DNA of 64,000 nt. It comes from Haliotis rufescens. Lineage: Eukaryota. Position numbers and translations under genes: made by a program. The stretch is from NCBI RefSeq assembly GCF_023055435.1, contig NW_025963879.1, positions 23,436,001 to 23,500,000 of the forward strand, written 5' to 3'. This document shows positions 1-64,000 of this stretch, one piece after another. Every line of letters begins with the position of its first letter. Positions within the stretch are counted from its first letter, which is position 1. Below the pieces are notes generated by a model. It was not told where the DNA came from and made no database searches. It saw only the letters and a program-made list of their open reading frames with translations.

Positions 1-1216
1 TCTTAAAAGTTATTGCTGTTGTACTCATTGATGTCTGGTGCAACAAGGCTGATATTTCCGCCTTCACGTAGGCGGTGCTGACGTTCTATTTCAAGAACGC
101 AATCTTCAGCCTTTTGCCATGCATCTGCAGTGATTCTAGCATAGGTTGCGTTGATCAACTCTTTGTCGCTTGAATGTTTTGTTATGTCTTACCACAAACA
201 GTTCACAGTTAGCCCAGATTAACTCAATATGATTGAGCTCACAGCGTCTGACTGGCGTAGGTAAGAGAACGTGACCGTGTTGTGCCACCACGACATCTGT
301 CTCGAACTTTACTGTTTTCCTATTCAGGGGGATTTTCTCCATGAGATGAACTTTCGTTTCAAAAGGTCTGAAGTCGCCATTGCAAGAAGTCAGTTATTCC
401 TGCACGGTCGTCTTCAGACTGTTCATGGTTGTCGCGACAGTATCTGGTTCCCGGACGTTGTGATAACTGGCGTTATCCACGACAATGACACTTCATGGGG
501 TTGTTCCCCAGTCAATGAACATATCACCATTCGTTTCCTTATGATAATCACCATTTTTCTGTTTTGCCTCGAAAACTAGCTCACATCCATCAATATGCCC
601 CAGATCATGGGTTCCGGTGTGCGAAACAATGACACGATTACCTTTCTCTGATGGTAACATGTTTTTTTCGTCTATCTGATGGTAGCCACTTGTTTGTTTG
701 TTTATTCTTTAACGCCGCACTCAGCAACGTTCCAGCTATATATAATCATCAAGTCAGGATTGTCTGGTACAGACTCGATTATTTACAGACCGCCGTAATA
801 TAGCTGGAATAGTGCTGGGTGCGGCGTTAAACAGCAACAAACAACAACAACAACAACAGTTCTTGACATCATGGGCATCAAACCACGCGATTGGAATACA
901 ATGACATGCATCAAACAAAGACAGCAAGTTTGACCACCCGATCCTGTTAGTCGCCTCTTATGACAAGCATGGGTTGCTGAAGACCTATTCTAACCCGGAT
1001 CTTCACGGGTGGTAGCCCCATGTAGTCAGTGGAATGATTCTTATTCACCAAGGTTTCATCAAAGAAAATGATCTGGGAGTCCTGACTGCAATAGTCATGA
1101 ATGGTGCGGAGATATTGTGATCTTATGGACAGGATTGATATTGTCCCCTGAAAAGTGCTCTGTCGCCGCCACGTGCAGTGTATCGAAATCCCGTCTCCTG
1201 GAGAGCAATAATACAT
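1..1216 (-). mobile_element. Degenerate Tc1/mariner-IS630 superfamily transposase with long D-E spacing (DD83E; Sailor-like), interrupted by a retroposed repeat at 688-1009
   Basis: Minus-strand remnants in the expected order: 'RSQYLRTIHDY..IIFFDETLVNKNHS' (first D, ~1030-1130), 'NRVIVSHTGTHDLGHIDGCELVF' (~570-640), 'SVIVVDNASYHN' (second D at 475-477) and 'HGHVLLPTPVRRCELNHIELIWAN..NKTFK' (E at 223-225). There are 83 codons between D and E, with one in-frame stop (QE*L). Confidence 0.75.
688..1009 (-). repeat. Dispersed retroposed repeat family A (headless, ~250-300 bp, (CAAA)n tail); this copy has an 8-bp TSD and an internal inverted piece
   Basis: Ends in ...gaagacctattctaacccggatcttcacggg (reverse complement of the family 5' end). 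Flanked by tggtagcc at 680-687 and 1010-1017. About 20 homologous copies or fragments occur in the window. Confidence 0.85.
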
Positions 1217-1769
1217 GAAGTCCGGGAAACATGAATCGTGTTTTTAATTTCTTCCCGAAATTTTACTCGAAGTCAGGGGTACCTTCTGCTCAAAAAACGT
1301 GTACACTTTGCGCCTTTTGTCCCCCTACTTTCTTTGTTTTAATTATCATATCTTTGTTGGTATGTAAAACACCCTATCTAGTATAATAAAATAGTTTCTC
1401 TCTGTCTGTCTCAAGTGTAAAGAACCTGTATACATTTCCTACTACAGATTCCATGTCGTGCACCGTGGCTATGGCAATGCACGTGTAATGCAACAAGCTC
1501 CATGGTGTTGACAAAACAAAACAAAACAAATACAGCGTCATTTTGTAACTTTCTAATATGCACATCTAGAATTTTCTCCAACTGACTTGTGTTTTCGTGT
1601 GGATTAGATGGTCTTGGGGTCTTTATCGAAAAGATAAATTTTGGTGCCACAAGAATGACATTGTTTGAAAGAATTTTATTGAAATAATATTCAAACTTTG
1701 TTTGTAGCTGAAATTCCCAGCAATCCCAATTGCCTTATATCGCTGGAATATTTTTAACCACGACAAGAC

Positions 1770-2004
1770 CCGTGAAGGTTAGAATTGGCTTTCAGCAACC
1801 CGCGCATGTTTGTTGTTAGATGCGACTAACAGGATCGGGTGGTCAGGCTCGTTGACTTGGTTGATGCATGTCATCGTATCCCAATTGTGTGGCTCGATGC
1901 ACGATCAGTGATGGCAATCACTGGATGGTCAAGTCCAGACTCGATTATTTACAGACCGCCGTCATACTGCAGGAATATTGAAGCACTAAACAACAAACAA
2001 ACAA
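1770..2004 (+). repeat. Repeat family A copy
   Basis: cccgtgaag...gcgactaacaggatcgggtggtcaggctcg...ggaatattg...aacaacaaacaaac. Confidence 0.85.
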
Positions 2005-2299
2005 ATAATTCTGTGTCATTCAACGTTTGAACTCGCTGCACTGTTTCATGTCTTTTGTTTATGATTTCTGGTTGGCCAATCTATAACCTGATGGACTGGT
2101 CATTAATGTAGTGAGGAGTTCTGTATCCCACGTTTAATGGTATTTCAGTCACTCATGGTGACGGATCCCATACTCAGAGTCGAACCTGATCTTACACATG
2201 ACGTATTACCAACTTGACTACCCAATTACTCCATAAAATCTATGTTACAGGTCAGCTACGTTTTTGGTTTTTTTTGTTTGTTTGTGTAACCATCTATAT

Positions 2300-2520
2300 G
2301 ACTGTAAATAAAAGAGTCTGGAGCAGACAATCCAGTAATTGACGTTATAAGCATTGATCCACGCAATTAAGATACGATGACATGCATCAACAAGTCAGCG
2401 AGCCTGACCATCCGATCCCAGCTACCCGATCCCGTTAGTCACCTCTTACGACAAGCATAGTCGCTTTTTTTACGGCAAGCATGGGTTGCTGTAGACCTAT
2501 TCTAACCCGGATCTTCAGGG
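2300..2520 (-). repeat. Repeat family A copy
   Basis: gagtctggagcagacaatccagt...gttagtcacctcttacgacaagcat...ctattctaacccggatcttcaggg. Confidence 0.85.
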
Positions 2521-2991
2521 ATCGGTCAGCTATGTTTTCAGCATGCAACTCGACACATTGTAAAATGCTGTGGTATCAACCGTGCATGGGATGACTAGTG
2601 TTGCAACAGGAGATTGAATTGATGTCCCATTAAGACGAACCGGAGCGACAGGCTGGCAGTGTGGAAAGGGTGTGACGAGTACAGTGCACGAACATGACTT
2701 GCAAGTATGCATGTGTCATTTCTTTTTTTAAAAATCTGACTATCAACAAGAAGCATGTCCATTTTTTTGGATATTTTTTTCAGGTTTATATCCATAGAGA
2801 AAAGTAAATTCGCATTCCACTCACTGCGTCATAAGGCCAATGAAAGGAAACATGTATGTTAGTTCATGATTGTCAATTATACGTCATGATGACTGTTTAT
2901 ATTAAGGTTTATGGTCCTGTTACCGAACTGATAAAACCAATCCTTTTGGACATGTGATCACAAGAAACATACATCCATGCACTGTTAAATA

Positions 2992-3242
2992 GATGAAGTG
3001 AGGTGAGGTGAAATTGGGTTTATGTCGCGTCCAAGATTATTGCACTTATATAGCGACGTGCATACACGCGCGCGCGCGCGTGCGTGCGTGCGTGTTTGTG
3101 TGGCGGCTTGTACTAGTCCGGACTGATGCCGATTTATATTGCTAGCTCACTGAGATACCTTCTTTTAAGCCCCTTAATGCCGAGCAGGGTACGTTCCGCT
3201 CTCCGGACTGACGCTCTACCACTAGACCACGGAGGCGGTCTA
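2992..3242 (-). mobile_element. tRNA-derived SINE family C (MetaSINE-like), internally deleted
   Basis: Head gaccgcctccgtggtctagtggtagagcg on minus; tail matches the 18786-19126 copy; direct repeat actgttaaata at 2981-2991 and 3243-3253; internal (CG)n/(CGTG)n tract. Confidence 0.8.
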
Positions 3243-3454
3243 ACTGTTAAATAAAGCTTTGGGTACCGCCACAATTACCTTAACCTGTAGCTTATGTGTA
3301 ACTTATGTGTGTGTGATAATTCCATTACAAAAGAGTTGGACACCACCTCACTGATACAATGACGACGTCAACCTGTTCGTATGATTTGGGGAAAACGATC
3401 ATTTCAAGTTAAGTGTAACTTCACCATTATTAAACACATCTTCCCGAGGCAAGT

Positions 3455-4130
3455 GAGAGGGATGACTTCAACTTTCGAATGGTAAACTTTCCCTTCATGT
3501 CGAGCAATATTCCAGCATCTCCAGCCTTTGGTGTTTACATTTCACAACTTGGGAGATACAATCTTTCTACCAAGATTTCAAAGAGCGTCATACGACCCTT
3601 ATTCAGAAGTTGTTTGATCAAGGTTACAACATTTCAAGGCCTCAGTAAAGCTTTCAAAATGTTTTATGGTAGGTTGCATGGTTGTTGGTTGGTTTCTTGT
3701 TTAACGCCGCACTCAGCCATATTCCAGCTATATGACGGCGGTCTGTAAATAGTCGAGTCTGGACCAGACAATCCAGTGATTGATATCATGAGCATCGATC
3801 CACGCAATTGGGATCGATGACATGCATCAACCAAGTCAGCGAGCCTGACCACCCGATCCCGTTAGTCGCCTTTTTACGACAAGCATAGTCGCCCTTTACG
3901 GCAAGCATGGGTTGCTGAAGACCTATTCGGGTAGACATGTGGAGGACATTTCCAAATTGACGCATCAGTGACAAAAATGATTCCCGATGCAGTTCCCTAT
4001 TTTGACTTGTTTCATGTGTTCCCGTATTTTTTCAGGTGAACAATTGACTTGCTATTGCATGTGTTTGTGACGGGTGCCACCGGTGGAGCAGGATAGGCTC
4101 ACCTTCTTGCGAACACCTGGTACCATTACT
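3455..4130 (+). mobile_element. Penelope-like retroelement RT C-terminal/3' fragment, interrupted by a family A copy at 3681-3930
   Basis: Translates to RDDFNFRMVNFPFMSSNIPASPAFGVYISQLGRY, matching the 'DDFNFxIVNFPFLxSNIP..PAYGVYISQL.RY' motif of Penelope-like RTs; later ...LSKAFKMFYGR. A downstream acgggtgccacc..gagcagga..ctcaccttc..gaacacctgg segment resembles the 3' part of such elements. Confidence 0.65.
3681..3930 (-). repeat. Repeat family A copy (near-consensus)
   Basis: tttaacgccgcactcagccatattccagctatatgacggcggtctgtaaat...gttagtcgcc...gcatgggttgctgaagacctattc. Confidence 0.9.
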
Positions 4131-5224
4131 ATTTGATAGTGATTCATAAACACACGCTGATGATATAGCCGGAATCGTACCATTGACTCTGCGTTATGCA
4201 GAGATTTCTATTGGATATGGAAAGGGTTGTATCGCTTTATTTAATAGAAATGATTAAACTTTGAGTGTCTTGAGTCAACCAAGATTACCACATTTCTGGC
4301 AACCAGGGTTGTCTTGATTCAACCTGAATAAACCAGTGTGCGCAACAACAACGTACACAAAATACCCGTGCAGAAGCAGTCCTTCAAGCCTACTGGCCAA
4401 GTTCACTGCCAATATAACCGCTCGCAGTCACCAGACTGCCGATTCCTACCCGAATTTGAAAGCGCATATTGCCTTTTTTGGTTATCACTGTAATATTCCT
4501 TATCGATGGAATGGCTCGCTTTCACTCTATAAGCATCAGCACACATGCAGCTATCTTCATTAATTAATCAAAGTGATATTTCGTGATTCTATTTCCAGTG
4601 GCAAGGATTGTAGAGAAACACGATATATACATCTATTAGTTCTTTTCGTACATGGTGATGTATATGGAATTACTGTCCACCCTTTCATGCACATTTGGAT
4701 CCGATTATTTGTACATTCTACAGTGACGTTTGATTGTTCACGTGATCTACACGGGTGCATTTTGTCAAAAATATGCACGTATTATGTATTGCATATTTCT
4801 TCAGCACGGCATCAATCACTTTCAAGGGTGGCATCTCGTGATAAAAATGTCTGTCAGTCATTCCAGGGTGTCGCTTGACTGTCACTCGTGTCACTGCCAC
4901 TGTCTTGCTACAACATTCGGGTCAAAGGTCATCTGGTCTGACGTTGAAGAAAATGACAGTTGACGTGTATGGATATATTTCCATGGCCCTTGACATGGGA
5001 GAAGACATGCAGTCATATATACACCTCTGTGATCTGAAAGCAGTTAGTGTAGTATTAATACAAACAAATATTAACCCATATACCCGGGGACTCGTCAGGT
5101 GTGATGAAATGAGGGATAACGTCGCGTTCATTTCACTCATTTAGCGACGTGTGTGTGTGTGCGTGTGTGCGTGCGTGCGTGTGTGCGTGCGTGAGAAAGT
5201 GAAACATCTAATCTCTCCGAAGTA

Positions 5225-5713
5225 GAAGGCAAAGGTGATGGCTTCGGTTTTCTGAGGTTCTAAAGGAATCTTACTGGTCTACCTCCCGAGGTCAGACCAT
5301 CAATGGCCAATATCATACGAACTGTCTTAGGCAACTGTGTGTGAACATCACGGCTAAACGAAGAATGCTTTGTTCAACCAGGTGCACGCGTGCAAAAGCC
5401 TGTTGTCTGCAATACATGACTATGGCTTTAAACGCAGTGAACATCCTCTGTATTCACCAGATTTGGAACCGTCATATTTCCACCTCTTACCAAACTGGAA
5501 AAAAGAATTTTCCGGCAAGCATTGTGGAAATGATGATGATGTTATTTCTGCCGTGAAAGACGTTTTACACAACCAAGAGGAACCATTCGACACCAGTTGG
5601 ATCCAGGCACTCCAGCGTCGTTGGACGTCCAGCGCTGATAAAATAAATATCAACCAAGTCCATCAACTCAGTTCATTGTAGTTGGGCTCAGAATTGTTCA
5701 GCCAGCCCTCGTA
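5225..5713 (+). mobile_element. Mariner transposase pseudogene, 3' half with right TIR
   Basis: Remnants KVMASVF*.SKGILL and HPLYSPDLEPSYFHLLPNWKKEFSGKHCGNDDDVISAV (cf. mariner HPPYSPDLAPSDFHLF). Ends in ...gccagccctcgTA, the reverse complement of a TACGAGGG mariner TIR. Confidence 0.85.
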
Positions 5714-7163
5714 TATCATTATTATTATGTTTCTATCTAATGCATTTTGTATGTTCATGGTTGTCTTAACCAACGACCAACGCCATCGGGGTACGAAGTC
5801 ACGCAATCCACCAAGTCTCCGTGCCTGACCACCCGATCCATATGGTACTCTTGCGAACAGCATGTTGCCGGGGACGTAATCTAACCCAGATTCGATGTGT
5901 TGTGGGTCCGAATACAAGATTGATTTCTCGAAACCTAGAAGTCTACGTAATACCAAGTCTCTTGTTATCCTGGCCATAAGCTGTGCGCTTGCTCGTCAGT
6001 TATTGACATTGGATCATATCTGACCAGTCCGCAGCACCAAGACCACCATGTTATCCGCGCCCCATGGTCGATACGATAATGGATTAAGATATTGAAGGGA
6101 TTTTTTTTAATCTGAGGTGAGGGTCAGTTATTCCAAGGTGTCTTTTAAGTTTAACTTTGTACTGGAGAAAATGAGTGAAGGAATACTGTTTACATCAGTC
6201 ATAACTACTACATCACATCAGACTGTTGGCAATAAGGAATGTTTGTCTTTTCATTCCACTGTCAGAAATATTCCAGCTACATCACCCAGTCATGTAACCA
6301 TTTAAGTCTGGGCCAGACACACCAGTGGCTGGTCACTGATCCTGACCACACCCGATCCAAAATTTAATTGCCTCTTAAATTCAATAGAGTGCTGGAGACC
6401 TATCTTATCCTGGGTTCCCTTAGGGAGCATGGGGAGTGAAGACTTTAACCACGAACCTACATAAGGCCAAAGAGTAGTTTTTCTGGCCTTTCGGCTTGGC
6501 CTAAAATGATGCGATGACATCCCATTTTTGGAAAAGCTCATTTGCATGACATAGTTCTAAATGAAACAATACTGGGAATGTTTGAAAGGTTCCCGACCGC
6601 GATTCACCAACACTGACCCAGGAGGTACAATCTTAGGTTTTCTGAATTAAATACGTAGTTGTCTCCAGTATTACAAAACATTCTTCACTGTGATACAGCA
6701 CTTCATAAAAGTTCAGTTGAGGGGTGCATAAACTGCACTCAAAAACCTCAGGATGCGGATGGGAACCAGGATCCAGGAACATACTTGTTGCTTAATCTCC
6801 CCAAAACAGGAAAACAAACACACCAGCAAGACAAAGAGCTTCAATACAATAAACTACATTGTACATTACTATCAACAACAGGACACGGCTGCGCTTGTAT
6901 CAGAGCCTGTAATAAGATTAATGATACAGCTGGGATGACAAAAGATCTTAGGGGTTTGGAGCTGTGGATACGGCTCCGTAACCAGCAGTGTTGTTGACAG
7001 GATTCTTGGATCCATCAGTATATATATTGGCCCAGCTGTGCCAGGTTGTTTGGATACTAGTGACAGTTACTGTTCGTAATATGGTTGGATAATGATGAAA
7101 AGACAGTCGTGTTGTGCGATTCTTTATTTAATATTTACATTCAGTTAACCTGCTGCCAGTTTC

Positions 7164-7390
7164 TACGGAAGCCTTTTAGGGCCATTTGTTTTTGTTTTAA
7201 AAATTGATACTATCTTGAAATTTCAAGATACAGAAGTTGATAAATTAAAGATATTAAGTTGAAATTTCAAGATACTAAGTAGAAATTTCAAGATACTAAG
7301 TTCAAGATAATATCTTGAAATTTCAACTTCTGTATCTTGAAATTTCAAGATAGTATCGAAAAAAACAAATGGCCCTAAAGGGCTTCCGTA
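7164..7390. mobile_element. Palindromic MITE with TACGG termini and 6-bp TSD
   Basis: tacggaagccttttagggccatttgttttt ... aaaaaacaaatggccctaaagggcttccgta. TSD agtttc at 7158-7163 and 7391-7396. Internal palindromic subrepeats atcttgaaatttcaagat. Confidence 0.9.
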
Positions 7391-7929
7391 AGTTTCTCCA
7401 TCTTGCGTGACAATATTTCCATAATTTATATAATCAAGAGTGTAAGTGAGTGAGTGAGTTGGGTTCTATGCCACTTTCAAATGTATTTCAGTTACATCAT
7501 GGCTTATTGGGACAGGAAGGTCCACCAAGATATTTACCCATTCGGGAAAATCACATGAACATGGACATGGCACAAACAAACCAAGGACCATAATTACATT
7601 TCAACCATCAACCAAGGATCCTGGCCAAGTAAGGGACACAACTCTGCCCCTGCTGGGTCATCTACCCATCTTGATAGTTAGCATAAACAAAACACTGTAT
7701 TCACATATGTAGTTCATGTCATTGAAAGGATACAGTAGATAAACACAAAATAAACTTACAAGGTAAAACATTCAAATTCACAATAATGTCTTCAGTATAC
7801 AGAATATATGCAGCAAACATGGCCTTATAGAGGAACCTTGCTTCAGATCTAGTCACTCTAATATCAGATGAGGACAGGTGGAACACTCTTAAATACCGTT
7901 TCTCACCACCAAATAAGGCATACTGAAAC

Positions 7930-8176
7930 ACCCTTTGACCAGAATTCCAGTTATATCGCGGCATGTCAGCTTGATGTGTGAGGAAGGGCTGAAGTTCTGC
8001 AGGTCTCAAGTGTTTACCAGTCCAGTGCCACCCCCTAGCACTGGCATGGTGCTGACAAATCTAGAAACATGATCAGAGCAAACCGGGATTTGAACCCACA
8101 ATCACAGGTTTTGGGTGTGCTCAAGGGATGCAACTCTGCACAGCAAATGGTGGCTACTGGGCCACCTGTGCCCCCA
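7930..8176 (-). mobile_element. tRNA-derived SINE family D, diverged copy
   Basis: Homologous to 11233-11484 (ggggcacaggtggccc..gtgggttcaaatcccggtttg..tttgtcagcaccat..ataactggaatt). Confidence 0.75.
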
Positions 8177-9112
8177 TTGTTACCTGAGCCTGGTTTAATG
8201 TTACAATGGTTCTGTCCATAAAAACATCACTGCATCAATAAATCAATCACCAGATGATTACTACATAATATATATCCACACATCATGAGCACTTCACAGG
8301 ATTCATATACACCACATTTATCAATCAACCGATAACACTTTAGACCCGTAATTGCATGGCAACTTGGAGTCAGCTAGGGAAGGCTATGTATAACTCATGG
8401 AAATCAAAAGTGCCCTACTTTGTGCATGAACTTTGTGAGAACCCCCTTCATTGCCTGATATTGAAGTAATGTATAGAGAGTAGATGTCCGCGAATCTTTC
8501 CAAGGCAAGAGCGTCCACTAGCCTTTTTATCAAAGTCCTGTTTCCACCCTTGCCACATCAAGCCCATGTTTCTGTGCTAATGATTGGATTATCGCACATA
8601 TTTATAGTCAAATCAGAGAATGTTTCACAAAATCCCCATCCACGACTGGTACACCTTCTTATGAAAGTGATTTACCACTGCCTGTTTTTGTTGACATGAA
8701 TATGTCTTTTCATCTTTTAAACCCACCAGCGATTGCCTATGTTTTTGAGTCAGGGATGAAATCGCAAATGTTTTCGTTATTTGATTACACGGGAAGATGA
8801 CAGTTCGGAAGGCTGTAGCACATGCTGCATGAGAAATATTGTTGTTTGTGTAATGTAATCTACGCACTTGCTGGTTCCCTCTCACTGGCACAAGGCTGTT
8901 TCCTGATTCATTGGTTAAATATTACTAATGCCTATGTATTTCCGGGTGATGTAGGAACATAGAGTCCACAAACATGTTAAGTACTGACAATGATATTTAA
9001 AAAAGAAACTTGCAAATTGTGTTTTCAAAGTGTGTCAGTACATGCAATAAATTCTTTTTCCATTTTGACATGATGAAATATTGATGTAGTGTTGATGGCA
9101 GGTAGCAAATAT

Positions 9113-9348
9113 GTTGGTTGGTATGTTGTTTAACGCCGCACTCAGCAATATTCCAGCTATATGACAGCGGTCTGTAAATAATCGAGTCTGGACCAGTCAA
9201 TCCCTGTGTTTGACATCATGGGCATGCATCAACCAAGTCAGCGAGCCTGACCACCCGATCCCGTTAGTCGCCTCTCATGACAAGCATAGTCGCCTTTTAT
9301 GGCAAGCATGGGTTGCTGAAGACCTATTCTACCCTGGATCTTCACGGT
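9113..9348 (-). repeat. Repeat family A copy
   Basis: Near-consensus with a doubled hairpin unit; more degenerate copies follow at ~9866-10046 and ~10083-10270. Confidence 0.9.
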
Positions 9349-10543
9349 TCAGCTGATATGTACTCATTCTCTTCTGTCTACTGTTGGTATGTGTATCTCA
9401 TTGTTGCCATTCTAGATCAATAACAAGGATATCCAATGGTTGACTTGGTGATGTTAAAACTTACTGAGATATATAGAACACAAGTCAAAACTTTTAAAAT
9501 ACCAAGGAAAGAAGGCCAAAGGGAGATAACTTTTCAAGTAACTACATCCCTACCCTAAGTTCTCTCACTTCCCAGGTCTAGTGGACTTAGGGGGATAAAA
9601 CAAGGACTGGCCAGCTAAGGGCCTGTATACTGTGTCTGGGAGGGGTATACATGTTAAACTGCGGCATGGGATCTCAATGATAGAGGTATCAACCCTGACT
9701 AGTACAAGCAGTCACACATACACCCACACATGCATGCAAGTCGCTGTAAAAATTTCACCCAAAACTCCTGTACCTGCTTCAATGATTATATTATACACCA
9801 CTCAACATTTCATGAGGGTACCTAGTTCATCCTGTCACAACACAAGAAAAGAAATGTGAAATGCGGCCTGTTAATAATCAAGTCTGGACCCGACAAAACA
9901 GTGATCAATATGAGCACTGATGCCATCGGGGTATCATGATACCCAATCAACCAGGTCACCGAGTCAGAGAGCATGTTAACCATTTAGTCGCCCCAAACGA
10001 CAAGCATATATTGCTGGGGACCTGTTCTGACCTGGATTCCCCATGGGGAGGAAAAGAAAAAGAGGACAATTAGAGTTTTATTCGTTTGTTGTTTAATACC
10101 CCACTCATATTCCAGCTATATGATGGCGGACTGTAAATAATTGAGTCTGCTCTAGTGATTGATATCAAGAGCAACACTCAATGTCTTCAGGATATGATGA
10201 CACTCAATATACAAAGTCATCAAGTCTCACTACCCGATCCAATAAGTCGTCCCTTACGACCAGCATAGGTTCCTGGTGACAGCAAGAACCAAATAGACAC
10301 CTGAGTTCTTTTAAAAAATACATCAACAGAAATAATACACTAACAATACCATGGGTAATAGCCAGTACCAGGAAACTTGCACAACTCTTGTAATGCTAAA
10401 ATGTCTTCTCTGGTGTTCGATTGCCAAACTATGAACCCTTGGCAGACAGTATAAATGTGGGATGTCACCATCATCTCCTAATCTCATTCCTGTTGTCGTT
10501 TCTGTTGTAACACAGGCCACTCTCACTGATTCACAACCTGTGA

Positions 10544-13500
10544 CTAGGCATCTGCCTTCAGTTGTCTGTCACTGAGGCCGACCTTCTCGCCTGGCTTGAA
10601 GGCTGGCATGCCGAGATACGGACAACTGGCACACCGGAATGCATCACCAAGGTAACACTGAAACATAACATTGGAAACAGGTAAACAACTTTATATAATA
10701 ACAATATAGACAAAAACCAAAACAGTAAAAGCCTTTGAATAAACAATATAACTGGAGCTAATTTTTATGTCACTATTTATTTCTCAACTCCATGATGCCT
10801 AATGAGTCAGCGTGTATACCTTTCAGCGCTGAACTGTTCCAAAACGTATGCAGGGTTACAAAGTTGTTATTTCTTCACAGTGTCACCAAATTGCACAACA
10901 TTTAACTTGCTAACAATGGGGTTAGGTCTTTCCATCAGTGCGTCTATTTGTTATATCAGAAAGGGATATACACTGGCTAGCCATCAGTCAAAGTGCTGTT
11001 TTCTATCCAGCTGGTAATATGGAAACCCCCCAAAGTATGTTCCAGGTAACGTCAATAAAGTGCCCTTGTTTGAAATCTTGATGTCATTNNNNNNNNNNNN
11101 NNNNNNNNNNNNNNNNNNNNNNNNNNNNNNNNNNNNNNNNNNNNNNNNNNNNNNNNNNNNNNNNNNNNNNNNNNNNNNNNNNNNNNNNNNNNNNNNNNNN
11201 NNNNNNNNNNNNNNNNNNNNNNNNNNNNNNNCTTTTAACAGTATTCCAGTTATATCAGCTTAATGTTTGAGGAAAGCCCAAAGTGATGCAGGTCTCAGAC
11301 GTTTACCACTTCGGTGAAAACCACAAGCACCCACGAGCACGGGTATGGTGCTGACAAACCTAGAAACATAATCGGGGCGAACCGGGATTCGAACCCACAA
11401 TCATAGGTTTCTGGCGTGCCTAAGGGACGCAACTCTGCACAGCGAATCGTGGCACCTTAGACGACTTGGCCACCCGTGCCCCCGCATGGCAATAGAGCAT
11501 CTTAAGGTCTATCTTAAAGTCCACATATAAAACATATTTTAGACATGAATGATTTTTTAGTCTATTCAAGCAGTCTACAACATTAGCCACTTGTCTAATA
11601 TTTCTCTAAATCCAATAGGTCCACATGTACCCAGAATACTCGGGGTGGATCAACTAAAAACTGATTCCCAAAAATTCAAGGCCTTGTAAGGTTTAGTTAG
11701 GCCATTACAAGGCTCCCAACCAAAAATTCAAGGCCATTCAAATTATATTTTCATCTCGGCAGTATCAAAATCAAGTCCTTTTCAATGTAAACTGGAACAC
11801 TTCTGTCACATGCCGTAGATTTTCGCAATATTTTGCAGACTTTTTTGGCTAGGGGTCAGCAGTCGGATTAATTTCGAGACACATTAATTTCAAGATTTAC
11901 AGTATATTGCTGATTTGATAGACAGCAGTGAATGATGGATAACCTTTCGTTCTTGTTCTGACAATGGCTCAAAGGGAAACAACTCTGTATGGCTATTTCA
12001 TTAGGCAACAGACTTAAAAGATTTGGCACAGACTGTTATTGCAACCATCAATAAGTCTAACTGAAACTAATAATGTCAAATAATTTCAAACCACTAATTT
12101 TCGGGAATCTTAAACTTGGGGCAAGTATTAGACTCACATTTCCACAGGCAGATGTGACGGGTTTGGGCGTGATCTCAGCCCCTTCTTCAAGCTCCTCTGC
12201 CAGCCCACACGTACAGTTCTTGCAAGCTTTCTTCTTCTTGGGGTTTGCACCACAATCAGCTGAATAAACAATCATTATATAAGTAAAATGTAGAGTCCTA
12301 GCAAGTTTGAATCAAGTCATTTTAACAACACATTCCACCAACACAACGTCTAACTCAGTTTGATCACATAATAAATGCATACCCTAATAANNNNNNNNNN
12401 NNNNNNNNNNNNNNNNNNNNNNNNNNNNNNNNNNNNNNNNNNNNNNNNNNNNNNNNNNNNNNNNNNNNNNNNNNNNNNNNNNNNNNNNNNNNNNNNNNNN
12501 NNNNNNNNNNNNNNNNNNNNNNNNNNNNNNNNNNNNNNNNNNNNNNNNNNNNNNNNNNNNNNNNNNNNNNNNNNNNNNNNNNNNNNNNNNNNNNNNNNNN
12601 TAAACTGGCAAATTACAAGACTATTTATTGATCCGTCGTCTGTAGTAGGGCCCAAGTCTCACTGCCTTGGCGGAACTCACCTCGAAGAGAGGCTGGGTCA
12701 GGCTTTTTCAGGTCATCTTGTTCCAGGAGAGCATCGTCATCAACAAGCTCCACCTCATCATCCATCACATCATCCGCCGACAGCGACCACACCTTGGCTA
12801 CACTGGCATCCACTGCTGTCAAAACAAACATCAACATTGTTTGAATTCCTAAAAACTGGTACATGACAGAAAAAATAATAATAATGGCATTGATTTGTCA
12901 AACAGTCTAATATTTTTATATTTTGCGAGAAAGCATCATTCTCAGGTGTCCAAATATCAATTCTCATGTTGAAGATGAAACAAATGCTCTAAAATACTTG
13001 GTGTAGGCTACTTTTTCTCAACTAGTCGTACTAGAGAACATAGAATATCTTGTCTCCTTTACTGGAGACTATGCTGCATGTCACATCACTGAAATTTTTT
13101 CACAAATATCAATTGTTATTTAGAGCTGCACTAACGCAAAATTAAAAACAAAAAGAGTACAGGAACTTAATTATTCATGATATTAGTACCCTTATCCGGA
13201 CAAAACACATTGGAAATTAGCCTGTATCACCTGTGACATCCTTACTCTAACATGTAAGACTACGCTCCATGTCTGAGATGCCCGGAGGATCAGAACTAAA
13301 GGATCTAGCAGATAACAACCCAAGCCCAACAGTCCCTCAGAAATTTTTGAGCCGCATGTGACACAAGGGAAATAGCTGGCAATGCACTGAGTTCAGTGAT
13401 GATTTGTCTACGACCCACAGCATGATCCAACATCGTTCAAGAGATGAACAGAAACGTAGAAATGCCTTAAGATATTGTCAGATAATATTTATGCATGAAT

Positions 13501-16500
13501 GGTATGTTGGATATGTACAGCGCCAAAGTCAATGATGCGAACGTGGGACAGTTAACTGCTGTGCTGGGACAAGTGTCCCAAACTGAAGAACCCCCCTATG
13601 TCTTTGACAGAGAAGTCCCTCAGATAGTAGTTGGTGAATGTAGTGTCAGTGCCCCAAAACACCCCCTTGATGACATCCGTCACCATACAGTTGGTATGCA
13701 ACGCCATCATGGATGCTAGGGCTCTGATTTCATGGAGATGGTGTGCCTCAGCTAGTGATATGTCAGCAGAAGTGTGGCACAAAGCCAAAACGCCTTGGTA
13801 TTCTTTGTCACCTTCTCCCTACTTCTGGCCGACAGAGGTAGGACTAATCACTTCTTCTGCTTCATGGAACTCTGTCACTTCAACGTAACGCTTGAGTGCT
13901 TGCACAGGACATAACGACAGATCCTCAGTGTCCTCCGTCCCCAGGATGGATGATAAGGGCAATATCGTGAACCACCGATTATCCTCCCACAACTGCTGGT
14001 ATTTAACATGTCTGCTGGTGTTGAACAGCTCCCCGATGAACTGGAGAGACTGCGATGGAAACATGTCCAACTTTTCCAGTTGGGATCAACCATCCCCACT
14101 GGGACAACAGGCGCCTCGAAATAGTGATGTGTGGCGCTAGCGTCTGTAGATCCTGATCGTTGAGGATACAATCGTCTATGTATGGATGGAAGCTGACATC
14201 CCTGCTGTGCAAAAGGGCTACTACTGGATTGGTATTTTGTGTAAATAACCATGGGGCCAAGGAAATTCCAAACGGCAGGACTTGCCATTGGAAGTCCTTT
14301 CTCCGGAACAGGAATCGGAGTGCTCTGGATGAATGGGTACATGCAGGTAAGTGTCCTGCAGATCCAAAGACACCATAAAGTCCCCAAGACATATTGTTAA
14401 CCTCAAGTCATTGAGGGATAACATCCGAAAATACAGTGGAGTCTCCAGATACAACAGGTTGAACGATTTCAGGTTGTGAATCAAGCGCATCCTGTTAGGA
14501 GTCTTTCATGGGGACCGGGAACATCCTGGAATAATAACCTGGTGTGAGCTGATTCCAAAGTGCACGTCTATCACCGTGAGCGATAAGAAGTGAAGGGATC
14601 AGGGACAGACAACTCCTGTTGGTAACCAAGGGCTGGGGGTGCCCCAGAGGAGGTAAAGGCATGTTTGGGTTCTGTGTTATAGGATCGAAGTCCGGAAGGG
14701 AAATTATCCTGATGTGTTGTGTCAGGATAAGAAATAATTCCCAAAACTAAAACAAAAGAGAGTTTGGGTGGTATCTGCAACTCATAGCCTCGTCAAGGAG
14801 TGTGTTAAGTAGGATTTCTTTGTTTGTTGATAAATGCTGCAATCAGAAATATTCCAGCCATATCACCACATCCTGTAAATAAGAGTCGGGGCTAGACAAA
14901 CCAGTGAGAAAATGAGCCACAATGTCCCACCATGTCCAGACAAGACAACTTGCAACTAACAGTCACCAAACCTAACTACTTGATCCAAATTAGTCACCTC
15001 GTACAACAAGCAGTAGTACACTGGATACCCAGGACCACCCACAGTTCAAAGTGGGAAGGCCACATATTGCAATGTGTGTTATATTATGTAATTTAATTTT
15101 GAAGACATGATATACTGGTAATAGTGCCCACCTGGAAAGGGTGCATATCCTTATGAATAAAGCTGTAATTCTTAGAGACAGGCACTTACAGTCTAAGGGA
15201 GATAACTCTAGTTGCTGGAAGTAACTAGAGTTATCTCCCTTAGACTGTAAGTAACACTGTCAGTGAGTTGGGTAATTCTAAACTGCTAAGTAATGGTAGG
15301 TGATCCATGTTCAGTACATGTTGCTAGGGTATCTGGTTAGGTTGGGAGGAAGTAGCAGAGATTATAGAAACAGCAGTTTGTGGCCAGATCTTAAATATAC
15401 ATGCTGTGCCGTAAGTAGCTGTTCTTTCACCAAGATCATAAAACCAAGAGAAATCAGTTTCCACCTAGCATCTTTTTCACTAACCTTTAGGTTTATTTGC
15501 AAATGACAGTTTGAGCTGTGTAGTGGACCCGACTTCATAGTGAGGCTTCTCTGCGGTGATCTGAACTAGTGACAAGCCATTGTCTGATGACAGATTCTGT
15601 AGGGCTGCCTTGTCATCATCACTCAGAGGTAGAGAAACAGGCTGGTTGAAACAAAAAAGTTAAGTATAATTACTGGAAAAAAACACTGTTATAAAGCTGA
15701 GCACCAAATGAGAAACATGTATTCATAATGGGATTGAAATGGCTGAACCACATGTCTTTTTCACAAGTGCTCTACCTGGATGAAACGTATGGTGAGGAGA
15801 AGGAGCTGCTTGCTGATCTCAGAATAGTTTACATTTCTAAAAATGCCAGTTGTCACCAGTTAGCATCTATCTGATCTAGTGGTTGTGACAGTTGTCACCA
15901 GTTACCATCAATCTGATCTAGTGGTTGTGACAGTTATCACCTGTTAGCATCAATCAGATCTAGTGGTTGTGACAGTTGTCACCTGTTACCATCAATCTGA
16001 TCTAGTTGTTGTGACAGTTGTCACCAGTTAGCATCAATCAGATCTAGTGGTTGTGACAGTTGTCACCAGTTAGCATCAATCTGATCTAGTGGTTGTGACA
16101 GTTGTCACCAGTTAGCATCTATCTGATCTAGTGGTTGTGACAGTTGTCACCAGTTAGCATCTATCTGATCTAGTGGTTGTGACAGTTGTCACCAGTTAGC
16201 ATCAATCTGATCTAGTGGTTGTGACAGTTGTCACCAGTTAGCACCAATCTGATCTAGTGGTTGTGACAGTTGTCACCTGTTAGCATCAATCAGATCTAGT
16301 GGTTGTGACAGTTGTCACTAGTTAGCATCAATCTGATCTAGTGGTTGTGACAGTTGTCACCAGTTAGCATCAATCTGATCTGGAGTTTGTGACAGTTTAA
16401 GCTAACCAACCAAAGGTACATGATTTTATCAATGTGCCATGATACACTGATCTACTGAAAACAGATCTGTTTTCTACCTCATGTATTGCATCTTCCTGAG

Positions 16501-19500
16501 GCAAGGGCATCAACTGATTACATAAAAGTCAAGTTTCAAACCTTGCCGAACTAGGCTGAAATTTCTGCATCATATTTTGGCTGGCCTAACGAGTCTATGA
16601 ATAGGCCAATCAAAATTGTGTTATGAAATTGACATCCAGTTTGCAAACAACATGGTGACTGCATAGGTCAACTGCAGGATTTGCAAAACATGTGTACCAG
16701 CAACTGGGCGTCAACAGATAATTTCCTCATCTTTTCACGTTTTTAATCAAGGTGCTCAGGTGATTTGATGCATTTCCCAAGGTCAGACCTATCTTATTAC
16801 AATATAGATTTTGATAATCGATGAGATTGTCGTGACAGGGTGCTGTCGCAATTTTGTTTGTAGCAAATGCAAGTGATATGAGAGGTGGAATCTGATTGGT
16901 GAATAGGAAGGACACAGAAGGGACATAACTTGTAATAGCCACTGTATTAGTATGTAAGAGACACTAAATTCAAGCCTAGTTTGGCAAGGGTGGAAACTGG
17001 ACTTCAATAGTCAGTTATCTCCCTGCCTCGGGAAGCTGTGTCAGTTGATGAACCAATGATAAAATAATTCCTAATTCTCCACTGCTCCACTGGTACTTGA
17101 TGGACAATGGAACATAACAAATAATGATAACCTACAGCTGACAAGTTGACAAAGCCTGAGAGTTTCAGTGTTGACACCATCTTGTCTGTTGTCTGTACAG
17201 TTCCACTGGCATTGTCGGAGACAGCATCCCTGATGTAGAGTTTACCGACCGGCTTCAGTATCCTGCAGATTTCCCCGAGTCTGTCCATGTCCTGTTGGAT
17301 GACCCCAGGTTGATGCAGGCCACAAACTGCTACGTCAAACACCGAGTTGGGATGTGAAGCTACAACACACATTCCACTTGTTCAGCAAAAAACACACCAC
17401 AATGACGGTTTCAACTGAGAGTTGATTACAATGCCCTTATACATACATTCGTATTAATTAAGAGATGAAATGGCAACTTTATGAAAAACTACTTTTGTCC
17501 TGATGCTGTTCTAGTTAAATAAATGTGTTTGTTTAGTGTTATTACCCCTTGTGGATCTGGACCCCCATATGATCATAGCACTATCATATGTTTGTTGTAG
17601 CGTCAAGAGCGTTTTGGGCAAGTGAATCCTGGGTTAGAATAGGTCCCTGTTGAGCTCCAGATAATGTTTTGAGCCACTAAATATTTCCTCAAAAGTTATT
17701 ATTCACATTGGATTTAGATAGTTTTCTTTAGGTATTCAATATATTTTTACTCCTTAAGTCCAGTCTATTGGGTATTTTTACACCAACGACTATTTGATAA
17801 AACGACTGTATATTACAACTGTTAGATAAAATGATGGTATATCAGCAGATCGTGAAATTCACTTAAGGGCAGTTACATTAGGAAAAGCTTGTGCGACAAA
17901 CAAACTCGATTAGCAATAGATTCCAATGGAAAAGCACATTGTGCCTAGTCAATGTATCTTAAACAGTTGCTGACTGGTGATTAGTGCCTTTCTTACAATG
18001 CTAGGTCTTGTAGGCATAAAATGGTTTCTGAGAGGGAGCCGCAAGACATAGATGGGTATACTACTATTTATTTATTTTTAATTATTTACAGGGATTGTTA
18101 TGAAACAGGTTTTCAAGCTAAAATACTCAAATGTTAAGAAACAGGTGGGTTAAAAAAATTTGAATACCCTCTAAAAACTGTGGAAATCCACCAAAATCAA
18201 ACCCCTGGATTAAATACCCAAATAAGCAAAAGCTTATCTAGACCTGTGAAATGTTATTTCAGGTGACTTCCAATTTTGAACAGTTTGTGTGCTGCCCCCT
18301 GTTGCATAAACTGACAACAGAGATATACAAGTATATGTGTCTAATTAACAATAAACGAGATATAGCACCTTGTTAAGCATTATTTACTACAGTAGAGTTC
18401 ATGTATGTGTGATGCCTGCATTAGATCAGTATATAAAGACGTGTAAATTAATACAGATAAGCAAGTTGAAAAGGATACACTGATTAATTATGCAACAGTG
18501 TTGTTATACATGTACTATTGGGGTTTTGAAACTTTTCATGTGTATTTGTATGCAAGCATTTTTAAAATTGTGTTTGTTGTTTAACACCACACTCAGCAAT
18601 ATTCCATCTATAGACGGTGGTCTGTAAATAATCATGCATCAACCATGTCAGCGAGCCTGACACCCTGACCCATTTAGTCGCCTCTCGCGGCAAGCATGGG
18701 CTGCTAAAGAGCAATTTTAACCCAGATCGCCATGGGACTTGTAACTGACACTGAAAGCAACTTTAAATTACTTGGGTAATGGTGAGGTGAGGTTAAATGG
18801 GGTTTAACGTAGTGTCCAAGATTATTGCACTTATATAGTGACGTGCATGCATGTGTATGTATGTGTGTGTGGCTGCTTGTACTAGTCCGGACTGATTCCG
18901 ATTTATAGTGCTACCATGCCGCAGTTTAACATGAATACCCCACTCAGACACAGTATACTGACTCCGAGCCGACCAGTCCTCGTTTTAGCTCCTTAATGCA
19001 GAGCGCCAGACAGGGTAACAACAAGTACCATCTTTGAACGTCTTTTGGTATGACGCGGCTGGGGATCGAACCCCGGACCTTCCGCTCTCCGGGCGGACGC
19101 TCTACCATTAGACCACGGAGGAGGTCCTTGGGTAATGGTGATTCATTTGGAACACTGAACACAAATGAACAACTTATCTGTAACTTGGTCCGTGTCAGTC
19201 AATTGCATGTTGTAAGAAGCTATTTAATTAGATCAGTGGACATGTTTTGCTTAATGTATGCAAATGTAACCTGACTAGGTGGGATGTTGCTCAAAGTCAT
19301 AATATCAACCACTGGTTTATTGGCCCAGATTTGATTATTTCCAGGCCTCCACAACATAAATGCAGCTGGCTGCTGTGCAGAGGAATATAAAACCATTCTG
19401 ACATTAGGATATGCTAGACAAGAATTGTAGTGAGTGAAAATAAAGACTTTCTATAAATATCTCTACCTATATCTACATGGATGATGCTCTTCACTCATTA

Positions 19501-19884
19501 AGTTCAGTTTGCTTTCATTTTTTATACTGTTCCAAATTCCATTCATCAAGTGAATGCTCACAGCACTACGTCATCAAATAGATCAGTGTGCACTCAACTT
19601 TCATTTTCATCTACATGGGGAGTATTAAAGACCAACAAAGTTCAACTGTCCCCAAACTTGAGAGTCACAACAATGATCTGAATCAGATTATTGTTTTGAC
19701 ATACAGACAACACACACACTAACAACATACACTGTGTAAGTCTCTCAACATGTTCCACATGGATGCTGCCGGATTCTCCTACTTGGTTGGTCAAAGATTG
19801 GACAATATCTTGAATATTTTCCGATGACTGTCCACCCCAAACAAGGAGTACTTTCTGCCCTGGTTTGATGTCAATGTTGTCCAT
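10544..19884 (-). CDS. CIAPIN1: Anamorsin (cytosolic Fe-S cluster assembly factor, Dre2 homolog), 6 coding exons, ~301 aa
   Basis: Exons (minus): 19884-19731, 17359-17136, 15641-15485, 12815-12681, 12259-12138, 10657-10544; all GT-AG, phases consistent, 906 nt. N-terminal methyltransferase-like region ([15 protein letters not shown]), [12 protein letters not shown], acidic linker [20 protein letters not shown], and Fe-S motifs C-X9-CKNCTC and [29 protein letters not shown]. Confidence 0.97.
11089..11231. other. Assembly gap (N run) in CIAPIN1 last intron
   Basis: Run of N. Confidence 1.
11233..11484 (-). mobile_element. tRNA-derived SINE family D
   Basis: A-box-like ggtggccaagtcgtctaagg, B-box ggttcgaatccc, body, and tail ..gctgatataactggaatactgttaaaag running into the gap; second copy at 7930-8176. 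Confidence 0.8.
12391..12600. other. Assembly gap (N run) in CIAPIN1 intron
   Basis: Run of N; the flanking exons join in frame, so no coding exon is required in the gap. Confidence 1.
13191..14731 (-). mobile_element. Internally deleted DIRS-type (tyrosine recombinase) retrotransposon in a CIAPIN1 intron
   Basis: RT remnants [66 protein letters not shown]. Tyrosine recombinase remnants [10 protein letters not shown] and [27 protein letters not shown]. Inverted terminal segments cttatccggacaaaacacat (13191-13210) and atgtgttgtgtcaggataag (14712-14731), 18/20 match. Confidence 0.88.
15184..15252. repeat. Perfect 30-bp-arm palindrome with 9-nt spacer
   Basis: acttacagtctaagggagataactctagtt-gctggaagt-aactagagttatctcccttagactgtaagt. 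Confidence 0.95.
15847..16397. repeat. 42-bp minisatellite, ~13 copies
   Basis: Unit cagttgtcaccagttagcatcaatctgatctagtggttgtga repeated head-to-tail with few substitutions and no spacers. Confidence 0.97.
16489..17038. mobile_element. MITE with ~75-bp imperfect TIRs (CATCTTCC...GGAAGCTG)
   Basis: Left catcttcctgaggcaaggg..aaagtcaagtttcaaaccttgccgaactaggctg; right caagcctagtttggcaagggtggaaactggac..ccctgcctcgggaagctg. The same TIR occurs at 3437-3455 and 57867-57958. Confidence 0.75.
18570..18736 (-). repeat. Repeat family A copy (internally deleted)
   Basis: gtttgttgtttaacaccacactcagcaatattcc...ttagtcgcctctcgcggcaagcatggg. Confidence 0.8.
18786..19126 (-). mobile_element. Full-length tRNA-derived SINE family C (MetaSINE-like) with 15-bp TSD
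   Basis: A box tggtctaatgg, B box ggttcgatccc, central ..tggtacttgttg..gcattaaggag..gactggtcggctcggagtcag.. domain resembling the Meta domain as recalled, and a (CCTCA)n tail. TSD cttgggtaatggtga at 18771-18785 and 19127-19141. Partial copies at ~9580-9760, ~20415-20580 and ~24100-24280. Confidence 0.88.
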
Positions 19885-21478
19885 TTTGTAGGAAACCTGT
19901 TGTTGAAATAAAGAGAAAGATGAAGTATGCTTAGAATAAAACAATATTTGATGAATATGATGCATAATATTCCTAAAAATGCTAAAAATGAACCTAAATG
20001 TTTTGTCCTATTTTCAATTAAACTATTTGGGTTTACTTTAGGATTGAGAAGAAATATAAAATCCCATATTCTTCAATATGCACTCTGATAGTTCTTTTGA
20101 GGGTTGGTGCAACATCAGCAACGGCCTCAATAAGAATGTTATTGTAAGAGAGATTTGTGGCTATGTATTAGTCATCAGTAATAAGGGAAAGGAAAACACG
20201 GAGCAGCATATAGGTATGATTTCACAGCTGTATGACACTGATATACAATGGAACCAAAATATTTTAGGTGAGGAGAAAAAGCGTACTTCTTTGAAACTAC
20301 TTTTGATGTATACCCAGTGTAAATATAACTTTATTGGCATCTTTTCTCTAATCCACGAAATACATAACACTGATGTCAAGAAAGATTGGAGACCAGTCCC
20401 TTCCCATGATATTTGACCGCCTCCATGGTCTAGTGGTAGAGAGCGGAAGGTCCGGAGTTCAATCCCTGGCTGTGTCATACCAAAAGACGTTAAAAGATGG
20501 TACTTGTTGTACTACTATTCAATGTCTTTTGGTATGATGCAGATGGGGATTGAACCACTGACCGTCAACTCTCCAGGCACTATATATGATAACTAGATAC
20601 GGTCCACAAAAGTACATGTATACTACCACATTACAGTTACGTCAGAGATCACCACAGATCTGGGAATATGGTTGTATACCAATCTAAGTATATTACCTCA
20701 AACAGAACATATCTAAATTAATACCCAACTGGTGTATAACCACAGCTATTTCAGTTGAAAAACATGTTAGACTCATTCCTAGTCTGCACATCAGTATGGT
20801 TTTGTTTATGATCATTTGACCATGTTGGAAATGCCTTTTCAATCCAATCTCCACCCCCTGAATTAAGCAATGTAATTTAGGGTAAATCAGTACAATTTTT
20901 AGCAAGTTTCGAGGAAAACATGCCTACATGCACATCATGGCAAACAGCTGGTTTCTGATCACCAGGTTTTCGAGCACAAATTATTTGTGATTCCACCCCT
21001 GGTCCCATGGTAAAGAGTTGGCTAATTAGTTTGTTTCATTAGCCTAGACTGTCTTCAAGCTGACAAGGCTATTTCGCTCCTTCATGCATCCGTAATTGAA
21101 AAAACGTACTCCCAATAAAGAAAAACGTTTCATAAAAATAATCGCCAACATAAAAAGCTAGCAGAGACAAAGTCCGCATCTGTGAAATCAGTGTTATTTA
21201 AGCTATAACAATTTTCGTTATATGTTACGCTGAATGTACAGAATGCGCTATTTGGGGTATTATACTTCGATCGATATATCATACGCAGATTTGTGGTTAA
21301 TTTTGATAATCCTTGCCGTCATCGTGATTCAGGAGTTTTTCCAATATTTGTTGACATGTTGCTCAACATAACCTTTCAATGGAAAAATATATGTTCCAAA
21401 TACTGGCCCTGTATCCTAGATATTAAATGATTTTAATCCATTTTGACAGAACATGTCATAATACCATTATTCCTTTAC

Positions 21479-21570
21479 CTGATAAAACTTGCAAAGAATC
21501 GTAGTGTCTCAATATTTTGCTCACGAGTTACTCTTCATTCTCGTCCTTGACCTTCCAAATAACGCAGCAA
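21479..21570 (-). other. CIAPIN1: Probable non-coding first exon (5' UTR) of CIAPIN1
   Basis: The first coding exon begins after an acceptor (..caacag|GTTTCCTACAAAATG at 19896). A strong donor CAG|GTAAAG lies at 21479/21478 on minus next to the TPX2 promoter. The 5' boundary is approximate. Confidence 0.55.
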
Positions 21571-21860
21571 ATAATATTATTTGAAAAAATATATTATATA
21601 TACAGAGTACAAATATTTCTTTTAAAATGTAGCGAAAAGGGGGAGCGACATAAAGTTACAGATACCCAATATTTATACGTCAATATTAGATATTATACAT
21701 TATTTACTCCAATCGGTGTTAAGAATGACGACGACATCCGTTGCACAAATAAGTCGTGGTATTTGATTGGTCGGTTGGGGAAATGCGGTAGATTGAAATT
21801 TCGCTTACCGCTCGTTCAAGTTGAAGTCTGTTTTGAAAGCGTTTCGTTTCATTTTACGAA
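21570..21860. promoter_or_regulatory. Putative bidirectional CIAPIN1/TPX2 promoter with CCAAT boxes, MYB-like site and CHR
   Basis: CCAAT at 21666-21670 and 21709-21713, ATTGG at 21766-21770, CCGTTG at 21738-21743, TTTGAA at 21832-21837; locally CpG-rich; lies between divergent genes. Confidence 0.6.
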
Positions 21861-24800
21861 ATGGCAGAAACGGAATTAGGTCCTATGGACGTAGAATGGG
21901 ATTACAACTGCCCACAATACGTCGATTTCAGCGAGCCTTTACCTCTGGATGATAACGCAGACAAATGGTTTGGTGAGAAATTTTGGCCATGATCACTTGG
22001 TCGGGAATTGTTGATTGAAGTTATCTTTGGATTGGGCATAGATCAGAAACACAATGTCAATTGGTTTGAGGGTTTTATGTATAATTTATACTATTCATGT
22101 ATAAATGTTAATGATTCACCCCTGATTTTTCTATGTAATGATATCCAATGGTAACATTCCCTTATGTCATGTTTGAATAGGAATAATATATCAAGTTCAT
22201 GTCAAACGTATGGCTTCTTGATATAAACTGTGTGTTACAACGCGTAGACTGATGTCTAATACATAATATCTATTCACGTCCTTGGATGATCACAAAGAGG
22301 GTGAAAGTGGTTGTTTAAATCTATAGTATGTCCACAGTTACATTTGTTCTCCATCTGTATGATGGTTTGTACACAGACATTTTGACAAGTTTGAAGACTT
22401 CTTGGTCCCCTTCTTGTAACAATTCTACAAAATCTACAATGTTCAATATTCACAATTTAAACCAAAGGTCCACCCTTAGATTTAATTAATGAATAAATGT
22501 GCATGGCTAAATCAGGATATGTTGTGCATGAGTGACTTTTATATTACAGTGGCAGGAAGTGGTGAATGTTTATTATTAATATGGGTGAAGTGATCCACTG
22601 AAACACTGACGCACCGTGGTTAGTTCCCCATTTTTATTATGATACGATACCTGATGTTGCAAGTACATATTTTTACTTACTTGAAGAAAGAATAAACCTA
22701 TCTAAATAGAGATAAATGTGAGCTTGAAAGCCACCCTTGTCCTGGGTGCACCTGTGTATCAGCTGTTTGGGATCATTTATCATGCTTATTGTGAAGGACT
22801 CAGAACAGTAATAAGGAACAGGTATTACGGTGCAAATGAATGTTATCTGAGCTGTCAGTAACCAGCTACGAAATATGATCATGGTGATCATTGGGGAACA
22901 TGTTTATCTCATAGTTCACATCTGTTGATGAGTTTCATGGGTGGATACAGAGGGGGGGGTGCACCACCCCTTTTTATTTCGAAACAAATCTTAATTTCTG
23001 TATAAATTACCACCAAAGACAATAAATAGATCTTAATTGTGCACCCCCCCCTTTTAAAAAAAGCTGTATCCGCCCATGAGTTTGTATTAATTATCTATCA
23101 GTCAGATCAGAGTGATCTGTAAATTGACATAATTTTGATGTTGGTGCAAGAATTTTGTGTTTATTTCATTATGTTCAGTTCAACTACACCATGGTTCACA
23201 ATGACATGACAGAAGTCTACAGACCCACATCACTCACCATGTTCAGCTTATCTGGTATTCTTCTTCAATCAAATTTTAATGCTTTAGATGCAGACCATGA
23301 AGATTTTGAAGATAGCTCCATTCGTATCAGTTCAGGTAGGAATTACTTTGTTTATTATTGTTTATGTTTATCAGTGCTTCAGATTACTTGTACACCATGA
23401 ACATCCGATTTATTATTGGTCTTCAGCAACCTTATAATCCTTTGCCATAAGAGGCAACCAACCGGATTGGGTTGTCTTGCGTTAAACAACCAACAAAGAA
23501 ATCAGCTTACTTAATGTGACTATATGCACAATTGCTAACCTTTGGAACATTATACAGTTGCTGTCTCTGTTTTTCATCCATCAAATCCATGGTCCACTAT
23601 TTTTTAAACCACTTTTTCATTTGACTGTTTTACACACATACAACATGGTGCAAGAATGTATGGTGTGATCATGATGATGCACATGATCACATTGTCAGTG
23701 ATTGTTAAGATACAAAATCATCAAGTGGTGATGATGAGCAAAATAATTGAAATGTTCTATGATTGTTTTCAGAGTACAAAACCGAAAATAAGAAACCCAC
23801 AGAAGAAAATGCGAAAACTCCGAAAGTACAAACACCTACGCCGCAAGCTCAGGTGGCACCAATGAAATCAGGTATCATGGAAGTTCTGGAATTCAGTGAT
23901 GTATATCAAACTGAAAGGCTTGGTAATAACAATAGAACACATTAGTAGCTCATCTGGATTGAAGGGAGCGTCTGCTACAATCTGATTGGTTTTAAAGCTC
24001 TGTTAAATGGAATTGGATCCTGAATTATTTTTTTTATCTTTTGCACTTTTCACTGTGAATCAACTTCTTGATCAGTATCTTTTCAAGGAAGCATATTGTC
24101 CATTAGTCAGTATACTGTGTCTGACTGGGGTATTTGTGTTAAACTGCGGCATGGTATCTCGGTGAGCTGGCACTATAAATCAGCATTAAACCGGACTAGT
24201 ACAAGCAGACACACGCATGCATGTTGCTATATAAGTGCAATAATCTTGGACGCGACATTAAACCCAATTTCACCTCACCCTGGACCCATGAACTAACATA
24301 GTTTTACTATCACTATCTAGCATGTATCAATAACTTCTCTTAAGTATTAACTAACATAGTTTTTGCATTTATGGAGTTATAAATGTGGAATATTGCAAAT
24401 ACAAGGAACAACATTTTTTATGTTTATGACTCCCAAAACATGTCAATTCGTATAATAATACTTCAACAATGACTTCACAACCTGCTTATTTAATTATTAA
24501 CACTAAAAAAACTGGACAGCAATACAAAATCAGTGACATGGTTCAGCAGAATAATACAACGCTGTCATTGCCCATTCTGTTATCAGCCAATCAGGAAACC
24601 TTAAAGGATGAGACGTATCTATCTCTATCATCTTCAGCTCCATTTAAAACTTTAATAAACTAAAACTGAAAAAATATCTAGAATTTATTCTATCGCTTTA
24701 AGTTATTTTTAACAAGCATTTACCCTACCTGATAATATCCTTTTGAAAGTGATAATAGTTACTTACTTACTTATATTAGGAGATTTTACGTGCGCTTTCC

Positions 24801-27800
24801 GACTGGAGCGTATTTCGCACACGGGTTAATAGTTCCCACATGCAGGTCCTTAAGACTGGTAGGATTGGACCATAGACTGTAGTGCTGAATTGAACATCTT
24901 CATTGTGTGTTATGATAACAGATATTCATTCCATGAAGAGGTAATTTTGACAACACCTGAATCTCAGTCTATTGATGTGATTGTAGCTGCAGATTCGGTT
25001 TAACTAATCCCATGCTGTAATTAGTAACAATGGTTGTAATTAAGGAGCATTTGCATTGTGTTGTATCAGACAAGCCTAATGTGCATCAAACATCAAAGGC
25101 TCCTCTAATGACAGGCCACCTTGTAGGGTAAGCTTATCTTGTCAATGTGTCACCCAGTGTTAGACAGCTACAGAATAAACATCAGACGTTGTTTTACTGA
25201 GGGCATACAAATTCAATTTGCTTAGGTGTCATTTTGTCTCTCACTTCTGTAGTGACAGGTGTGATGTCTTTCAAATAGACTTAAATAGTGTGCTTGGGTA
25301 GGGTCGGTGCAGTAGATAACCTTGTAGTGGACGGTGCAGTGTAGCAAACAGGTATGAACTGATACTATCAAGGTGGTCAGTGCAGTAGAGGACCTTGTAG
25401 CACTGTGGATGGTCAGAGTTAGAAATTGGCACTTCTTCTATAGTCCATTCCAAACTGCCCAATAGTTAAGGTATAAGGACTAGTAGATATTTGCCATCTT
25501 AAGGTTTTGTTATATATAATCGTTATAAGGACTAGTGGACCAAAAACCTTAGTTTCTGTGGTGCAGTGTAGCCAACAAGTATGCACTGTCACAAAGTGGA
25601 AAAATACCAATTACTAAGGTGACTAAAAAATCAACTTGGAAGTTATGTTTCTCCTAAATTTAGTGCGGTTATCATCAATTGTCTGCATTACTTTGGTGTT
25701 CTCTCTCGACACAGATGGTCTCTGTGGGCTATATAGTTATATATATTGCAACATTGAACACTGAATTAGTACATGCATAAATACAAATTGAAAAATAATT
25801 TTTGTTAGAGGGAAGCACAGGACCAGTTACTCGTCTGCAAGCAAAGATGACCCCACCATCATCAAATATCATTACATCTCTCGATGAATGGAGGGCCAAG
25901 AAGCCACAGGTTCAGACACAGTCGAAGCCTACTAGCAAGAAAGTTGGAATAGTGGCACCTTTGAGACCCGGGTAAATATTGTTAGCCTTACTGTTTGAAT
26001 GTTACTTAAGCATGCTTATAAAGCTAATCTTAAAATGTGGATTGTTCAAAGTTTTCTGTTATGGTAAATATTGTTTTCTTCTGATTAATCCTTTTAATGC
26101 CACTAATGTCAGTCCATGGAAGCGCAGTAAACAGTTACAAACTAGCCACCAATTCTCTTTCTAGGAAACGAGCAAACAGCAGTTCTGGTACTGACGTTTC
26201 CCCAGTTACATCAACCAGTGACAGGTTTGTTTAAATTTATGTTATCCGAAAGTAAGGTGTATTGGTTGATTATTTTACTTCACAAGCCTTGTTTGACAGG
26301 AATTGCCCGCATACATATTTGACAGAAAGTGTGACACATGAAATAGTCTCATTGGATATTATGGATAATGTGCCGATTATTCCCAATTATGATGCATTCA
26401 TCCAATACAATGCCTACCAGTAACAGTTTGATGGAACAAACAGGATTGTTTTAATGTAAAATCGTACAATTCCATTTGTGACATTTGTGTCATGTTTGTA
26501 ATGTAATAAATAGATATATCAAGTTGAAGGTTTCTGCATTTTGTTCACTTTGCATGCTCAGAGCTGTTTTACTTTCATGTTTTTGATGAACATTTCAAAA
26601 CATTGTTGTAGCCAAAGGCCTGCATTAAAACGACAGCGGATTTCAGGAAGCAACATTCGAAGGAGTGGGTCCCAAAGTAAATTGGAAGTTTCGAGTAACA
26701 TTCGAAGGAGTGGGTCTCAAGACAAATTGGAAGTGTCAAGCAAGAGATCTTTAAAGAGAAGCAACTCCTCAGCCAGTTCTTCCAAACCTGAGAGAATAGC
26801 GCGATCCCATACCCGAGGATATTCAGCTGGTCGCCCTGTTGTCCAGAATAAAGACGACACAGAGGGTCCAGGTGCTAAGTTACCCAAAATGCCAACCCTG
26901 CCCTGCACACCAACCTTTATGAGGTGAGTATTTATACAGGAGATAATGTATTCATTTGGGGACATCTTATGCAATAATAAACCGTGTTATCTGGTGGGGA
27001 TTCTGAATTAGAATAAGCTCCCAGCAACATATGCTGGCTATGAGAGGTGACTGAACAAATTGGAACGTTAAGCTTGGTAATTTTGTTGATAACCTGTCAT
27101 CATACCCTGACAATGTGGTTTCATTTTATCATAATACCAGTCACTGGATTGTCTGGTCCAGATTTGATTATATACAGGCTTAAGTTATATAGCTGGAATA
27201 ATAATGATACTGGTGAAAGCGGCATTAAACAACAAACAAACAATGATTGATATTATCATCTCTGAGATTTAAGAGATGTCACTTTGTCGCAATGAGATTT
27301 GAGTAAGATATGGTTGTTTCATAATACCAGCACCACCTTGTATGTACAAATTGTGCTGTCATTTTCAGGAGAAAGCAACTGGCTGCCGGGTCTCCACGAG
27401 TTAAAAGTACTGAGGAGCAGGAGTTGGAACAGATAGCACAGATGAGGAAGGAGTTGGCCAAGAAGAGGAAGATGGCCATGGATTCCCTGCAGAAAAGTAA
27501 GACTGCTCCTGGGTATGTCGCGGTACATAACTCACGAGAACCCACTATAATACAGGACTTCAAGTTCAGCACAGACAGTAGAATAAAGTCACAGCACCAG
27601 GACATCCAAGATGAGAGTACCATTGATTTTGCCAAGTGTCTGCGGTCTAATACTGCCTCCGCAACACAGGTGAGGATTTTGAATGGTGCATAAATCTAAG
27701 CAACTGAATACAGATGCAAGTTGATGTGATTCATATAAACTGTGTAATAAGTTGGCTGGTTTGTTGGTTTGTTTAATGCTGCACACAGATATGTTAGGAT

Positions 27801-30800
27801 TCTGTAAATAATCAAGTCTGGATCAGACAATCCAGTGATTATTATCATGAGCATCGATCCACACAATTGGGATCAATGACATGCATCATCCAAGTCAGCG
27901 AGCCAGCCACCCGATCCTGTTGGTCGCCTCTTACGACAAGCATAGTCACGTTTTATGGCAAGCATGGGTTGCTGAAGACCTATTCTACCCCGGATCTTGT
28001 GTGATAAGATTCCTCTCTGTGCACATGCATATATCTTCTCATCTATGCATCCTTTCATACTATATTATATAACTGTTAATACCAAAATCATTTTGTCAAC
28101 AATCCTAAACTTTTGGATTCATTTTGGGTTTGATTATTAGCTAAGCTAACTGACAAGTAGTGATTGAACATGTTGAACGTTGGCTTCACTGACAAGAAGT
28201 GATTTGAACTTTAGGCTGAAACCAGATACAACTTCTCTACATCTTCTTTAATATTTAAGGGTCCAAGAAGTTTAACCAGGCCACAACCCTTCAAGCTGAC
28301 AACCAGCCACAAACCAGCACCACAGTCGGAAAAGTTCCTGTCCATGGCACAGTCTGTTGCAGCCTTCCATAGATCGACACCTGACAGATTCAGAAGAAAA
28401 CCCCGAGGTAGGGACTGTAAAGCAGTGGAGAAGGAAGATAATCCGTAGTGAAAACATTTTGATGGATCAAAGCACCCTCCGTGTTTGTTTAGGTGAAAGG
28501 ATGAGGATTAAGATAGTAATCCCTGTCAGACACCTTGTTGAAAGGGAGTAGTCATTATGTCAGTCCGTCAATTGATTAATCCTTTTGAACTGTGTGTGTT
28601 GATAAGGCAGGGTATAAGTGATGACATGCTAGATGTTATCTAGATGATCAACTTCATTCGACTTGGAAAGTTGTCACACTGCGTTCACATGTTGGATACT
28701 CCATGATTCAAGCTGAAATAATCCTTATCTGTGAGTGAATTAATATTTCTGCATTATTTAATTGAAGTAGGGAAAATTAGTATTTATGTTGTTTTTTATG
28801 TTCTGACAATAAAGCACTAAGCAGTTCTACAACATTTCACATGTGATGTCAATTATCAGCCTCCAGCTCTGACAAGAAGTTACTCAAGGCACGGTCACCT
28901 CACGCCCTTCGCCTCACCCAGCCAGAGACGCCGAAACTAGAGACCCGTCATCGCTACCGGCCGCCGACTGCACCCAGTCAGAGAGACCTTGAAGACCAGG
29001 AGTATCAGGAGATTATGAAGTAGGCTTCACTTCTACTCAAATTATTCTTGCTTTTGGTAGCTTGGTAGTACATTGCACATCGACATTAAATTTTAAAAAT
29101 ATATTTCTGGATGAGTTTCAATCAGCCAAGTCCTGCCAGAAACAGTATTGAATATTCTATAGCCCACTAATCCTATTTCATATGACAATGTACATATTCC
29201 ATGTATACATGCAGAATACCATGCATGTATCCAGGTAAATGGGGTTAAAGGTAAAAATAACAAGAGTTTGCCACTAACGTGGCTATATCCCCGCCCCTGT
29301 TGCAGAATTTATGACATAATTAAATCTAAACAAACCCTAACCTTTTTTAACCGAGGTGGAACTTGTCATGGAAATTGTAAAAAAAAGATGAGTTTGGAGT
29401 CCATCTTGTTGCCATGGAAACATAAAACATTAATATTTCTAACAAAATTTAAATAGCAAATGGCACCAGTTCAGCATTTACCTGACAGACCTGCAAAGTT
29501 TGATGAAAAAATATTGAACGGTTTATGAGTTATGCTCCGGAAAGAACCTTACCCTCACAGAACCTAAGTCCATCTTGTTGCCATGGAAACATAAAAAATT
29601 TCTTAAATTTCTCAATAGCAAAAGGCACCAGTTCAGCATGTACCTGACAGACCTGCAAAGTTTGAACAAATATTGAACGGTTTATGTGGTATGCTCCGGA
29701 AACGAACCCTACCTGTCTAAAATTTCTAAATAGCAACAGGCACCAGTTCAGCATGTATCTGACAGACCTGCAAAATTTCATGAAAAAATATTGAACAGTT
29801 TATGAGTTATGCTCCGGAAACGAAACTTGACGGATGGACGGACGGAGCCCGTTTCTATATCCCCGCCAACTTCATTGGGCGGGGGATAATAAATACTGAA
29901 GGTACATCTTGATAATGGTAAAAGAAATGCTTTTTGTTTATTATCTGCTGTCTGACATATCTTTGATAACCAGAGAGCAGCATTCCCAGAATATTTAGAA
30001 CAATATTTACTCACAATATACTTCAAGTAAAGTGAAATGATAGTAAAGTGATATATGTTCAAGCCGTGTTTACAAATGACCGCAGTATGTTATGCTCAGA
30101 AGCAGACAAGGTTCTAATGCACCATTAACTAATATTTTTTCCTCTTTTCCTCACAGATATCAGTTTAAGGCCAACCCTGTGAACACGAGGATCATGAGTC
30201 AGGCTACAGGACTCTACAAACCAGAGCCAAAACCAACAACCAAGCCAGAGGAGTTCAACCTTCACTTAGACAAGCGTTTTCAGGAACGGCCAAATAAAGC
30301 TTCAGATGAAGAGGAATTTGTTTTCCATGCTCAGCCAGTGCCGAGGAAGATTCTGGAGGGAACAGTGGTAAGAACACTTGAACTCTAGAAAGTATTTCAA
30401 ATGAATGCTTTTTAAGTGTATTGACACAATTTGCTGCGAGGTTGCGGATGCAGTGTTGAGCAATAATCACTCTCAGTGTAAGGGTGAATCATTGTTTGTC
30501 TTTCATTATGAATACGTTTTATCAACAAGGAAAGTTGTTTTGTTTATTTTATCTTTGGTCATTTGTTATTTCTCAACTTAATCCTTGCTTATTTATCATA
30601 TAAAACATTTTTAGGTATTACCAATTTACAGTTTTTCACCCGATGTTACTGTATGTAAATTAGCTTGGAATACTGAGACTTACACTTTCCTGTTTCTGAA
30701 GGGTGTAAAGCCAGCAAGGGAGATACCTTCCACTGTGCCTCAGTCACCAGCCTTTGCTCTCAAGCATCGGGTACGGCTCCCTGTTGAAGTACCACAAGAA

Positions 30801-33524
30801 AAGGTAAGTGCTGCTTCTAGTTGCATTTGTTTGGTAAAATTTAGATGCCATTTATTATTTTAACCATGTTGATAGGATTTAGTCCTGGGAATGCTTTAAG
30901 ATCCATGATTTCTCTATGTTGTAGGAAACAGAGAAGCCTTTGCCCAAGGCTCACGCTGTGCCTCACCCAGGCATCCCATTCCAGCCCAAGCTGTCCCACA
31001 GGACAACTACCCCAGAGCCATTCAGCTTCGAGAGTCGCTACCCTGATCCAAACGCTGTGAAGGAGGCCAAACTGCGACAGAAACTTGAGGAGGAACAACG
31101 GGTATGGGAAACAGATGTATTGGCATGAGCCATAACAATGAACAATATAGAACCATAAGAATTTTTCTGGAACTGAACATGTATAACATAATAATCCAAA
31201 AGCTTTTCATAGCCTTGTTTCCTTACATGTTTCCAAAGTTCTATGGGCAGCCCTGTGACAAAAGCATCGGTTAACATTGAAGACCCACATGGGTACATGA
31301 ACCTGATTTCTGTTTTCCCCTGCCGAACTATATGGCTGGAATGTTGTTATAGGCATGTAGACATGTCTATCACACAATTGTTTTAACATACTTTGAGATT
31401 ATTACTTTACACTGCTCACCTGAGCGATGAGATACATGGAATTCTCAAATGACTTTCATGAACTCAGCACCCTGAAGACTAAGATGTACACTGAAATGTA
31501 GTTTCTGTGTCATCACACTATCGTTCCCCATTGTGAAGAAGTGGTTTCAAAAACTGAACAACGATATGCTTGTCATGCTTGTGTGATGTTTTTAAACATA
31601 AGATCAGCAATGATATGCTGAAAAATACTAGCGTGTTATTAGACATGTCAACAATGATATATTTGTTTTGCCAACAAAGCTTCTGAAACACCCGTATCCT
31701 GATACCTGGATATTAACATTCTGTGCTACAGGCACGCGAGTTCCGGGCCAACCCACTACCACGCTTAGAGCCTGTTCTACCCGAGAGGCACACCAAGATC
31801 TGTACAAAGCTGGAACCCTTCAACCTCCAGAGTGACATCCGCGGTGCCAAGAAGTCAGAAGAGTGGAATCACAAGGTTGTAAGTTAATCCATGAAGATGA
31901 GTGAACTTAGAATCTGTCAATACTTGCAGCAGAGTATCCTTCCTTAAATGTTCATCAGAGTAATCTTTTCCAAGGAATGTGTCATTTGGCATGTTGCTGT
32001 GAATTACCAACTTTTTGGCATGTATTTCGCATGTCTCCGAACCATCACTTGAAATCACTGGTTTTGGAAAGCTGCAAGTTTTGACAAAGATCTCCCTAGT
32101 TTGTTGACTGTATGTCTGTGTTTGTCTGGAGAACTAACTGAAGCATGCTGTCCTGAAGAATAACACAAAGATGTTTGGCTTATTTTGACAACCGGATATT
32201 TGATAAGCAACATTAGCGTGTAAGTAGGTGTGACAACAACATTTAGACAAATCGACTGCCACCAATTTAAAAAGAAAACTCATGAACCAACCTAATTTGT
32301 TTTACTATTTTAAAGAGTGCTAGCCCATGGGGTTTTATCTGCCATTTTAAGATTACTGTTGATTCATAAAATATCCATAAAACTGCACTGAAACTAGTAT
32401 ACATGTACATCCTTCAGAATCTTGCACTTATAAAAATCAGAACTTTGAAAACTTGGATATTGACAATTATGTAAAGCACTAAATAATGCAAGAAATGGTA
32501 CAAATAGTGTCAATGGATGATAGCTGTTTTACAGTTGTCTCACTTTCCATCATGTCTCTTTGTCAGCTGGAAGAGGAGCAGGTGAAGCTGAAACAGGCAG
32601 CAATATTCAAGGCCAGACCTGCCGATGTTGTCCACCAGGAACCCTTCATGCCCCAGAGATCAACTCGGCCACTGACAGGTTAGTAATGCACATGCACCAT
32701 ATCAATTAAGACACATTCATGATATTCATGGTGCAGAAATAATTTAAGATCCAATTTCACAAGAAACAAACATAAGAATGACAAACATTCCAAATCAAAG
32801 ATGATATTACCTTCATTACTGCAACAATTGGTGATGTCGACAAGCATATCAATGTTTTTCTAGAGGCCATAAGTCTTGGTTATTTTTACCAAACTCCAAA
32901 AGGTTAGAATATAGGTTTGGTAATTGAAACAATTTGATTCTTCCAAGATTTTTTGTTTGACATGAGAGCCACCAGGCCAGAAAGGGTGGGAAATGTAGAT
33001 TTTAGTCAAATGGGTTACTAATGGGACAACCCAAGGGCGTCATTAGAATCTCAGAATGGCCTTCAGATTTTGTAAATTTTGAATGATGATTGCTGTCTGG
33101 TGGGACATTTTCTTGGAACATTAAATCTTTACTATATAGATATCTGCTAGATCCTTATTCCTATCTGTCAGAAAATGGCAGACAAGCAATCTTTATTTCC
33201 TTGTTACTGCATTCTAACTGTAATTTCTGGTTAGATGTGAGTGACATGACGCTGAACACCGAGCGGCGGGCTGTGGACCGGGATGAGTATGAAATCAGGA
33301 AGAAGGCACGAGAGGCTCAGTTGGCTGAGTTGAGCCATGAACGGGAATCACAGAAGATAGAGGAAGAGAGAGCTGCTATTGCTAAACTGAGGGCAGAGAT
33401 GGTTCACAAGTCCAACCCAATCAGAAAATTCAAACAGGTCGTTCTCCAAGGTAGCGAAAAACCACCAACATGTCCAGAGTCCCCAAGATTCTCAGACAGA
33501 CTACGAAGCAAAGTCCGAGTATAA
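21861..33524 (+). CDS. TPX2: Targeting protein for Xklp2 (spindle assembly factor, Aurora-A activator), 15 exons, ~813 aa
   Basis: Exons: 21861-21972, 23288-23335, 23773-23871, 25809-25971, 26165-26224, 26612-26923, 27369-27669, 28260-28407, 28860-29019, 30157-30367, 30702-30803, 30925-31101, 31732-31878, 32567-32678, 33235-33524 (2442 nt, GT-AG, phases consistent). N-terminal WDYNCPQYVDF..DNADKWF Aurora-A-binding-like motif; KSTEEQELE, FKANP, FHAQPVP, TVPQSPAF, FRANPLP, FKARPA; C-terminal LNTERRAVDRDEYE..LRAEMVHKSNPIRKF..PTCPESPRFS. Confidence 0.95.
22937..23078. mobile_element. Short MITE in TPX2 intron 1
   Basis: TIRs catgggtggatacag / ctgtatccgcccatg with internal gggggggtgcac / gtgcacccccc. 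Confidence 0.75.
27757..27998 (-). repeat. Repeat family A copy (an opposite-orientation partial copy lies at 27141-27243)
   Basis: ..ctgtaaataatcaagtctggatcagacaatccagtg..ggtcgcctcttacgacaagcat..gaagacctattctaccccggatctt. Confidence 0.85.
29258..29893 (+). mobile_element. Non-autonomous Helentron/HINE-like element with internal ~168-bp tandem units
   Basis: Starts aacaagag; repeated gtccatcttgttgccatggaaac..ggcaccagttcagcat..gacagacctgcaaa..gctccggaaa; then a (GACG)n microsatellite and a 3' stem-loop atccccgccaacttcattgggcgggggat. Confidence 0.7.
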
Positions 33525-34566
33525 GCTTCGATCAGCATTGACATCTCTTTATCCATTTATTCATACACACGTGTGAATACAGCTGATACAGTTGACGGTG
33601 ATGGTTGTAGACAGCTGATTATGGCTCCATCTCATCAACGGTCATCCAGGAATCTCGGATAGTAAGATACTGTATATTTCTGTCATCAATGTTGTACAGT
33701 TTCAACTACAGTTTAATCAATATCATTTAGACCATGCCCTAATTGTCACTACAGGTGCATATTGTTAGATTTTATTTTTGCATTTTTTGTAAGCCATAGC
33801 TATTTTCCTTAAAGTTGCAATCAAAGAATGTAAAAGGTCTCATTTCAACTGCTTTACAGGATCATGATGATCCAATGTTGGATATTGTCCTTTCATGATC
33901 TACTGTGGAACAAACCTATGCTCATTTTATGTAAAACATGCTTATGTATAAGCAAATTTTATTTATGTTTATATTAGATTTTATTTATCTTGAAAACAGC
34001 ATTCATTATGTAACTACTGTTTGTCCATAGTAATAGGCTAACTAGTGGATGGGGGTTTCCATAGTAAGGAATATCCAGATTATTATAAGACAATATTATT
34101 TCCTGGTTTACAGACAATCCAATATTGCACAAATGTGGAACTTAATGAGACTGAACCTCGTGTGATTGCTATCTAATGTGCAAGGATTAGGGAGTACTTC
34201 TGCTCCTTGGCAGTGGTGTATCACAGGATGATACAAGTCGAAGTATTTAAGCCCAAGGAAACATTGTGTGAATAACCTTTTTTTGAGACACTGGAATGAG
34301 ATTTTACAATGTTTATATGGTAAGATTAAGCCAATAATCATTGTAATTGTGGGTGATCTGCTATGTACTTTGTTAGTGTATTTGAGACACTTGTAGCCCT
34401 GATGCTGCATATAGTTGTACATACAAGTGGAGAGGTGGCTAAATGTGCTCAGACGTCTTCTCTTTCTCTGCCTACTGTGTTTTCTGTGAAGTCCTTTCTA
34501 CCTTCTGTATCTTTCAATGCTCCTCGGTCATTTCCTCTCTGTAATTATGTAATCTAATGCTATGTG

Positions 34567-34580
34567 AATAAATTAATAAA
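34567..34580 (+). terminator. Tandem AATAAA polyadenylation signals, probable TPX2 3' end
   Basis: AATAAA at 34567-34572 and 34575-34580, followed by T/GT-rich sequence, ~1 kb after the TPX2 stop. Confidence 0.55.
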
Positions 34581-35673
34581 CCAACAAACACTTGTATTTT
34601 TTAATCTGATTATCTGATATCTTTCGACGTCAAATCTGCTGAGACAGCAATATTCAAGCAGAATCGAGAATAACTTTTGGTGTCATCATGGGTGGGAACA
34701 AGCTTGTGAAGTTGGTTCACGATGAGAAGACAATTGCCTAAGTTGCTGCACAAACCCAAAAGAAAACAAAGTGCAATGTCATCTATTTTTTTAATTTTTA
34801 TAAAAATGTTTACAGTTGTTTTCATGATATAACAAATGATTGCGTAAATTTAGGATATGAAAATGAATGGCTCAACAATGAGTGTTATGAATATGGTTCA
34901 TCACAAATGTACACCTACCCATATATATCGATCCATGTTATATATCTGTCTGTTTTCCAAAAGTAATATCTTACACTATCACAAAACCAAATGGTAACTA
35001 ATTGCATACAACTATCATAACAAACCCAAATGAACCAGTCATGTAAAGTAAATACAAACTGGTTGATGGCAACAACCTCTTGTTAGTTGTGGAACATGCA
35101 AAATTGAGTATTGCATTATGTGACAATACCTCAGGTAGGTATATCATGACATCCATTATTGGTTCACATCAAAAATCCACCCATGACAACGGCAGTGATG
35201 GTACCACAAGGGTCTTGATAGCCAAGCAACTAACGTTATTAAGGCCAAAAGGTCTGGCTGTTCCATTTGTGTATACCAAAGATGGCATTGTTTATGAATC
35301 ATCAACCAACAGTAAATGGGGCGTTTTGCAGTAGTTTACAGCTGACCATGGTATTCTGTACAAATCATTCTCACCACCACCAGGTGATAGTAATGTGCCA
35401 AATGAAATATTGGTTGAGTTACTGACAAATGTCTGAAATAAAGGGGGATGGGTGCCTCGGCACCTCCCTATGGATCTTCCACTACCCTGTGGGTTGGGTA
35501 CTCGCACATCAAGGATCAGAAGCCATCGTGGGTATTACTTGTTACATCCTGATCTAGTTGCATCTTAGGTCTGCACTCTCCCATGCTGGACTTGCGTCTC
35601 ATTACAGTGCACCCACTGGATGAAGGTTTGAGAAATTCCAGCCCAACGTATATCTGGTCTTGACATTGTTTCG

Positions 35674-38600
35674 TTAGTGGAAGAGTGTTCGATCTGCTCG
35701 TGTTCCGAAGACCAGGCGCCAGGACACCGGGATCTTCCACTCTGTAGGTCCGGTTGCCTCCTTCCCCACCTCACTGCCGGGAGCTGCCTGAACAAACAAA
35801 TCACATGATTAACATGAGTTTGTCACAAAACACCCGATTCATGATGCAATGAAGTGTAAATGGCTACATTAGTGAACTGATGAATGATGCAAACTTTTGA
35901 TAATCTGGTTTAAGAATATGCTTTACTATAACTGGTTGCAGGTATTTTTCTATGTTTAACACTCAGCAATATTCCAGCTATATGACGGTGGTCTGTAAAT
36001 AATGGAGTCTGGACCAGACAATCCAGTGATTAACATCGTGAGCATCAATCTAGGCAATTGGGGTACCATGACATGCATCAGCCAAGTCAGCAACCCTCGA
36101 TACTGTTAGTTGCCTCTTATGATAAGCATAGTTGCCTCTTATGACAAGCATAGTTGCCTCTCATGACAAGCATAGTTGCCTCTTATGACAAGCATAGGTA
36201 AAGGAATTTCTCTTAGTGCAGGCAAATAAGGAGAAAGTCATTATTTTGTTCAAATTTGGGAGTTCAAAGTTGTTATTTGCCTAATTAATGAGAAATTAAA
36301 AACACTGAATTTTAAACATGCATTCAATCAAAATATATTTAAGTGAGCATTAAATCCTTTCCTCTATATTGGTCCTGTCACAAGTCTACAAAACCATAAC
36401 AGTCCTTGACTGAATTGTTAGCCAAACACCACATGGCAATGACAACTTCTCTTGATAGAACAATTTAAAAAAATCACTGGATTGTCTGGTCCAGACTCGA
36501 TTATTCTGAGACTGCCGTCATATAGCTGGAATATTGCTGAGTGCGGCGTAAAACAACAAACAAACAAACAAAACATGACATTCTCTTCACTTGATACGTT
36601 CAAAAGCCGGAAGTGTGGAGTTGTCCATATAGAATAGAAGTAAGCAGCTTCTAGATTCATGCAATGGTGGACAGTCACGATTGCTCCATAAGACATTGTT
36701 TCAAAACACATACTAATACTTTGATCTCTACTAACTGGTGTCATTTGCAAGATGGGACTTCAACAAATATGTTCACCGTACATGTGAAGCCCCATGTTAG
36801 ACATTGATGACAACCTTTAATAAGTTATGTCAATTTCACTACAATCTGATTTGCTGCTTACCTTTAGGGAGACAATCCTAAGCCAATTGTTCAACTGTGT
36901 AACCATGGCAACAGCATCATGGGCATTGTCCCCTTCTGAACAGAACATCATCATCACAACAACTGATGTGTCCATTTTGCTGAAACAATAGAACTTGCAT
37001 TGACAACAATGAAACATGAAACAGTTTAGACATTGATAGTCCAGAAATCTCATTATCTTTGGCACAAAGCAATGGAATCAGGTTGACCCTATGACAATGT
37101 AACAAAATGAATTGAAACTTGACAAATTAGCATATTTGAGCAAAGCTTGGTTTAATGTGGTCCTGATGTAGCACTAGTATCTGACACTTATCCATCTTTG
37201 ATTATCCAGTGTATTATATCTCCATTCTTTTATGATAACTACCATGGACCCATTTGCTGCCATATTTTTGTAATGGAAGTGACTGCATCAGCTTCACCGT
37301 TCTTATCACTAACTTGGTGGGGGTCGGGTAGCCTAGTGGTTAAAGCGTTCGCTCGTCATGCCGATGACCCATGTTCGATTCCTGACATGGGTACAATGTG
37401 TGAAGCCCATTTCTAGTGTCCCGCGGTGTGATATTGCTGGAATATTGCTAAAAGTGGCATAAAACCATACTCACTCACTATCACTAACTTGAGTTTGGTA
37501 TGGATCTACTTGATGAGAGCCCTTGATGTTTAAAATACACTTGCTGGAAAAGATGACAGGGGTAGGAGTCCCTTTGCTGCAAGATGTTCCCAGTTATATT
37601 TGAGACAGCACACAACTTCGTGAGTTGATAACTGGATATAGAGCTGCTTCAATTGTGAAAGAACATTGTAATTTGATTGGGCAGCTATTATTAGTGTTGT
37701 GTTATTCAAACCAGACTGAAAAGGAACGGTGGTGAATGAGTCCATGGTTATATCCTGATAGAATAGAGATATGATACACTGGAACAATGAGGAAGACAGT
37801 TATAAAACCAACTTACAGATTCTCAAAGAGTTGTTTAGCAATGCCACTTCCTGGCATGTAGAGCAGCTTCTGTTGCGAGCTGCCATCGATGGTGAGTTCA
37901 GTCGGGGTAGCTCTTCGCTCCAGCTCCTGCCAGCCTAGTGTCGTGCGGAACAGGTCACCACACTTCCTGTCCATCGACTCTGATGGGACGAACCGGAACT
38001 GGGATCTTTCATACAAAAAGCAGACGTCAAACATACTTCTCATGTCTATTTCTCGCTAACTGGAAGAAAGATTAGGTCGGCTTCAACTTTAAACAGCTTC
38101 AAGTCATATGGCGCTGATCATTACTGGGGCGAACTTGGTATTCCCACCCAATGACCAGCAGATCCTGGCAGCTAAGGGAAGCAACTCAGACATAGTTAGC
38201 ACCTATGCATTTTGCAGAATAGATGTTAAGATTGGTACCAGTGTGTGAAATAGCATGTAAACATAATGAGCTGGACAGGCAGGAGAGTAGAGACAGTGTT
38301 TATGGCGTTAATGACTGACCCTTGTAACTGGACATCCAGTCTCTCCTCTGAGTAGCTACTGGTCAGTATGATCACCTGCCGGAACTTCTGGAGCCTCGTC
38401 CACTCCGCCAGCCATGTCATGAACTTCTTCTTCTTGCCCTGAGTTAATACAGACATACATGCAGTTCATTCTCTTGTTTCACTCCCCTGCCCTGACAGTC
38501 ACACATGTCGTATTACTATATTGATGCAAAGAAAACATTTATAAAGTGTATGCTCCGTCTGAATCAAATGTTATATAACCAAACCATTCGAAATAGACAG

Positions 38601-41600
38601 AAAACAGATCACATGTGCATAACTACATGTAGATGCACAATTTCAACTTTGATGCCTGAATAGATAACCTGTCAATTTTGGCAATCTCTATTTGCTATTC
38701 TATAATGCTATTAAAGATCAAAGACACAGACTACTTAGCCTGCGATAAAGAACACTTTTTGGGTTATGTCAATATGGGCTGATGTCAGGATGCTGTTCAG
38801 ATTACCTCCATATCCTTAGTAACATCGTTCTTTCATTACTATCAAGCAATTATCAATTGGTAAAAATGTTTTAGACTTGTCACATAATGATTATTACCTA
38901 GGAAGAAATATGGTAAGATGATGTCAACCATATTTTGATTTATGTAATTATATTGAAGCAAATTAATATTTAAATTAATTAATAAAACTCAAAATAAAAT
39001 CATATTTATTGCTGCATGGGATTATGGATAACCATACATTGAACAGATTATGAAATGTGACCTATTAAAAAATAAACCAACCATTTTTCAGTGATGTTGT
39101 TTCAAGTTTAAAACATAAATATGTCTCTTAACATAGGGGGGCAGGCAATTAGGCGGAAAAACCTGTCAGTTAGCCCTGTTCGAGGATTTCCAATTTACGT
39201 CACAGGTCATTACAGACTTGATTTTAATTATAGCTCCAATAAAACACTTGTTTAGTCTTAAATTTGGCATCTTAGAAAAGTAATCAAGTTTGCTCTACCC
39301 CCATGTGTAGCGTAATAAAGTATAGTTTTGCCCTGAACTATTATAGACAAAGCAACTGTCCTCATGCTTTGACTATAATAGTTCATTTCACATGGGGGTA
39401 GAGCAAACTTTTTTTCTTAAACATATCTGACTGGGACAGTGACACAGGTCGTGTGTGAAGAGAAAAGTACATGGGACCGTCTCAAAAACTATTTGTTACT
39501 GAAACTGCCATTACAAAAATGGGGCACCAGAACACTAGATTCCAAATGTGGATCTGTCAACAGGGTTTAATCTGAGTTACAGGCAATACAAAACACTACT
39601 AACCTTCACAAATGGTGACCTCTGTTGAAGAACAACCAATTTGTTGCTCTCGTTTTCATATACTGAAATAAAAGAAAACATCACATACAGTCTGAACAGG
39701 TGCTTGTTTACAAAACTGCATACATTCTGGATACAATATTTTCACATTTATTAAACAAAAACCAACGGTAATATTCTCAAACACAGGGATGTTTATTTGT
39801 TTTCTTCCACCTGCCCCTTCCCTCTAAGGCTGAGCACAGAGATAACATACAAGCAAAACAGAGCCACAAGGCTCTGAACTCACCTGAATTATGAAGAAAT
39901 AATGGTTGCCATGTCTTAAATGGGATAGGAATTTTGACCACTTTTTAGAGACAGCTTAGCTGGGATCTTTCATGTAAAATGTAAGTTCCTTTGACCTTGG
40001 AGTTTCAGAATAGATGTAAAAAATACCATGACACTGGGTAAATGGGGTATGTGAAGATCAAAACTCAAAATATGCCAGAATTCTATGCCATATTATATAT
40101 AATACCACATCATAGTTGCATATCAAATTTCATACTGATACATGCAGAAATGGCTAAGTAATCACAAAAAATGACATTTTCAATATGGCCGCTGTGGAAT
40201 ATGGAATTCTGTAAGCAGTTTTCAAGAGACACCATAGCTGGGATTCATTTAAGTCACGTAAGCCTTAGGCATAACCTCATAGGAGATTATTGGTTAACGA
40301 TGACCAGACAGATGGACAGACAGATGATGGTCAACACACCACATCATAAAAATATGAATGCTTCAGCCAATGGATAAGGTGACTTACATTTGCTACTAAG
40401 TATGTTATTCTGTTGTCATAGTTACCTTCACAGCTGGTAGTGAGTTTACAAATGTTTGCGTCATGGTGAGCAAAGGGGTTGTTGCCGACCATGGGGAGGA
40501 TGCTGTCATGGTAGATATAGCCGACTCTCTCCATCCACAACGTTGAGATGACCAGATCGGCTGTCAGCTGACCAACATTCCCAACAGACACACATGGCTG
40601 GAAACAAGTAGAGAAGTCCTTCAGGATTATCTATGATTCCAAACTAAGAGCCCTTTTATGTTCAAAATTGGCATTCTTAAAGGTGAGATTTCTTAAATAC
40701 AGAGGTCTTTTAACATTGTATAACATTACATTCAAAAATGTAATATTAAGCACTAAACCCTCTTTATTGGTCTTGATATCAGTGAAAAAGTCAAGTATCA
40801 TGATATCATACAAGTCAATCCAACCAAGCCATCACATTAGTTATAACCACTAATTTAGTCCCCATTAGGGAATGTTTGCCAACATTTGCTGCAGACAAAT
40901 CGTGGCCTCTGAATAGGTCTAGATAAATCCCTGTCCCTAATATGAAACTATTTATCTTCTTTATCATTCCTTACATACTTGACTGCAATGAGTGAGTGGA
41001 CAATAGCTAAGGGATGTTCTGCACAGAAGTTTTTTCATTGTTGTTTAATTTGGCATTCAGCAATGGTCCAGCTTAAAGAACAGCACTATATTATTTGTTT
41101 ATATATTTTATATATTATTTTTTTTGTCCATTCTGTTGTGATAAATATCCTGGACCCATTCGCCACAATAGCTTCGGATCAGAAATGACGTCACCATCTC
41201 TATTTTCGTATCACAAAAGTTTTATCGATCACGAGTGTAATTTGATTGGATGACTATATATAACATTGTGTCATGGGGTTCAAAACGAAGCTGTGGTCGT
41301 GAATGGGTCCAGGGTATTATCGAAACTGAATGGACATGAAACACTCTGGACAACTGATTGTAATGCTTCATATCCTATTGAAATATCATCTCTTGGGATG
41401 AGGGTGCTTTAAATATTTCCACAAATTTGATAATTTTCCATTCTATTAACATAGAAGTAAAACTAGTGTCCTGTATATCTTCATTAAGTTTCAGCTCTCT
41501 GGGCCTTGTGAAGAACCTTAAACTGCCTGTGCCAAAAACTGATAAATCCACTAGGCTCGACCTCATTTTCAGTAGATCATAGTGTTAATGTATGGACTTT

Positions 41601-44600
41601 TATTAGCAAAGCTTACAAGTCCACAGGGTACAAGAATTAACAAAACTCTGGTAGTCTGAGACAAGTAAAATTTGAAGGACAAGTGACATTTCCTTGTGGT
41701 CTACCAGTTTTACCATTAGGTAGATGGCAACTCTGTAGAATATCATTTTTGCGGACTAGTGAAAATATAAATTAATTTCTAACCCTTACTGACCAAACAG
41801 AATTTTATTCGAAATGGCTATTGGACAAGTTGCTAAAGTCATGGACTATTTCATTTTTTTCGTAATTTGAATTATCATTTATTTTGAAAAAAATAATGTT
41901 AATTTCAACACCATGAACCACACCATAGTGCCACACATCATTCCGTGAATATCCGGGGTGGACTAGGTCTTCAGCAACCCATGCTTTCCGTAAGAGGCGG
42001 CTATGCTTGTCATAAGAGGTGACTACCAGGATCGAGTGGTCGCCGACTTGGTTGATGCATGTCATTGATCCCAATTGCGTGGATCGATGCTCATGATGTC
42101 AATCACTGGATTGTCTGTCCAGATTTGATTATTTACAGACCGTCGTCATATAGCTGGAATATTGCTGAGTGTGGCGTTAACAACAAACAAACATTCATCC
42201 CTGTAGCATGCCCACAGAAGAAGCCAATAATTCATGGTCAGACTCTGGATTGCATGATGTCAATCACTGGATTGTCTGAGAGAGACTCAGTTATTTACAG
42301 GCTGCAGTCATATTGCTGGAATGTTGCTGAGTGCAGCATAAATAAAAACAACAACGTTTGTTTATGGACAAATGGACAGACAGTAGTCAAAGTTCCGTAC
42401 CATGAGCTCACATGACTTCTTAATGCTACCATGCACTTCCAGTCCAATCTTTTGTTTGAGTTGTATACCCTACAAAGTAGGGTTTAAAAAATAAGTCTTA
42501 AGACTCATTGAGTTGTTCCTCCCCACGGAAATCTTTAGTAAAAGGCGAAAGATTTATGCGAGGTGAAGAGAAACCAGAGTACTGCAACTAAGGAAATGTT
42601 TAGACCCATATTTCAAAGACATTATTCAGAAATTGGTGTTTTCTGTCATACTTATCACAATTATTTAATTCTCTTAGCTATTGAATTGGAGTTGTTGGTA
42701 GATTACCTCATAGATGGTAACACAATTACTATTGTGGTTTAAAGAAAATTAATTATGTGTAAAGATTTAGCAGGTATGTTTTCATTCAATCTTTCTTCAG
42801 CATATCATTAGTGAGTCAGCAAGCAATGGCCGACGTTCACCCAGTTTTTCTATTTATAGAATAAATCATGCCACAATGTACACACTTTTCACTCACTTCG
42901 GCCTGGTCATAAGGATGAGCGAGAATGATAGCCTGAAGCACAAGGAATCCTCAAACGCTTAACTATAAAGATATTCCTTCACCAAAAACTATAAGACTCT
43001 TGCAATCAGAAGGATGTTCTTTTTGTTCTTCCATAAACCTAACGTAGATGAAACTACTCAACATAGTGATTAAGATCACTGCTGGAAACACATTTAGATT
43101 CTGTCCTGTCTGTACAGCAATGATACTTGCTCCCTGGTTGACAGCAGTAAAACTGGCCCTAAACAAGCATAAACTGATTTAATACTTTAGGGAAGGTAAT
43201 GCATCATGTGTCATTTCATAACAAATATTTATTAGGACAAGAGACCATAAAATATTTCATGGTCCCTGTTACCACTTGGATGAGATATTGTAGTCAGGCT
43301 TGACCTGCTGGCCATGAATGCCAGTCGATTTCTGGCTTGACCATGACCCTGACCATCTATTAATAGCTCTACCTTGCCAGTTGCAGCTGATACCACCAGG
43401 CAGACCTTGCTGACAAAGGTGGGGCTATAAATAGCTTAGATATAAACGCAAGGGTGGACGTGGACGGTAACACGCAACTCAGTTTCTGTTCAAATGTGAC
43501 TGTAGCTATGTTATTGTAAATCAGTGGGATTTGTAACAAATATCACAATTGAGTTCAAATAGTCTGGACTCTAAAGTGTTGAAGTAATACAGATTCAAAT
43601 ATATTATTTGATTAAAAAATGGTCAGGTTTTCTTTGAGAAGCTACTTCACCTGAAAACCTAACAGGGCAGTATACAATCTGATCTAATCCCATATTTGTT
43701 AACTCTGGTTTCTCTTCACCTCGCATAAATCTTTCGCCTTTTACTAAAGATTTCCGTGGGGAGGAACAACTCAATGAGTCTTAAGACTTATTTTTTAAAC
43801 CCTACTTTGTAGGGTACACAACTCAAACAAAGAATAGACCTAATTAGAGAAATTCACATGTTAGTTGTTTACTGCCGCACTCAGCAATATTCTATATATA
43901 TGGCTGTCTGTAAGGAGAATAATAACTTCCTATTCAGACATTATTCTATTTGTCAATGTCATTAAAATCAGATCTTGCACTCCGATTTGATGTCTCTCTC
44001 TTTCCATCCGTTGGAAGTATGGTTCACTATCCTGCATGAGTTAAATTAAAAATGTTCTCAAAAGAGATGCTAAATGCCATTGGTTTGCTAATGTATACAC
44101 AATTCTTAAATAAATTTAATAATAAAACGCAAATCACTGAGAATGTAATCCTATCAGGGATTTCATATCTAGACCTGCTCAGACGGAGCAAATGTCAGTA
44201 AAGAGTCCCAAATTGGGATTACACATTTCCCAATTTTATAATATGTTAATATTGTTCTTATCACTAATGTGAGGGCTTGGTCCAGGTTACATGTGTATTT
44301 CTCTGGTAACAGAGCCAGTAAATTAGAAGAGGCTTTAGTGTTAAAAAGAAAGCTAGACCTTCAGAAAATCCCAGTTCTAGATATCAAACTTTACCCAGAT
44401 TCCCAAGACTCTATTTGACACTGACATTATACAATGAAAATCATGGAGAATACAGTTCAATTTGTCTTAAAATTCTCAGAATATGACACCATAGATGTTT
44501 AACATTGCTTAAAAATGCAATGAAAAAATAGTTCTATTGTAAAAAAAGTTCAATTTGGGGAAAGTAGTTTTGCAACATTCCAGAGGCCAAAAAATTAAGT

Positions 44601-47059
44601 CATTGAAATTCCACATGGCCATGCTATGCTAACATATTAGGCACACTTCTATGGTTACTTTAGGGTTTACAGTTCTTTGGCAATGCAATCAGCTTGGGAA
44701 GGTCAAAATCAAAATACATTTTGCAGTTTAATATGTATATTCATTTGACAAAACATTCTGTTGAATCCATAAGGCAAATATATAAAAAATAGTTTCTTTA
44801 TTTCAAGCAGAGCACCCCCACACAAGAATTACATATAGTCTCATGTTTCACTTCAGAGCTTATTTATAATATTGATATCAGATGATTCATAATATTCTGG
44901 TGAAGTATACCACAAGTAATGAAAATCTGCTCCAGACAGCTAAAAAGATATCCAAGTTAAAACTTCAAATGACTGACACAATTGTGGTATTACAATAAAA
45001 TGATACAAATTATGTTTTAAGAATTTCCACAATGTTATCAAAATTAAATAATGTCCTTATTAATTCAGATAGTAGATACAAAGGACAAATGTACAAGATA
45101 TATTATATTTCCTTATTTTGGAAGGTAAACTTTCTGTGTATTTCTTCATATAACATGTATACAATCACAAATATGTACCAGTATGTTCCACTGCAAACTC
45201 CAATGTTTGGAATTGATTTTTAAGTATTCTATCATATAATATTAATTATGTGCTAGTGATGCATTTGTCAGATCTTCAAACAGATAGGTATTGTATCTTG
45301 AGTAAAATATCTGATTTTAATTAGATTGTATTTTTGATTGATTAGGTACCACTCCAACATGCAACAAAAAGCAACTGTTTTATATTTAGATATAATAACT
45401 GGTTAAATGTATGGGCGGCCATCCGGCAAAAAAATACCAAGTGGAAATAAAGGACAAAAGTAAGCAATAATAGTCAAATCTAAGAAATAAATAATTAATG
45501 TTTCAAATAAAGGTCATTTTTTACATACAAAAAGTGAATTCAAAACACAAAACTATACCAATGAACAACACGCAAATGAAAGACGGCATATGTAAAAGTG
45601 TACTAAAGAACCTCAGTGCACAAAAAGGACTTCTAACTGCTAAAGAACAACGTTGACAATAAAGAACACCAGATGGCGCTGCGATTTGTAAAACATTCTG
45701 AGTTTAATCAGCTTGTTTGATGTATATGATATTCCAGGGTACTCAATGTATTATGTCATTCCTCTTGCACTCAGCATGTGATACCGAATGATAGTTCTGA
45801 AAAGTGAATGTTGTGCAAAAATATTGCAGCACTTGGTCTACTTCAGACTATTAGTTCATGACTATAATATTACTGAGAGATGTAAAATGTAAAATTTCCT
45901 TTGTGATGGTGTAAATGTAGCAGCAAATATTAACCCAATTTGAAAAAGAGACACTGCCAAGTACTGTCTGAGATATTGGTATGCGTAAAAAAACAGCAAA
46001 TTTCAACACACCGACAAGAGTACTGTGCGACAATTTGTCCCTTTGTTGTTTCAAATATATGAATGACATAAATATAAGTTAAGTGTTAAATAAGTGTTTA
46101 TTGAAGGTTGTGTACAAAATACATTCACTGTGACTAATTAGACATATGTCGGATTACACAGAGCATAATATTTATCAAAATGTGAAGTGTTTCTGGTGAA
46201 GATGACTGAATGCTGGTATATAAATGCAACATGTATCGATATATGATGTCAGAAGCTGAGTGCACGAGGAATGATGTAATACATTGAGCACTTCAACGTG
46301 CATTTATCATATACATTGAGGAACAAGCCGATAAATTGCAGCGCCATCTGACATTCTTTATTGTCAACGTTGTCTCTTAGCAGTTTTGTGTCCTTTTTAT
46401 GCACTGACATTCTTTAGTACACATTGTTCTTTCTTTACATATGACGTCTATATCGTTTGCGAGTTGTTCATTGGTATTGTTTTGTATTTTGAATTCATTA
46501 TTTGTTGGTAAACAAAGACCTTTATTTGTAGCATCCATTCTTTGTTCAAGACATTTGACTATTATTGCTTACTTTTGTCGTTTATTTCCACTTTGTATTT
46601 TTGCTACTGAATGGCTGCCCATATAAACATCAAAGCATTAAATTTTTATGGGCACAGCAAAAACCGAGACACAAACCCTACTCTCCCGAAAATGAAGTCA
46701 GTTAATACACAAATTTGTTGTTATCTCACTTTTATGTACCTTTCCAATTTGTTTATAACCATCTTCAAAACATAATGAAAGAAAACGTGATATGTTACAA
46801 TGCTTATCTCACAATATCAGACTTCAAATGCTAGACTCATATTTGTATCATATTTTGGGTCCGTTTTGAAGCTGTGCTGTTTTTGGGCTTATTTCAAACT
46901 GCAAACCAACCACTTGGGTAATAACCTTCAATCTTAGGGTAAATTAAATATTATTTACTACGTATTCTGTTTCATTCAGTATTCTTACGATAAGCGGCTT
47001 ACCAAAATAAACGTGAAATCCTCCCAGTTCCTTTTCTTGTCATCAGCTGAGACGAACAT
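35674..47059 (-). CDS. PSMG2: Proteasome assembly chaperone 2, 7 exons, ~275 aa
   Basis: Exons (minus): 47059-47003, 40597-40426, 39662-39604, 38438-38320, 38005-37817, 36979-36862, 35787-35674 (828 nt, GT-AG, phases consistent). Motifs MFV..FTFILPCVSVGNVGQLTADLVISTL, LPMVGNNPF, VVLQQRSPF, LYMPGSGIAK, MFCSEGDNAHDA, EWKIPVSWRLVFG..LFH*. Confidence 0.96.
35955..36197 (-). repeat. Repeat family A copy with four tandem 22-bp hairpin units
   Basis: gttgcctcttatgacaagcata x4 at ~36108-36196; opposite-orientation partial copy at 36474-36573. Confidence 0.85.
37316..37478 (+). mobile_element. tRNA-derived SINE family B (~165 bp, (CTCA)n tail) with 12-bp TSD
   Basis: A box tagcctagtgg, B box gttcgattcc; TSD tatcactaactt at 37304-37315 and 37479-37490. 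It sits inside an older inverted-repeat element (~37195-37250 pairs with ~37740-37790). Confidence 0.9.
39055..39410 (+). repeat. Dispersed repeat with internal inverted repeat; second copy at ~63660-63940
   Basis: Shared gacctatt..aaaacataaatatgtctctta..cagttagccctgttcgagga..gctctacccccatgtgtagcgtaataaagtatagttttgccctgaactattata; inverted pair aagtttgctctacccccatgtg / cacatgggggtagagcaaactt. Confidence 0.8.
41127..41337. mobile_element. Old MITE with imperfect TIRs
   Basis: tccattctgttgtgataaatatcctggacccattcgccaca versus tgtggtcgtgaatgggtccagggtattatcgaaactgaatgga. Confidence 0.65.
41942..42355 (+). repeat. Repeat family A full copy (41942-42192) plus 3' fragment (42254-42355)
   Basis: ccgtgaatatccgggg..ggtcttcagcaacccatgc..gtcataagaggtgact..gctggaatattgctgagtgtggcgttaacaacaaac. 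Confidence 0.85.
42451..43831. repeat. Near-perfect 130-bp inverted repeats enclosing ~1.1 kb (foldback/MITE-like) in PSMG2 intron 1
   Basis: 42451-42580 is the reverse complement of 43702-43831, with one mismatch seen. Confidence 0.9.
45410..46623. mobile_element. Long-TIR non-autonomous DNA transposon with TATGG termini (~370-bp imperfect arms)
   Basis: tatgggcggccat..gacaaaagtaagcaataatagtcaaat..cagatggcgctgcgattt..cctcttgcactcagc is mirrored by gctgagtgcacgagg..aaattgcagcgccatctg..atttgactattattgcttacttttgtc..atggctgcccata. Confidence 0.85.
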
Positions 47060-47547
47060 TTTTAAAGTATACCCTTCACAAATAGATTGAATCCAAAAGG
47101 TCTGAGCGGCCGTCTCACAAACGTTCTTTGTACACTGTCAAACCCTCAAAGCATGCAGTTAAAGAGTGACATATCATGCTTCCATGGACGCCGCCATACT
47201 TGACTAGTACTTTTGTTCATACTTCGTTTGTCCTTACCACAACCCCCAAACGAACAAAGCACCATCACTTTCCACTGTTAAACATCTATTCAAAGATACA
47301 AGGACATAGGAGGCACCCAATTTGTTTGATTTGTTTAGATATCATTGAATCGAGTAATTGAGATTACAAAAAAAATGATTTATATGCTTTTAAACGATTT
47401 AGTGACAAAAATTGATACCAAATCTATTACCATTTCAGTGTTTGATATCACTAAATCGTCTTTATACATATCACAAATTCGATACGTATTTGTTCATATC
47501 TAAAAATCGAATTCGTCTTATATATCAATACTTCACTTCTTGGTTCG

Positions 47548-47650
47548 ACCCGTTACGATCCGGGTTAGAATTGGTCTTCAGCAACCCATGTTTGTCGTAA
47601 GAAGCGACTAAGGGGATCGGGTGGTCGGGCTCGCTTACTTGGTTGATGCA
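47548..47650 (+). repeat. Repeat family A, 5' portion
   Basis: cccgttacgatccgggttagaattggtcttcagcaacccatgtttgtcgtaagaagcgactaaggggatcgggtgg. Confidence 0.85.
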
Positions 47651-47746
47651 CTCACTCTCAAAATACAGTAAATAGTGAGTGAGTTTGGTTTTACGCCGCT
47701 TTTAGCAATATTCCAGCAATATCACTCACTCATAATACAGTAAATA

Positions 47747-48151
47747 GTGAGTGAGTGATTTTGGCTTTACTCCGCTTTTAGCAATATTCCAGCAATATCA
47801 CGGCGGGGGACACCAGAAATGGGCTTCACACATTGTACCTATGTCGGGATTCGAACCCGGGTCTTCGGCGTGACGAGCGAACGCTTTAACCACTAGGCTA
47901 CCCGACCGCCCCCAAGTTAGTGATAAGAAAGGTGAAGCTGATGCAGTCACTTCCATTACAAAACTATGGCAGCAAATGGGTCCATGGTAGTTATCATACA
48001 AGAATGGAGATATAATACACTGGATAATCAAAGATGGATAAGTGTCAGATACTAGTGCTACATCAGGACCATATGAAACCAAGCTTTGCTCAAATATGGG
48101 TCTTCGGCGTGACGAGCGAACGCTTTAACCACTAGGCTACCCGACCGCCCC
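47747..48151 (-). mobile_element. Composite SINE B insertion: SINE head + 185 bp copied from PSMG2 intron 5 + full SINE, 13-bp TSD
   Basis: TSD aatacagtaaata at 47734-47746 and 48152-48164; 47914-48098 is a near-identical reverse complement of 37131-37315. Confidence 0.88.
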
Positions 48152-48588
48152 AATACAGTAAATAAGTCACAACAATATAATTGTCAGTCACGTGTTTGTG
48201 TGTTAATTTGTTAATTATCATCATAGGTTTCGCGACTGTCTACCATTTCACAAAATAAATAATAGATATCCCAAAATCGGTCATAAAAAGAATGAAATAT
48301 TGATCAAATCTGCTCCTTCATACAATACATATTAAGATAGATCTGTAATAAAATGGATTTTAGACATAAAACATCATTTATTGATATCACATGAAATTAA
48401 ATTTGTGATATCAAAAACTCATTTTGTGATATCAATAAATGACTTATTGATATCATAAAATAGGTAATGTACAAAAATAAAGTAAAACGACACATCATGA
48501 TTTTAATGAGTAATATAAATAAATGGAATTCTGTTTACTCCTTCCATGACCAATCTCTGGCTATCGTTCATCCCATAAACATGATAAA

Positions 48589-48754
48589 GGGGCGGTCGGG
48601 TAGCCTCGTGGTTAAAACGTTCGCTCGTCACGCCGAAGACCCGGGTTCGTTTCCCGACATGGGTAGAATGTGTGAAGCCCATTTCTGGTGTCCCCCGCCG
48701 TGATATTGCTGGAAAACCATACTCACTCACTCACTCACTCACTCACTCACTCAC
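48589..48754 (+). mobile_element. SINE family B copy with long (CTCA)n tail
   Basis: ggggcggtcgggtagcctcgtggttaaaacgttcgctcgtcacgccgaagacccgggttcg...actcactcactcac. Confidence 0.9.
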
Positions 48755-49091
48755 TTATCCCATAAAACTTCATATAAATATGATGAATAAAGAATTTAAC
48801 AAATACTATAACAAGTTCCTAACAAATTCGGACTCTGCAGTAAAATACATTCGTGGCCAACTCGTTCCATAATTCCATTACAGCATAGGTTTCCATAAGG
48901 ATCGAGTTGGTCACAAATGATTCCGCGTAGTGCTATCCAAACTCCAGGCAGCGTTATAGGACTTCGACGGTTCCTTTACGAATGGCGAAGGTAGCACGCA
49001 CTGAGGTGGAGCATGTATCGACCTACATTTTACTCAGCAGTTTTACCTAGGCGAGTTTGTTAGGATAGACTATTAGTTACACGGTTGCAGC

Positions 49092-52000
49092 ATGAGGGTA
49101 GCTGTTATAGGAAGTGGGGCTGCTGGTCTGTGCGCCTTACGGCTTCTCAAGGAACACCCCCGGGGTTTCCATCCCGTGGGATTCGAGCTCAGTGCAGAGG
49201 TGGGCGGAACATGGAATTACACAGATAAAACTGGAACAGATGAACGAGGCCTGCCGGTTCAGTCTAGCATGTACAAGAACCTACGGTAAGTACATTATCG
49301 CAGTAGGAAATCGCGGATCGCGGATAAACTGTTCTGCTGTTCATAGCACTAATGAAACTTTGATTCAAGCACATGCAGTTTGTTTGTCTGTTAACTCATT
49401 TGTTACAATGTATAATGAATGTATCTTTTGTGTATAAGGGAAGCAGAACTGAGTTGGCAATATAGTTTATTGATAGCTACAGGTGCACATGGTCTACGTT
49501 GAAGGCAAACATATTCGAAGATCTCTAGCTACAGAGTTACCCAAGGAATGAGGTTACTGGGAGTTATCTCCCTTAGACCATCGATGACTATGACGTAAAG
49601 ACATAACAAACTATTAACAAATGTCACAATGCATAACTTGAATGCGACAATGTTGTAAGATAAAGGGTTAATTGTGTTATCAACCGTGACGTCATACACA
49701 TGAACAGAATTGATGACGTAACACGCATGTACCAAATCGGAATCCTGTTAAGATCCGAGGTTGAATAGGTCTTCAGCAACCCATTCTTGCCGTGTAAGGC
49801 AACTATGCTTGTCGTAAGAGGTGACTAATGGGATTGAGTGGTCAGCCTTGCTGACTTGCTAAATGCATGTCATCGTATTCCAATTGCGTGGATTGATGCT
49901 CATGATGTCAATCACTGGATTGTCTGGTTCTGACTCGATTATTTGCAGACTGCCATCATATAGCTGGAATATTGCTGAGGGTGGCGTTTAAACAACAAAC
50001 AAAACAAGGAAAGAAATATAGATTTCAGATAATCTAATTTGATCACTGTAACTGTACCATTTTAGAACGAACCTTCCGAAGGAGATCATGGCATTTCCTG
50101 ACTTCCCCTTTGACTCAAGTCTGCCGTCTTTCATCCAACACACAGATGTTGCCGAATACCTTCGGCGTTATGCTCAACACTTTGACCTCTACAAATTTAT
50201 CAAGGTAAACCTGTAATGATGGATTTACAAAGATTGAGTAACTGTCGATGAATGTCTGTATATAGTAAAGGAATCACATCAACATGCCTATAGCAACAAA
50301 AACGAAATGATGTATTAAATCATATTATATCTGTAACAAAGCAAAACATATTCAAATCAAACATTTCCGACTCCATACCAAATTTCCCACACATCAAACA
50401 AGAAATATCTGATTCATATTACATCGACAGAAATATATCATATTCACAATGTAAATACACACAGTTCATGACATTTTGGTCTCTGTCACCACCTATTTGT
50501 TTAAACCCATGAACTTGCACAATCCAACAATATGACACTGGAATAGTTGTTTGATATCATCTATACATGTATATACTTTGTAACTTGTATGTATTTAAGA
50601 TTGCATGTGAACTATATTATGTAAACTTATTGTTTGTGTACTCCAAAAAGAAATAAAATCATAAAAAAACATGCCTATTTTAGTGAGACAGTTTTATGCT
50701 GAATTTAGTTATGTAGCATCACTATTACAGTGTAAAGGGCTCCATGTTTGAAGAAACTCCCTAAATAGGGAACCCTTGGAATAAGTCATCCATATGGATG
50801 ATTACTAAGTATGTTTTACTGCTACTGATTTTAATATTGAATTTTTAGTATTAAAGGTTTCAGTATAAATTGTTTTCATCATATGTATTTCAGTTCAAGA
50901 CATTGGTTGAACATGTTTCACCAGTGTGTCAACCAAACAACACTTCTGCCATCAAATGGAATGTGACATATTCTGCAGCAGACAACAGGAATGAGCAGAC
51001 GACAGAAGAGTTTGAATCGGTTATCGTCTGCAATGGGTATTTGTATAAAGAGCGATGTCTTGTAAAGATAAGCTGGTCGAGGTTCCCTCGGCTGGAATTC
51101 CTACACTCAAAATGAAGATTTCATAGAGATGTAATCAGATAACATTTCTTTGGCTTCATGTCCATGTTGGAAAAAACCCAGCAGACTTGAACTTGTTATT
51201 CAATGGAAACTCAGGGAAGTAATCAATATTGGAAAATATTATGTTGAAGCCAAGTGGCATTTCTGAAGACATATATATTTGTATGTGAATATAACACTTG
51301 TATATTTTGATCAGGCACTATTCTACACCCCTGATACCCGACACCCCCGGGCTGGATGTGTTTGAGGGGGAGGTACTTCACAGCCACAACTACAGGACAC
51401 CGTCAGCGTTCCGTGGGAGGAAGGTGGTTCTCCTGGGGGCGGGAGCCTCAGGGCAGGATATCTCTATCGACGTGAGCTCAGAGGCCAAAGAGGTATTTGT
51501 TGAGTCAAAATGAAATGTAGTACCTATATACAGTTTATGCAAAAGACAAGATAAGTTGGATGTGGTATTGTTGGGACTGAGGAGTGCAGTGAAAATGGGA
51601 ATGGTTAATTTTGAATATCACATGATTCACGAAGCTCAAAAGTTCCATGGACTGTCCCAGAAATAATGTTACATCACCTAACTGAATATGCCTGTTGTCC
51701 CTGAACAAAGTCATTACAATAAGCAACATTACACTGTTTTATGTAGCATCACTTAATTAATTAGTTTTTATTGGGATTTTTCTTTCTTTTGGGGGGACTG
51801 ACTTTTGTTACCTTTGAAACTTTATTAAGCTTTGAAATTCATGTGCCCAATGAAAAGTGCAGCATTGATAACTTCTCTGAAGTTAACTGGAGCATGCAGC
51901 TCAGATTAAGTGCATAAAGAATACGATCCCATGAAGATTATAAAGAGGTGCAAATTTAATTTGTATTTCAAAACATTTCAGGTAAGCTAAAGAATCTTAT

Positions 52001-52756
52001 GACTCAGTGTATTGACATGTTGCAGTATTTATTCTAACATAGCTTATAATTAAAACAATCAAGGAGTAATTAGCTTCACGATGACATGTTATTCTCTCGT
52101 TATCCTCATCTCAAATTGCTTTACAGGTGTTCCTCAGCAGCAGAAAGGCGCCATTACAATGTCAGTTGCCGGAAAACGTTCATCTAGTTCCTGGAATAAA
52201 ACATTTAAAGGAAAAGTCGGTTGTGTTTGAGAATGATCAGGAAACAACGATCGACTCTCTTCTCTTCTGCACTGGTTACAAGTACACCTTCCCTTTCCTT
52301 GACCCCAAAATAGGGGTCAAGGTCGACGAAGACCAACGAATTACTCCCCTTTACAAGCATTTAGTTCATTCCAAGTTTCCATCTTTGTTTTTGATTGGTT
52401 TCTGCAAAACTGTTTGCCCTTTCCCACAATTCCACGTTCAGACAAGTACTGTGATGTCTATCCTCAGCGGAAAAGTTCAACTGCCGTCAAGGCAGGAGAT
52501 GGAGAAGGATGAAGCCGATGATCTTGCCGCACGTATGGCACGTGGGTTGCCAAGGAGACATGCACATGAGATGGGTCCTCATCAATGGGAATACAATGCC
52601 CAGTTGGCACAGTTAGGAGGATTCCAAGATCCCATTCCAGTCAGTGTGAAAAACATCTATGATTATGTACATCGAACAAGGGTTAAGAATTTGATTGGAT
52701 ATAAGAAAGAAAAATATACACGTGTCGGAAACGATATCTCCCATGTTGCGGCATGA
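49092..52756 (+). CDS. Flavin-containing monooxygenase (class B FMO, apparently soluble, GS-OX/insect-FMO-like), 5 exons, ~427 aa
   Basis: Exons 49092-49285, 50066-50204, 50894-51036, 51315-51492, 52127-52756 (1284 nt, phases consistent). FAD motif VAVIGSGAAG, GGTWNY, SSMYKNLRTNLPKEIMAFPDFPF, VCNGHY, FMO fingerprint FEGEVLHSHNYR, NADPH motif LGAGASGQD, FCTGY. Confidence 0.96.
49744..50006 (+). repeat. Repeat family A copy in FMO intron 1
   Basis: cctgttaagatccgaggttgaataggtcttcagcaaccc..gtcgtaagaggtgactaa..gctggaatattgctgag..aaacaacaaac. Confidence 0.88.
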
Positions 52757-54119
52757 AGTGTTACGGAAATATGTGAATACATGTTACTTTTTATAAACAA
52801 ACTTTATTCTTGTAATGCAATATTTGGTAATATATGTGTATGTACAATCTATTGATGCTCTTAAAAGATGACATTATGGCTGTACAACTGAGAAAAATAC
52901 ATTCTATATACTCTTGCAGGAAAGACGTATGTAGAGCCCTGAATCCTGCAGTGGAATAAAAATGTTTATGTCAACTGATAAGTGTATCCACCCATTGCCA
53001 ATGAAATCAACATACTTTCCATATATCATACTGGACAATATTTAGCTAATGTTTTTGGCAATGAGAAATGAGGAAATACTGATTTAATATCAATACCTTT
53101 GTATGCAGGATATTACCTTTTGAATATTATTGTATTGTGGACCGATGACCTATATTATTAAATAAATTTATCTGTCTGAAACCAATATTGGACTAAAGAT
53201 TCTCTTTGAGGAACACGGTCCTGTGATTTGACCGTGTAAAATCTTATAAGGTGTGAAAAGACATTTCAGGAAATGTCAACTTGTCTGTCGCATACCTTTC
53301 TTTTGATTGACACCATTCACACGGGTATATTTGTAAAATAACCACAGTCACTTTTGTGTACAAACCGTCACTTAGTTCTAAATGTACTTGTTTTGTCTAT
53401 GAGATCACCGTGAATTTTGTCTACGAGTTAGAAGTGGACACGAATTCTCCATGGCTACAAATTGGTTTTCTTAGGCATTCACCTACAGCAAATTTGTAGC
53501 CATTCCCCACTCGCAGACAAAATTAACAGTGAATTCGTAGACAAACCAGTAGTGAATTCATAGACACATTTTATGCTTGATTATAATAACTATGTTATTT
53601 TGTTGTTATTTTGTTTTGATGGGATTTGCAGGATTTTTTCTAACTACATGTACTATTATAAACAAGCATGAAATACTCACATCCCCCGCCAGTATGACAT
53701 GTCGGGTTGTATGCAATGCATTAGCTCATGTAAACTATGTTCACTGGGCCTTTTTGTAAATGGCCTAATTGCAGCACTAAAAAAAAGTTATTCCTGGTGT
53801 TGTTTTTCCATCTGCAGTTTATGATGGAATATGTTACTGAATTTGTAATGAGTAAGGATGAGACATGGACAAACAACTTCTTTATTACAATTAGGAGCGA
53901 TGGTTTCGGTGTAGGTTCTAACACCATTATCAAGCAAGTGAAGTACAGAGTATGGTTGACAAGAATATATATTGTTTATACAGTTGAGTAGGTTTAAGAT
54001 CAGTTACACTGTTGTATTTGTAATGAGTTGTGTTTCTGTATGAAGTTAGTCAGTGAATGCAACAACTGTGTCCATGACACTTTTGGAGGAACATACACTC
54101 AAGCAATGCAGAACTTACC

Positions 54120-54953
54120 GACAAGAAAGGAAATGTATTCAATACTGTGAGATGACATTATGTGCCAAGTTTGGTAAAGAAATATAGTACGGTTTTCAAG
54201 ATCTGCTCCGGAAACGAGGACCACCGCCATTTTCAGTCTAAATCAAAGTCGTTGCAATGGAAACCCGAAAAATAATTTGTTTAAAAATCCCAAACTATTG
54301 AAAGGCACCAGTTCACCACTAGACTTATCTATGTGCCAAGTTTGAAGAAATATAGTACGGTTTTCAAGATCTGCTGTGGAAACCAGGTCTACCGCCATTT
54401 TCAGTCTCAATCAAAGTCGTTGCCATGGAAACTCGAAAAATAACTTTTTAAAAAATCCCAAACTATCAAAAGGCACCAGTTCACCACTAGACCTATCTAT
54501 GTGCCAAGTTTGATGAAGAAAACTAGTACGGTTTTCAAGATCTGCTCCGGAAACGAGGACTACCGCCATTTTCAGTCTAAATCAAAGTCGTTGCCATAGA
54601 ATCTCGAAAAATAACTTTTTTTAAAATCCCAAACTATCAAAAGGCACCAGTTCACCACTAGACCTATCTATGTGCCAAGTTTGATGAAGAAATATCGTAC
54701 GGTTTTCAAGACCTGCTCCGGAAACGAGGACTACTGCAATTTTCAGTCTAAGTTAAAGTCGTTGCCATGGAAACTCGAAATATAATTATCTAAAAAATCC
54801 CAAAGTATCAAAAGCCACCAGTTCACCACTAGACATATCTATGTGAAGTTCGGTGAAGATATCTCTCATGGTTTTTGTGTTCTGCTACGGAAACGAAGTG
54901 TGACGGACGGCACCCATCCCTATATCCCCCTTCCACTTCGAGGCAGAGGATAA
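54120..54953 (+). mobile_element. Helentron/HINE-like element carrying ~4.3 tandem 168-171-bp satellite units
   Basis: Unit starts (tgtgccaagttt) at 54161, 54332, 54500, 54671 and 54842; ends gacggacgg..ctatatccccc..cttcg..ggataat. Shares gctccggaaacg, gttgccatggaaac and aaaggcaccagttca with 29258-29893. Confidence 0.8.
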
Positions 54954-55288
54954 TGACCAGTAACCTTAGTTTGACCTGACCTATTCAGTTTCATATTAAG
55001 TTCTGTATCAAGAATGAAAACCATTGTGTGCTGAAGATAGATATTGAAGTATACAGGCCTGTTAACTCATGATATTCAATCAAATATCAAGCTCTCACGT
55101 CAAGACTAATTTTAATCTCAGCTAAACGACAATTCTAATGTAGAAAATGATCTTTAGCAGTGTGCACTTGAATATAGTTAGGCTTGGGTTTGGAAGCTCT
55201 GCCAAATTGGCAACGTGAATAAAAGTCAACGTGCACGTCTAGGTTTGGCATAGGAAAGAAACATCTCAATTTTCAGTTGTGGTTTTTA

Positions 55289-57582
55289 ATGGTCAAGGGG
55301 AGGTAATCGTGTTTGTGCAAGAGCTAACTCCCTTGCCTTTACTCCGCACAGTGTCTCGCGTAAAACTTCACAAACGGCGTGTGCCCCTGATCAAAGGGAG
55401 CTAATCGCGTATAACAAAATCAAGAGTTATGTCCCTTGTGTGAAAGGGAGGTAAGTCTGTTTGGCAAATGTGAACGTGATTTACAGTTACCTCCCTTTGA
55501 CCATCAACGGCCCGGCCCCTCAAATGTAATGTCTTTTCGATGTAGTATGTAGGTAACGGATTAAGCCGAGGGGAACAGAATGAAATTGAAATCATCAGTG
55601 CACGACCCAAGAAACCACACCCATGTCCACTCAGCATATATTCCACTAGCTACAAAACACTGATCCGTGCATGAAATCTTTTCCAGCGCGTCACTGTGGT
55701 TATTCTTTCGATATCATAACTGCCACTAAGCTGGTTCAGTTACGCGAGTTTAACTCAACTTTCGCGTTTGAATATTCTACCTTCATTATGCGATTCATTT
55801 TCTTCTGAAAATGGATGTGGCATAGAAACTAAAGCATCGCAAAGGACCACATGGTAGTCGGTAGTGATCGCGGAGCTCTCTGTACTATCGCGATCATTCG
55901 TCAACACTCGCCCCTTTCCGTAACCTGCAAGAAGACTCGTCCCCCTATCGATGAATGTTATGTGCGAAAATACGACAAACCAATCAGAATGCGCGTATGA
56001 TTTCAAGTTCTTCATCAAAGAATCCCTCAGAAATAAGTTTTGATTTTACATATGTCCTGCATCTAAAAATATACCCAAGACACAGTTAAATGTGTTCAAT
56101 CACACTGTATCATTCCGCACGTTCCGATGTGCTTTAAATTGCATCTGAAATATATATAATATATGGGGAAATATATGTGAACCATTGCGCAACGAGTTGA
56201 CAATTGTTTTAGGTATGCCCGTTTGCGCTAAGACGGAACCCGGTTGCAAAAATGGCCATGAGAGGGGCACGAGTCGCTATTCGGCTTGTCCCGGAATAAC
56301 ACGAGTTGGTTTCGAATGTATCGCGATGTTACCGAGAGTTTATAACGAAGGTGTCACGCGCTGGGAAGGAGCTTGTCGTTTTATGGTCAAAGGGAAGTAA
56401 TCGTGTTTGTGCAAGAGTTAACTCCCTTGCTCTAAACTCCGCACCGTGTAACGCTGAAAACTTCACACACGGCGTGTGTCCCCGATCAAGGGGAGGCAAT
56501 CGCGTATAACAAAATCAAGAGTTATATCCCTTGTGTGAAAGGGAGGTAAGTCTGTTTGGCAAATGTGAACGTGATTTACAGTTACCTCCCTTTGACCATC
56601 AACGGCACGGCCCCTCAAATGTAATGTCTTTTCGATGTAGTATGTAGGTAACGGAATGAGCCGAGGGGAACAGAATGAAATTGAAATCATCAGTGCACGA
56701 CCCCAGAAACCACACCCATGTCCACTCAGCATATATTCCACTAGCTTCAAAACACTGATCAGTGCATGAAATCTTTTCCAGCGCGTCACTGTGGTTATTC
56801 TTTCGATATCATAACTGCCACTAAGCTGGTTCAGTTACGCGAGTTTAACTCAACTTTCGCGTTTGAATATTCTACCTTCATTATGCGATTCATTTTCTTC
56901 TGAAAATGGATGTGGCATAGAAACTAAAGCATCGCAAAGGACCACATGGTAGTCGGTAGTGTTCGCGGAGCTCTCTGTACTATCGCAACGTTACCGAAAG
57001 TGTATAACGAAGGTGTCACGCGCTTGGAAGGAGCTTGTCGTTTTACGGTCAAAGGGAAGTAATCGTGTTTGTGCAAGAGTTAACTCCCTTGCTCTAAACT
57101 CCGCACCGTGTAACGCTGAAAACTTCACACACGGCGTGTGCCCCCGATCAAGGGGAGGCAATCGCGTATAACAAAATCAAGAGTTATGTCCCTTGTGTGA
57201 AAGGGAGGTAAGTCTGTTTGGCAAATGTGAACGTGATTTACAGTTACCTCCCTTTGACCATCAACGGCACTGATCCCCTTTTCTTTTCGATGTAGTATGT
57301 CGGTAGAGGAATAAGCCGGGTGTACCAGAATAAAATTGAAATCGTCAGTGCAGACACCACGTCCATGTCCACTCGGCATACATTCATCTTGGTCCAAAAC
57401 ACTGAAACACTGAGTGCATGAAATCGTTGATCGAGTTGTCTCCCTTTGACCGTTAGCCCCATTCGTGACCAACTCATACCATTCCGGGACAAGCTTTCTT
57501 GTAGGCTACGTAAATATAGACGCGAGTGGGGACGAATCCCTTACCCTAACAAGTTCCCTCCCAGCGCGTGACACCTTCGTTA
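55289..57582. repeat. CpG-rich compound repeat: three direct copies of a 400-600-bp unit plus a 22-bp inverted repeat
   Basis: Copies begin at ~55289, ~56383 and ~57045 (ggtcaa.ggga.gtaatcgtgtttgtgcaagag). taacgaaggtgtcacgcgctgg (56343-56364) is inverted at 57561-57582. Confidence 0.85.
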
Positions 57583-57866
57583 CTCTTCCGATATTATCGC
57601 CTGCCACAAAGGCTGAAGGGGTCTTTGTTGTATGAGGTAGAACTTCAATTTGCAGAAATCTATCCTACCACCAGTGCTAACAATCCCGAATACCATCTAC
57701 ATTGTACTTTATCACTCAGAGTCTAATTTGCAGACCCCTTAATCCCAAATACTATTTAACACAAATCTCAAAAGAACACCATCACTGCAAAACACATATT
57801 TTAGTCAAAACTATGAGCCAAAATATTCTCTAAGAAAACACACACATTGCAACAATGTAATTTTTG

Positions 57867-57958
57867 CATCTTCCCGAGGCAAGAGAGTTAAATGACTCTA
57901 AAAGTCCAGTTTCCACTGGACTTTTAAAGTCAGTTAACTCTCTTGCCTCGGGAAGATG
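57867..57958. mobile_element. TIR-only collapsed MITE (92-bp hairpin)
   Basis: catcttcccgaggcaagagagttaa..aaaagtccagt-ttcc-actggactttt..ttaactctcttgcctcgggaagatg; same TIR family as 16489-17038. Confidence 0.85.
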
Positions 57959-59166
57959 AATTTTTGTGGCAGACAATAGCCTTTTTTTCCAACAATATAA
58001 AGCATAATTATTTTTTTCAAGAATTTCGGAGGCGATCTATTTTTGCCGATACAAATAACGAACAATAAATACACCATTATTTCTTGTAAAATGACTTTAT
58101 ATGCGTCCCAGATACATCACTGCTGAGTCCCGCACACCCTCTGATAGGAATCGATATTCACCCCCTACCCCCCGGACCCTGGTTCTCTAGCCTTGAACTG
58201 AAATAGGGTTGGAAGTTCTCAGCCTAAGTTACAGTTTCTGTACGGAAAAACAAACAATTCCAACATGCGCATGTCAGGCACAGATGGTTTCCACGTGATC
58301 TGTGGGTATGACGTGGCCTTATATAACCGTACAACGTATGAAAGGGCATTTCAGGGAATGTCTACTATGTACAGGCTCTATACCATACCTTCTTTTTGAT
58401 TAATGCCATTCTTCAAAACAAACGTGTGTATGTTCGTGAAAGGACCACACAGCCAATTTCGCATACGAACCGTCAACTGGCCCTAACTGCGAGTATTAGC
58501 ATCTGAATCAGACGTGTGGAAATTAACTGTGCAACACGTTTTGGCCTATATACTGACAATTTGAACCAAAACGACAATGGTTCTAACAATTATTAAAAAC
58601 AATATCCAAAGAAATAACTTACTCATGCATATGTACCGGTATTGTTCCTGACATCAATAGTATCGTTTCGGAAAGGCGTGTGGGTAAACGAAAGCCACGT
58701 CTTGTGTTTTTCCTTTTGTGGACAACGGACAAAACATTTTCTCAGATGTAGGTATGGCATACAAGTAATATCTCTGCAGACAATTATGATAATGTAATAA
58801 ACGTTTGGTAGTTTGTAGCTAATATATAACCTTTTCCATGTTGGCGTTGCTTGTTTTGTTTTTTTCATTTGCTCTGTACAAAGAGAGTGTATGGATACAT
58901 TCATGAATGACTAGGAAAGATTTTGCTTAACTGTGTGTCGGATCTACTGCGATCAAAAATCATCTGTTACTGAGAACGTTTTACATCTGGTGAATGATTT
59001 AGTATGTATTTTTTTTATATACAAATAGTTTAAAACATAAAGTGATAAACATGACAACACGTTACACTGATAGGACATAAACATGCACCTATCGCTATAC
59101 ATCGTTCAGCGCCGCGCTGAAAATATGGGGTAAGGAAACCAATCCTGAGATTGACACGTACGGACC

Positions 59167-59277
59167 TGGGCCCCGTTGCACAAAGCGATCTTAGCGCTAA
59201 GACGATCATAACTCCCATACTTTAACATAGGCTTACCATAATCGTAGTGCTAAGATCGCTTTGTGCAACGAGTCCTG
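59167..59277. mobile_element. Small MITE (GGGCC-type termini, PIF/Harbinger-like); inverted partial copy at ~60496-60586
   Basis: gggccccgttgcacaaagcgatcttagc / gctaagatcgctttgtgcaacgagtcc. Confidence 0.7.
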
Positions 59278-59391
59278 GACAAAAAAGGATGAGAGATTTT
59301 GCTGCGTCTTCTCCAGTTTACACACGCGTTTATTAAATGAGTATTACGCTTTCATCCCTTTACTGAAGTACAACGACTTCCTCTTGCAGAA

Positions 59392-59561
59392 GGGGCGGTC
59401 AGGTAGCCTAGTGGTTCAAGCGTTCGCTCGTCACGGCGAAGACCCGGGTTCGATTCCCGACGCGGGTTAAATGTGTGAAGCCCATTTCTGGTGCCCCCCA
59501 CCCGCCGTGATATTGCTGGAATATTTCTAAAAGCGGCGTGAAACCATACTCACTCACTCAC
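59392..59561 (+). mobile_element. SINE family B copy (a 5'-degenerate copy lies at ~60220-60345)
   Basis: Same head, body and (CTCA)n tail as 37316-37478. Confidence 0.88.
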
Positions 59562-61366
59562 TTCAGAAACATATTCAAATTTTGACCTTATGCAAGTATT
59601 TATATTACTCAAACGTTATGTTCGGAAAATGAACTTAAATTTCCTTAATATTTTATTTGTACGGTAAATTGCTCAATTTGATTCACTTCATTAAGAGAAT
59701 TTTATGCCTATTCTTGTTTATAAGTTGGTACTTGTATGGATGTTTTGTTATATACATGTACACTTCCGAAATTACATTTTCAGAATATGTTGGTGTGTTT
59801 AAAGGTAAATGGACACTGAGGGCACAAAAGCGGTCTTCTGGAATGTGACGGCTCTTTTGTTTATTACAGAACTTGTGGAGGTCGTGGCAAATAAATGTCA
59901 CCCACTGTGATTGTAAAGGCAGAGGGTACAGATCTACGATTCCACGGCTAAACGTCCTCGGTAATAACAGACCCAGTTGCAAGATCACGTGTGGGGAAGA
60001 TAAGATACCGAACGGAAGTAACCAGGTCTCGTGACTATGACACAGCAGAAGGTCGGATACAACTTGGTTGACAGTAGCGGATTGTTTCGCTTGAAGATAA
60101 TCCTTTGATGTTTCCCCGAAGACAAGCATGTCAGTATGAAATTATAGACAAATATATAGCCTAGTAATTATATGCATATCAAACCATATTCTCAAAACTA
60201 TCGATTGTTGGATGGTGCGAACACGGCTTTCGGGTTCCATTCCCTACATGGGTACAATGTGTGAAGTCCATTTCTGGTGTCCCCCACCGTGATATTGCTG
60301 GAATAGTGCTACAAGCGGCGTAAAACCATACTCACTCACTCAAAGCGGCGTAAAATCAAACTCCCTCAAATGTCAAAGTGAGTTCATGTCACGGCCTGTA
60401 CATGCATGGCGTATGTTGTACAGAACGTGACACGGGGGATGCCTGCATGGATTGCCTCTGTTGACACATGAATATTTCCCTCGAATCAGGTCCGACAGTA
60501 GCGCTACGACTGTCGTAAGTCTATGTTAAAGTATGGGAGTTACGATCATCTTAGCATTACGATCGCTTTGTGGAACAGGGGCCAGGTCATTGGCTTGTTC
60601 GCAATAGCCAGGAAATAAGAGTGAGAACATTAGCCATGTTTATGTTTCTTAAGATCAGTTTTATATGAGCTAACTGGCGGAATGTCATGCTAATTGTACC
60701 AGGGAAATTGTATGATTTAATCCTCAAAAGAAATTCAAGAACACCGGATGTTTTCATATAGCTATAGTTAATCTGTCATGGCCATAACAAATTAACTGTA
60801 GTCACATGAAAACAATCGAAAGTTCCTTAACTTCTTATGAGTAGTATACATCGGTCGCCTTCACTTTCAGATAATGCTTAAATAATATTTTGTATATAGT
60901 ACTCATATTGTCTGCACCTTGTATGCAAGCTGAGCTGATGTGAATACGTTTTCATATCAAAGTTGTTGGCAACGAACCTATTTAATGCAGGTCGTGTCGC
61001 TAGCATGTTGATTTGAACATAAATACATGCTTTAGTTATTTGTAGAGCTGTGTTGCCTTTACTTAGTCCCGATACATCAGCAGCCTAGCAATTCTACCAC
61101 TTCTGCTTTCATTTAAATATAGTAAGGTACAGAAATGTCGCAAAGTTTGCTTTTAAACTAAAGTCACAGCGCAACCTGATCGACTTGTAATGTTGTTCGC
61201 TTAACGACTGTCCCGCGAAAGTGCGAAGGGTCTGTAGAAAAGTACTAACGGGCACCTGCAGACGACCTGACCCATGTTTCGTAAGTGTCATCCTGTTTTC
61301 AAGTGTCTCAGGTCTGTAGAGTTCTCCACTCAAGTACATTCTAGTTTATTGTCTCTACACAGAAAT

Positions 61367-61566
61367 ATGCCGATAAGAGTGGCCGTGATCGGCGCGGGTG
61401 CGGCCGGGCTCGGCGCCATGCGTCACCTGTTGGCCAGACCTGACGTTTTTGAGGGAGTTTGTTTTGAACAGTGTCCGCAAGTTGGAGGGACATGGGTGTA
61501 CACAGACAGCGTTGGAACTGACGAATACGGACTACCGGTACACTCCAGCATGTATAAAAACCTCAA
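61367..61566 (+). CDS. Second flavin-containing monooxygenase paralog, first coding exon (gene presumably continues beyond window)
   Basis: MPIRVAVIGAGAAGLGAMRHL..EQCPQVGGTWVY..GLPVHSSMYKNLK; phase-2 donor AA|GTGAGT at the same position as intron 1 of the upstream FMO. Confidence 0.92.
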
Positions 61567-62690
61567 GTGAGTGCCAGATGACTTTGAAATATATACTGAT
61601 ATGCAATTATCGGCCTACCTTTAGAATACAGTACCACACACTTTTCAAACACGTGACAATACCCTATGACTTAATTTGTAGTATTTTGTTGCCAGTCACA
61701 CCGGCGAAACAATGCCCTATGACGTCATGGGTCATCGAGTGTGCATAAGCTCCTCCGAATGATCTATCATCCCTACACACAATGTCATTGAATACGCCCA
61801 GCGGTGTTGAGAGTTTTGAATATTTGTTTACTAAATATAGCATGCTGCAGCAAGCGCTAGTTTACAAAAGCACTTCTATTTTTTATTCGTTTTATTCGTA
61901 ATTCAAGTGGCTAAAATGGTTATAAATGGGAACTAATATACATATATTATTTTTTCGGTCATTAATATGCACAAGAATGTAGTTTATTAGGGATATTATA
62001 TTGGCGTGAACACATCCAAATGTCAACAGTGTTAGGGTAGGTTACCCAAAACTCTATCCTTAGCCCTTTACGATCAATCAACCCTTTACGATCATTAGGG
62101 TTAGGTACACCCATTTGGTGGCTATTATAGATTCTTTAGCGGCTCCTAATATTCTTCACACAAAAACATCAAGTAAAAAGGATGAAATGGTTTTGTGTCA
62201 AATAGTTTGGCTACTGGAAACTGTCCTGGAACATTCACATAAGCCACTTTCACCGCCTACATTTTTTCAGTACTGATTCAAAAGTGAACTCACCGTTGTG
62301 TGATCGCTAGCCATGCTCATGCCTCCCTCGTTCCTCACTGTTATCCACATCATCATTGCAAAAATCACCCGACGAATTATTAAATACCATGTCATTCATG
62401 CGTACTCGCGAGTTCAACGTCTGACGTCTGACACCTGACGTCTGAAGCCTGGAGCCGTTTTCAGTTCTCGCCATATCGGCTCATTCCTCACCACTCGGTA
62501 TCTTGAAGATTACTGAATGGTATGGGTGTGCCAAATGGCATTGGGATAATTCGTAAGTGTCCATAGACTAAAGTCACGAGACACCATGCCTACCCGTAAC
62601 CTTCGTAAGTGTCCGTCACCTATTAGACAGTTTTCGTTCAGTTCCGTAAGGGCATAGGCTAACTAGGTAAATTTGCACTAAGTTCCACAG

Positions 62691-62767
62691 TGTGGATGTA
62701 GCTCAGTCGGTTAGCTGTCGGGCTAACAATCCAAAGGTAGCGAGTTCGCGTCCGATGGATTCTCACA
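62691..62767 (+). pseudogene. tRNA-like sequence (degenerate; probably a SINE head or tRNA pseudogene)
   Basis: A box tagctcagtcgg, anticodon-like loop ctaacaa, degenerate B box gagttcgcgtcc; poor acceptor and T stems. Confidence 0.4.
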
Positions 62768-64000
62768 AAAACTGGTTGCTTGTCTTTGAGACATGTGACC
62801 TACGGCAGAGATTGTCCTCTCGAGAAGTTGTGGTACTGGTTCTAAAGGTGCTCCCTTTATGAGTTACATCATAATGGGGTCTGATGTCACGACGTCAAAG
62901 TAATTCCACCATGATCTAACGTATCCTTGGCAACATTGTTCTTTCAATACTGTCATTACAAGATGGCCCATCCAAATTTGTTATCGGAGAAAAAGTTTCT
63001 TTAAACTTGTAGACTATTTGAATGTTATTACCTTGGCAGAAGTATGGAAAGATGAGTGCCAACAATCTCTCATGCCACAGCATTATCTCAAACATAATCA
63101 AACCACTGTGTCCATGCCACAGCAGTAACAAAATTGTCCGAGGCGGGCCTTGGTTCCCTACGAAATATGTATGTCTGTCAGGACAAAGGAATGAGCAATC
63201 CTTGAAAAGTTTCATTACCACATACATATACACCTGTTGCTTAGTGTACAGCATTTAACAATATACAGCAGTCAAACAAACCGGCTGCCCACATGTTCGT
63301 CCCACGTTGATGCCATATCACGCCCCAAGCTGTTGATTAACGTTGGTTACAGTTTCATGTTGTGCAACCAACATGATAAGCACACTGTTTCATGGTTTGC
63401 AGTTGCTGCAGTCTGCTAGCATTAGTGGCGGAAACAAAGTTGCAAGTTGTACAACAGAAAATACCTAAACTCACAATTACCAGTGACACCGAACATCAAC
63501 ATCGGCTATGTGTACATGTTAGATCGGCCTGACAATGCACTTGTGGAATGTTTTGAGTCTTGTGATTATATTCAAGCAAATTAATATTAAAACTTAAATT
63601 TAAAAATCCTTATTGCAGCATGAGTTTATGCATAACCACACACTGAAAGGATAAGGAAATATGACCTATTTAAATAATACACAACAAATTTTCGTGGTGC
63701 TGAATTATGTTTAAAACATAAATATGTCTCTTAGCATAAGGTTACAGGCAATCAAGTGGAACAGCCCGTCAGTTAGCCCTGTTCGAGGATTTTCAAGTTA
63801 TGGCACGTTTAGTACAGATTTGATTTTAAACCCTTCTCCAATAAAATACTTGTTTAGTTTTAAATTCGGCACCTTAGAAAGTCTGCTCTACCCCCATGTG
63901 TAGCGTAATAAAGTATAGTTTTGCCCTGAACTATTATAACCTCAAAGCACTCGGACACAAGCTTTAATATTAATACAAAACATACATAAAATCTTCTCTG

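Follow-up and report, generated by a model that had tools for sequence, protein, structure and literature searches.

A predicted pseudoknot module at the head of an LP-SINE-like repeat of Haliotis rufescens, of its likely partner LINEs and in virus-like 3' ends: a candidate exoribonuclease roadblock

Introduction

LP-SINEs have been described in Haliotis, Littorina and oysters as elements that begin with ~70 bp matching the 5' ends of three LINEs, two of them Nimb and one RTE (PMC4758252). The named families are Hdi_LP, Hmi_LP, Lsa_2 and Sgl_LP, and the ~70-bp 5' domain is common to Nimb-17_LMi, I-3_DR and RTE-9_CPB (PMC4758252). In the sections of that work devoted to the head, it is proposed as a promoter, with Pr77 mentioned as an analogy, and no secondary structure is given (PMC4758252, Matetovici 2016). 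A literature search for the LP-SINE names among CC-licensed PMC articles and bioRxiv returned PMC4758252 alone.

Two other systems are close to the one described here. The HDV-like ribozymes Pr77 and L1TcRz are, like the module that we analysed, a short 5' hallmark of a LINE and of its non-autonomous partner, and define +1 (PMC3185411, PMC5786205). The exoribonuclease-resistant RNAs (xrRNAs) of flaviviruses (class 1) and plant viruses (class 3), and coremin, are again compact pseudoknots in the 3' UTRs of (+)RNA viruses (PMC8374639, PMC12397905, PMC10520033). The xrRNAs are found in 3' UTRs, and the rings of the solved ones measure 15–16 nt (PMC8374639); in plant viruses, Xrn1 is stopped at the base of the first xrRNA helix (PMC12397905). 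They have been sought in cellular RNAs as well, and none is known from retrotransposons according to the 2021 review in its treatment of this question (PMC8374639), whereas our module, whose likeness to xrRNAs is a predicted one, does occur in cellular retrotransposons.

Here we report the analysis of a dispersed repeat, family A, in a 64-kb stretch of the H. rufescens genome (hereafter the window), and of related heads elsewhere.

Results and Discussion

Family A looks like an LP-SINE

Family A is a dispersed repeat of ~245 nt, of which nhmmer, with one real copy as query, found 27 pieces in the window. Some of these are halves of one and the same copy, so that the initial annotation of this DNA, made from its letters alone, had given a fair count with about 20 copies or fragments in 64 kb. 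The common 5' start that it had noticed was confirmed, all eight near-full copies that it named beginning within ~2 nt of one point; the start that it spelled out, CCCGTGAAG, is exact in only two of the eight, and the true start lies 1–2 nt further 5'. When 20 further stretches of the genome were added to the window (264 kb in all; six of them adjoin it and 14, covering 140 kb, are scattered), 33 of 102 pieces started at reference positions 1–5, and the sequence upstream of these 33 had nothing in common. A rough extrapolation from nine such heads in the 140 kb suggests some 10^5 copies genome-wide. Many of the remaining pieces belonged to copies in which the hairpin is duplicated (22 nt), and were the second halves of these; this duplication is common in family A, with several tandem units near 36135–36220, and at another locus (L012) the pseudoknot half lies in tandem repeats.

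Upstream of the C-run, only two positions were biased, namely the base before it (A in 69%) and the one preceding that (G in 55%, n = 95 heads), and thus there is no hidden tRNA head. Longer copies headed by a tRNA were absent, nothing upstream being common beyond 2 nt in the 95 heads or in 30 exact-match loci, and a 5'-truncated tRNA-derived SINE was rejected on this ground. In agreement with the reported lack of tRNA A/B boxes, the B box is absent from the element, one weak A-box-like match carries a mismatch, and ARAGORN counted 0 tRNAs. The (CAAA)n tails ascribed to the near-full copies were seen, with the exception of the copy at 48 kb (47548), which is tailless and interrupted after ~110 nt. 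The sequence interrupting this copy (47547 in Table 1) holds a weak Rfam tRNA match (47843–47901, minus strand, 30.5 bits), which is probably the head of another SINE. Family A copies also adjoin a divergent pair of U5 snRNA genes (42467–42582 on the minus strand and 43700–43815 on the plus strand, 94 bits each, Rfam).

The target-site duplication (TSD) reported for one copy is present, its 8 bp at 680–687 and 1010–1017 flanking the copy at 1009, and TSDs of at least 9 bp were found in 20 of 60 full-length family A copies. The copy in question (688–1009) contains an inverted segment of its own 3' part (753–845) and a second 3' end, all within one TSD, and CpG-type changes affect its head (940–1009) twice, in the hairpin and past the UAA. 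The features of this copy, and the other copies of the window, are collected in Table 1.

Table 1. Features of the family A copy under study and further family A copies in the window
Feature	Position	Strand	Remark
TSD 5' copy, 8 bp	1010..1017	.	base 1010 may double as element's first A
S1 5' strand CCCG, start of pseudoknot and element	1006..1009	-	
L1, single U	1005..1005	-	U in 21/23 heads
S2 5' strand GAAGAUC	998..1004	-	
S1 3' strand CGGG	994..997	-	following UU can pair with 5' GA in intact copies
L3 with AGAAU	986..993	-	AGAAU in 21/21 aligned heads
S2 3' strand GGUCUUC	979..985	-	
Linker: stem Z 5' strand CCC (970–972) and GCUU junction	965..978	-	
Hairpin W, near-invariant	950..964	-	one G>A change in copy at 1009
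UAA and stem Z 3' strand	943..949	-	CAGG here, CGGG in intact copies
SINE body	857..942	-	not common to LINEs or viruses
Inverted segment of family A 3' part, within copy at 1009	753..845	+	
3' end resembling Nimb/I-like LINE 3' end, then (CAAA)n-type tail	688..759	-	
TSD 3' copy	680..687	.	
Family A copy	1768..2004	+	pseudoknot deletion
Family A copy	2295..2522	-	hairpin duplicated
Family A copy	3687..3928	-	5'-truncated, hairpin duplicated
Family A copy	9116..9349	-	hairpin duplicated, internal deletion
Family A copy	18569..18736	-	internal deletion
Family A copy	27759..27998	-	first 8 nt absent
Family A copy	41943..42193	+	hairpin duplicated
Family A 5' half	47547..47656	+	broken by other sequence
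Family A copy	49744..50004	+	hairpin duplicated

By its sequence, family A looks like an LP-SINE with a LINE-derived head of ~70 nt: the head is of the Nimb-17 type, a tRNA head and Pol III boxes are lacking, and TSDs and a tandem-repeat tail are present. The described LP-SINEs likewise have a ~70-bp LINE-derived head instead of a tRNA head, TSDs and a short tandem-repeat tail (PMC4758252). In the scallop 'Nimb-17 homology' block shown in Fig. S2 of PMC4758252 the same C-run, AGAAU and hairpin with UAA can be recognised by eye, and the Hmi_LP consensus, compared by length alone, has 255 bp (PMC4758252) against the ~245 nt of family A. The SINE type and the sequence of its head are already known (LP-SINE, PMC4758252); to the account given there, family A adds a fold backed by covariation, copies in viral 3' ends, a group of LINEs as candidate partners and a tandem with an HDV-like ribozyme.

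Covariation supports a 5'-terminal pseudoknot

The fold supported by the comparison of 23 divergent heads is a predicted 5'-terminal H-type pseudoknot, composed of S1 (CCCG/CGGG), a 1-nt loop, the 7-bp stem S2 and the AGAAU loop, and followed by a stem Z that encloses a near-invariant hairpin, W, and the UAA. The heads, one per family (19 animal-type and 4 viral), were anchored by sequence, with two rows re-anchored by hand and a 1-nt slip allowed for S1; since the families are related and not independent, the swap and shuffle counts given here are not probabilities. S2 paired in 133 of 161 cells (strand-swap mean 96.7), S1 in 90 of 92 (mean 78.8, with the slip) and stem Z scored 265 (mean 214.7), values that 0 of 20000 swaps reached in each of the three cases. 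On a plain MAFFT alignment of 21 heads, two-sided changes affected all 7 pairs of S2 and 2 of the 4 pairs of S1, and the proposed structure contained 45 cells with two-sided changes, as against 6–21 in slid controls and a count reached by 0 of 500 shuffles. When the four viral heads were taken alone (n = 4), Z was unsupported in a fixed window (10815 of 20000 swaps), and the counts for S1 and S2 were 1708 and 851 of 20000. The stem of hairpin W is invariant in 21 heads, so that covariation is uninformative on it, and for most rows this invariance was built in by the hairpin-based search; in the LINE heads, which were found via ORF1, W varies in its loop and in the UAA only.

Classical H-type pseudoknots have a 4–6-bp S1, a 1-nt L1 crossing a 7-bp S2, 0–1 nt between the stems and an A-rich L3. 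The module has this geometry in all these points; unlike the classical knots, it stands at the 5' end of an RNA or within a 3' UTR instead of past a slippery site, and a conserved hairpin domain is coupled to it. The 5' end pairs into the loop that S2 closes, which measured 12–15 nt in 17 of the 23 heads and 17–77 nt in the other 6, the 77 nt belonging to one amplified family. In L075-type loci L3 has expanded to ~70 nt with AGTA repeats within an amplified family, and AGAAU still adjoins S2.

The topology first proposed for this module was not confirmed. In the initial annotation, CCCGU paired with a downstream ACGGG, and the loop GGGUU of the GAAGAUC/GGUCUUC stem with a downstream AACCC; in our comparison, it is instead the 5'-terminal CCCG that forms the pseudoknot with the loop CGGG, and the strand past the UAA pairs with the one just before the hairpin. 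The GAAGAUC/GGUCUUC stem itself is present and is the covarying S2, and the hairpin with UAA is likewise there in family A. Both of the other pairings are complementary in family A, and CCCGU/ACGGG occurs in the nested MFE structure, but neither covaries across the related heads: given similar freedom, 4992 and 5627 of 20000 swaps reached the observed values, 45 and 136 of 500 shuffles matched the observed pairing and covariation, and on the MAFFT alignment the two together had 4 cells with two-sided changes (385 of 500 shuffles). Since they are complementary there, and one is part of the MFE, an alternative fold with these pairings may form in family A alone.

The view that the module is not a canonical HDV fold was upheld: its covarying helices come in another order than the nested double pseudoknot P1-P2-P3-P1.1-P4 with conserved G1, its first base varies, and Rfam gave no match on it, either at gathering scores or at E up to 10. 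Folding of single heads, by a method whose output contains no pseudoknots, was uninformative, with z values of -0.86 and -1.49, and in 14 chance matches to the pseudoknot pattern just 1–4 of the 7 S2 pairs formed. The claim that the sharp 5' end carries a conserved cis-acting RNA module of other than tRNA origin was borne out.

The module heads LINEs, in tandem with an HDV-like ribozyme

The 18-nt motif of hairpin and UAA was found at 120 or more metagenome loci and in 5 viral contigs; a phage collection gave no match. The metagenome loci represent several animal repeat families with unrelated bodies. One of them (cluster 2; L067, L103 and 10 more) is a SINE with the module upstream of a tRNA-like head and A/B-box-like stretches, an arrangement also present in the scallop MESC SINEs. 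Among nine matches in prokaryote assemblies, six scored 35–70 bits and lie in eukaryote-like DNA (L351, L353, L355–L358); in one prokaryote-assembly match, the 5' half of a LINE, the module stands ~400 nt before ORF1 in host-like DNA. These animal-type repeats within prokaryote assemblies are likely host or chimeric contamination.

By using the ORF1 of this LINE as query, and not the hairpin, 83 ORF1 matches were obtained in the H. rufescens genome, and the module was upstream of ORF1 in 30 of the 30 Nimb/I-like LINE loci examined. These LINEs have two ORFs, a zinc-knuckle ORF1 and an APE-RT-RNase H ORF2; the clade name (I-group, Nimb-like) was assigned from the domain order and from PMC4758252. 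With these domains, and with a 3' end that aligns with the tail of the SINE, they are likely its partner group. They are often clustered or nested in each other and in family A copies (L419–L436). Small-RNA reads numbered 35 on the SINE; on a LINE head they were antisense only, 104 of 114 coming from one ~31-nt species in one run. This piRNA-like RNA (L426:820-850) has one start in all 104 reads and spans the knot with which the LINE begins. Sense reads were too scarce for 5' ends of decay intermediates to be read from them.

Of the 30 LINE loci, 27 belong to a young Nimb/I-like subfamily in which the module is preceded, without spacer, by an element of 58 nt, and the other 3 to a subfamily that begins at the module. 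The element (e.g., L377:865-922) can be parsed as a minimal HDV-like ribozyme in which P4 is nearly absent, and shows what we take to be P1 (7 bp, with a G-U at G1), P2, P3 (3 bp), L3, P1.1 and the C in J4/2. All helices pair in 45 of 53 parsed full-length copies, and the match to RF02682 (29 bits, E 0.0012) is below the gathering score of 44. On this basis, the element is predicted to be an intact HDV-like ribozyme. The genome holds 751 exact matches to the module pattern of this subfamily. We drew 58 distinct heads from two sets, the ORF1-found LINE loci and the module-pattern matches (L359–L388, L437–L466): 53 started at G1 of the ribozyme, 5 inside it and 0 at the module.

These starts bear on the main idea of the initial annotation, self-cleavage, here taken to mean that the module would be a ribozyme of a class not yet described, and would free the element by a cut at the base of S1. 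The module is in fact located wholly 3' of a sharp start, as are the L1Tc/NARTc HDV-like ribozymes (PMC3185411), it combines invariant unpaired bases (AGAAU, UAA) with a pseudoknot, and six LINE clades are reported with 5' ribozymes (PMC5786205). An HDV-like ribozyme cleaves immediately 5' of its own sequence and gives a product with a 5'-OH (PMC3185411). A cut, or a transcription start, at the edge of the module would instead drop the upstream ribozyme from new copies; its retention in 58 of 58 heads, with 0 starts at the module, argues against both, with the caveat that the upstream helix abuts S1 and could block the cut. Moreover, the first base of the module is not conserved, no Rfam ribozyme matches it, and a cut 100–150 nt from a viral 3' end would presumably remove the end needed for replication. 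We consider self-cleavage quite improbable. Of the functions first suggested, namely to self-cleave, cap or protect, protection is one that the module may have, while cleavage at its 5' edge is disfavoured by the ribozyme kept in 58/58 heads and by the viral 3' ends. Likenesses to the twister, pistol, hammerhead and hairpin ribozymes were also considered and dropped, the covarying helices being in another order. In its account of twister permutations, PMC10085705 reports no further ones.

The module lies in the 3' ends of virus-like contigs

A covariance model built on 16 animal-repeat heads only, with no viral heads, scored the module at 65.8 bits in L159, 55.9 in L156, 41.1 in L158 and 38.9 in L157/L154, and all the other search-pattern loci from the viral scans at 22 bits or less. 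L154 and L157 are two records of nearly one virus, which speaks against an assembly chimera. In the four distinct virus-like contigs the module is in sense, 6–101 nt past the last stop codon and 27–83 nt from the contig end, which need not be the end of the RNA. Pfam domains were RdRP_3 and a nodavirus-type capsid in L158, RdRP_3 in L159 and a Peptidase_A21 capsid in L157; the long ORF of L156 had no Pfam match, and this contig has a second, tandem copy of the module, cut by the contig end. Looser viral scans, in one of which 100 loci were scored of at least 120 listed, gave no fifth virus.

In viral 3' ends a DNA promoter would be useless; as the module is found there, on the sense strand, it likely acts as RNA. 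According to the LP hypothesis of Matetovici, the head would be an internal Pol II promoter in DNA, perhaps a dual one like Pr77, which is promoter and ribozyme at once (PMC3185411), and the RNA fold a minor and separate matter. The place of the head at the 5' end of both LINEs and SINEs (PMC4758252) and the purine with which most families begin, before the C-run, agree with a promoter. It gives, however, no account of the module in RNA-virus 3' ends or of the compensatory changes, and none of the 58 HDV-headed copies starts at the module. The families start 1–2 nt before the C-run with different first bases (GA, A, G, U), which often extend S1; a G before the first A occurs in 19% of the heads in one family (n = 27) and in 11% in a second (n = 9), but in 55% of 95 family A heads, so that there is no general extra 5' G and this test is mixed. 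We regard a promoter as the main function of the head as very improbable.

A predicted exoribonuclease roadblock

With self-cleavage and an internal start both disfavoured, trimming back to a roadblock is the simplest route to a sharp end. We therefore propose that the module is an xrRNA-like exoribonuclease roadblock that sets the 5' end of the element, a prediction that we hold to be evenly poised between right and wrong. What is observed is where the module occurs and how it is placed, that S1, S2 and Z covary, and that the 5' ends fall 0–2 nt from the base of S1. As for the mechanism, a SINE copy would be transcribed passively within a host Pol II transcript, and after decapping or an upstream cleavage Xrn1/Xrn2 would degrade this RNA toward the element until stopped by the knot, either by itself or together with a host protein bound to it. 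The host read-through RNA would thus be trimmed as far as the first base pair of the knot, giving a fixed start with no self-cutting, and the protected RNA, which would keep its LINE-like tail, would be a template for the reverse transcriptase of the Nimb/I-like LINEs. The viruses would obtain a 3' subgenomic RNA by the same block. Where the HDV-like ribozyme, with its 5'-OH product, comes first, the module would be a second barrier, or have another role, e.g., in the translation of uncapped RNA.

A roadblock is in keeping with a module placed in viral 3' UTRs, in one case twice in tandem, and we count in its favour the covariation, as a sign of selection on the RNA, and the fact that the families without the ribozyme start 0–2 nt before S1 with a variable base that often extends it, as compared with the halt site of the plant-virus xrRNAs (PMC12397905). 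The module resembles the xrRNAs in occurring once in tandem, in the predicted pairing of its 5' end into a short loop and in a boundary at the base of the first helix, and the 12–15-nt loop of 17/23 heads may be the analogue of the 15–16-nt rings (PMC8374639). It differs from the known ones in secondary structure, the H-type knot coming first and the hairpin domain after; classes 1 and 3 and coremin gave no Rfam match at E up to 10, and the coremin sequence as given in PMC10520033 differs by eye. The loops of 17–77 nt in 6/23 heads strain a fixed-ring model, and this model leaves the hairpin domain unexplained, the most conserved part (hairpin and UAA) being 3' of the knot. The absence of starts at the module in the 58 heads also means that the HDV-headed subfamily has no copies trimmed to the knot, which counts against the roadblock; a pure 5' barrier is, in addition, redundant behind an HDV-like ribozyme, and yet the module is intact there.

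Both the intact module behind the HDV-like ribozyme and its place just past viral stop codons would be explained if the module mainly bound a conserved host factor, as a cap mimic or a cap-independent translation enhancer. It would then serve two kinds of uncapped RNA, those of the viruses from the 3' UTR and those of the LINEs from the 5' end, the SINE would keep it to reach the ribosomes making the LINE protein, and the bound complex would incidentally fix the 5' end. The hairpin stem, invariant in 21 heads including the ORF1-found LINE heads, suggests recognition of a specific sequence, 5' ribozymes are reported to be linked with translation (PMC13725137), and tombus-like viruses use 3' CITEs (PMC10520033). 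On the other hand, the module is also kept by non-coding SINEs of several animals, and the sharp 5' end requires a second mechanism. We judge the binding of a host factor as the main function rather unlikely.

A roadblock of this kind would be, as we suggest a shade more tentatively than the roadblock itself, an undescribed xrRNA class common to (+)RNA viruses and animal LINEs and SINEs, a cellular one with some 10^5 copies in one genome; it would also provide retrotransposons with a third route to a 5' end, in which a programmed, incomplete decay takes the place of internal promoter or ribozyme. In the CC-licensed PMC articles and bioRxiv, we found no account of the fold, of its viral occurrence, of the tandem with the HDV-like ribozyme or of a retrotransposon xrRNA, and the searched supplements of PMC10690425 contained no match.

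Conclusions

The module bears on how promoterless, non-tRNA SINEs obtain a unit-length RNA. With its 70 nt and dozens of natural variants, it makes the questions of SINE RNA and of cellular xrRNAs testable in one in vitro assay, and the tandem of HDV-like ribozyme and module offers a control, made by nature, in which cleavage and protection can be told apart. A structured RNA present in retrotransposons of molluscs and other animals and in viral 3' ends points, whatever it does biochemically, to an exchange of cis-acting RNA parts between viruses and transposons.
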